DNA of 64,000 nucleotides from Narcine bancroftii (Eukaryota). Below are positions 1 through 64,000 of the stretch, in pieces. The stretch is taken from contig NC_091470.1 in the NCBI RefSeq assembly GCF_036971445.1, forward strand, positions 65,348,001 through 65,412,000, read 5' to 3'. The translations under genes were made by a program, and so were the position numbers. The notes below the pieces were generated by a model, which was not told the origin of the DNA, made no database searches, and saw only the letters and a program-made list of their open reading frames with translations. The first letter of the stretch is position 1. The number at the start of each line of letters is the position of its first letter.

Positions 1-1134
1 AACATTTCTTTACTAAATCACCTCTTTTAAATCCTAACATTTTGAAGTCTTTTCAATAACATCTAAATCAAGTTATAGTCTAGGCTCTTTTGTCATTTAT
101 GTGTTGGTTATCTCCATCAATTCAATCATATTCAATAAATCCACAACAGGCTCTCACATGGATAATTCAGAAAGATGACGGAAGCAGAGTAATTGGTATG
201 TTTCCAGGAAGCAGAGGAAATTAAACTCTTTAAGATTAGTTGCCAGAAATTGTCCTTGTTAAATAACTTGATGGAAACAAGGTAGGTTGGATTCTTGATC
301 AAAAGTGGAGATTGAATCTAATGGTAAATTTGTGTGATGGAATTTGTGTTGTTCAGATCAGAATAAATATTGAGAAATAATCAGATTATGAATCAAAGCT
401 CGCCTTTTAGGTGAGTGCAATGTCAGTTAAACTCAATCTGTTTCAACAAACTAATGACTCATGTTCTCAACATCAATAAATATGATGCAAATCTGGCAGG
501 AGAAAAAGAGAAATACAGTTCATTCAAATTATTTGTAATGTTTCCTTGGAGGTTCCACTGCTTCCCTCAGGGAGGTGCATTGGGTTAATAGTAGGATCCC
601 AATTGAATTAGAGGAGTTGCATGATCTTTCCTTTAAAATAAATAATCTTCCTATCAGCACTATTTTTAAAAAAACTTTCCTGGTCACATGGGAATTATGT
701 TTACATAATGATGAGGAATGGAAGTCTGTTAGTCTACAGGACAGAAACCCAACTCAAATCTGGCTAATCTGATCATGGCATGAGCCTTAGTAGTTATAAT
801 ATTTCTCATGCTCAATTTAGCCATCATTATTAAAACAACAATCTCAAATATGGTATTTATATACTTGATACATTGACTGGTCCAACCTGAACTCGACACA
901 CTTAATTAGATCCTGTCAAGCTGAGGTCAAGTAGACATAAATGGACAATTTTTAAAGAAGATGTAACAAAACAATAAATTATTAAGTAAAAATTATCACA
1001 ATAATTGTTCAAGCATATCCTCTATAAATGTGCTGGATTTTTTTCTGATATCGCAATAAACTCACAATAACAACACCAAAGGGATTCTTGATTATCTTCC
1101 ACCCAGCACACTGCATGGGGAAGGCTCTACTCAC

Positions 1135-1297
1135 TCAGTGGTGACTTCAATAAAGGCTCCAAATCTGGTTCAGTTCCGGATTCATTCTCAACAGAATCTT
1201 GGGGTGTGATGTTTGGTGTTTTAATATGCGTAGCATCTCTAGCTAGAGGTGATGGAGTCTGCCTTGGGGTTGGATCTGGTGTTGGAATCCGCATTAT
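1135..1297 (-). CDS. KIAA0586: TALPID3/KIAA0586 internal exon (163 nt, phase 0-1), IMRIPTPDPTPRQTPSPLARDATHIKTPNITPQDS...KSPL
   Basis: TTCTTACAG acceptor and perfect A|GTGAGT donor. The Pro/Thr-rich PTP.PTP...KTP segment corresponds to the human exon after the LFVDAG exon. Phase 0 is compatible. Confidence 0.82.
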
Positions 1298-1550
1298 CTG
1301 TAAGAATGGTGAAGATCAAATGAATCAAGCTATGGACTGAAACTTGGTGAGTGAGGACTTTAACTTCTATGAATGTTTGAATTTGAAACAGTTCAAAGGT
1401 TAGATGAGCGGAGAGTAAAAGTGCTGATCAAAGGTGCTCTAACATATCCATCACTGCACTGAACCTGAGCATGGCAGGTTGTTTGCGAGAGAAGGGTTAG
1501 CAACATATTTACAAATCATTTTGAGTAATTTTTAAAATTTTTAATTTTTT

Positions 1551-1770
1551 AAATTTAGACATACAGCATGATAACAGGACCTTGCGGCCCACAAGACCGT
1601 GCTGCTCAAATATCCCAATGAACCTACAACCCATATACGTTTTGAAAGGTGGGTGGAAACCGGTCCATCCCGAGGAAATGCACGCAAGAATGCACAAATT
1701 CCTCACAGACAGCCCCGGATTTGACCCCAGGTCGCTAGCACTGTAATAGAATTGTGCAAGTGCCACCCAC
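1551..1770 (-). mobile_element. tRNA-derived V-SINE (HE1-like)
   Basis: B-box-like GGGTCAAATCC, V-SINE-type core and CR1-like 3' tail. Same family as seven other copies in the window. Confidence 0.75.
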
Positions 1771-1999
1771 CATTTGTCAGAGAGCTTTTCAATTTTCCAC
1801 AGTTTTTCAAACTTCCTAGAACTTACCAATATAACCATGCACACACACAAGTAGCATTGGAGATACAGGAAAATCAACAATAAAACCAGTAAATGGGGAT
1901 TGTTCAGAAAACATTGGGCTGATATCCCACTCACTGTGGCCAACAGTTCAAAAGGGAATTGCTGGGATTCAGGTATTAACTCATAAGTAAGTTCAGGGT

Positions 2000-3300
2000 T
2001 GTGTGGATCACCCAAAAGATTGGGATTTGTCGCAGCTATAATTTACCCGATATACACACAAGCAAAGGAATACACTCATTTGTTCATCAGTACAAAATGG
2101 AGTAGATCATCTTTATTCTTCTCAGCCACAACACTGAAATCTTCATCCCACAGAACATTACCCAGTCAAACCCTCCCCCCCCCCGACCTTTTCATTGGCT
2201 CTCCGCCACACGGGCAATCTCGACTCTCTCAATCTCCTCCTCCTGTGTCTGAGATCCATCATTGTGTATGCAGCTGTCTGAACTGACTTGCACATGCACA
2301 ATACTACTCCCGCGTATTATCCTGAATACGTCATCAACAGTGACCAGCACTGCTCCTGATGTAGTTAAGTAGGTGACGGTGACAGACCCCTGCCCCAGCT
2401 TCCGAACCATGCAAAGATTGGAACTGTCCCACAATGCAATGGTCTGGAGGGCTGACAGCTCGGCCTGACCTTGAATGCTACTGCAAGGTGGACAGTGTAT
2501 GCTCTGACTGTCAGGGGTGCAACTGTTCCTTCGACGATGGCAGCAACACAGCACATGGACCGTCAATATACGCCGACTTCAATCTGTCAATGGAGACTGT
2601 GTCAGCTTTTCCATTTCTGCCAATCACAAAAGTCTTCGGATGGTGTTGTATGACCTCAAAAGATCAGTTGTAAATGGGGTGAATTGGTCTGTGAGTAGCG
2701 TCACAATGTTGTAAATTATCCAGCACATACACTGCAGGTGACACATGTTGCATAGATGTTGGTCTGCACAACTACATGCTTCCCCAAAGATGGTCAGCAT
2801 AACTCGATGGAACATAGAGCACCGTCCCTGGACCTGAACTTTCAAACTTGCTGAACAGAGTCAGCATGATACCATATGCCATTTCTGCCACTGAACATCC
2901 AAGATTTGCTTTTACAGCTATGCGCTCACAAAGGAGAACCATGGGCAAACACTTATCCACATAGATGCACATAGATGCATTGCCACCCGCTCTCAATGCT
3001 GCTTTCATTAGTGGTGGAAATGCTCAATGAGGCCATTGGCCTGCAGGTGATAAGCCATAATCTAAACGCGGGTAGTGCCCAAAAGATCAGTGAGAGCTCG
3101 GAACAATGCCAACTCGAACTGAGACCCGGAACATCGACAGACAGAACCCAGCAATCTACGAAAGCCCGAGCAATAGTCCCTGCAGAGATGTCAGTATCAG
3201 GAATGGCCTCCTGCCACTTGGTAGCGCAGTCCTTACATGTAAGCAGATAAGTGTATCCCCTGGATGGCTGAAGCAGAACCACCAAATCCAGGTGTCAGAG
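2000..3300 (-). mobile_element. Degenerate Gypsy LTR retrotransposon 3' end (integrase, PPT, 3' LTR)
   Basis: Integrase core PSRGYTYLLTC.D..TKW.EAIP...IARAFV (~3290-3140) and C-terminus KTFVIGRNGKADTVSIDRLKSAYID (~2640-2560). A G-rich polypurine tract at 2184-2170 is followed by a short LTR containing AATAAA (2117-2112). Confidence 0.8.
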
Positions 3301-4478
3301 CTTGTAGATTTACTGACTAGAGATACATTTGGGATATATCTTACTGTTTAAGTGCTGGACCCTTAATGGGATCCAATGGTAGAGGCATGTTTTTCTGCCT
3401 GAACTGCTAGGCATCAGATTTGAGACCCTGATCACTTTAACTGGGAAGCTAAATAATTTTTTCTTTAAATTATTTTCTGTTAGTTTTAATCTATAAGGGT
3501 TTTAACATCCTTTTAATTAACTGCTTCTTTTATTTTTTTTATTTTATTGTTTACAACATTCAATAATTTTTTACATATCCGAATAACTGTTAACAAAAGA
3601 CTCATAGATTTTGACACAAAGCAAAACTCTGCCCCAGCATTGCCTCCTCAAGGCATTTCTGGGTCATATCCTTAGTCCTGCTGCAGATATGGTTTACTCG
3701 CTGATGTTGCACTTGCTTCCTTGCCTGATTTCTGATTGAGCAGGATCAGCCTTTGACACACAGATCGGATCAGTGCGGACGAACAGGATAGCGAGCCCTA
3801 ACTGAGATTAAATAACTGCACATTCATGGCTTAAACAACAATCATGGGTAAAATTTATCCTTTGAACAACTGAATAAATAGTTTATGGTCCTAACAAAAC
3901 TGCTTCACTGACTATTTAAAATCTTTAACAAAGAAATTAAAGCTTATATATTATATAGGTATACATATAATATGCATATGTGTGTGTGTGTGTATAAATA
4001 AAGGAAAATAAATAATCTTTGATCTTCAAAAAAGAAACACATAAATTTATATTGGGTTATGTCAAAATTGTGGCTCTGAATGTTGAACATTCAAACACAC
4101 GACTCTTTGTTACAATGAAAGTTACATTTTTGCAGTGTTATATTCTGAAGCATGCACTTTAAGACCTTCAATCTTTTATCATTCACAACGAAAATACCAA
4201 TCTGATAAATGAAAGGGCTAAGATATTTCAGGTTCGTTAAAGCTCATCTTTTGCATCCACATGATAATTAATCTAAGGAAGGAAGTGTGCCTGAATTAGT
4301 TAGAAATGATCAGATTTTGCTTGTGTTGATTAGGAAAAGCATTTGCCTGCAGCATACTTAGCTTTATTGCAAAAAGCTTACACAAGTCAAGTTCTTTCTT
4401 CTCGGACACCTCAAATTTAAATTCATAGAAAAAATTAGCCAAGATTGCCAGCGACAAGTATTTTTAAATAATCTCTTT

Positions 4479-4676
4479 AACTTTTTTTTAATATTCTTTC
4501 TTTTTTCTTTTTTTATGGCTCTCCTTAGGAGAGTTGGCTGAAGTGGGGGGGTGGTTTCTTTTCTTTTTTTCTCTTTTTTTTATATATATAAAAAATGTTC
4601 ATGTTCATGTTTAATTGCTGTATATGTCATATATTATTTGTGTTTTGAACAAATAAATAAAGTTTTTTAAAAAAAA
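4479..4676 (+). mobile_element. Short 5'-truncated LINE (L1-like) 3' UTR with poly(A)
   Basis: AATAAA plus A-tail, flanked by direct repeat aatctcttt (4470-4478 and 4675-4683). Confidence 0.55.
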
Positions 4677-5039
4677 TCTCTTTCATTGTTGTATAAACAA
4701 ATTGTTACAATCTTAATTAATAAATTCTAACCCCTTCCAAATAATTTTTAGCATTCTACTCTCGAAAACAATATAAATATTTTGAGGTAATTAGATTTTA
4801 TATTTTCCTGTGTTGGTCTATAATCTGATCCAATAATTTGCATCTTAGAATGAGAAAATAATATTCCACTTATGCCATGTATTTTATCCCAGCTGACTTG
4901 TCAAGGATGTGGCAAATGAAGGTGAATTGGCTTCATCAAGCCAGAGTGCAAAATCATCACCAGACACACCTACTCTATTAAAAAAACATCTATTGGAGGA
5001 ATCGAACAAATCAAGCAGCATTAGTGGGGGAGAAGAAAT

Positions 5040-5150
5040 GTCAGCATTATGGGGTGAAACCCTTCCGGCTGAAACATTAACCTGCTGAGTTCTTACAGCA
5101 AATTGTTTGTTGTTCCAGATTCCAGCATCTGTAGTCTCCTGAGTGTCCCC
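5040..5150 (+). mobile_element. Degenerate Penelope-like pseudo-LTR fragment
   Basis: Contains acctgctgagtt...cagcaaattgtttgttgttccagattccagcatctgtag, shared with the GIY-YIG-linked copies at 7.7 kb and 32 kb. Confidence 0.5.
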
Positions 5151-5339
5151 ACATACTGAAAGCAAGTTAGGTGAAGGAATCATAATTAAACATATTAATA
5201 GCTTTTCTTTTTCAGTTATGTAGTCCACAGAATGAGACTTTTAAATACACTGTTGTTTTGCCCATACAAGTCACCTGCAAGAGATGCATATAATAAAGAT
5301 GGATGCACCAAATCTCAGAAGCTGATATTGGGAAGATGC

Positions 5340-5550
5340 AAAAGGTTAGCGTAGTGGTTAGTCCAACACTGTTATAGTGCCAGCAACTGGGACCTCTTTA
5401 TTTCGAATCAAAATGTTTGTAGGATTTTGTATGTTCTCCCCGTGTGTGTGGATTTCCTCCGGGCGCTCTGGTTATAGGTTAATTGGGTGGCATGGGCTCA
5501 TGGGCCGAAAGGGTCTGTTACCATGCTGCTTGTATAGATTTAAATTTAGA
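5340..5550 (+). mobile_element. V-SINE (HE1-like)
   Basis: A box TAGCGTAGTGG, core ttctccccgtgtgtgtggatttcctccgggcgctctgg, tail gggccgaaagggtctgtt. Confidence 0.7.
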
Positions 5551-5799
5551 GATGCGCTATGCGTTGATATCAAAACACAGTCCCAAGCTTCAAAATGCAG
5601 CACAACCTAATGATTATAAATATATACTCTTGACTGAGGACTTCAATTAAATTCACTAACATATACCATTGATGCGAATATATGTAGAAGAGCTTAAAAA
5701 AAAGTGCCCTAAAGAACACCAGTGCTTTGTTCTATTAATAGGTTAAGTTAAATTCCAGGACCAGCCTAAATATCCATGTCATTTTTACAGCACATAGAG

Positions 5800-6150
5800 C
5801 GTGTGGCAAGATTGGAATGACAGCAAATACCAAGTATGGAAATAGTTGTTGTGACTACAATACAAAAATAAAGAGGTCACTGTTTAAAAATAAATGATCA
5901 TTCATTTAAGACAGTGATAAGGTTTTTTTTTTCACAGGATCTTGAATCTTTGGGCCTTTGAAATGTAGTAGAAGTAAAGTCTTTAAACACTTTTAATGCA
6001 GATATATAATTTTTTTAAGAAGCAAGGCACTGAAAGATTACCAGAGGCAGGTGGAAATATAGGGTTGAAGTTTCAATCGAATCAGCCATGATCTTATTGA
6101 ATGGCAGAATAGGCTCGAGGAACCAATTAACCTTAATACTTCCTAAATAG
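5800..6150 (+). mobile_element. Old CR1 LINE 3' fragment
   Basis: CR1 3' UTR motif atcagccatgatcttattgaatggcagaataggctcgagg. Confidence 0.6.
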
Positions 6151-6154
6151 TATC

Positions 6155-6689
6155 CAGGTAGCCCTCAACTTCCGACCTATATTGGACCATGCGTGCAGTC
6201 ACCATTCTGAAGGAGCGCTAGCAACATGGCAAGCCATATGAAAAACATATCCCTTGCTTGCACAATGTACAAGTCTCAGGTGAAGCAGTAAGTGCCAATG
6301 AAGGAGCCATCAAAAAGGTTAATTGAAACTCTGGATGAGTTATCAACCAGAGTAAATTTTCAATGTGGACAAGTACCAGTTCAAGTGCAGTGATGGAATT
6401 AAGTTCAGAAGAAGAGACTTCTGATAATGTTCAAATGTTGACAATCTTTATTAAAACCACTGTGCAGGTACATATTTTGTAATAGAAGTACTGTATATAT
6501 GTTGAGATTCTATTATTTACTAGTTCATATGTTGAGTATCTTTATTAAAGGTACTAAACTGTTCATATGTTGAGATTCTTCATTAAAGGTTCATTTGTTG
6601 AAAATCATTTTAAAAAATTGCTTTAACACCTCATTAAACCATGCATGGTGGGGGAATCTGACTTGTATCCAATCGAGTTACGACCTGTA
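6155..6689. mobile_element. Tigger/pogo-type non-autonomous DNA transposon remnant
   Basis: Left terminus caggtagccctcaacttccgacc resembles Tigger TIRs. A related subterminal motif gagttacgacc lies near 6675-6689. Confidence 0.5.
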
Positions 6690-7292
6690 CACAAAAAAGT
6701 GTTTCTTTCTAAGATCATGATAGCAAGACTTAAAAACGTAGGATGGAATTTTTATTCATAAGAATTTTTATCCGGAGAAATTTATCCAATTAGAATGTTT
6801 CTTTGAAGAACTTTTGGCAAAGTAACCTGAATAACTTCAAGCTTGGTTCTAGTGAAATAAGTATTAATAAACTCTCATTTGTGCATTTTTCTTGAAGTAG
6901 AACAAGATTAAGTAGCCCTGCATTGTTTTATTATGCTCGTCAGCAGAAATCATGTCTACTTTGTTATATCAAACTTGCCAGATAGTTTATTTTGAAAAAC
7001 CCGCACAATTTTAGACATGGTTTTGTACTAAGCATGTAAGCACTGATGTTGAAGCTTAGTTCAGTCAATAAAATTCACACAATGAGTAAAATTCACATTA
7101 GCATCATTTACTGCACTCCAAACTAAGATATTCAATGATGAGCAGACATTATTATTTAGCTCCCCAATTACACACTACACCATAGAAATTTGATTAGGAT
7201 TGGTACTTAATATCAAATATCATTCCCATGCATATTATTAAGGTAAAAGTGATCAGATGCTAAATGTTTCATGTAACATGAGAACCTCTTAC

Positions 7293-7477
7293 CGGTGAGG
7301 GTGTTTTTTGCTGAGGAAGTTCTTGTATTGGTGTTTTTCCTTCACTCTGGCGTTGCCCCAGCATTATGGCAATTATATCACCAAGGGCTTCATCTACAAA
7401 CTGTCGAACCATTTGAGAGTCAACAGGAACACCTGCATCTACAAACAGCTGCAAGCCTCCTCCACCAGCAGCTTCGA
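7293..7477 (-). CDS. KIAA0586: TALPID3/KIAA0586 internal exon (185 nt, phase 1-0), VEAAGGGGLQLFVDAGVPVDSQMVRQFVDEALGDIIAIMLGQRQ...KTPSP
   Basis: CACAATAG acceptor and CCG|GTAAG donor. The diagnostic block LQLFVDAGVPV..FV.EAL...IA.MLG.R closely matches human TALPID3 as recalled. Confidence 0.92.
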
Positions 7478-7679
7478 CTATTGTGGAAGCAAATAATAAC
7501 ATTCGACATCTTAGCTCCGGAAATCGCCCTTTCAACAGAATAAATATACACGACGCTACCAAAAAAATTATATTTTCTCTTTTTTGTAAATGAAATTCAT
7601 GCACAAAAAGTCGCATCTTTAATGGCCATCAAAGGCAGACAGAATTACGCAGTTATCTCTCGGCTCTGATTCAGAGTGG

Positions 7680-8320
7680 TAATAAAAATTACTGATCTTG
7701 CATGTGAAAAAACGCACAAGTGCTGGAGAAACTCAGCAGGGCCCTTATGTAGCAAAAAGGTAAAGCTTCTCTACATTGGAGAGACCGGTCGCAGATTAGG
7801 AGATCGCTTCGCCCAGCACTTCCACTCCATCCGCAACAAAAGCGACCTCCCCATAGCCAACCGTTTCAATTCTGAGTCACACTCTCAAACTCACATGTCC
7901 GTCTATGGCCTTTCACATGACCCCACCCTGACCACTCACAGACTGGAGGAACAACACCTCATTTTTCATCTGAGCACCCTCCAACCCCAGGGCATGAACA
8001 TTGAGTTCACTGCATCCATTAATCAGCTTGCCTTTAACTAGTCATTCCAGTTTCTACTTCATTTCTCTCTCCACCTAGCCTAGACTCTTCCCCACCTCCC
8101 CCACCTATCATCTCCCATCCTCACCACCAGCACCCCCCGACCTTGTTCAGACATCTCTCATGTTCCCCCACACCTTGTTGAAGGGCTCAAGCCCGAAATG
8201 TTGGTGGTGTATTTTTACCTTTGCTACATAAAGGCACTGTTTGACCTGCTGAGTTTCTCCAGCATTTGAGTGTGTTCTTCACTTAACCAGTGTCAACAGA
8301 ATCCTGTGTTTTACTTCTAA
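7680..8320 (+). mobile_element. Penelope-like element 3' fragment (GIY-YIG endonuclease C-terminus) with inverted pseudo-LTR piece
   Basis: YIGETGRRLGDRFAQH...PIA.RFNS..H...EEQHLIF.L.TLQP.GMNIEF. 7716-7764 is the inverted copy of 8212-8270. Confidence 0.85.
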
Positions 8321-9008
8321 TCTTACATGTGATCATTTCTTTTTCATCAAGGTGCCTGCTTTGGTAATGATGTAAATTTGAAGATTTGGAGAAGAAAAAC
8401 AAAATATGGCTCTCTGAAAGCAACAGAAACTTCTTGATAATATGTCACTTTTATCAAAAAAGGATTTTTTCCAGAAATTTTGTTCCAAAAAACTGCCAGC
8501 AAGTCCCAAATTAAGATGAAACCATTTAGATTAATTGATGACACACAAAAATAAGTGTTGTGGACAGGATGTGCATAAACACATGATTGACTGTGATGTA
8601 GGGAGGGTGGATTTATGACTTCCACGTGGTGCTTTTCCCCAAGCTTTAGCCATGCTCTCACCACTGGTTACTAAATGGAAAGCAGACAACGATAAAAAAA
8701 GGGACAACTATAATGTCAGAAGCCAATCCTATTACGCCAAAGAAAGTTTTTAGAGATCCCACGCTAAAGTCTGTCACTAAGGCAGGAAAAACCAATCATC
8801 ATAAGGAAAGATAAAGAAAAACATGGAGGAAAAAAAGGCATGGGGAATAAAAGATTTAATTTACAAAATCCCAATTGAGAGCACCAGAGTAAAATATAGT
8901 GAGAGGAAGGAATTTTTAATAACTTAAACAAAATTACATGAGTTACATTAAGTATTGTTAGGTCAGAATTGGTGCAGTACTTTAAATTGATGGTAAGATG
9001 AAACGTAC

Positions 9009-9121
9009 CAATATCCGAGCTTGACGACATACTCTCCTCACTTTCAGACTGTATGTCGTATGAGACTGGCTGTAAAGGACACATCTTACTTATGAGCCGG
9101 GTCATGAGCTCTTGTTCAACC
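9009..9121 (-). CDS. KIAA0586: TALPID3/KIAA0586 internal exon (113 nt, phase 2-1), VEQELMTRLISKMCPLQPVSYDIQSESEESMSSSSDI
   Basis: TTCCATCAG acceptor and G|GTACG donor. Matches recalled VEQEIMSRIISG...TSDI. Phases agree with both neighbouring exons. Confidence 0.9.
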
Positions 9122-10127
9122 CTGATGGAATCAGAATTTCAACATTTTATTACATTAAAAGAAAATAAGCATGCTGAATGCACCAGCATTCTTCATTGCA
9201 AGCAGCATGAGCCTTTGGCAGTGTCCGCTGGCCTTCAATGCTACTACCTTGGGGATTGTGGGCAGGTGCACAGATGGAACACAGCCAGGAAAGAGGTCAG
9301 ACATTAACACAGCTGAGAATGGGACCAGATGTGCCAACAAGAGTGTCCTGAGACCACATATGCAGATAGAGCATGGTCAGGATTAGGGCCAAGTAGGCAG
9401 CATGGATCTTTTGGCTGGAAAGTGATTGGGTCTGTGGCCAAGATTACGATACAGGGGATGGGAAAGTAGGCAGGTGTGCATTCAGAATCCAAGAGCTGGA
9501 GGGTATTCACATCATGTTGCATTGTCACCATGTCTATTGACAGGTATGCATATGGCCAGGAATGTGGTCATGTACACAGACATAGTGTGGTCAAGACTGG
9601 GATAAGGTAGAACTGACGGTGCATCGAGAGGCTCATAGCAAGCCGTGCAGCAGGTAACCAGGGAACAGAGCACGACTGGGATTTTGAAATGTAAACAGCA
9701 ACATGGGCAGAGAGTATGCAACCAGGAACAGAGGACCAGAGCACATCTAGGATCAAACCATGATTTATGACTGGGAATGAGGGCTGAGGTTCATCAGTCA
9801 GTGGGAAAGTTGGAGGGGATCTGTGGGAGTGTGGGATGAGGTCAAAGAAAGGTGGGAAGCAGACTCCAAGTGACTCAGGAATGAGGAGGAGAGTAGGTGT
9901 GAGGAGATAAAGGTGACAGCTATGGGACTGGGGAAGGAAAACATGCATGTGCAAGTGAGTGAGTGAGAGCCAGTGAATATGTGGTGGCATAAGATACACC
10001 AATAAAGTGTAGGAGCCATGCCTTCATATGGGTCATAATGAGGCAGTTACATTGAAAACGTTTTCTTCAATTAAGATCACCAGTGTATACAATTCACAAA
10101 TTTCAATATCTTAAACATGTTACCTAC

Positions 10128-10318
10128 CTCTCAATCAACCTATCAACTATGGGTTCCTTGCGTTCTATTCCTCCTACGATGTCAACAACTGGCTGAGGGG
10201 CAGTAACAGAGGGAGGAAATGATGGATCATTGTAAAATGCAGAGATGGGCTCAGCAAAGCCTTCCAACTCTATCCCTGGTTCAGGAGATCCTTGATACTC
10301 ATCATCATTCTCAGGGTC
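10128..10318 (-). CDS. KIAA0586: TALPID3/KIAA0586 internal exon (191 nt, phase 0-2), DPENDDEYQGSPEPGIELEG...YNDPSFPP...IERKEPIVDRLIE
   Basis: TGTATTTAG acceptor and AG|GTAGGT donor. Matches recalled TALPID3 motifs EPILEF, YNGPPFPP and IERKETLENSLIQ. Open frame. Confidence 0.88.
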
Positions 10319-10359
10319 CTAAATACACAATAACAAGTCATGCTTAAATAGAAATTGTC

Positions 10360-10850
10360 AGATAAAGATGGTTAAAAATACTCAGCAGTCAGGTAACATC
10401 TATGGTTAAAGAAACAGAGATAACAGTTCGGGTCAATGACCCTTCAACAAAATAATGAGAAAATGAATGTGTTTTAAGTGACAGAGAAGTGAAGAACAAA
10501 AAGGGAAGAAATGGTTGAGGCCAATATTGCTCAGATAATACAATTCCTATCTCTGCCAACTGTGAGATGGAAATCAATGTTTGTAAATTTTATTAACTCC
10601 ATCTGGTCTATGGAGGAAGATGAATGAGGGCAGTTGAAAATAGAAAAGGACAACAACGTTGACACAAACAGGAAAGTCCGGCTGAAATTTATGAATTCAC
10701 TATTGTTTTGAGATAGGAGAAGTAGTTCTGTTCCTCAAACTTGGTTTGCGCTTTGGCCATATGTCTTAGGAGAGGCCAGAGGGGAGAAGTGAATTGAAAG
10801 CAAGACACCTTTGCAGACTGAAGAGTTGTGCTTTGCCAAATGGTCTAGAA
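10360..10850 (-). mobile_element. Degenerate Penelope-like fragment
   Basis: Shares actcagcag.tcagg and the pLTR motif ttgttgaagggtcattgacccgaac (minus strand) with other copies. Confidence 0.45.
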
Positions 10851-11649
10851 AGTTCACTTCTCAGTTTTGTCTTGGAAATGATCAATTAATGACATTTTCC
10901 CAAACTTTGATATCAATACTCAAATCTGGAAAAAAAATTCAGTCCCCATTCTAAATTTTTGACATAGATTGAACTTGATTAAATATAGTATTTTTTTTCA
11001 CTGCACCATTTCCCATACACTATTTACACTTTTTTTTAACCAATCATTTTATATAAATTTCATTGCTCTAATTTTTCTAGTTTCCTCAGAGAATTTCTGA
11101 CAATGTTACCTTCCATTGTTAATTCCTCTGATATCCTTTACTTGTCAACCACAGGTTTCCCTCTACTGTAATTTACAAGGCTCTCAACCATTTCCTGCAA
11201 TTGTGCTCTCTGTTTTCTTCCCACCTCTCTGAACCATGGTAAGAATCCCTTTGTTACATCATAGCGCAAGCATCTGAAAACTCCTGTTTTCACCATCTCA
11301 GCCACATCTTTCTCTCTTTTCATTTTCAATGTTTACTTCAAGACCCCAGGCTCACTCAAATTACCTAAGACTCCCTGGTCCTTCCTTTGGCAAATTCTTA
11401 ACTATTAGTAATAAAACCACTACTTCTTATTTTTTGGATGCCTAACAATGTTGGCATATGATAGTCACTATTCCACTGAGGTCTTCTTTACTTGGAGATC
11501 GTCTGCAAAACTCTCCTTTCCATCCACAAATATGAATCTCACTAATATCATTTCAATTCTATGTTCTTGGTATTCTACACAGCACTAATGAAGATGTATA
11601 AGCTCCACAAATTGTACCATATTTCTTTTAATTTGATAATTAACATAAA

Positions 11650-11880
11650 GGCATTGCAGCCAGCGTAGCAGTTAGCATAACTGCATTACAACACCAGCAA
11701 CCTGGGTTTGAATCTGCTGCTCTTCGTAAGGAGTTTGCATATTATCTCCTTGTCTGCATGGGTGGACCGGTTTCCTCATACCCTCCAAAAACATATAGGA
11801 TTTGTTGGTCAATTGGTGTAATTGGATGGCACAGGCTCATCGCCCGGAAGGGCCTGTTTCTGTGCTCTATGTCTAAAACA
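11650..11880 (+). mobile_element. V-SINE (HE1-like)
   Basis: A/B-box-like head (gggtttgaatc), core ggagtttgc...gtctgcatggg, tail ggaagggcctgtttctgtgctctatg. Confidence 0.7.
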
Positions 11881-12254
11881 AACTGAACAATTTTAACTTA
11901 ATTACAGAGAAGCTTAAGTTGAATGCTTAAGTGGAATGAGAAATTATTTTCTTCAATTTTATTTCTTCACCAGATGCATTTAATAATTCTTGAAAAGGTG
12001 GTGGGGCCTTGTTGAATTGCTGCAGTCCTTTTTATTAAGAAACTCCCACCATGTTATTAGGTGGACGGTACACCAACAATGCCACACATAGATGTATTTC
12101 CAAGTCAAGACAGTACACAGATAAACACTGAGATTACTGTTATATTCCAATACTAGGTGATAATTACGATTTTTTTTAAAGTTGGAAAAAAACTAAAGAT
12201 TTTTGTAACATCCTACAACCTATGTTAAAAAAAATAGAAAAACATAAAAGTTGC

Positions 12255-12640
12255 AGCCCTAGAATCTTGAGCAGGAATAGAATTGCTGGAGGAACACTAA
12301 AGTCAGAGTATCCATGGAGAGAAATAGTCATCCAACATGGTTATCCAGACTAAGATGAAAAGGTGAAATTATATAGAGAGAGAGAAAGAAGCTGGGGGAG
12401 GGGCCCAGTCATGATAGGGTCCAGGACAGAAGGTGTGAGAGTTGGATAGGCAGGTAGAGGGAGAGGGATTGGGGGGTGGGGAGTAGAAAGTGGTAAAAAA
12501 AATGATAACGACAGTCAATAAAGAAAAGACGGAAGCAATGGAACCAGATTGGGGGTGGGGGTTACCTAAAATTAGAAAAATCGATATTCATGCCAGGAGA
12601 TTTAATGCTGTCCAGGAGGAACATGATATATAACGTGGAT
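12255..12640 (-). mobile_element. Degenerate Penelope-like fragment
   Basis: tgctggaggaacact..., a purine-rich middle and aaaattagaaaaatcgatattcatgcc, as in the 39.3 kb and 40.4 kb copies. Confidence 0.45.
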
Positions 12641-25989: not shown

Positions 25990-26900
25990 ACTAGTTTATT
26001 TGAACCCAGTAAGTTCATGTTAGCTCCTTGAATGGGTTTCCATCAGTCCCTTTCCCCCACTGTAGCATGCAAATTATTAACCCCTCCAATGCCTTTTTAA
26101 TGCCTTGACTGACTTTGTCTCCACCACCTGTACAAGTAGTAAATACCAAATCATAATCGGTCTCCTGGAGACTTTCTTCCCATTACTCTCAACCTGTGCT
26201 CCCTGGATCCAAAACCATCAACAAATGTGAACAGCTTCCCTCAATTAACTCTAGGTAGACCTGACCTGTTCTTGTGCACCACTGTTAAAATCTCCTCTCA
26301 AAGTTCTTAATTGCAACAGAATAATCACAGCCTCACCAATCTAATCTAACAGCATCTAATAGCCTGAATATACCTGGAATTGTCTCAACTCAGAAGCCAA
26401 GCAGGTACAGGAGTGGTCAACACTTGGAAGGGAGATTACCTAGGAACACCAGGTGGACAAAGTGGTGACTCTCTGTCTGCCTTAAGGTAGACAAAGGTTA
26501 AAGTAGATCACGTAGGTTACATTCTAAATGTAGTATTACGTGACAATAATGGCACCTTTACCTTTACCAAAATCTCTCATCTCTAGAACTATCTAGAACT
26601 ATCCTCATAAATCCTCTCCAGAACTTGCATTCACTCCTTAAAACGTGGTGATATGAAGAGAATACAACACTCCAAGTTAGATGTAATCTACATTAAACGA
26701 GGTTAAAGCATAACATCATTGCTTTGTACTCTATGTCTCTATTTATGAATCACTGGCTCCCAAATGCTTTAACTGTTCTCTCAACACACCATGGGACTAC
26801 CAAAAATTTACACCTTTGTCCCTCTAAATCCCAAGCTCCTGTGAACCATGTAGAAACCTGCATTTAGCTTGCATTGTCATTTTTGTTCTTTCTATCACAC
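25990..26900 (-). mobile_element. Old CR1 LINE fragment
   Basis: Decayed minus-strand CR1 motifs (aatacaacactccaag; ctttgtactctatgtctctatttatgaa). Confidence 0.5.
26344..26568 (+). mobile_element. 5S rRNA-derived SINE (SINE3-type)
   Basis: 26344-26454 aligns by eye along vertebrate 5S rRNA, including box A agccaagcagg and box C tggaagggag. It is followed by a unique body and a gtgacaataa...(accttt)2 tail. Confidence 0.7.
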
Positions 26901-26904
26901 TTTT

Positions 26905-27140
26905 TAAACTTAAATTTAGAAATACAGTACGACAACAGGTCCTTCTGGGCCACGAGCCCATGCAGCCCAAATTCCCCAATTAACCCCTGTACATTCTGAA
27001 GAGTGGGAGGAAACTAGAGCACCCAGAGGAAACCCACGCAGACATGGAGAGAATGTACAAACTCCTTATAGACAGCTCCAGATTCAAACCCAGCTCGCTG
27101 GTGCTGTAATAGTGTCGCGCTAACTGCTATGCTAACCGTC
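26905..27140 (-). mobile_element. V-SINE (HE1-like)
   Basis: Well-preserved copy: minus-strand A box tagcatagcag, B box gggtttgaatc, V core, CR1-type tail. Confidence 0.8.
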
Positions 27141-28155
27141 ATCTATCTCATCTGTACAATTTACCAAACCTAAAATTACAATAGAGTCATGCAGAACAAA
27201 TATAAGTCTTTTGGCTCATTATGCCTGTGCCGAAAATCAGCAATCCACACTAACCCCATCCAAAGAACTTTATTCAATATCACATCTGAGGTATTGAAAT
27301 CCACTGATAAATACCAGGCTTGTTAAGATCCACAAACTCATTACAGCCTCAGGTTAAGATAGCAGACTATTGCCCTATGCAGTCTGATAAATAATGCTTT
27401 TAACTATCTGGTGATGAAGTGTGCTGCCAATTTATTGTTGGATATATTTGAATGTAAACATTTCATTGGCAAAATTGCAAGCAAAAAACAGATTTTTATT
27501 TTTTAAATATTCTGAAAACTATGCTTCTCTAGAGAGTAAAACAAACTGTATTTGAATCCTGAAACGACCAGGATTTTACTTTTCAAATGGTCTAAAGGTC
27601 TACAATAAAATGGCTATGTTTACCAAGGTGGCAGAAAGATATAATACTAATCTTGCCTTGTGTGGAAAAAAAATGGTTGACGTTCTCACTCTGATCCTTA
27701 ACCAGCAGTTTCTACTGGGTTCAATGATGAGGATTGTTTAGGGAGTCTAAAAGCCAATTAGCTTAATTGGATCATCTACAAAGAATGCCCATGACGGGAA
27801 GTTATGGGTGGCTATACCAGTGGTATAAACATGCCTGATGAAGAATCCACACTTGCATTTTTAAAAATTATATCTGTTCATTCACTGCCACCAAAGAAGA
27901 GTGGTAACTGCGGCTCATCTCTAATTTCAATCTAATAATTTTAGTCTTTTTTAAACTTAAAAATTTAATTCTAATTTTAATCTAAATAATTTTAAAAATC
28001 TACTGAGAATGTGCAAGAGTATAGGTACAAAACAGACGGATACTGAGAAACATGCAAGTTTTTTTGTTTTCAGTAGAAAATATTGCACTGGAAGAATTTT
28101 TCATTTTGTAATGTTGGGATGAGCTTTGTGGTAGATTCACATTTTCAGATTATCT

Positions 28156-28179
28156 GTATCCATAGTAACCTAGTAAATA
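28156..28179. promoter_or_regulatory. Candidate RFX X-box (GTATCCATAGTAAC) plus forkhead site (GTAAATA)
   Basis: Motif match only, in an intron of a ciliary gene. Confidence 0.3.
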
Positions 28180-28251
28180 TTTTACTGCAGCATTATACAG
28201 CTTCTCCCTTTTCCTCTTTTTCAGTGATACAGAATTATCATGAGCTGTAGT

Positions 28252-28463
28252 GCTGCACTGCACAATTGGTCCATAAGCTTAACACTGTGTGATTAATTCA
28301 AAAGCTCCACACTGTTTGATTGGTTGACTTTCACTCTATGTGACTTGTCTAACAGCACGATAAACTTTGATTGGTGTAAGAGCACTGCATTGTATTATTA
28401 GTCAAGGTGCAATGTACTATTTGATTGGTCTAAGAGTTCTGCACTATATGACAGATTTAAGAG
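28252..28463. repeat. Degenerate ~27-bp minisatellite, ~8 units
   Basis: Approximate unit ctgcactgtgtgattggtctaagag. ATTGG is retained in four units. Confidence 0.55.
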
Positions 28464-29494
28464 TCTTGCTTCCCCACATGACCAATTGTTAAAAATAACT
28501 ACCTGACTGCTGTATTCCATTAAAATATTTCCTCCAAGCAATGACTGAGGAATTATGATAATCAAGGAAAAAAAAATTAAAAGCTTGTCTGGAGGCCATT
28601 TGCAGTCATAGATGCAAGATGAATATTCTAGTTATTAAACATCACCAAATTATTCCAGCAGTGTTCAAATTTTAATCACCATTTTTCTTCTGCCTTCTCT
28701 TAAATTTGCAAATATGAAATATGGAAAAGAAGAAGACCCCACAAACCCATTTAGAATCAAAAGATTCTACTTTCAGAGCAGAACTGCTTTTTAAATTAAT
28801 GTAACATTGTGCTCTCATGATCACCTAGTAACATGTAATATGACTTGTTCATTGACAACCATTCTGCTGTTTGACGATGATCGATTAGGGTTCAGAAAAT
28901 CATTTTATTATAATTCTGTTATCATCCATTCAGACAATTGACGCCGTATTTTCAGCAATGTTAATTTACAGCAGGGTAAATTTTTTTGTCATCACTTTTG
29001 AAGTCGAATTTAAAATTCTAAGAGCTGACTGCAGTGCTTTTCTATACCATATATAATTGGGCAAGGTTATTGAAGACTAAATTAGTTTGTGGGAAAGAGA
29101 GAGTAGAGCGAGAGAAAGGGGAAGAGAGTGAGGGGAGCAGAGAGACAGACAGACAGACAAATATTTTCCTACACTGGAAGATATTGAACATCCGACTCAC
29201 TCCATATATGACAAAGACTGTATAATCAGCCATCAACAGCAATACTACTTTTTTCCCTCTAAATGGAACAAATGTACTATTTAATGCTTCCAAAAGATCT
29301 TTCACATTTGTGTAACTGCATTAATTAAAACTTTTGATGAATATTTCAGTTAAAGAAAAGCCTGACCAGTTAATGCTGTTATCAATATGTAACAGCGCAT
29401 GTGCTCTAAAATCTGCCAAGAATCTATAGCTTTACAAACAAGCTTTGTGTGTGAGTGTTGCAGTAGAAAGCTCAGCAGTACTTATCAGATGATT

Positions 29495-29508
29495 GTTACT
29501 ATGGTTAC
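29495..29508. promoter_or_regulatory. Candidate RFX X-box GTTACTATGGTTAC
   Basis: Motif match only, in apparently non-repetitive intronic sequence. Confidence 0.3.
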
Positions 29509-30000
29509 CACTGACACTCAATGCTGTTGAAAGTTCTACACAGCTGCTTGAATTTATTTTCAGCCACCGGCAACTCATGGGGAGTTGGTTCCGTTCAGCT
29601 TATTAACTCAGGTAAAAGCACCTTCAAATCTCATGCCCATGGAACAAAATTTAGATCACGTAGTGGTAATCCATGTGTTATATGATGTTTATTTACATTT
29701 TAATTCCCCTGTGAAAGTAATATTTGTATTCTTGAAATGACAACCATGTTCACTAAGTGAAACCATAGATCTATATTTACATCCAAAGATTATTTGCAAA
29801 ACATAGACAAAATCCCTTTTCCAGCCATCTGGAATGCACATGGTACAACATTCTTCCTCGAAAATGCAATAATTTATCATTCATTAATAAAAAAATGAGT
29901 AATTGGGAAGATTTCTGAATACCATTTTATAATGCATACTGCACAATTTCATTGATTGCCTTCAGCATAGTTGGCAGTTGTTTAACTATTGTTCTGGGTT

Positions 30001-30305
30001 AACCATATAACCGTTTACAGCACGGAAACAGCCCATGCCGGCCCTTCGAGTCCACTTGAACAACTCCACTAGCTCCCTCCTCCTGCTCTCCGCCCATAAC
30101 CCTCCAACCCCCTCACATCCATGTACACATCCAACCTTCTCTTAAATGACTGAAGGGACCCTGCCGCAACTATCTCTTTTGGAAGATCATTCTATTCTGC
30201 CACCACTCTCTGAGTGAAAAAGCATCCTCTAATATTTCTCCTAAAGTTTTGCCCCCTAACCTTTAACTTATGCCCTCTACTTCCAACCTCCCCTGCCCTC
30301 AGGGT
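30001..30305 (-). mobile_element. CR1 LINE 3' end
   Basis: aaccatataaccg tail and 3' UTR similar to the 41-42 kb copy; encodes RKNIRGCFFTQRVVAEW. Confidence 0.75.
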
Positions 30306-30404
30306 CTTCTATTAGTGTGGAACTTAATGATGCCAATTAACATTTCCACAGTACAGAAATAAGGAACATTTGTTTTGTCAATAAAAAAAATAAAATGAAG
30401 CTAT

Positions 30405-30674
30405 CATGGCGGCGCACTCTCTCATGGTGAACCGGCCCCGCGTGTAACGCCACGTGGCGGGGCAGCCATGGGAAGATGGCGCTGTCAGGGTTTTCTCCCT
30501 GCCTCAAGTCTCCTGCCCAGCATGCACCTGGGGCAGCGATTATGATGTCACAATCCACGAGGTGTCTGAGCTCATGATGCCCTTAAAAGGCCGCGGGCTG
30601 AATTTGAATAAAAACGGTCATTAACGACTTTCAATGTGGTGGCTGAGTCTTTCTTGGCTGTGTCCAGCCCGACA
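30405..30674 (+). mobile_element. Probable short solo LTR (Gypsy-type), CpG-rich
   Basis: 4-bp direct repeat ctat (30401-30404, 30675-30678), ends in CA, TATA-like cttaaaag followed by AATAAA. The 5' TG is not preserved. Confidence 0.5.
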
Positions 30675-30747
30675 CTATATTTATTTAATAATTTTCTTCA
30701 CAGAAATAACTTAGATTTAAAAGTAGATAAATAAATGTGCAGTTTAC

Positions 30748-30831
30748 CTTTGGTAAATCAGTAACAGCAATATAACTGGCTCCTGGGAAGTAGGTGCCAC
30801 CCTCCTCTTCATTTTGTACCATCACTGGAGA
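30748..30831 (-). CDS. KIAA0586: TALPID3/KIAA0586 internal exon (84 nt, phase 0-0), SPVMVQNEEEGGTYFPGASYIAVTDLPK
   Basis: TATTTATAG acceptor and AAG|GTAAAC donor. Peptide parallels the recalled human TALPID3 segment [27 protein letters not shown]. Phase 0 joins the exon at 10318. Confidence 0.8.
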
Positions 30832-31865
30832 CTATAAATAGGGGAAAGAAATCAGATTAGAACCACACTTGTTCTCATCCAATATGGAGCAAACAAAAAG
30901 GGTTATTTCTGTCCACTTCTCTCCTTCATTTTCGTGAAGAAGATTGTTACTTACATGCTCATTCATAACCACATTTCCATTATCCCACAAGGGACAGGTT
31001 TGCAGACTTCCCATGGAGAAGAAAATATGCAGATCTCTAAGACCAATACATATCCATCGATGGATATGACAACTTCCATGTCAAAACAAATATTACTGCA
31101 ACCTTACAAGGAGAAGATCAATTCGCTTTGGACTTTTTTTTGGCATTTACAGCAGTAAACAGCACAACCATCAACAGTCCCAAACTCCAGCCATAAATCT
31201 ACCCATACTCCTGACTCCGAGTTTTGCAGGCTCTGGACCTGGACACACATCCAACAGAAACTATCGACACTGACTCTACATGGGACATCGACTCCCAGTG
31301 GGACTCTGACCCATGCCTCCAGCCAGATGCTCCAACCATTGCTCAATGCAGCTGTTATGTTCAACTTATTAAAAAATTGGTGATTATGGGACGTGGGGAA
31401 ATCATCGAATTAACGTGCAAGATTGCTATAATATTACACATGTATAAAGCATCCATGGTGTCTAACAAAAACTAGTTGGCCCAGAAACCTGCTGACAGGA
31501 TTCAGGAGAAGAGTCTGGAGAAAAGTGTGTTGTTTGCCAACACTCACACTAATACACAGTTCACCTTGCATGTATGTAGATCCACAAACAACAATGATTT
31601 AGTGTGAATGTTGAAATCAATCAAATTTCGCTCTCCTCTCCCCCCTCCTATCCTTGTCTGTTTTTGGCCTCAATGGAAAACCAATGGATTGCAGATATGT
31701 ACAATGCTATATATTTGTTGGGTCCCTATTGAATGGGCTGCCAAGTTTCAGAACATTGGTTTTCATCTGTTAATTTGGTAACTATTTTTCAGAACACCTC
31801 TGATTAAGACCTGAGACTCCAATCCCTGTGACTTTAGTTCTCTGCCCAAATTCCACTTTAGCCTC

Positions 31866-32500
31866 AAGTAAAACATGAAAATCTGTAGACATCACCTTAA
31901 CCACTGTGTCTACAGATTTTCATGTTTTATTCCTGACTACAGCAAAACTCTGTGAAATTTTTCAAGGGATGCCCACCCTGAAGAAGTTCTCCTTTGCTCT
32001 CCGAAGCACCAGTGACAGAGACCTCCCAGTAACCAACCAGTTCAGCTCTGTGTCACACTCCCATACTCATATGTCCAGCCATGGCTTTATGCACTATCCC
32101 ACCTAGACCACCCGCAAACTAAAGGATCAACACCTGATTTTCTGTCTGGGCACTCTCCAACCAGATGACATTAACATTGACTTTTCCGATTTCTGCTCAC
32201 CTGCTCTCCTCTTCCCTCCTTCCCTCCCCTTCCAGTTTTACTCCCTCCCTATTCATCCAGCCATCTCTCCTCTCCTTGATTGCTGCTGTCCCCTCCCTCC
32301 CTTCTCCACCTCTTACCTCCTGCCTTTGCAACCACGTCTTCCCCCCCCCCCACACTTTTATTCGGATGCCTACCAACATTTTTCCGACCTTTGATGAAGG
32401 GCTCAAGCCCGAAACATCGTTTATGTATTTTTATCTTTGCTTATATAAAGGACACTGTTTGACCAGCTGAGTTTCTCCAGCTTTATGCTTTCACTTTCAC
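31866..32500 (+). mobile_element. Penelope-like element 3' fragment with 5' fold-back of pseudo-LTR end
   Basis: Decayed GIY-YIG C-terminus (DLPVTNQF...HSHTHMS...QHLIF.LGTLQP), pLTR at 32380-32500, and a ~24-bp stem hairpin at 31868-31930. Confidence 0.78.
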
Positions 32501-33769
32501 TTTAGCCTCTCTGTTTCAGCAATGTCCAACATAAATTCAAGGAGCAACATCTCATTTTTAACCAAAAATGTTTGAAATCCTTTGACCTCAATACCAAATT
32601 TAACAAATTTGGACAACTCCTTCCCTTTCTCACAGATGTAGCTGCAGCTTCTATCCTTCCTAATTTCCACTGCCTATATTTAAGGTTATTGTCATTTTAA
32701 CAGTTTTGACCTGTATCCCATCATATCAATATCCTCTCTATCCTTCCCCCTGTATTTTAATACATTCATTTTCTCATTTGTCCAGTTTTTTTTTAAGGAT
32801 CCTTGACCTGAAATGCTGACTCCGTTTCCTTTCCCACTAATGCTGCATTGATATCCTGAGTATCTCCAATGTTGCTTGTTTTGATTCAGATTTCCGACAT
32901 CTGCATTTTTGTTCCAATTGCTTTACAACTGGCCAAACATTTTTGGAAGGGCCAATGTAAATGCAATGCATAATATAAATATTCATTTACAAAATTTGAC
33001 AGAGAAGTAAAACAAAGATATGTCTAAATTCTTCTGCATTAAGAAAGACAAAATGCTATTGCCTCAACAGAGTGAGAAAGACTCTGCTTACATCGGGGAC
33101 TATTCTGCATTGTGTTTCGATAAGCTTCGCCAGTACAGTTCATACAAAGTATCTTGATTTTTACTGATTTGTGTTTAAGCACATACACTAGTGGATGATT
33201 TTAATCAAAAAGAAATGTTTGCATGTACTTTAATCTGACAAGAGTAACCACAACTTTCCATTTCAAACTTAGAGAATTAAATATATTTCATTTAAGCCAA
33301 TTAATTCAAAATGGTAAATTAGCTGAAATTTATTTAATCCTTTGAAACTGTTCTTCTCACTGAACCTATACCAATACTAACCTCTTGTAGGTTCTGAGGC
33401 AAGGTCTCCCAGTGCTATTGCTGGGAAACTGCGGGAAGCCCAATTTCAGTGCACAATCAGAAATACAAGAATGAAAACCTCTCAGAAAATGCTGTGCTTC
33501 CATTTCTGTGTCTCAAAAATGATATAGGTTAGCAATCTGACGCTCCTCACAAAAAAAAGTTTTGTACCAAAGATCTAAGGAAAAGGGTTAAATTTGTGGC
33601 ATTGTCTATAATTCAGCTGCTTTAGTCAGGAGGTGGAGGTGGATGACTGTGTGTGGGCTGCTCATGCAAATCTCGAGTTTTCTGGCATTAATTCTGCTGG
33701 ATCCCACAACTACACCTCCAAATAAAAGGTATTGAATTTAAGCCATACGGATTGAGTGACAGTAAAAAT

Positions 33770-34720
33770 ATAATTTGCAGGCTGTGACTAATGGAGGACC
33801 ACTACCCTCAGATAATCGTGTCTGTATCAATGATTTGCACAGAAGGAAATAAAGTAAAATCCCCATATTTGCTAATTACTTGAAACTAAAGGGAATGCAA
33901 TGAGTGATAAAGATGCAAAGAGGCTTCAATGATGTAGGCAATTTAAGTGAGTGGGCTCTTGCAATTGGAGTTCAATGTGAAAATCTGTGAGGTTAAGCAC
34001 TTCAGTGGAAAAAAGAGAAATATTGAGTCTTTTTTCAAATGGTGACAGATTGGAAAGTGTTAAAATTCAAAAGAAACTGCTTGTCCTTGGACACTAGTCA
34101 CTGAAAGCTGCAGGTGCAGCAGGCAGTTTGGAAGCTAATGGTGTGTTGGCCTTTACTACAGGAGATCAAAAGTAAAGATTGCTTTCTACAATTTTACAGG
34201 GCTTGACAAGACCACATCTGCAGAATTGTGTATGATTTTGGTCTCATTTTAAAAGTGCACTAATTTTTTGCAAAAATTGACTAGATTGATTCCTGAGATG
34301 GTGTGCCCATCATACGTGCAGAGATTTAATAGGTTAACCTTTCATTCTTGTGAGCTCAGAGGGAGGGGTGATGATGTATTGATATATCAAAAAAACATTT
34401 AGAGAGCTTGGCAGGAAGAAGCTTTGCCAATACCGAAATTCTAGAACTGAGATCACATTTTCAAAGCAAGGATAGATCATAAAGGATTGTAACAGGAGAC
34501 ATTTCTTTACACAAGGGTTAATGAATCTTTGGAATTCTGTTCTAAAGAGTACTATGCAAGCTCAGTCATTCACTGTATTCAAATCAGAGATCAACAGATT
34601 TACGTTTTGTTAAATGAATCCAAGAATATGGAAAAAGGGTAGAAAATGGTGTTAATGATAGAACATCAAGTATGATATAAGTGGCCCATTCCTGGTTCTA
34701 TTGGTTCAAATCTTATGTTC
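33770..34720 (+). mobile_element. Old CR1 LINE RT/3' fragment
   Basis: Decayed motifs gagttcaatgtgaaaatctgtgaggt, caggtgcagcaggcag, agaccacatctg. Confidence 0.6.
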
Positions 34721-35969
34721 TTACATGATTACAATTTCCATTGTCAGTGCATCAATAACCTGGTTGACCAAGAACTGGTACAAATCAGGCATTGAGCATT
34801 GCTGGGACAGGGACAGTATATGTGAACATTTGAACAATCGGAATAGGATTACCAATCAATGAATATTGAACAATTTATCAAAGGTTACCAAGTTTTTTTT
34901 CTATTTTGCCTTGCCTTTATCATGGTTCTACAGATTGTTGACTCTTCTGACAGCAGTCCACATAATGCAAAGTTCTCAGACTGGAAGGAATATTTCAGGC
35001 AGCTTGCTAAAAATATTTAAATGATTCCATGCTGATCAGGGTGAGCCAGCTACTCCCGTGGGGCCACATTTTCACTGACAACTGTGCTAGGAAGGAATAT
35101 CAAATCCAACAGCTCTAGGTGAGGAGCAAGTGGCAATGCATGAACGTTTGAAGTCGTTTCGCTTTCAGAGAAGGTCACGCAAAGGCTTAGCAGTTAAAAA
35201 ATTGAAGAAGAGAATAAATTTTATGTCTCTTGAATACTTATACTTGCTTGAAATGATGGGAATTTTAAAAATCGCATTTAAAAACATAAAATGCCTTAAA
35301 ATAAACAGAATTCTTATGAATGGTTATTAATATAAAACCATTTTTTTCCCATAGATACTGCTGGACTGGCTGTGGTCTTATTTGACTTCCAATTTCTGTT
35401 TTTTTACTGAATTAAAATACCCTTTCATTTTTTTATTATTCACTGCTGCAATCAGCTATATTTAGGATGAGTTGATCTATCTATAATGGCTGTTATCACA
35501 TGGGATTTCAGTTTCCAAGATTTAGGATTACTTGGAATAAACTCACATTCACTTAATAATTCCATCAGCAGAAGTCTGAGAACACAAATTACCAAATGGA
35601 AATACTTTGCTTGCAAAAATATTTAATAGAGTAATGAAGTGAGTGGATTCACCTGCTGTAATCATCTTATTTGGCTGGATGGTCAATCAGGAGAATATTT
35701 AAACTTGTGAATCAGTAATATTCAAGTGGCACCAGTAAGGAATTCTGAAATCAAAAGATGCCGTACAATAACTAAAATTAATTAAATCAAAATCCAGCAA
35801 ATTATTAAAATCTCTTTCTAGGAAGGTTCTGTGATGACTGATTCCATCAGGACATGGAGTTAATGTTTGAAATGTTGTTGATATTCCATTGATCACTTTC
35901 AAACATTTATTGACATCTCTCTCACATGGCAATAATTGTGCTCTTCTGTTCTGCATTAGATCAGGTGTG

Positions 35970-36366
35970 ACAGGAGGGTTGTTAACTCGGCCTGTGACAT
36001 CACAGACACCAGACTTCACTCCATCGAGGACATCTACGCGAGGCGGTGTCTAAAAAAGCAGCCTCTATCCTCAAAGACCCCCACCCCCCAGGCCACACCC
36101 TCTTCACACTGCTACCATCGGGAAAAAAGGGACAGTAGCCTAAAGATGATCACTCAACGGCACAAAGGCAGCTTCTTCCCTGCTGCCATCAGATTCCTGA
36201 ATAATCAATGAACCAAAGACACTGCCTCACTTTTCATGCACTACGATTTTATCTTTTTTATTGATAGTAATGTTGAAAGATGGTCATAATATGATTGTTC
36301 ATGCCATAATGCTACCGCAAAACATCAAATTTCATAACTTGTTCGTGACAATAAATTCTGATTCTG
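35970..36366 (+). mobile_element. Rex1/Babar LINE 3' end
   Basis: High similarity to 18116-18666; gtgacaataaattctgattctg tail. Confidence 0.8.
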
Positions 36367-37465
36367 ATAAGAGAGAGATGAGAGTCGAAGAGGATAAAAG
36401 AGGCTTCTCGTCTAAAATCGAGGGAATGATGTTTACTCGTGTCAGAAGCCAACCATCAAGCAGAGGGGGCTTTGCTCCTACATCCCACGTGGATCCTCTA
36501 AACTATTTTTTAAAAACTTGTTCTCATAGTCATCTTTTCCTTAATCTTCAATATTGCATTCCCTATTTCTTGAAAATGAGTGAATGATTCAGATACATTT
36601 CAAAGTACAGTCAGTTTTCTCACAGAAATTAATGTTCAGTTTACTTGAGGCAGCTTTGTCATCACCAGGAAGATTTCAAATTTAATCACAATCCAGCATT
36701 GCCTGAATTGGATAATATTTCATAATTGCAGATGCCATTATCATCCTTTGTTATGAAATGAGAAGATGATAGACCAGAAATGTTTATACAGGTTGTCATC
36801 CAGCAATAATATCACTTTAAATATTGAGGAATGTAAGAATTCCCAATGTTGTTAAATAAACTGCTGAAATTTATCAATAAGATCTGCATTGTCACAATGC
36901 AACGTCTTTATGGAATTCCTTACAGGAGTAAATTACCAAGAAAGAAGGGTTGGATTAATCTTGAAAAGAAATGCATTTTGTTTATAGATAGATCAGATGA
37001 TTCATAGAAATGTGCATGAATCTTACATCTGAAAATCTTCAGTGAAAATATTTATTATTTGTGATTAAAAAGAAAGGCATATTAAAATGTAATTATTTTT
37101 TGGAAAACTGATTAATGAGACCATGGTTTATTGGCAAAAGACAAGATTATCATTTAGCCTCTTAGAGTTTAACAGTGAGGGTAATCTGATTGAATGTAGA
37201 ATTAACGTAATAATCTAAACTGATGCAAGCAATGCTCACAAGTGCTAATTTCTGTTTCATTATTTCCAATGTAAGTCTTTTGAAACTGTTTGGTATATTG
37301 AAATGTGCAATATTCCTTTTCAGACTTACCAGTAATCTTTAAGTGATAACATTGCAGCAGTAAATCTCACTTACTAATAATCTTGTATGGACCCCATTCA
37401 ATAGTTTAATGACTAGATGGATCAAACAATTTCAGGAAGGCAAATAACTTCATACTCACTATCCT

Positions 37466-37468
<3 letters not shown>

Positions 37469-37550
<82 letters not shown>
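37469..37550. repeat. (CA)n microsatellite
   Basis: Perfect dinucleotide run. Confidence 0.97.
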
Positions 37551-37551
<1 letters not shown>

Positions 37552-38042
37552 ACACAAATTGCATATTATCATTTGATAAACCTGCAATAATAATACTGCA
37601 GTCAATAACCCTTTTTCCACTGGCACCCTGCTCCAGGAATTAACTAGGAATTTACTTGGACAGGGTCCAGTGGAAAAAGAGCCTTGTCCGAACACCGGTG
37701 TCAAATGACATCATTTCACGATGGGGATTAACCACCTCTACCCCTATTCATATCCTCAGCGTTTGTTGATGCCAGTTTGCTGATAAAACCAGTGGAAAAG
37801 GGACAGCAGAAAGTCACCTGTTTCCAGTTGAAGGTAGAACACTCCGACCCCAGGAATGAGTGTGTTCAGTGGAAAAGCAATTAGTTCCCAGTTAAGGGTG
37901 GCCCAGTGGAAATGGCACAAAGGGCTTCCTATCCCAGGACACTGCACAGCCAATTAACTGGGATCTCACTGAAATGCCTTAAGTAGTGTCACATCAAGTA
38001 CACTGTAAAAAATATATTGGTTCTCCTACATAAATATCTACT

Positions 38043-38840
38043 GTCAAGTCAAGTCACCTTTATTTATTGTTCATACTATGTTCACATGGTAAAGATGAGG
38101 TAGCATTTTTCCAGGAACACGGAGCATAATTACATAAATATAAGTTAGAATAAAAGTTAAACACATTGAAATATTAAGACATACTGTAACAGTCCACAGT
38201 ACACTATCTCCAAATGTTCTGGGAGTTTAGGAGTCTGATGGCTTGGGGGGGAAAGTTATTTCCTAATCTGGACATAAGGGCCCAAGTGCTACAGTACCTC
38301 CTACCAGATGGCAGAAAGAAGAACAGTTTACTTGAGGGATCTGTGGAGTCCTTCACAATGTTTATTGCCTTTTGCCTGCTTCGAGTGTTATAAATGTTCT
38401 TCATGGTAGGAAGAGAGACCCCCAATGATCTTTTCCACTGACTTCACTATCCTCTGCAGAGTCTTGCAGTCCGAGGTGGTACAGCTTCCAAACCAGGCGG
38501 TGATGAAGTTGCACATGAAGCTCTCAATATGTTTTCTGAAGAATGTAGTGAGGGTGAAGGGTTTGGGATGAACTTTCCTAGACCTTCGCAGGAAGTAGAG
38601 GCGCTGCTGGACTTTCTTGGCTATCGAGCTGGTGTTAAGGGACCAGGTGAGATTCTCTACCAAGTGCACTCCAAGGAACTTGATGCTCTTGACGACTTCA
38701 ATGGTTGAGCTGTTAATAGTCAGCAGAGCGTGGTCCCCCACCCCCCCCCCCCCACCCCCACCACCCCCGGGCCCTCCTGAAGTCGACATCCATCTCTTTT
38801 GTTTTATTAACATTCAGATGCAGGTTGCTGGCTCTGTATC
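38043..38840 (-). mobile_element. Rex1/Babar LINE, 5'-truncated
   Basis: KFLGVHLVENLTWSLNTSSIAKKVQQRLYFLRR...ITAWFGSCT, with a (ttgac)n tail. Confidence 0.82.
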
Positions 38841-39329
38841 AGTCCACATCTCATATAATGCGCCAATGTATTTCATATAATTGTTCATTGTGAATCAATG
38901 AATGCACTGTTTCAAAATGCATGCCAATCTATTAGACAAAACTGGTTAAAACAATCTTATTCTGCAATTGAGATTTCTTCATCAATGACAGCCATAAAGC
39001 TAAATGATCAGTAATTCAGGTGCATCATGAATTCATTTGATTACATTAACAAAAATGATTAGTGCAACACTGTTCAAAATTCAGTCTTCTCACTGTTTCC
39101 TGAACAACATTAATTTATCTCAATTGCTATTTAATCGAATGTTGCTGTGGTGATTTGCCTGTCATGATCTCTTTCAGTACAAAACTCCCACTGTCAGTTT
39201 TAACCAAAACATTTTTAACCAAAGCAACAACTTCAGTGGGCCTGAACAAGATATAGCATTTAATGGTGGGGCTGTCAGCAGATTCCTGGAATTAAGTGCC
39301 TCAGTGGGCAGCATGACAGAGAATGTAGA

Positions 39330-39900
39330 GTTGCAGAAACACAAAAGCTGCAGGTGTTGAATCAAACAAAGAATTGTTGAAGGAATTCAGCTGGGCAGAC
39401 TGTCTGCATGAGTAGAAATGTCAGTCTACGTTTCAAGTTCAAACTCTATCAAGACTAATATTTTTAAAAAGTGTAATTACTGACAAAAAGGGGGGGGGAT
39501 GCTGGGGAAGGACCCAGGGGAGATGGGGTAAAGGACAAAAGGTGTGGCAGGTGAAGAGATAGGTAGTGAGAGAGAAAACACTTGGAAGTGGGGTGGGGGG
39601 GGGGGTGGGGAAAAGAAAAGTGAGAGAGGAGCGGAAAAAAATAGTAAATACACGAGCCAGTAGAGGAGATGGAAACCAGATGGGTGTGGGAGTTAAGGAA
39701 AATTGGAAAAATCTATGTTTATGCTATCAGGTTTAAGATGGTCCAGGAGTAATAAGATGTGCTGTTCCACAAGTTAATGTTTGGCCTCACCCTGACAATG
39801 AATGAGGCTGAGGACAGATACATCTATATAGAAATGGTTGGGAGAAGTTAAACTGGTTGGCTATAGGAAGCTCAAGTTTAATCACAAACAGTCAGATGTT
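39330..39900 (-). mobile_element. Degenerate Penelope-like fragment
   Basis: pLTR head gaaacacaaaagctgcagg..., purine-rich middle, GIY-YIG end aagatgtgctgttccacaag. Confidence 0.55.
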
Positions 39901-40394
39901 CAAGAATATGGAGCCGTCTGACAAAGATGAATGGGAAGATGGAAAAAGGCAAAAATTGGGCTGTAGGAGAAGAAGCATTCTGGATTCAAATCGTGATGAA
40001 GTGGGATTGTCCTTATATTATCTTATGGGTTCGGAAGATATAGTATTGTCAAAAGTTCGAGAGTTGGAATGAACCAGCCAGAATGGTGCTGAGTGCCTTT
40101 GGCAAGTAAAATACTCAGAAAGATTGCATATGGGATGGTAATTATTCTGAATTAATTATAGTTTAAATAGGCTGCTACAAATTTAAATGTCATTTTCTAT
40201 TCCCTACCTTTAAACATTTTTCACATGCCAAGTACAAACATGCATAACATCAACCAGAATGGACCATTTGATGCAAATTCTCAACACGTTGAAGAGCAGC
40301 ATGCACTGAGACCCTGTGGAACAGAGTTATAATTTTATGCTTTCAGCTGTTGGATTTGGTTCTTCATGATTTTTTTTTCAGCTGGGAAGTTACA

Positions 40395-40940
40395 TAGAGA
40401 AACACAAAAATGGCAGATGCTGGAATCCTGAACAAAAAATGAGTTACTGGAGGAACTCAATTTGTCTGGCAGCTTTCATGGCTGAAATGGTCAGTCAATG
40501 TTTTGGAATGGAAGCTTTATCAAGATTAAAGAGGGAAGGAGAATTATCAACTACATCAAGGGGTAGAAAAAGCTTGGAAGAGGCTAAGAAGTGAGAGAGC
40601 TGGAGAGCATTAGGAGGGATTAAGGTTAGAGAAATAGAATCGGAGTAGTTAAAGAGAAAGAAACAGTGGCACCAGATTGAGATGGGGGGGCTGCGTTTAT
40701 CAAAAATTAGAAAAATCAATGTTCATGTCATTGCGTCTAAGACTGTTGAGGAGGAATATGATCTGTTGCTCCTCAATGAATGAGGCCTAGGATAAACATA
40801 ACAGTATGGAAATGGTGAAGCGAATGTAATGGGAGTTCAGGGTTAGACCTATAGACAGAGCACAGGTGTTTGGCAAAGTGGTTACTGATGTGGAGGAGGC
40901 TGCACAGAGTTTACCAAATGCTGTAGATTAGGATGGATGA
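40395..40940 (-). mobile_element. Degenerate Penelope-like fragment
   Basis: gcagatgctggaatc...tactggaggaactca, plus aaaaatcaatgttcatg and tgttgctcctc (minus strand, EEQ-like). Confidence 0.55.
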
Positions 40941-41389
40941 TGTCTATTTCATTTTGCTTTTGATTTGATGGTTTGAAACATTCACTTAATATGGGCTTGT
41001 ATCATTCAGCCCAAAAGGATGCTGAACTGATAACCAAAAGAGGGAAGATAAAGTAGGAATATGGTACAATGGTGGTTTTATTTCCTCTAATTTTATCCAC
41101 TCATAAAATGTGTGATACCTTTATGTCAGTGTTCGAAAAACTTTCTAATTGCCTTTCAGAAGATAAAGAAATCGCTATCCTTGTCTTCAGTACTTGTGGT
41201 GAAGGCACTCTCACTACACTGTTTGGTAGTGACTTCTAAAACTTCAACCCAGCCTAAAATGAGGCATGGACATACATTTCAAATTTAGAAATGTGTAAAA
41301 TTTGGAGGTGACCAAACAATTGCAGTTCTTGTCTTAATTGGGGATAGATGTGCTGAGTTTGCTGGATATTGTCAAAGAAGTCTTTCCAA

Positions 41390-42757
41390 GTTTGACGTCT
41401 GTGGTAGGTAAATTAATGGAGATAGTACTTATAAACATCTGGATAGACAGGGTCTGATCAGGAGCACTCAACATGGATTTGTGGGAGGAAGGTCATGTTT
41501 GACCAATCTGATTGAATTTTTTGAAGAGGTGACTAAGAATGTGGATGAGGGTAGCGCAATGGATGTTGTCTATATGGACTTCAGTAAGGCCTTCGATAAG
41601 GTACCGCATGGAAGGTTAGTTAGGAAGGTGCAGTCTTTAGGTATAAATTTTGAGATAGTCAAATGGATTGAACATTGGCTGAAAGGGAGAGGCCAGAGAG
41701 TGGTAGTGGATAATTGTCTGTCAGGTTGGAGGCCAGTGACCAGTGGTGTGCCTCAAGGATCTGTATTGGGCCAATTGTTGTTCGTTATATACATTAATGA
41801 TCTAGATGATGGGGTGGTGAATTGGATTAGTAAATATGCAGACGATACTAAGATAGGTGGAATAGTGGATAATGAAGAAGATTTTCAAGGATTGCAGAGG
41901 GATTTGGGCTGCTTAGAAAAGTGGGCTGAAAAATGGCAGATGGAATTTAATGCTGATAAGTGTGAGGTGCTTCATTTTGGTAAGAAGAATCAGAACAGGA
42001 CATACGTGGTAAATGGGAGAGCATTGATGAATACAGAAGAGCAGAAAGATTTAGGAGTAACGGTACATCGTTCCCTGAAGGTAGAAACTCACGTGAATAG
42101 GGTGGTGAAGAAGGCTTTTAGTATGCTGGCCTTTATCAATCATTGCATGGAATATAGGAGTTGGGAAGTGATGTTGAGATTGTATAAGACGTTGGTGCGG
42201 CCTAATTTGGAGTTCTGTGTGCAGTTCTGGTCGCCTAATTATAGGAAGGATATAAACAGAGTGGAGAGAGTGCAGAGAAGGTTTACCAGAATGTTACCTG
42301 GGTTTAAGCATCTAGAGTATAGGGAGAGATTGGACAGATTAGGTCTTTATTCTTTGGAGCGTAGAAGGTTGAGAGGGGATTTGATAGAAGTATTTAAGAT
42401 TATGAAAGGGATAGACAGAGTGGATGTGGATAGACTATTTCCGTTAAGAGGAGGAAAGATTAAAACAAGAGGACATGAGTTAAGAATTAAGGGGCAGAGG
42501 TTTAGAGGTAACATGAGGGGGAACTTCTTTACTCAGAGAGTGGTAGTCGTGTGGAATGAGCTTCCGGGAGAAATAGTGGCGGCGGAGTCAATTGTATTAT
42601 TTAAGAAAAGGTCGGACAGGTATATGGATGAGAAGAAGATGGAGGGTTATGGGCATTGTGCAGGGAGGTGGGACTAGAGAGGGGTGTTTGGTTCGGTGCG
42701 GACTAGAAGGACCTAATGGCCTGTTTCCGTGCTGTAATTGTTATGTTATGTTATGTT
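41390..42757 (+). mobile_element. Young CR1 LINE, 5'-truncated, uninterrupted RT ORF (41481-42677)
   Basis: DFSKAFDKVPH, GVPQGSVLG, YADDTK, CVQFWSP motifs and a (tgtta)n tail. No endonuclease domain is present. Confidence 0.95.
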
Positions 42758-43399
42758 AAGTTGCTCCTAATCATTAAAGACACAGAGAATTGCTTCAAAA
42801 TTAAACAGCTGAAAATGTTTTCGTATGTTTTCAATCATGTGTACTGTTCTATCATGGATGAAGCCAAGTTTCTTTGGTGCTTTTGGACTTGAAGTCAACC
42901 AGGGAAGTGGAGTACAGGTGATTAGAGCTGTAATTATCAGGCAAATGATGAACATTGCTTTTGCAGTGTTGACTTCTACATTGGAAACAGGGAAAAAGCT
43001 CTGCCAAATCAGCAGCAGAATCTCTCATAAAAAGAGCAATAGAAGGAGTACTCCTGCAACCATAGTAAATTAGTCTTAAGGTCATCGTCTGGTCAAATCT
43101 AACATACAGAATTGTTATGGTTGAGGATAATGTAACTTGCCAGCAACGATCTAAGTCTCATAGCATTCTCAGAGCTGTGAAAGTGTTGAAATGGATCCTC
43201 TACTAAAGAGCAATTAACTGCACCTTACAACATAATTAGAGAAAATAATATTCCATCTACTCCTCCTCCTGTCATGATGCTATAGGGTTTGTCAGTCTCC
43301 AGGATGAGGAAAGGCATAATCTCTCGGATGATGTGGATGATGATTCAAAGACGGTCCATTCAGATTATCTCAGGATGGAGCATTGTCTAACAAGGAAAG

Positions 43400-43890
43400 G
43401 TTCAAAGATAAGAATGAGAGGCAATCTTATTCAAACATTTTATATACTTCAGGGGTTGAGGAAGGTAAATGCGGGGGGATGTTTCTTCCCTCCTGCGGAG
43501 AATCCAGAATAAAGGGGCCTGGAATCAGAATAAGAGGATAGTCATTTAAGACTAGATGGATGCATTTCTCCTTTCATTCAGGGCTCCAAGTGTTTGGAAC
43601 TCCTTGACATTGCATGCATCCAATTGCATGGATCCAATTGTGGCACATTTCTAACATTCCCAGCATTTTCCAGGCTTCTTGGCAATGTTTAGAACCTCAG
43701 CCTATCCCCACAAGATAAATATTTAAGGGTGAGAAAGATAGATTTCTAACCAGAAAAGATCTCAAAGATTAAAAGGAAAAGGCAAGGAAGTGTACAAGTT
43801 GAATATTAGATCAGTCATGATCCTACTGTATGGCAGAGCAGACTTGAGGGGCTGAATGGACTATTCCTATTCCAACATGTTTTGGTTGTA
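43400..43890 (+). mobile_element. CR1 3' fragment interrupted by a templated insertion
   Basis: aagaatgagaggcaatcttattcaaac at the start and 3' UTR gatcagtcatgatc...gggctgaatgg. Confidence 0.65.
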
Positions 43891-44689
43891 TAGTCTTATA
43901 ATAGCCTGATTACTTAGAATTCAGCAGGGGAAAATTAGGTGAACAGCACTTTCCAGAGTGTACTACCATGCATTCCATTGTATTCTACACAATTTAACTT
44001 TTATTTAATAGCATCAGTTGTTTTTACGGTGATGTTCCATGGCTATCATACAGTAGAGTTCTGGCTGATATTACATCAATGGCTTCAGTGATCATCTGCC
44101 AAAATCTACTCATTCATATTTCACCTTCCAATCATACTGAGTCCACCAGAACATAACAATAGCTTGCATTTAAGAGACCGAAAAGGCACTGTTCACTTTG
44201 CTTTCAGAAGTTTTCAATAAATTATAAAGCCCTGTTCCCATAAATGAGGTAATCTCCAACTCAATTCCCAACAAATGTACGAGCAGCTTGTGATCACTTT
44301 AAACAAAGTCGTCGGGAGTTCTTCCTACTATTAAATCAGATTTTCCTTGCTTGGTTCACATTGAGCATTTACCAGACAGTCACAGACCAATTTATCATGG
44401 CAAGCGTTAAATCGCTAATACATGGAGTTTGACCACAATCTGTCTACTTTGCATATTTGCAGTATGAATGGTCCTCCACAATTCATTTTGACAAGTTAGG
44501 TGTAACATGCTACAATTGCACAATTGTGAATTAAACTCAAAACACCATTTCTTGTTTATATGATGCAGAAACTAGGCTAATATTTTCCGTTCTCAAGATA
44601 CCATAAGTAGAATATGGAAACACAAAGTCTACCCTGCTGGAACTACAAAATAATTGCTGTTTGTTAATGTTGTCTACAATACTTAAACA

Positions 44690-44895
44690 ACACAGTAGAT
44701 GCCTATTCTGGCCATTACACCCAAATTAAGCTACAACCCCATGCATTTTGGAAGGTGGGAGGAAACCTGACCATCTAGGGAAAAACCCACACAGATACAG
44801 GGAGAACCTAAAAACTCCTTACCGAGAGGGCTGGATTTGAACCAGGGTCGGTGGAGCTATAACAGAGTTGCGTTAACCTACGCTAACCGTGCTGG
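44690..44895 (-). mobile_element. V-SINE (HE1-like)
   Basis: Minus-strand A box tagcgtaggt, B box ggttcaaatcc and V core. Confidence 0.72.
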
Positions 44896-45235
44896 CGGTA
44901 TCTTTTCTTGGCCAGTCCTTGGGATTGAGGAAACCTAGCTTCCACTCCAGTTTTGAGGGTTCTGATTGAGGTCAGTAAGGAATTCACAGATTCTGCCAGA
45001 GATGGGGCAGGAACAGCTTGGTGGAGTATATTATTTGAGAAATTCTGCTTTGAGAATCTTGTGCAATAGGTCCATGTCTTCAAAGCACAAGGAGGGCAGA
45101 CTTAAAAATGTTAATTTTTCTACCCATGGATGCTGTCTGTCCTGCTGTGTACTTCCAACAATTCTTTGTTTGCTTAAGCATTCCAGCATTTGCAGCTTTT
45201 GTGTTTCTCTGTTTATTGCCAGGTATATTGTGGAG

Positions 45236-45982
45236 TGTCGTGGCTGTCATATGACAGCACTGCCCACTACCTGGTTGGAAGAGACATCACCTGCCAATCA
45301 AGGTTTTGCCCCTCCCACCCATCAGAGCACACCTGACCACTGGTCTCTTTAAGTACTTGGCCTTGGGCCATTGGCCTTTGTAATTGACTAGACCGTGCTG
45401 GCACTGAGCCATTGGCTTCATGTAAATTACCTGGGCTGCACCCTCCTGCCCTTCTGTACTTGGCCTTGGGCTAATGTAATTGATTAGACCTTGCTGGCAC
45501 CGAGCCATTAGGACCCTGTAAATGACCTGGGCTGGACTCCCCAGCCCTTCAGTATGTACCATAAAGGGAGCCACATGTGTTCAGATCTTTCTTTTTGCCA
45601 TCTTCAAGAGACCACCCTGCTTCATTCCTGGCTGAGTACCATAGAATGGTGCTATAGGAATCATTTGGTGAGGTGTGCACTGTTAAAGGGTTGGGACCAT
45701 TTTAGTTATTGTCCTTTGTAGCATAGGGCCATACCTGCACTGAGTCAAGGGGTAGCGGGCATTGTATTATTTTTTGTTGATTGTTTGTACCTAGTTCGTT
45801 GTGTGTGTGTGATTTCCGTTACGATTTTCCATACTCATTTTCTATAAATTGTGCGCGAGTGTGTTTTATCCCCGTTGTGATCATCCCATGTGTGTCTTCT
45901 GTAAATAAAATCATTTAATACCTGACTGTGTTCAGAGTCCTTGCTTTTGAGACTCATCGAATCTGTTTTCTCATTCACAACA
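45236..45982 (+). mobile_element. Probable solo LTR (~750 bp) with internal tandem repeats
   Basis: TGTCGTG...CACAACA inverted termini, CCAAT/GC motifs, repeated ~40-bp units at 45340-45550, TATA-like cataaag and AATAAA at ~45904. The TSD is not clean. Confidence 0.55.
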
Positions 45983-46950
45983 CAAGGGCAATTTATGCTG
46001 TGGGACATTGTCAGAGATCCATTGCCTCTGAATACTACAACTCTGTGACCCTCCCTATTTTGGCATGGAGGCAGCAAATGTTGGGCTCTTTTTGTCACTA
46101 AACTTGTTGGATGCAACATTACAGCAATTATGATTGAGAAGAGGGTTGGAGTAATGGTGCAGATGTTTGACCCCAGTCTGCACTGGGATTGGTAATGTTG
46201 GTTGGAATCATAATCATCTGTTATCATGTACAAGATGTGAGATGGAGACAGAATTTCTGAGGGCAGATAAATTTCATGAATTCTCCATTATCCCTCAAGT
46301 TGGTGAAGTCAAATGATTTTTTTAAAAGCTTTCTTTAAAAACACTAATACAATTACTGCTATCTTATCATTTCACATGAACCCCACCTCACATTTCTCAA
46401 AACCAAAATCAAGGAATATTTTCTTGTAAACTCCCATTGCCCTCAAATTCCTTGAGGTTTTTCTGAACTCCTATCATTGATGAAAAATTGCATGGATCCA
46501 ATTGTGGCAGGTTTCTAACATTCCCAGCATTTTCCAGACTGCTTGGCAATGTTTAGAACCTCAGCCTGTCCTCACAAGATAAATATTGTTAGAACTGCAA
46601 CTTCTTGGACAGATATCCCATTCTTTGACAGGGCCTGGCACACTATTGAAGATGGCACAGTAAAGGACAAGAGATGCAAAACGCAAAGATGGCAATAAGT
46701 GAACAGCATCAGGGATGCCAGGCCGGCAGGTCAGCAAAATGGACTGTAGTTGGGTTTGAGGACCTGGCCACCTTCCCACTAATGGCTTTATGCTCAACTT
46801 TCAGCTGTAATGGATTGTTTGGTAAGAAATAGATCACCAACAGCACTCACCTACTCCATTCCTACAATCTGAAAACTGGCTGAATCAATATCTAAATCCA
46901 TTGTGAATGTAACTGTTATGTTCAGAACTGGTGGATTTTCAGGCCAATTA

Positions 46951-47207
46951 CATTTAAACTTTAGACATACGGAACAGTAACAGGGCATTTTGGCCCAAGA
47001 GTCCATGCCGCCAAATTTACACCCAATTAACCTCCAACCCCCAATACGTTTTGAGGGTAGGAAGAAACTGGAGCCCCTGGGGAAAACCCATGCAGACATG
47101 GGGAGAATGTACAAAATCCTTACAGACAGCATGGGATTCAAACCCAGGTCCCAATCGCTGGTGCTATAAAGGCATTGCACTAACCACTAATGCCAATTGT
47201 GTCGCCC
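46951..47207 (-). mobile_element. V-SINE (HE1-like)
   Basis: Full-length copy with B box gggtttgaatcc and a tttaaa tail. Confidence 0.78.
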
Positions 47208-49960
47208 TCATTCAATTCAATTATGAAATAAGATGGGCTTTCTATTTTCTTTATCTGGCAGAAGATAAATAGTCCAATTGGACCTTTCTTTTGAATAAGA
47301 ATAATTTTCTTGAAAGATGTTATCATGCAGAATCTATTGTTGTTAAATCTGGTGATTCAGGACAATTTCTATAACTAAATAGCCCATTAGATCTCTTACT
47401 ATGCAAAGAGACAAGCTCTTTTTCTTTAAGGATTTTAACCATTTTCATCCAATGCTGCTGAGATGGATGATAATATCCAGATACACTTCCATGGTCTCCA
47501 TGCCCAATGGCCACAATTCAAAATCAAGCCTTAATAGAGAGTGCTGGTGAGCTAATCTACTGTGGGAATATCACAGTTAATGCTCCCACTGTATAGTATC
47601 TTGTCCTCATGAGCATTTATTGCAAAGTGGGTAGTCATCTAGAATAGGAATGGTCACCAATTTGGAAAAATTGTCCTACCTTTTGAGATCAGCAAACACA
47701 TCAGATCCTTTCTGATTTTTCAGTCTCACATTATTTGAACAAACTCTCTCTCTCCCTCTCTCTCTCTCTACAAACATCAGTACAACAACAACTTAATCCT
47801 CAACCTCCAAGTTATTTAAAAATTGTTGCAGTTCCTAAATGGTTAATTTGATTTTTTTTTTCAATTTTCCTCATTTACAAAGTTTTACCCACATTTAAAA
47901 CAAGTTTTGCAATTAATTTATAGTATTGAAAATAAATTTCATATGAAATGTGAAATAAATAAAGCAAACACAAAATCATATTAAAATTATAAAGTGCTAG
48001 AAAATGGAATGTAAAAATAAGTTCCTTTCCACAGTGGCCGACTTGCAGATGTAAGTAGGATGTGAGCTCATACAGTTTGGCATTACTCCAGATTTAAGTA
48101 AAAAGGAAATGGAAATGGAAATGATCTCCAATTGTTGAAAAGGGCTGGACTTCAGCTAATTCACTTCAAATTCTATGAAATACAATTAAATGCAGTATGA
48201 CTGGCTGTAAAATATACCTGCTAGTGTGATAAATTAGACATTTTCCACAGGAAGGCAGAAAAATACAGGGGATAAAAAAGGGGAGTTAGAGAGGAGGAGG
48301 TTTTACATTTTTTAAAAGAGAAGAAAGGCAAATGTAAAAAAAAATTGTCATCCAAATTCAAATTTAATATATGAAAAGACATCTGTTGCTTTGTTATTCT
48401 TGTTAGAAATGGGTTTCTCCATTTTCCTTTCATTTACATTTGAGATCAAATTTCTTACATTGTTAGTCAAGGTGTTGGGTGCAACAAGGAGGGGTTCTGC
48501 ACACTGCGATGAAGTAATAATTGGGACTACTAATTGAACTCACTATGCACTTAAATCTGGCAGACTTATAATTATCACCATGCAGCTGGCATGGCAGGGC
48601 CTTTCAGAAGCTTTGACAGGCTGTCCTGTTGAAACATATACACCTAATGAGTTAAACCTTTGATAACTATTTTTTTTAAGAAAAGGCATATCATCACAAG
48701 TTGCAAAGAAACTAATGAGTCATCCTACTAATAGCTGTGTGCACTATTTTTTCAATTAACAACACATTTCAAAGCACAATAGCATGAATCCACAATCAGA
48801 GCATGTTCAGACCTAAAAGCAAACCCTCCAGTTGTTAATTACGTCTTTCCAAAATACAGGAAACCAGTCTGGCCAACACCCCATTTTTTTCTATGCAGTG
48901 GTTCTGATTAATGCACTGCAGATGAGAGACCACCCCAAGGGCTAACTGGAACAATGCCAAGAGAAAAGGAAAAATAGATTTCTACTGTATTTAAAGCCAG
49001 CTCATTGGCATTTAGAACGCTATTCCCCTAAAAAAAAGGAAGAACCCCACACTGCAGATCCACAAGTCTATACATATAAATCACTCATTTAAACTGTCAT
49101 AAAAATAATTTCTGAAATATACTTTATGGATGAAAGCTGGAGTAAAATCTATAAAAAATTATCCTTGCCTGAATATGAACAGAAGAATTGTTTCAAGAGA
49201 GCAAATTATAAAGCATACATCAAAACAGTCAGAATAAATGCAGAATAATTATCTTGCTACTTTATAGTGGAATGCTTTCTTTTTAAACCATGAGTGAAAT
49301 GAATCATATTATCAATTGACTATACATTTTCCCTATTAATTAAAGGACATTTTCAACATGCTTTAAGTTCCTTTTGGAGGTGGGATCTATACATTTTTGC
49401 TAACTTCTAATGAACATTTTCCATTGTGTTCCCTTAATTTACACATAAATATTGTTGCTTCTGACAAACTAATCGACTAATAGATGGAAAGCTCGAATGC
49501 AAGGAAGTATTTTCAACAGGCAATAAGAATGACATCACAGGGCAGCTCAATCAGCTTTCAGCTCAGCCACACCCCAAAATAAAACTACTGCATTGGAGTT
49601 GCTCCCAGGCATCCTTAAAAATACTACACATTCAGTTATAGGTTTATTAAGTTCTTGTGTTGATCTACAGTTAACTACAATAAAATACAGTCATAATGAT
49701 AACTGTAATTATTATATCAGATGAAATCAGATCTAATTTTCTGAACCGAGCTCCCGACACTCCTTGATGAGTCTCTGAAACGAGCTCAAGTCTATTTAGA
49801 GACGCAAGAGACTGCAGTGTTGGCATCTGGAGCAAAAAAAAAACAAACTGCTGAAGGAATTCAGTGGGTCAGGCAGTTTCTATGAAGGAAAAGGAGTTGT
49901 CACTGTTTCAAGTCAAGACCCTAAGTCAGGACTGAGAACAAAGTGGAAGGATAACTCTTA

Positions 49961-50164
49961 CAGTAAAGTCTCTGGTATTAGGCACCTATGGGGATTGGTA
50001 GATGCTGGATAAGTGAATTTGCCAGTTACTTGGGATTGCACGTTGTGTGGATTGTCAAACTGACCACTTGGGGTTACCAATTTTAAACTTTTGTATTTTT
50101 TTACCAATATTTTCTGCAATATTTTTCCCAATTGTTTGAATTCTGGTAAATGGGGGATTTACTG
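49961..50164. mobile_element. Tigger/pogo-type MITE inserted in a Penelope-like fragment; second copy at 52109-52320
   Basis: TA|cagtaaa...tttactg|TA. The internal acctatggggattggtagatg is shared with 52109-52320. Confidence 0.75.
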
Positions 50165-51001
50165 TATAAAGGCGAAAGGGCAGTATAAACCACAGGAGAA
50201 GCAAAGTTTGTTCAAACAACTTCTTCCTCAACACCATTCAGGGAGCTAAAGAGACCTTCAGGTGAGGCAAAGATTCACACGCACCTCCTCCAACCTTATC
50301 GACTGCATTGATTGATGCCAATTTGCCTCTTTCTTGATCAGTAGGACAAAGCAAAGATGAAATAGCCATTTCATACACCACCAGTACTATCTGCAATGGC
50401 CATTCTAAGCTTCTGGCTGCATGCCATTGCAGCTCCTTTTCCCCATACGGACCTGTCCATCTGTTTCCTTCTCCGCTGCCTAGGAAGTCCACTTCCTTCT
50501 GCCTAGGAAGTCCACAACCCAATGATAAGAACATTAAATTTCACAACTTAAAGTAACCCTCACCCATAATAACCTCATCCTTCCATTCAACAGGACCTGC
50601 CACCTTTCTCACCACCTCCTTCAACCAGCTTTGTCCCCTTCCCATGACTGGTTACTTCGACCCATAACACTTTTCCCACGGGGCTCCTAATGCCTCTCCA
50701 TCTGGTTTCAGCAGTCCATTGGTCTCCTCATCTTTTCCACTCATCAAGAAACTGGCATTTGCATCTCTTGTGCCTCCACATCCCCTACAAGCTTCACCCA
50801 TCCCTTCCCTCTTCTACCTGGTTCCCTCTGCCCTCTATTTTGTTCTTTGTTTCCATGGATCAACTCCAATCCTTTTCTCTGAATCCCAACCCCTCTCCCC
50901 CCCCTCCTGCTTCCATCTGTTCATCATCCTCTACTCCACCTGGGTCCACCTTGCATCATCCCTCCCTCCTCCCCTTTATAATGTCTATCCTCTCACTCTT
51001 A

Positions 51002-51827
51002 TCTCTTTGGCTTGGCTTCGCGGACAAAGATTTATGGAGGGGGTAAAAGTCCACGTCAGCTGCAGGCTCGATTGTGGCTGACAAGTCCGATGCGGGACAG
51101 GCAGACACGGTTGCAGCGGTTGCAGGGGAAAATTGGTTGGTTGGGGTTGGGTGTTGGGTTTTTCCTCCTTTGCCTTTTGTCAGTGAGGTGGGCTCTGCGG
51201 TCTTCTTCAAAGGAGGTTGCTGCCCGCCGAACTGTGAGGCGCCAAGATGCACAGTTTGAGGCGATATCAGCCCACTGGCGGTAGTCAATGTGGCAGGCAC
51301 CAAGAGATTTCTTTAGGCAGTCCTTGTACCTCTTCTTTGGTGCACCTCTGTCACGGTGGCCAGTGGAGAGCTCGCCATATAACACAATCTTGGGAAGGCG
51401 ATGGTCCTCCATTCTGGAGACGTGACCCACCCAGCGCAGCTGGATCTTCAGCAATGTGGACTCGATGCTGTCGGCCTCTGCCATCTCGAGTACTTCGATG
51501 TTAGGGATGAAGTCGCTCCAATGAATTTTGAGGATGGAGCGGAGACAACGCTGGTGGAAGCGTTCTAGGAGCCGTAGGTGATGCCGGTAGAGGACCCATG
51601 ATTCAGAGCCGAACAGGAGTGTGGGTATGACAACGGCTCTGTATACGCTAATCTTTGTGAGATTTTTCAGTTGGTTGTTTTTCCAGACTCTTTTGTGTAG
51701 TCTTCCAAAGGCGCTATTTGCCTTGGCGAGTCTGTTGTCTATCTCATTGTCGATCCTTGCATCTGATGAAATGGTGCAGCCGAGATAGGTAAACTGGTTG
51801 ACCGTTTTGAGTTTTGTGTGCCCGATG
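51002..51827 (-). mobile_element. RTE-clade LINE, 5'-truncated
   Basis: LRWVGHVSRMEDHRLPKIVLYGEL..GHRDRGAPKKRYKDCLK...CNRC...SRIGLVSH..AC, 3' end gccaagccaaaga. Confidence 0.92.
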
Positions 51828-52899
51828 CTAAATATTGATGCTAAATCTCAACCCGAAATATAAACTTTCCTTTCCCTCTGCTAGCGCCACCAGACACCCC
51901 AAGTTCTTTCAATATTTTTTCATTGCTTTCATGTCATAATTAATTGGGAAGTTACTAAAGTTGACATTTTCTCCAAATATAACAATTGTCATTTTTTTAT
52001 GTTTGTTAATGGGAGGTGGGAGCCACAGAAAATTCTGCATAATTTATTGTTTATCCCTAATTCCTCTTTAGAAGGTGCTGATGACCTGTTTTTTTGAAGA
52101 GACTAGTACAGTAAAAACCCTGGTATGGGGAACCTATGGGGATTGGTAGATGTAGGATAAATGAATTTTCCAGTTGCTTGAGATTGCATGTTGGCATGAA
52201 TGGTGAACTGACCATGAGGGGACAGCAATTTTAAACCTGTATTTTTTACCTATTTATTTTCTGCAAATTTTTTTGTCAGTTGCTTCAAGCTACCAGTTGC
52301 TTGCAACTGGTATTTGATAATGTGCTGCTATTTGACAATGACACGATGCTGATTATGACATTGAAGATACAGAAGTCTATTGTTGTGTTGCTTTCAGTGC
52401 TTTGTCCAAATGGAATTGAACACTTAGAGTAAACATTCAACAGCTTTTGGAGGGAAATAAGTGGTCGTTTACTGTTTCTATTGGTAAAACAGGCTTTGCA
52501 GGTGAGGTTGCCCAAAGCATCAGTAACAGTGACTAATGAAACTATCAGTCAGCTGAAAACCCTTCTCTGATTTCCTACTCTTCTACTATGAAGGCACGCT
52601 GCTGCTGCCTGACTTTCATGTGATTCCAGATCCAGTGTGATGTGGTTGACCCTTATCTGCACACTGAAGCAGTTCAGAGACCAGTGGATGGACAATACAT
52701 GCTGAATTTCTTAGAACTATCCACATCCTTGAAATATATATTTTTTAAAAACTATGCTTATGACTTAAAGACATTCAGCCATATCCTTGCAGTTTGAAAG
52801 AAATGGTCACTGAGATAATGGATGCAATGACTGATTTTACAAAATTCTTCAGATCTAAAATTTTCCAAGGGATCATAAAGAAGGTGCATTGAAGAAAGA

Positions 52900-52903
<4 letters not shown>

Positions 52904-52949
<46 letters not shown>
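52904..52949. repeat. (GA)n microsatellite
   Basis: Perfect dinucleotide run. Confidence 0.95.
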
Positions 52950-52954
<5 letters not shown>

Positions 52955-54232
52955 TGGAACCTGTTCTGACAAAGCCTGTAACCTAAAACCTTTCCACATC
53001 TGCAGCTGAACCATTCTGATTTTACATGGACCAAAGGCCATTCACATTCAACTTGACATCAGTATTTATTGAAGATGCTAGAATTCATTATTTAGCACAT
53101 GGCAGCAGAAAAACAAAGAACAATTTCTGGAAGAATAATTGTGATTTTATGAAAGTAATTTTATTTCACAAATCTGACAAAAGATCTCTGAAGATTAAAT
53201 TAACAATAGAGATAAAGGAACATTAATACTCAAAATGTCCTGCATTTGGATTCTGAAGTGGCATTCACTAAGGTGCTACAAGAAAATCTGCCACATGTGA
53301 TCAGAGTTCATGGGAATAATACACAATCATTTTTCAATTTACATTGCTTGGCTTATGATTTTTTTTTCTCTAATTCTGGATTCTTTGGAGTGCAGCTTCA
53401 ATTTGTAAAGCTTTTCTTCAGCTGCAACAAATAAAGCACCACTCTCGATCCATAGAATTAAATTACATTGCACTAAAATTCACAAAATACATTTGACTAG
53501 CCTTTATGATTGAACAAACTTCATTTCATGAAAAGTTTTCATGCTTTGGTGCCTTGTACATGAAATGTTTTAACTTGACAACACCATAAATGTATAGACA
53601 ATATATGAATGTATAGACTGGGTGACGCCATAAATATAAAGAAAGACATGCACACTTTTTTAATATGTTTTATATATTTTTTATGAATAAAATTTATTTT
53701 TGAAATTAAAGAAGAGCACAAAATAATTTACCCTAAGAAAAAAGACTGTCATTTTTTAGTTAGGGCAGATAAAACAAATTCCATCAAATGAAATCAGTTG
53801 GATAGAATGCTGCAATTTGACTAATCTGCTCATTTGATAGATGGCACAGCTTTTCTCATTCTATATTTCTGCAGTTGAAATAAGACAAAACAAGGAAGAC
53901 TAAAATTCTCACTCTTAGAAATGAAATGGTCCAGGCAGAACCTGTTACTAAAATTTCACGCATATTCAGATAATGTCTCCCAATCTATAAATCAGAGGTA
54001 CACCTACTAATTTTTCCAATGTTGAACATATGAACAGCAACATAAAATAAGCTAGGAAGGCATATTAATAAATCTTCCAAAAAGGAAGGACAGATTGACC
54101 AAGATAGAAATTGTAAAGCACATGTACATTGAAGAGGTGTTTATGTGGGGAAAGCCTGAGCAAATTTAGGGTAATCCACACAAGCAGCAATATTGGCACA
54201 ACTCCTGCCTGCGGCAAAAACAAGCTGACCTT

Positions 54233-56545
54233 TTTTTAATTAATAAAAATCCACATTTGAACAGTTGCACTATTTATTGATAATTATACATCAATTCTTA
54301 GTCTGACCACAACATTTTTTTTTGCGGCCAGTTCCAATCCTGGAATTTCAGTAGTTCTTCTGTGTAATTAAACTTTTTTTAAAACATTTTTTATTTTTCA
54401 CACTATGAACCATATTCACCAAAGTACACATAAACATTTCCCTCTTGAATATACACAGTGGCATTTTCTCCACTTTTCCCCCCTCCCTCCTTCACTCCAC
54501 CCACTCAATGTTCAAAATATATGATACATTAAACCCATTAAACAATGTCATCACACAATGAAAATAAACAAGAAAATTGTGTCATCTACTTTTACAGACT
54601 GGGTCAGTTCATTTTGTCTTCTTCACATTCTATCATTTTAGGGGGTGGAGATCCACGGTAGGACTTCTCTGTTGTGTTCCATGTACGGTTCCCAAATTTC
54701 TTCGAATACTGTGATGTTATTTCTTAAATTATACGTTATTTTTTCCAATGGAATACATTTATTCATTTCTATGTACCATTGCTGTATTCTCAGGCTCTCT
54801 TCTGATTTCCAGGTTGACATAATACATTTTTTTGCTACAGCTAAGGCTATCATAATAAATCTTTTTTGTGCTCCATCCAAATCGAGTCCAAGTTCTTTAC
54901 TTCTTATATTACTTAGAAAAAAGATCTCTGGATTTTTTGGTATTTTCTTTTTGTGATTTTATTTAATACCTGATTTAGATCTTCCCAAAACTTTTCCACT
55001 TTCTCACATGCCCAAATTGCAAGTACTGTTGTTCCCGTTTCCTTCTTACAGCGAAAACATCGATCTGATATTGTTGGGTCCCATTTATTTAACTTTTGGG
55101 GTGTGGTGTATAGCCTGTGTAACCAATTATATTGTATCATGCGTAACCTCGTGTTTATTGTATTTCTCATAGTTCGGGAGCATAGCTTTTCCCATGTTCC
55201 ATTCTTTATCTTTAGATCTTGTTCCCACTTTTGTTCGGGTTTACAGCTTATTTCCTCGTTCTCTTTCACTTGCAGTTTGATGTACATGTTTGATATAAAT
55301 CTTTTAATTATCATTGTATCTGTAATCACTTATTCAAAATTGCTTCCTTCTGGTAACCTCAGCCTGCTTCCCAATTTGTCCTTCAGGTAGGTTTTCAGTT
55401 GGTGGTATGCAAACATTGTACCGTGAGTTATACCATATTTGCACTTCATTTGTTCAAAAGATAATAATAATTGGATTAAAGCATTATATAAGGGACCATT
55501 GGCAAAGGTGACAGTAAATGGATATATATCAAACCAATTTAAATTAAGCAGGTCAACTAGGCAGGGATGTCCACTATCTCCCTCACTGTTCGCAATAGCC
55601 ATAGAACCATTGGCAGAACTGATAAGAACAGAAAATAAAATAAGAGGGATAAAAATAAAAGAGAAGGAATATAAAATCAGTCTATTTGGAGATGACATCA
55701 TAGTATACTTAACAGAACCAGAATTATCAATAAAAGAATTACATAAGTAATTGAAGGAATATGGAGAAGTATCGGGGTACAAGATCAACGCAAATAAAAG
55801 TGAAGCGATGCCAATGAATAATGCAGATTTCACAAAGTTTAAGAAAGAATCGCCATTTAAATGGCAAACACAAGCAATCCGTTACCTGGATATTCAACTA
55901 GATAATAATCTAGGCCATCTATACAAATTAAATTATCAGCCATTAATGAAGAAATTACAAGACGACTTAGAACATTGGAAAGATTTACCACTAACACTGA
56001 TAGGAAGGGTAAATTGCATTAAAATGAATGTCTTCCCAAGGATACAATACCTATTTCAATCATTACCAATTCACCTAACAGAGAAATTCTTCAAGGAGCG
56101 AAAGAAAATAATAAGGAAATTCTTATGGAAAGGGGGGAAACCTAGATAAATTAACAGAATGGTACAAACAAGGGGGCTTACAGCTACCAAACTTTAAGAA
56201 TTATTATAGAGCAGCACAATTAAGATACCTATCAGATTTTTATCAAACAAGGGAAAAACCAGATTGGACCAGATTAGAGCTAGATAAAATAGGGGAAAGG
56301 TACCTGAACATATACTATATAAGTGGGATGAAAAGCTGGTGCAACATAGGATCACCAGTACTGCAACATCTGCTCAACATTTGGAAGAAGGTTCACGTAG
56401 AAAGGAAAAAAGCAAATGACCAACTACCAAAATTAATATTGATGCAAAATCAACTAATCCCCTTCACAATAGATAACCTTTCCTTTAGAGAATGGGATCA
56501 AAAGAATAGAAAATTGTTTTTCGGGAAATAAATTATTATCTTTTG
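54233..56545 (-). mobile_element. L1/Tx1-type LINE, 5'-truncated with 5' inversion and probable 3' transduction
   Basis: Minus-strand ORF2 C-terminus (CFRC zinc-knuckle region) at 54638-55468. Plus-strand RT segment RQGCPLSPSLFAIAIEPLA...LFGDDII at 55469-56550. 14-bp TSD aacaagctgacctt at 54219-54232 and 56546-56559. Confidence 0.9.
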
Positions 56546-56854
56546 AACAAGCTGACCTTCTTGAAGTACTGTGGAGGTCAAGTAGGAAGAAAATTGGGCC
56601 ATTAATTGCACTGAGGATGAGGGAGGCAATGAGAGTTGGAGTGGGTTATGTGAAGGGAAGAATCAGAGAACAAGAGGGAAATGATCACAGGGAAAGGAAC
56701 TCCTCATTTGGAGAGATCATTAAAAGGAATTTTCTAAGAGTATCTGCAACAGAAGAGGTGTTGTGGTGGGAACAACCATTTGTAAAGAAATCTTATCTTC
56801 CAGTGAATTGATTAGTATCCCTGCCAGTGGAGTAGATAAGGTTAAATTATTGTT

Positions 56855-57062
56855 CTCACTGACAAAAGGCAAAGGAGGAAAAACCCAACACCCAACCCCA
56901 ACCAACCAATTTTCCCTTGCAACCGCTGCAATCGTGTCTGCCTGTCCCGCATCGGACTGGTCAGCCACAAACGAGCCTGCAGCTGACGTGGACTTTTTAC
57001 CCCCTCCATAAATCTTCGTCCGCGAAGCCAAGCCAAAGAAGAAAAAAAAAGAAAAAAAAAAG
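56855..57062 (+). mobile_element. Short RTE 3' end
   Basis: Same family as the 51 kb and 58 kb copies; A/G-rich tail; flanking repeat attgtt. Confidence 0.85.
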
Positions 57063-57085
57063 ATTGTTTAAATTAGACATACAGC

Positions 57086-57303
57086 TGTCTTCAATGTCCT
57101 GTGTAATTGTGGTTAGTTAAGTGTTAAGAGTTAAATGTTGAGGGTGTGGGGGGAGGGGGGCAGAAAGAGCTTGAACTCTGCACAAAACTGTATAGAATTG
57201 ATAACTGTAAATTGTAATCAATGCTGATACTGTTTGCAATGACACTGATTATACTGATAACTGTTGTTTAAGTTTGAAAAATCTTAAATAAAATATTTTT
57301 TAA
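57086..57303 (+). mobile_element. LINE 3' UTR fragment inserted into the SINE tail
   Basis: AATAAA plus A-rich end, bounded by near-identical aaattagacatacagc / aaaatagacatatagc. Confidence 0.5.
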
Positions 57304-57548
57304 AATAGACATATAGCACTGTAACAGGCCAATTCAGCCTGACAAGTCCATGCTGCCCAAATTACACTCCATTAACCTACACCTTGGTTTGTATCTGAAG
57401 TGTGGGAGGAAACCATAGCGCCTGGAGAAAACTCATGCAAATAAGGGAAGAACGTAGAAACCCCTTATAGACAGCGCAGGATTTGAACCGATCCCGATCG
57501 CTGGCGGTGTAATGGTGCTGTGCTAATCATGACGCCAAATGTGCCGCA
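57304..57548 (-). mobile_element. V-SINE (HE1-like)
   Basis: Minus-strand B box ggttcaaatcc, V core and CR1-type tail. Confidence 0.72.
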
Positions 57549-57826
57549 ATAAATAACAATGAACCACTGACGATGGGGTGCTTCATTGCCATTGTTGTAC
57601 AAAGTGACATCTAAACAAGTGTTGGACAATGTCAAAATAAGTACTGTGTGCCATCACTACCCATGCTCTTCAACCTCACTCATCACATGCATGGAAGATC
57701 TGAAACTAATTTCTCATTGATCAACAGATGGTGAAATTCAGAGCAAATCGTAAAAACATTCAGAATACTAACATATTTTATTCCAGTATATAACATTAAT
57801 ATATAGCTGCAAATTATAACTAATTT

Positions 57827-58720
57827 CAGTTTTCTTCAGTTTTCCATCAGCCAGCTCCCCACCATGACTACCAGCCCCCCCACATCTCCATCGGGCACAC
57901 AAAACTCAAAACGGTCGACCAGTTTACCTATCTCGGCTGCACCATTTCATCAGATGCAAGGATCGACAATGAGATAGACAACAGACTCGCCAGGGCAGGT
58001 AGCGCCTTTGGAAGACTACATGGGAGAGTCTGGAGGGACAACCAACTGAAAAACCTCACAGAGATAAGTGTATACAGAGCCGTTGTCATACCCACACTCC
58101 TGTTCGGCTCCGAATCATGGGTCCTCTACCGGCACCACCTACGGCTCCTAGAACGCTTCCACCAGCGTTGTCTCCGCTCCATCCTCAACATCCATTGGAG
58201 CGCTTTCATCCCTAACGTCGAAGTGCTCGAGATGGCAGAGGTCGACAGCATCGAGTCCACGCTGCTGAAGATCCAGCTGCGCTGGATGGGTCACGTCTCC
58301 AGAATGGAGGACCATCGCCTTCCCAAGATCATGTTATATGGCGAGCTCTCCACTGGCCACCGTGACAGAGGTGCACCAAAGAAAAGGTACAAGGACTGCC
58401 TAAAGAAATCTCTTGGTGCCTGCCACATTGACCACCGCCAGTGGGCTGATAACGCCTCAAACCGTGCATCTTGGCACCTCACAGTTTGGCGGGCAGCAAC
58501 CTCCTTTGAAGAAGACCGCAGAGCCCACCTCACTGACAAAAGGCAAAGGAGGAAAAACCCAACACCCAACCCCAACCAACCAATTTTCCCCTGCAACCGC
58601 TGCAACCGTGTCTGCCTGTCCCGCATCGGACTTGTCAGCCACAAACGAGCCTGCAGCTGATGTGGACTTTTTTACCCCCTCCATAAATCTTCGTCCACGA
58701 AGCCAAGCCAAAGAAAAAGA
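57827..58720 (+). mobile_element. RTE-clade LINE, 5'-truncated
   Basis: FTYLGCTIS...LRWMGHVSRM...SHKRACS, with 11-bp TSD ataactaattt (57816-57826, 58721-58731). Confidence 0.93.
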
Positions 58721-60969
58721 ATAACTAATTTATTAAGCCAACACGATGATGTGATTGTAAAGTTGTGGAATATAATGGAATAACATCCTCGATGAAACGC
58801 AGCACCAAACTCTTTCAAGAAACAGCCTTCTCTGAGTTCTACCTGAAATATAACTCTATTCTAGTTGCTCCATTCACATCTAATTCATCACAATTCAAAG
58901 TCAAATTGTACACCTGTGCCTAATTTTGCTTCATTTCATGTTTCCATTAAGTTTGCTTAGTCTATTTGATCAGGAGCTGGTGCTTGTTCCTCATTTTGAA
59001 GACAAATACGGTCACAAAAATGGTCCCACCATCAGCAATATTTCCTGCATATATCTTCAAATTGCCATTTTCAAAGTACTCTCACTGATAGAGGAGATGG
59101 CAGGCAGTGGAATCATTTAAACTATTGACTGAAAAATTCTTTGACAGACCCAAAAATGCTGTCAAAATTCTTATTTATTCTGCTCCGAAACTATTTGAAC
59201 AGTGCAATCATTTATTATATTTTATGATGGAATTCAAAGATATCAAAAGTGAGAATAGAATGGTGACATGGCTGTTAGTTAGATAGATGCTTAATAAGTT
59301 ATTAGCAAAGCACCAGTGAACGTTTTGAGAAATGGCAAAAAGAAATAAAGTCTGTGTGTAGTATAAATCTAGAAGGTGACCTTCAAGTTTATTATTTAGA
59401 ATGGTACTACCTTCAATCTAAAAGAAGCTACCTGCAAATCTATATCAATATTTGTATTCGACTTGAAAGTAGAAGTTTAATAAGATAATCGACTCATGAG
59501 ACAACTATCTTGGGGCAAACCAACAATCAAATTGCAGAGGCAGTTCAATCCAATTGACTATAAAATAATGCAGATAGGCATATTGAACAGTAAGATGAAG
59601 CAAAAGGCAAAGGTGGATCTGGAAATAGATGGATACTAAATTGGAATTTCAAGCCACTGGCTTGACACTGAGACATTGGGTGTGATATATATTTTTCTAA
59701 CTTTGTACATAGCAATTGTCAGATACTGTCTAAAGCAACCATTCTCAAAGAGGGCCCTACGCCTCTCAGGGGCCACAGCAGATTTAGCGAGACAAGATGG
59801 CCACGCAACTATGGTCGCAGCAGCAGCCACTCTGGGATTCCAGGACTGCTGTAACTAACATGTAGGCGCATTGTGCACAAACTTGGATGTAACAAGACTT
59901 TTCAATGGAATGCAGTGAGTCTGGAACTGCAACTTTGGTCATCAAACAACGAGTGCGTTGCTGAGACGAAGCCACATGATTTGAAGCTCGATGGTTGTGG
60001 AATGAGGCCAACTGAAGAGGCCGAGTTGTGGCATAAAACGACACTGTGGACCCGATGGTGCCTGCTTCGATGGTCATGGAAATGGTGCAATGTGGTGAAG
60101 ATAGAGGTGGTGTCCCAATACGGCCAGTGTGGTGGATCAATGTTATCCCCGAGAAATCCCAAAGGATGTGTTGGTCGTGGTCAATGTCAACCTGAGGCGT
60201 GAGGCCTCATGGCGTTTGGATTGTCTGAGGTTGGGGGGCTTTGGGGTGAACTGTTGCTCTGTTGGTAGTTTACCTTTTGAAGCTGGCAGACGGTAACATC
60301 CAAGTACTGTCGACACTGGTAAACTAGCCCTAAGATGGCTGGGGTTGGACTTTTTGTAACATCCAAACAGAATTGCAACCGAGCTTTTTTGTGTTCACTG
60401 CCTGTTCTTTGAAGTCTGGTGTTTGTAGCACTGTTGTTCATTTGAAATTGGGAAGTTATTCATTGCTGTGATCGGGAGGAACGGGTTAGGGTTTAAATAA
60501 TTAATGCTCTAAGTGGGATAGTCTACATTAAAAGATGACTGTGCCGGTATATTTTGGCTGCCTGTCATCGTTTAGATAGTAACTAATTTATTCCTAATTG
60601 TATGTTCAGCGCTTATTGTTATAAAGAGGGAATGAGTTGAATAAGCAAAAGAGAACAGTTACAGGAGTACAAAAGGGCTGGAGGATAAAAGTATGAAGGA
60701 AGATGCACAGAAATTACATTTATTGCATATGCAAACACTGAAGGATAATATGTTTGAGATTAACAAATGAATAACATTTGAAGATGTTCATGGTCTGTCA
60801 ATGTTGTTTGTACTTTATGACAAAAGATAGAAGGGATATGAATATAATAGATAAGGGGGCTGTTTCTGATTTGAAAAACAGAACAAATATTGAGATGTTG
60901 GTCAATTTTAAGTAGGATTCTTATGGTGGGTTGCAAACTCATTTCATTTAAGTTCCTTTTGTTGAATTT

Positions 60970-61582
60970 ACAATCAGAGCAGAAACACAGTTTTGATATA
61001 TCTTGTAAGAAGATGGCAAACGGGACCAAAGCTATACTTCATGAGGAGTTTGAGGAGATTTGGAATGTCACCAAAGACTCCTGCATATTTCGACAGATGT
61101 ACTGAGGAGAACATTCTGACTTGTTGCCTCACTATCTGGCATGGAAGTGTCAATGCATAGGACAAGAAAAAAACTACAGAAAGTTGTGAACACAGCCAGC
61201 GCCATCATGGGCAACAGTCTACGCCCCATCGAGGACATAAACAAAAGGTAATATCTTAACAAAGTAGCCTCTATTCTCAAGGACCCTCACCACCCAGGCC
61301 ATACCCTCTTCACATTACGGCCATCAGGAAGGAGGTTTTGGAGCCTGAATACAAACACCAAGCAGCACAGAAACAGTCTCTTCCCCTCTGCCATCAGATT
61401 TCTGAATGGACAATGACTCACAGACACTACCTCACATTCTTTTCTTTTTGCACCAATTTATTTATTTCCTAAATGTAATTTATAGTTTTAATATTTGCAC
61501 CTGTAATTAATATTTGCACCTGTAATGGTGAGGCAAAACAACAAATTTTGTGATATGTTCATAACAATAAATTCTGATTCTG
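60970..61582 (+). mobile_element. Rex1/Babar LINE 3' fragment
   Basis: Similar to 17.9-18.6 kb; acaataaattctgattctg tail. Confidence 0.75.
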
Positions 61583-61891
61583 TAATGCTTCGATTGACCT
61601 TGATGCTTTCAGTGCACCATGTTCAATAACTAATTTTCAAAAAATCTATAATTAACATATTTATATATAAAATCTCTGCATAAATATAAAAACAATGTTG
61701 TTTATAATCAATTTATATAATATACACCACACATGCACAGAGATAAAATCTTTAAAATTGACTACAATAAAAGGATTAAAACAGTGTCTATGTGCCTGGC
61801 TGTGTAAACTGAGTGCTTTGCGCATGGTTGCTTTGTCTGGTATAAGCAGCTGACCATTTTATGCCTCAAGGCACAATTAGCATAGATGTTA

Positions 61892-61905
61892 GTTTCTATG
61901 GCAAC
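61892..61905. promoter_or_regulatory. Candidate RFX X-box GTTTCTATGGCAAC
   Basis: Close match to the palindromic X-box consensus GTTGCCATGGCAAC, in apparently non-repetitive sequence. Motif match only. Confidence 0.35.
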
Positions 61906-62039
61906 TGTGAAAGCATGCTACAGTCATTTTCATTTGGCAAAGATGAGCCGATTTGGAATCAGCTGTATTGAATTTTTAACCTTTCAACTGTTTGACCATT
62001 GATATAAAAATGCTTTAGATTAACTTAAAATGCAAATGG

Positions 62040-62335
62040 TTACACATTTGGTTAAAAATATGGTATTTAAAAATAAACAAATCTATATGCAATATACTAA
62101 AATAAATGTAAAACAAAGCGCTGATAACTTTGATCCTTTAATCAACCACTGTAGGTTTCTTTCTTTTTCAATCTTTTTAAAATTTTCTTTTAGAATAAAT
62201 ACAGTACAATGAAGAAAAGGGAACGAAACTGAAAATGCAATATCACATGTATATAGATAAAACTTCAAACCATATATACTTAGACCTCCCTCCACTGCAC
62301 TGGACGAAGACAGAAAAGACATCAAACATACATAA

Positions 62336-62378
<43 letters not shown>

Positions 62379-64000
62379 ACCTACTCTATGAAAAAAACTA
62401 ACCAAAATGAAACAACTGAGCAGTTTATCAGAGGGTTATATAGATTTGGTAGCTTTTGATTCATACCGTGAATCAAAAAACAAAGGTAAGACTATATCTC
62501 ATCTGGAAGAGTGAGTACATCAAATCACATTGAAAAAAACATTTACATCAAATGAAAATAAGACATAAAAGGTCGCCATATATCTTCATATTTCACCAAT
62601 GAGTCAAATACATGATATCTCATTTTTTTTCTAAACTTAAAAAGGACATCATATGAGAGAACCATTGGAAAGGTCTAAAGCCTTTCCATTTGAATAGGAA
62701 AGCCAACAATGTAGAGAAGGCCACAACCTATGTCTGGTTCTTTCTTTTCTTTTTCTTCTTTCTTTGGCTTGGCTTCGCGGACAAAGATTTATGGAGGGGT
62801 AATGTCCACATCAGCTGCAGGCTCGTTTGTGGCTGACAAGTCTGATGCGGGACAGGCAGACACGGTTGCAGCAGTTGCAAGGGAAAATTGGTTGGTTGGG
62901 GTTGGGTGTTGGGTTTTTCCTCCTTTGTCTTTTGTCAGTGAAGTGGGCTCTGCGGTCTTCTTCAAAGGAGGTTGCTGCCCGCCAAACTGTGAGGTGCCAA
63001 GATGCACGGTTTGAGGCGATATCAGCCCACTGGCGGTGGTCAATGTGGCAGGCACCAAGAGAATTCTTTAGGCAGTCCTTGTACCTCTTCTTTGGTGCAC
63101 CTCTGTCATGGTGGCCAGTGGAGAGCTCGCCATATAACACGATCTTGGGAAGGCGATGGTCCTCCACTCTGGAGACGTGACCTACCCAGCGCAGTTGGAT
63201 CTTCAGCAGCGTGGATTCGATGCTGTCGGCCTCTGCCATCTCGAGTACTTCGATGTTAGGGATGAAGTCACTCCAATGAATGTTGAGGATGGAGCGGAGA
63301 CAACGCTGGTGGAAGCGTTCTAGGAGCCGAAGGTGATGCCGGTAGAGGACCCGTGATTCGGAGCCGAACAGGAGTGTGGATATGACAACGGCTCTGTATA
63401 CGCTAATCTCGCCAAGGCAAATAGCGCCTTTGGAAGACTACGCAAAAGAGTCTGGAAAAACAACCAACTGAAACACCTCACAAAGATTAGCGTATAGAGA
63501 GCCGATGTCTGGTTCAATAACCCCAAAAAGAGCAATTATTAGATTGGGTTGTAAATTCATCTGAAATTCAGTTGAAAAGATATTAAAAATTTATTTCCAA
63601 TGGATTTCTATGGATGGACAAGACCAAAACATGTGTCAATGTAACAATATCAGATTTGCATCTGTCTCAAGTCTGGTTAATATTAGAAAAGATACAATCC
63701 ATCTTATCTTTGGACAAGTGAACATGATTCACCACTTTGAATTGGATTAATGAATGTCGTGCACAAACAGAAAACGCATTCACCGGTTTAAGAATCTTGT
63801 CCCATAGGTCCTCCAATAAGGGTCATGCAAGTTCCAATTCTCCAACCCTTTTTAATCTTATCATAAAGTACTGGATGTAATTTTAATAATCTATCATATA
63901 CAATTCCAAATAATCCTTTCTGAGAAGAATTCAATTGAAAAATATTATCAACTAGATCTGGTGGATATACAAATGGAAAGTCCGGTAATATGGCTTTTTT
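62040..64000 (-). mobile_element. Old L1/Tx1-type LINE ORF2 C-terminus/3' UTR, interrupted by an RTE
   Basis: Minus-strand SVCARHSLIQFKV...HLSKDK motif near 63690-63770; (CA)n at 62338-62376 lies in the 3' region. Confidence 0.6.
62741..63504 (-). mobile_element. RTE-clade LINE with short 5' inversion
   Basis: Minus-strand body 62741-63409, plus-strand piece 63408-63504, 11-bp TSD atgtctggttc (62730-62740, 63505-63515). Confidence 0.9.

What the first reader, a model, noticed from the sequence alone, without database searches (positions are those of the whole stretch)
57917..58061. Dense sense-strand A-to-G cluster in one RTE copy: possible genomic fossil of ADAR hyper-editing
Seen: compared with the sister copy at 51.0-51.8 kb, this copy has G instead of A at 11 positions in 145 bp (57917, 57993, 57998, 57999, 58022-58024, 58035-58037, 58061). 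The copy at 63408-63504 also has A at the 10 of these sites it covers. Examples are caaggcaaat->cagggcaggt and tggaaaaaca->tggagggaca. Only a few other changes occur nearby, and two more A>G changes lie at 58217 and 58225. No changed A had a 5' G in the ancestral state, and the first A after GG is spared. Known: ADAR converts A to I in dsRNA, disfavours a 5' G, and reverse transcriptase reads I as G; CpG decay and APOBEC editing give different spectra. Inference: the template RNA was hyper-edited before retrotransposition, recording a host dsRNA-editing response against this RTE in the germline.
Basis: partly seen in the sequence, partly recalled or inferred. Interest (0 to 1): 0.8.

Follow-up and report, generated by a model that had tools for sequence, protein, structure and literature searches.

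The report
RNA-editing scars in retrotransposon DNA copies
This jumping-gene copy, and about twenty others in the same genome, carry dense one-way A-to-G changes on the strand that was once RNA, likely because the host's RNA-editing enzyme ADAR altered the RNA before it was copied into the germline, which would make RNA editing a heritable source of mutation in these elements.

Summary
Observation confirmed: 11 A>G in 145 bp of a young, 5'-truncated RTE-type LINE copy (12 with 58225; 58217 is an ordinary subfamily variant). The G tract is unique in the genome, against 49,583 copies with A.

It is not a one-off. Genome searches found 19 more independent copies with 6-42 nearly pure sense-strand A>G changes (381 A>G against 26 other changes in 19 pooled copies), with ADAR-type neighbours (5' T/A > C > G). 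Three T>C control searches found only 2 copies.

One twin-primed copy is edited in both arms, on opposite DNA strands. The 26 nt copied twice carry the same edit in both arms, which points to the RNA template. Edited copies are truncated earlier, and their last ~120 nt are largely spared.

Best reading (0.87): ADAR-type hyper-editing of duplexed RTE RNA before target-primed reverse transcription. Not shown: the Gs in raw reads (check inconclusive), the enzyme, the duplex partner, or a defensive role. Ten literature searches found no report for germline non-LTR copies. This scan noted one similar L1 copy in another genome (e1-8045548, unchecked).

The parts
57816..57826 (+). 5' copy of an 11-bp target-site duplication
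   Evidence: Identical 11-mer at 58721-58731; its As are unchanged in both copies
57827..57839 (-). 13-nt inverted piece of the element just upstream of the truncation point (short 5' inversion, twin-priming type); its 6 RNA-sense As are not changed
   Evidence: Reverse complement matches the element immediately upstream of the junction
57843..58720 (+). 5'-truncated RTE-type LINE copy: last ~270 codons of the ORF (stop 58658-58660), short 3' UTR and A/G-rich tail
   Evidence: 96-97% identical to family copies; long natural copy L058 has a 1144-aa endonuclease + RT ORF
57917..58061 (+). Hypermutated tract: A>G at 57917, 57993, 57998, 57999, 58022-24, 58035-37, 58061; all fall in codons that change (N>D, K>R, N>G, K>G, K>R, N>D, K>E)
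58021..58022 (+). C>T at a CpG that exists only after the 58022 A>G; likely later methyl-CpG decay in DNA (single case, weak)
   Evidence: C in 82 of 83 sample copies; 1 of 92 edited As after C shows this; T also seen in 4 of 29 copies picked for likeness
58225..58225 (+). Isolated A>G, possible 12th edit (silent)
   Evidence: G in 3 of 87 sample copies; also G in hypermutants L034 and L050
51004..51827 (-). Unedited sister copy, other subfamily
   Evidence: 0 private A>G, 0 T>C among 9 private changes
56855..57049 (+). Short unedited 3' fragment of the same family
62750..63509 (.). Unedited twin-primed sister: 3' arm 62750-63410 on minus, inverted arm 63408-63509 on plus, about 27 nt copied twice

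Best explanation
The copy carries a private, sense-strand cluster of A-to-G changes that was likely made by ADAR-type adenosine deamination of the element's RNA while it was likely paired with an antisense partner, and was then likely fixed in germline DNA when reverse transcriptase read inosine as G during target-primed reverse transcription. Shown: the cluster, its privacy, 19 further independent copies, strand bias, neighbour preference, the doubly copied edit in L173, earlier truncation, and the largely spared 3' end. Inferred: that the enzyme is an ADAR; that the partner strand came from antisense transcripts of other family copies or from an inverted neighbour of the source locus (the element has no long hairpin of its own); that the last ~120 nt were shielded by the element's protein or had to stay intact to be recognised; and that duplex, inosine or cleavage stopped reverse transcription early.
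For: (1) Forcing two adjacent A>G at four anchors gave 7, 7, 11 and 3 hits. These are 19 distinct hypermutants, a 3-copy group sharing 4 A>G, and 2 older copies with mixed changes (L044, L172); L014 came.
(2) 19 pooled copies: 381 A>G (36 forced by the patterns), 1 T>C and 25 other changes in 12,309 bp. Ordinary copies are symmetric: A>G 2.28 against T>C 1.91 per 1000, P=0.43.
(3) Per-site editing by 5' neighbour: T 0.37, A 0.33, C 0.16, G 0.07 (5' G lower, P<1e-4). By 3' neighbour: G 0.26, A 0.23, C 0.18, T 0.14 (G higher, P=0.03). This matches the depletion of G upstream and enrichment downstream in PMC4365171.
(4) Hits lie on both genomic strands, yet are A>G in RNA sense.
(5) L173: 12 A>G in the minus-strand arm and 10 in the plus-strand inverted arm, both in RNA sense. 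The 26-nt overlap has G at the 58114-equivalent in both arms, where 85 of 85 sample copies have A.
(6) 13 of 19 hypermutants have no inverted family copy over the edited tract within 10 kb.
(7) Clear target-site duplications in the target and several others.
Against: The G tract was not seen as a contig in the best DNA run, although both junctions were. The T>C control is not empty: 2 copies with 8 T>C each (L137, L138). The 3'-G preference is modest and not significant when counted per base (P=0.26). The doubly copied edit is one site in one copy. The duplex partner is not identified. ADAR genes and expression in this germline were not examined. In a human cell assay L1 RNA was not edited by over-expressed ADAR1 (PMC5224506). 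The spared 3' zone is not absolute: L173 has 3 edits at 58637-58645 equivalents.
Confidence: 0.87

Rival explanations
1. An error-prone polymerase wrote the changes during insertion: G opposite template T in second-strand synthesis (pol eta/iota type), or C opposite A by the element's RT under a skewed nucleotide pool. This would also be sense-strand specific.
For: Strand bias and preference for A after A or T fit; the WA preference of pol eta is recalled and appears in the search listing only.
Against: A>T 2 and A>C 0 against 381 A>G, where such polymerases give mixed A changes (recalled). Up to about half of the As in a tract are changed. 5' C is edited twice as often as 5' G (P=0.0008). The same change appears in both separately made copies of the L173 overlap. 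The last ~120 nt are spared (1 of 238 against 17 of 136 upstream).
Confidence: 0.05
2. The changes came after insertion: a host transcript pairs this copy with a nearby inverted copy, is edited and is written back by RNA-templated repair, or ADAR deaminates the DNA strand of an RNA:DNA hybrid at the locus.
For: The target has inverted sisters 4-6 kb away. ADAR can deaminate dA in hybrids in vitro (PMC5389660). It may explain the T>C minority: L138 is one arm of an inverted pair 690 bp apart.
Against: It predicts equal A>G and T>C, but 19 against 2 were found. 13 of 19 hypermutants lack an inverted partner over the tract within 10 kb, and neighbouring copies carry 0-2 such changes. The two arms of L173 are changed on opposite DNA strands.
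Confidence: 0.04
3. The Gs are sequencing or assembly artefacts.
For: No contig of 60 bp or more over the tract was listed for DNA run X1. Systematic base-calling errors can mimic editing clusters (PMC2873906, there G-to-A in Sanger traces).
Against: An artefact has no access to the element's RNA sense, yet hits on both strands are A>G in sense. Three separate insertions share four of the changes. The run's contigs drop rare variants inside a very deep repeat, by the tool's own statement.
Confidence: 0.03
4. The Gs are ordinary subfamily variants or chance point mutations.
For: 58217 and most other differences from the window sisters are subfamily variants.
Against: The tract is unique in the genome; chance P about 2e-14; the hypermutants have different edited sites and sit on several subfamily backgrounds.
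Confidence: 0.01

Closest known systems
ADAR hyper-editing of long dsRNA from repeats (Porath et al. 2014, PMC4365171; Zaranek et al. 2010, PMC2873906; passages read)
   Same: Dense, pure A>G clusters; G depleted upstream, enriched downstream; repeats as substrate.
   Different: There the changes exist only in RNA; here they are in assembled chromosomal DNA with target-site duplications.
A-to-G hypermutated avian retroviruses, RAV and ALV (Hajjar and Linial 1995; Felder et al. 1994; seen only through passages of the review PMC12925331)
   Same: Edited RNA template reverse transcribed into DNA, up to about half of the As changed.
   Different: Retroviruses, with edits in U3 and an inverted-repeat region; here germline non-LTR insertions, no internal hairpin, many independent events.
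APOBEC3-edited endogenous LTR elements (Knisbacher and Levanon 2016, PMC4866542; passages read)
   Same: Deaminase scars fixed in genomic retroelement copies, found by comparing subfamily members.
   Different: C-to-U on cDNA giving sense G>A in LTR elements; that study set non-LTR elements aside, and the word ADAR does not occur in its main text.
ADAR1 restriction of human LINE-1 (Orecchini et al. 2017, PMC5224506; passages read)
   Same: ADAR acting on a LINE ribonucleoprotein.
   Different: Reported as editing-independent, with no edits in more than 2.5 kb of L1 RNA; here edits are recorded in about 20 insertions.
RTE-clade LINEs (clade features recalled)
   Same: One long ORF with endonuclease and RT, about 3.6 kb, short 3' UTR with short-repeat tail, frequent 5' truncation.
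   Different: Clade placement not tested by a tree; no hit was named RTE by a source.

Membership tests
ADAR hyper-editing cluster | Dense cluster of one change type, A>G in RNA sense | tested here: met
   12 of 15 private changes in the target; 381 of 407 in 19 pooled copies
ADAR hyper-editing cluster | G depleted one base upstream | tested here: met
   Per-site rate 0.07 after G against 0.16-0.37, P<1e-4; target alone P=0.10
ADAR hyper-editing cluster | G enriched one base downstream | tested here: met
   Modest: per site 0.26 against 0.14-0.23, P=0.03; per base P=0.26
ADAR hyper-editing cluster | Long double-stranded RNA substrate | tested here: inconclusive
   No inverted repeat over about 30 nt within the natural long copy, none significant; no partner at most destination sites; a partner in trans or at the source locus could not be tested
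ADAR hyper-editing cluster | Change present in the RNA template | tested here: met
   One case: same edit in both separately primed arms of L173
ADAR hyper-editing cluster | Dependence on ADAR catalytic activity | not testable with these tools
   Needs knock-out or biochemistry
APOBEC-edited retroelement | Sense-strand G>A clusters | tested here: not met
   4 G>A in 12,309 bp of hypermutants
Pol eta/iota-type clustered mutagenesis | Mixed A>G, A>C, A>T at WA sites (recalled) | tested here: not met
   A>T 2, A>C 0, A>G 381
Non-LTR retrotransposon insertion by TPRT | Target-site duplication, 5' truncation or inversion, intact 3' end with tail | tested here: met
RTE clade | Single ORF with apurinic-type endonuclease and RT | tested here: met
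   1144-aa ORF in L058 with PF03372/PF14529 and PF00078
RTE clade | RT phylogeny within the RTE clade | not tested
   No named reference sequences among the 120 listed hits; label rests on architecture and recall

The most novel reading that the evidence does not exclude
ADAR editing is a recurrent, heritable mutagen of a vertebrate LINE. About 1 in 1000 new insertions comes from hyper-edited RNA and is cut short. Lightly edited copies with conservative changes go on to found new lineages (L003, L004 and L041 share four A>G giving H>R, K>R, K>R). The fossils also map the protein-bound or indispensable last ~120 nt of the RNA in vivo. A rarer T>C class would record deamination of the nascent cDNA strand.
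Probability: 0.5. Interest if true: 0.87.

Novelty: new variant of a known kind. Interest (0 to 1): 0.76.

Why it matters
[quoted passage not shown] A family with more than 50,000 young copies gives direct genomic records that edited LINE RNA does reach the germline. The question becomes testable by computation in any genome with a large young family: frequency, strand bias, effect on insertion length, and founding of subfamilies. The records also report on the retrotransposition intermediate itself (which RNA parts are duplexed, which are shielded). The frequency is low, so the effect on the genome as a whole is probably small.

Tried and rejected
Run contigs: 4 of 23 listed runs were laid. 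X1 holds both junctions (57600-57868 and 58695-58950), but no piece of 60 bp or more over the G tract was listed. Contigs drop rare variants, so no verdict. No RNA holder is on record.

Internal hairpin as the ADAR substrate: no significant long inverted repeat in natural copy L058; local folding z-scores ran from +2.1 to -2.9 with 15 shuffles per window.

Write-back from a local inverted neighbour: rejected for most copies (matches of at least 80% and 60 bp within 10 kb; L138 not fetched).

A second family (CR1-like, window 41.4-42.8 kb): the A>G pattern gave 3 hits, all old copies at 70-74% identity with mixed changes; uninformative, and no denominator was measured.

Low-level editing across ordinary copies: no strand bias. 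L044 (6 A>G of 37 changes) and L172 (4 of 51) were dropped from the hypermutant set as older copies with mixed changes.

New-CpG decay as a dating tool: only 1 of 92.

Ten literature searches found no description of ADAR-type scars in germline non-LTR copies. The library lacks most subscription papers, Carmi et al. 2011 (Nat Commun, recalled) was not read, and no supplements were opened. PMC12548423 considered ADAR for mouse provirus Mtv61 but found the context did not fit. Passages of PMC3197674, PMC8466645, PMC2987831 and PMC7827607 held nothing on this point.

Full report
OBSERVATION. The window is G000:C5:65,348,001-65,412,000 of a 3.33 Gb assembly; its repeats look shark- or ray-like to me (recalled, not tested). 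It holds four pieces of one young LINE family. The copy at 57843-58720 differs from the 51 kb sister by A>G at the 11 stated sites, and the 63.4 kb piece has A at the 10 it covers. The copy has an 11-bp target-site duplication, a 13-nt inverted piece at its 5' junction and an intact 3' end. A long natural copy, L058, has one 1144-aa ORF with endonuclease and RT domains, the RTE-type layout; clade placement was not tested by a tree.

PRIVACY AND CHANCE. The G-form 20-mer occurs once in the genome, the A-form 19-mer 49,583 times. I fetched 76 loci around the first places listed (one 4-Mb stretch of C1, picked on that motif, so not a random sample). Against their column-wise commonest letters the target has 12 A>G, 2 C>T and 1 G>A. 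58217 is polymorphic (G in 55 of 86); 58225 is rare (3 of 87). The sample's own single-copy changes are strand-symmetric, A>G 67 in 29,372 As against T>C 38 in 19,948 Ts (P=0.43), and none of its 107 segments is a hypermutant. Eleven changes in 57 As against at most 0.29 expected gives P about 2e-14.

A POPULATION OF SUCH COPIES. I searched the genome for family motifs with two adjacent As forced to G and the other As free. Four anchors gave 7, 7, 11 and 3 hits. All 7 of the first and all 11 of the third set are hypermutants with 6-42 A>G and at most 5 other changes. The second set holds 3 of the first, three separate insertions sharing four A>G (L003, L004, L041), and one older mixed copy (L044, dropped). 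The fourth holds one of the first, one older mixed copy (L172, dropped) and L173. L014 came from the DNA search. That makes 20 independent hypermutants including the target, on several young subfamily backgrounds. Pooled over the 19 known before L173: 381 A>G (36 forced), 1 T>C and 25 other changes in 12,309 bp.

STRAND CONTROL. The same design on T runs gave 0, 0 and 2 hits. Both hits are real T>C clusters, 8 T>C each with 2 forced, on an older background and reaching into the 3' end. With denominators estimated from the samples (about 179,000 and 118,000 copy-sites), 19 against 2 distinct copies gives P about 0.003. The bias is strong but not absolute. By my hand count, a given anchor catches about 2 of 17 hypermutants found elsewhere. 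The per-anchor rate of 1.3e-4 therefore suggests roughly 0.1% of copies, some tens to low hundreds in the genome (rough inference).

SIGNATURE. Taking sites as units (225 sites, forced ones left out), the editing rate by 5' neighbour is T 0.37, A 0.33, C 0.16, G 0.07, and by 3' neighbour G 0.26, A 0.23, C 0.18, T 0.14. 5' G is lower at P<1e-4, 5' C above 5' G at P=0.0008, and 3' G higher at P=0.03. Counted per base the 3' G effect is not significant (P=0.26). PMC4365171 and PMC2873906 give G depletion upstream as the ADAR mark, and PMC4365171 also G enrichment downstream (passages read).

WHERE THE CHANGE WAS MADE. L173 is a twin-primed insertion. Its 3' arm lies on the minus strand with 12 A>G, its inverted 5' arm on the plus strand with 10 A>G, both in RNA sense. 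The arms overlap by 26 nt, and both carry G at the 58114-equivalent, where 85 of 85 sample copies have A; the other two As of the overlap are unchanged in both. Two separately primed cDNAs sharing an edit is what an edited RNA template predicts. It is hard to get from polymerase error or from damage to one DNA strand. It is a single site. Within 10 kb, 13 of 19 hypermutants (target excluded) have no inverted family copy over the edited tract, 3 have one covering most of it and 3 partly; neighbours carry 0-2 A>G or T>C. So editing at the present locus with write-back fails for most. The element has no long internal inverted repeat, so the partner strand is inferred to be antisense RNA in trans or an inverted neighbour at the source locus.

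TWO FURTHER PATTERNS. First, edited copies end sooner. The distance from the anchor to the 5' end of the collinear piece has median 134 nt (n=11) against about 880 (n=30 unedited), P=8e-4, and 193 (n=7) against about 420 (n=84), P=0.018. Stalling at duplex or inosine, or cleavage of edited RNA, are inferred causes. Second, the last ~120 nt are largely spared. For the 3' anchor 1 of 238 As 45-150 nt downstream is edited against 17 of 136 upstream (P=2e-7), while the middle anchor is symmetric (15 of 119 against 23 of 204). L173, found later, has 3 edits in that zone. Shielding by the element's protein or the need for an intact recognition end are inferred. L003, L004 and L041 have different flanks and 5' ends but share A>G at four sites within 16 nt, giving H>R, K>R, K>R. 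This suggests an edited DNA copy that was itself a source.

WHAT FAILED. The best DNA run shows both junctions as contigs, but no long contig over the G tract was listed. This neither confirms nor refutes, since such contigs drop rare variants inside a repeat of this depth. A test on a CR1-like family returned only old copies.

KNOWN AND NEW. It works like ADAR hyper-editing and meets the sequence tests; the enzyme and duplex were not shown. Precedents are A-to-G hypermutated avian retroviruses (through the review PMC12925331) and APOBEC scars in endogenous LTR elements (PMC4866542). PMC4982230 calls the role of ADAR editing in Alu subfamily evolution undetermined. PMC5224506 found no editing of L1 RNA. 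PMC5389660 shows ADAR can act on the DNA strand of hybrids, a possible source of the T>C minority. All papers were seen as passages only, no supplements. Ten searches found no report for germline non-LTR copies, within a library that lacks most subscription papers. An unchecked note of this scan describes one similar L1 copy in another genome; I had reached my reading before seeing it, and it is not counted as evidence.

VERDICT. Real, recurrent, and best explained by ADAR-type editing of the RNA template before insertion (0.87). A defensive function is not shown. New variant of a known kind; interest 0.76.

Noticed in passing
L137 (G000:C9:24.20 Mb) and L138:1384-1561 (G000:C23:59.005 Mb): Two short copies with 8 T>C each in RNA sense, sharing five sites (two forced) but with different flanks and 5' ends. 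L138 has two G>A at CpGs created by the T>C changes and is one arm of an inverted pair 690 bp apart. Possibly deamination of the cDNA strand or an edited antisense template.
   Followed up: partly
L003, L004, L041: Three separate insertions share four A>G in 16 nt, all conservative in the ORF; likely daughters of a lightly edited source copy.
   Followed up: partly
L058:365-3796 (minus): The RT and C-terminal half of the intact ORF is 72-79% identical to proteins from a sea urchin, lancelets, mantis shrimp, prawn and teleost fish, which suggests fairly recent horizontal transfer among aquatic animals.
   Followed up: no
window 62750-63509; L003, L004, L173: Twin-priming-type 5' inversions with short duplications or deletions at the junction are common in this family, a feature I recall mainly from L1.
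   Followed up: partly
window 41388-42764: Young CR1-like LINE copy (421-aa open RT frame at 41412-42674, 97.6% to L130); an older relative lies at 22117-23211.
   Followed up: partly
window 57843 and L034: The target and hypermutant L034 start at exactly the same element position and share G at 58225, but have different flanks, edits and subfamily letters; perhaps a truncation hot spot.
   Followed up: partly
window 57805: A contig of run X1 has G where the assembly has A in the unique flank: another haplotype or individual carrying the same insertion.
   Followed up: no
L057:5302-5792: Tandem array of about 69-bp units at 95-98% identity.
   Followed up: no
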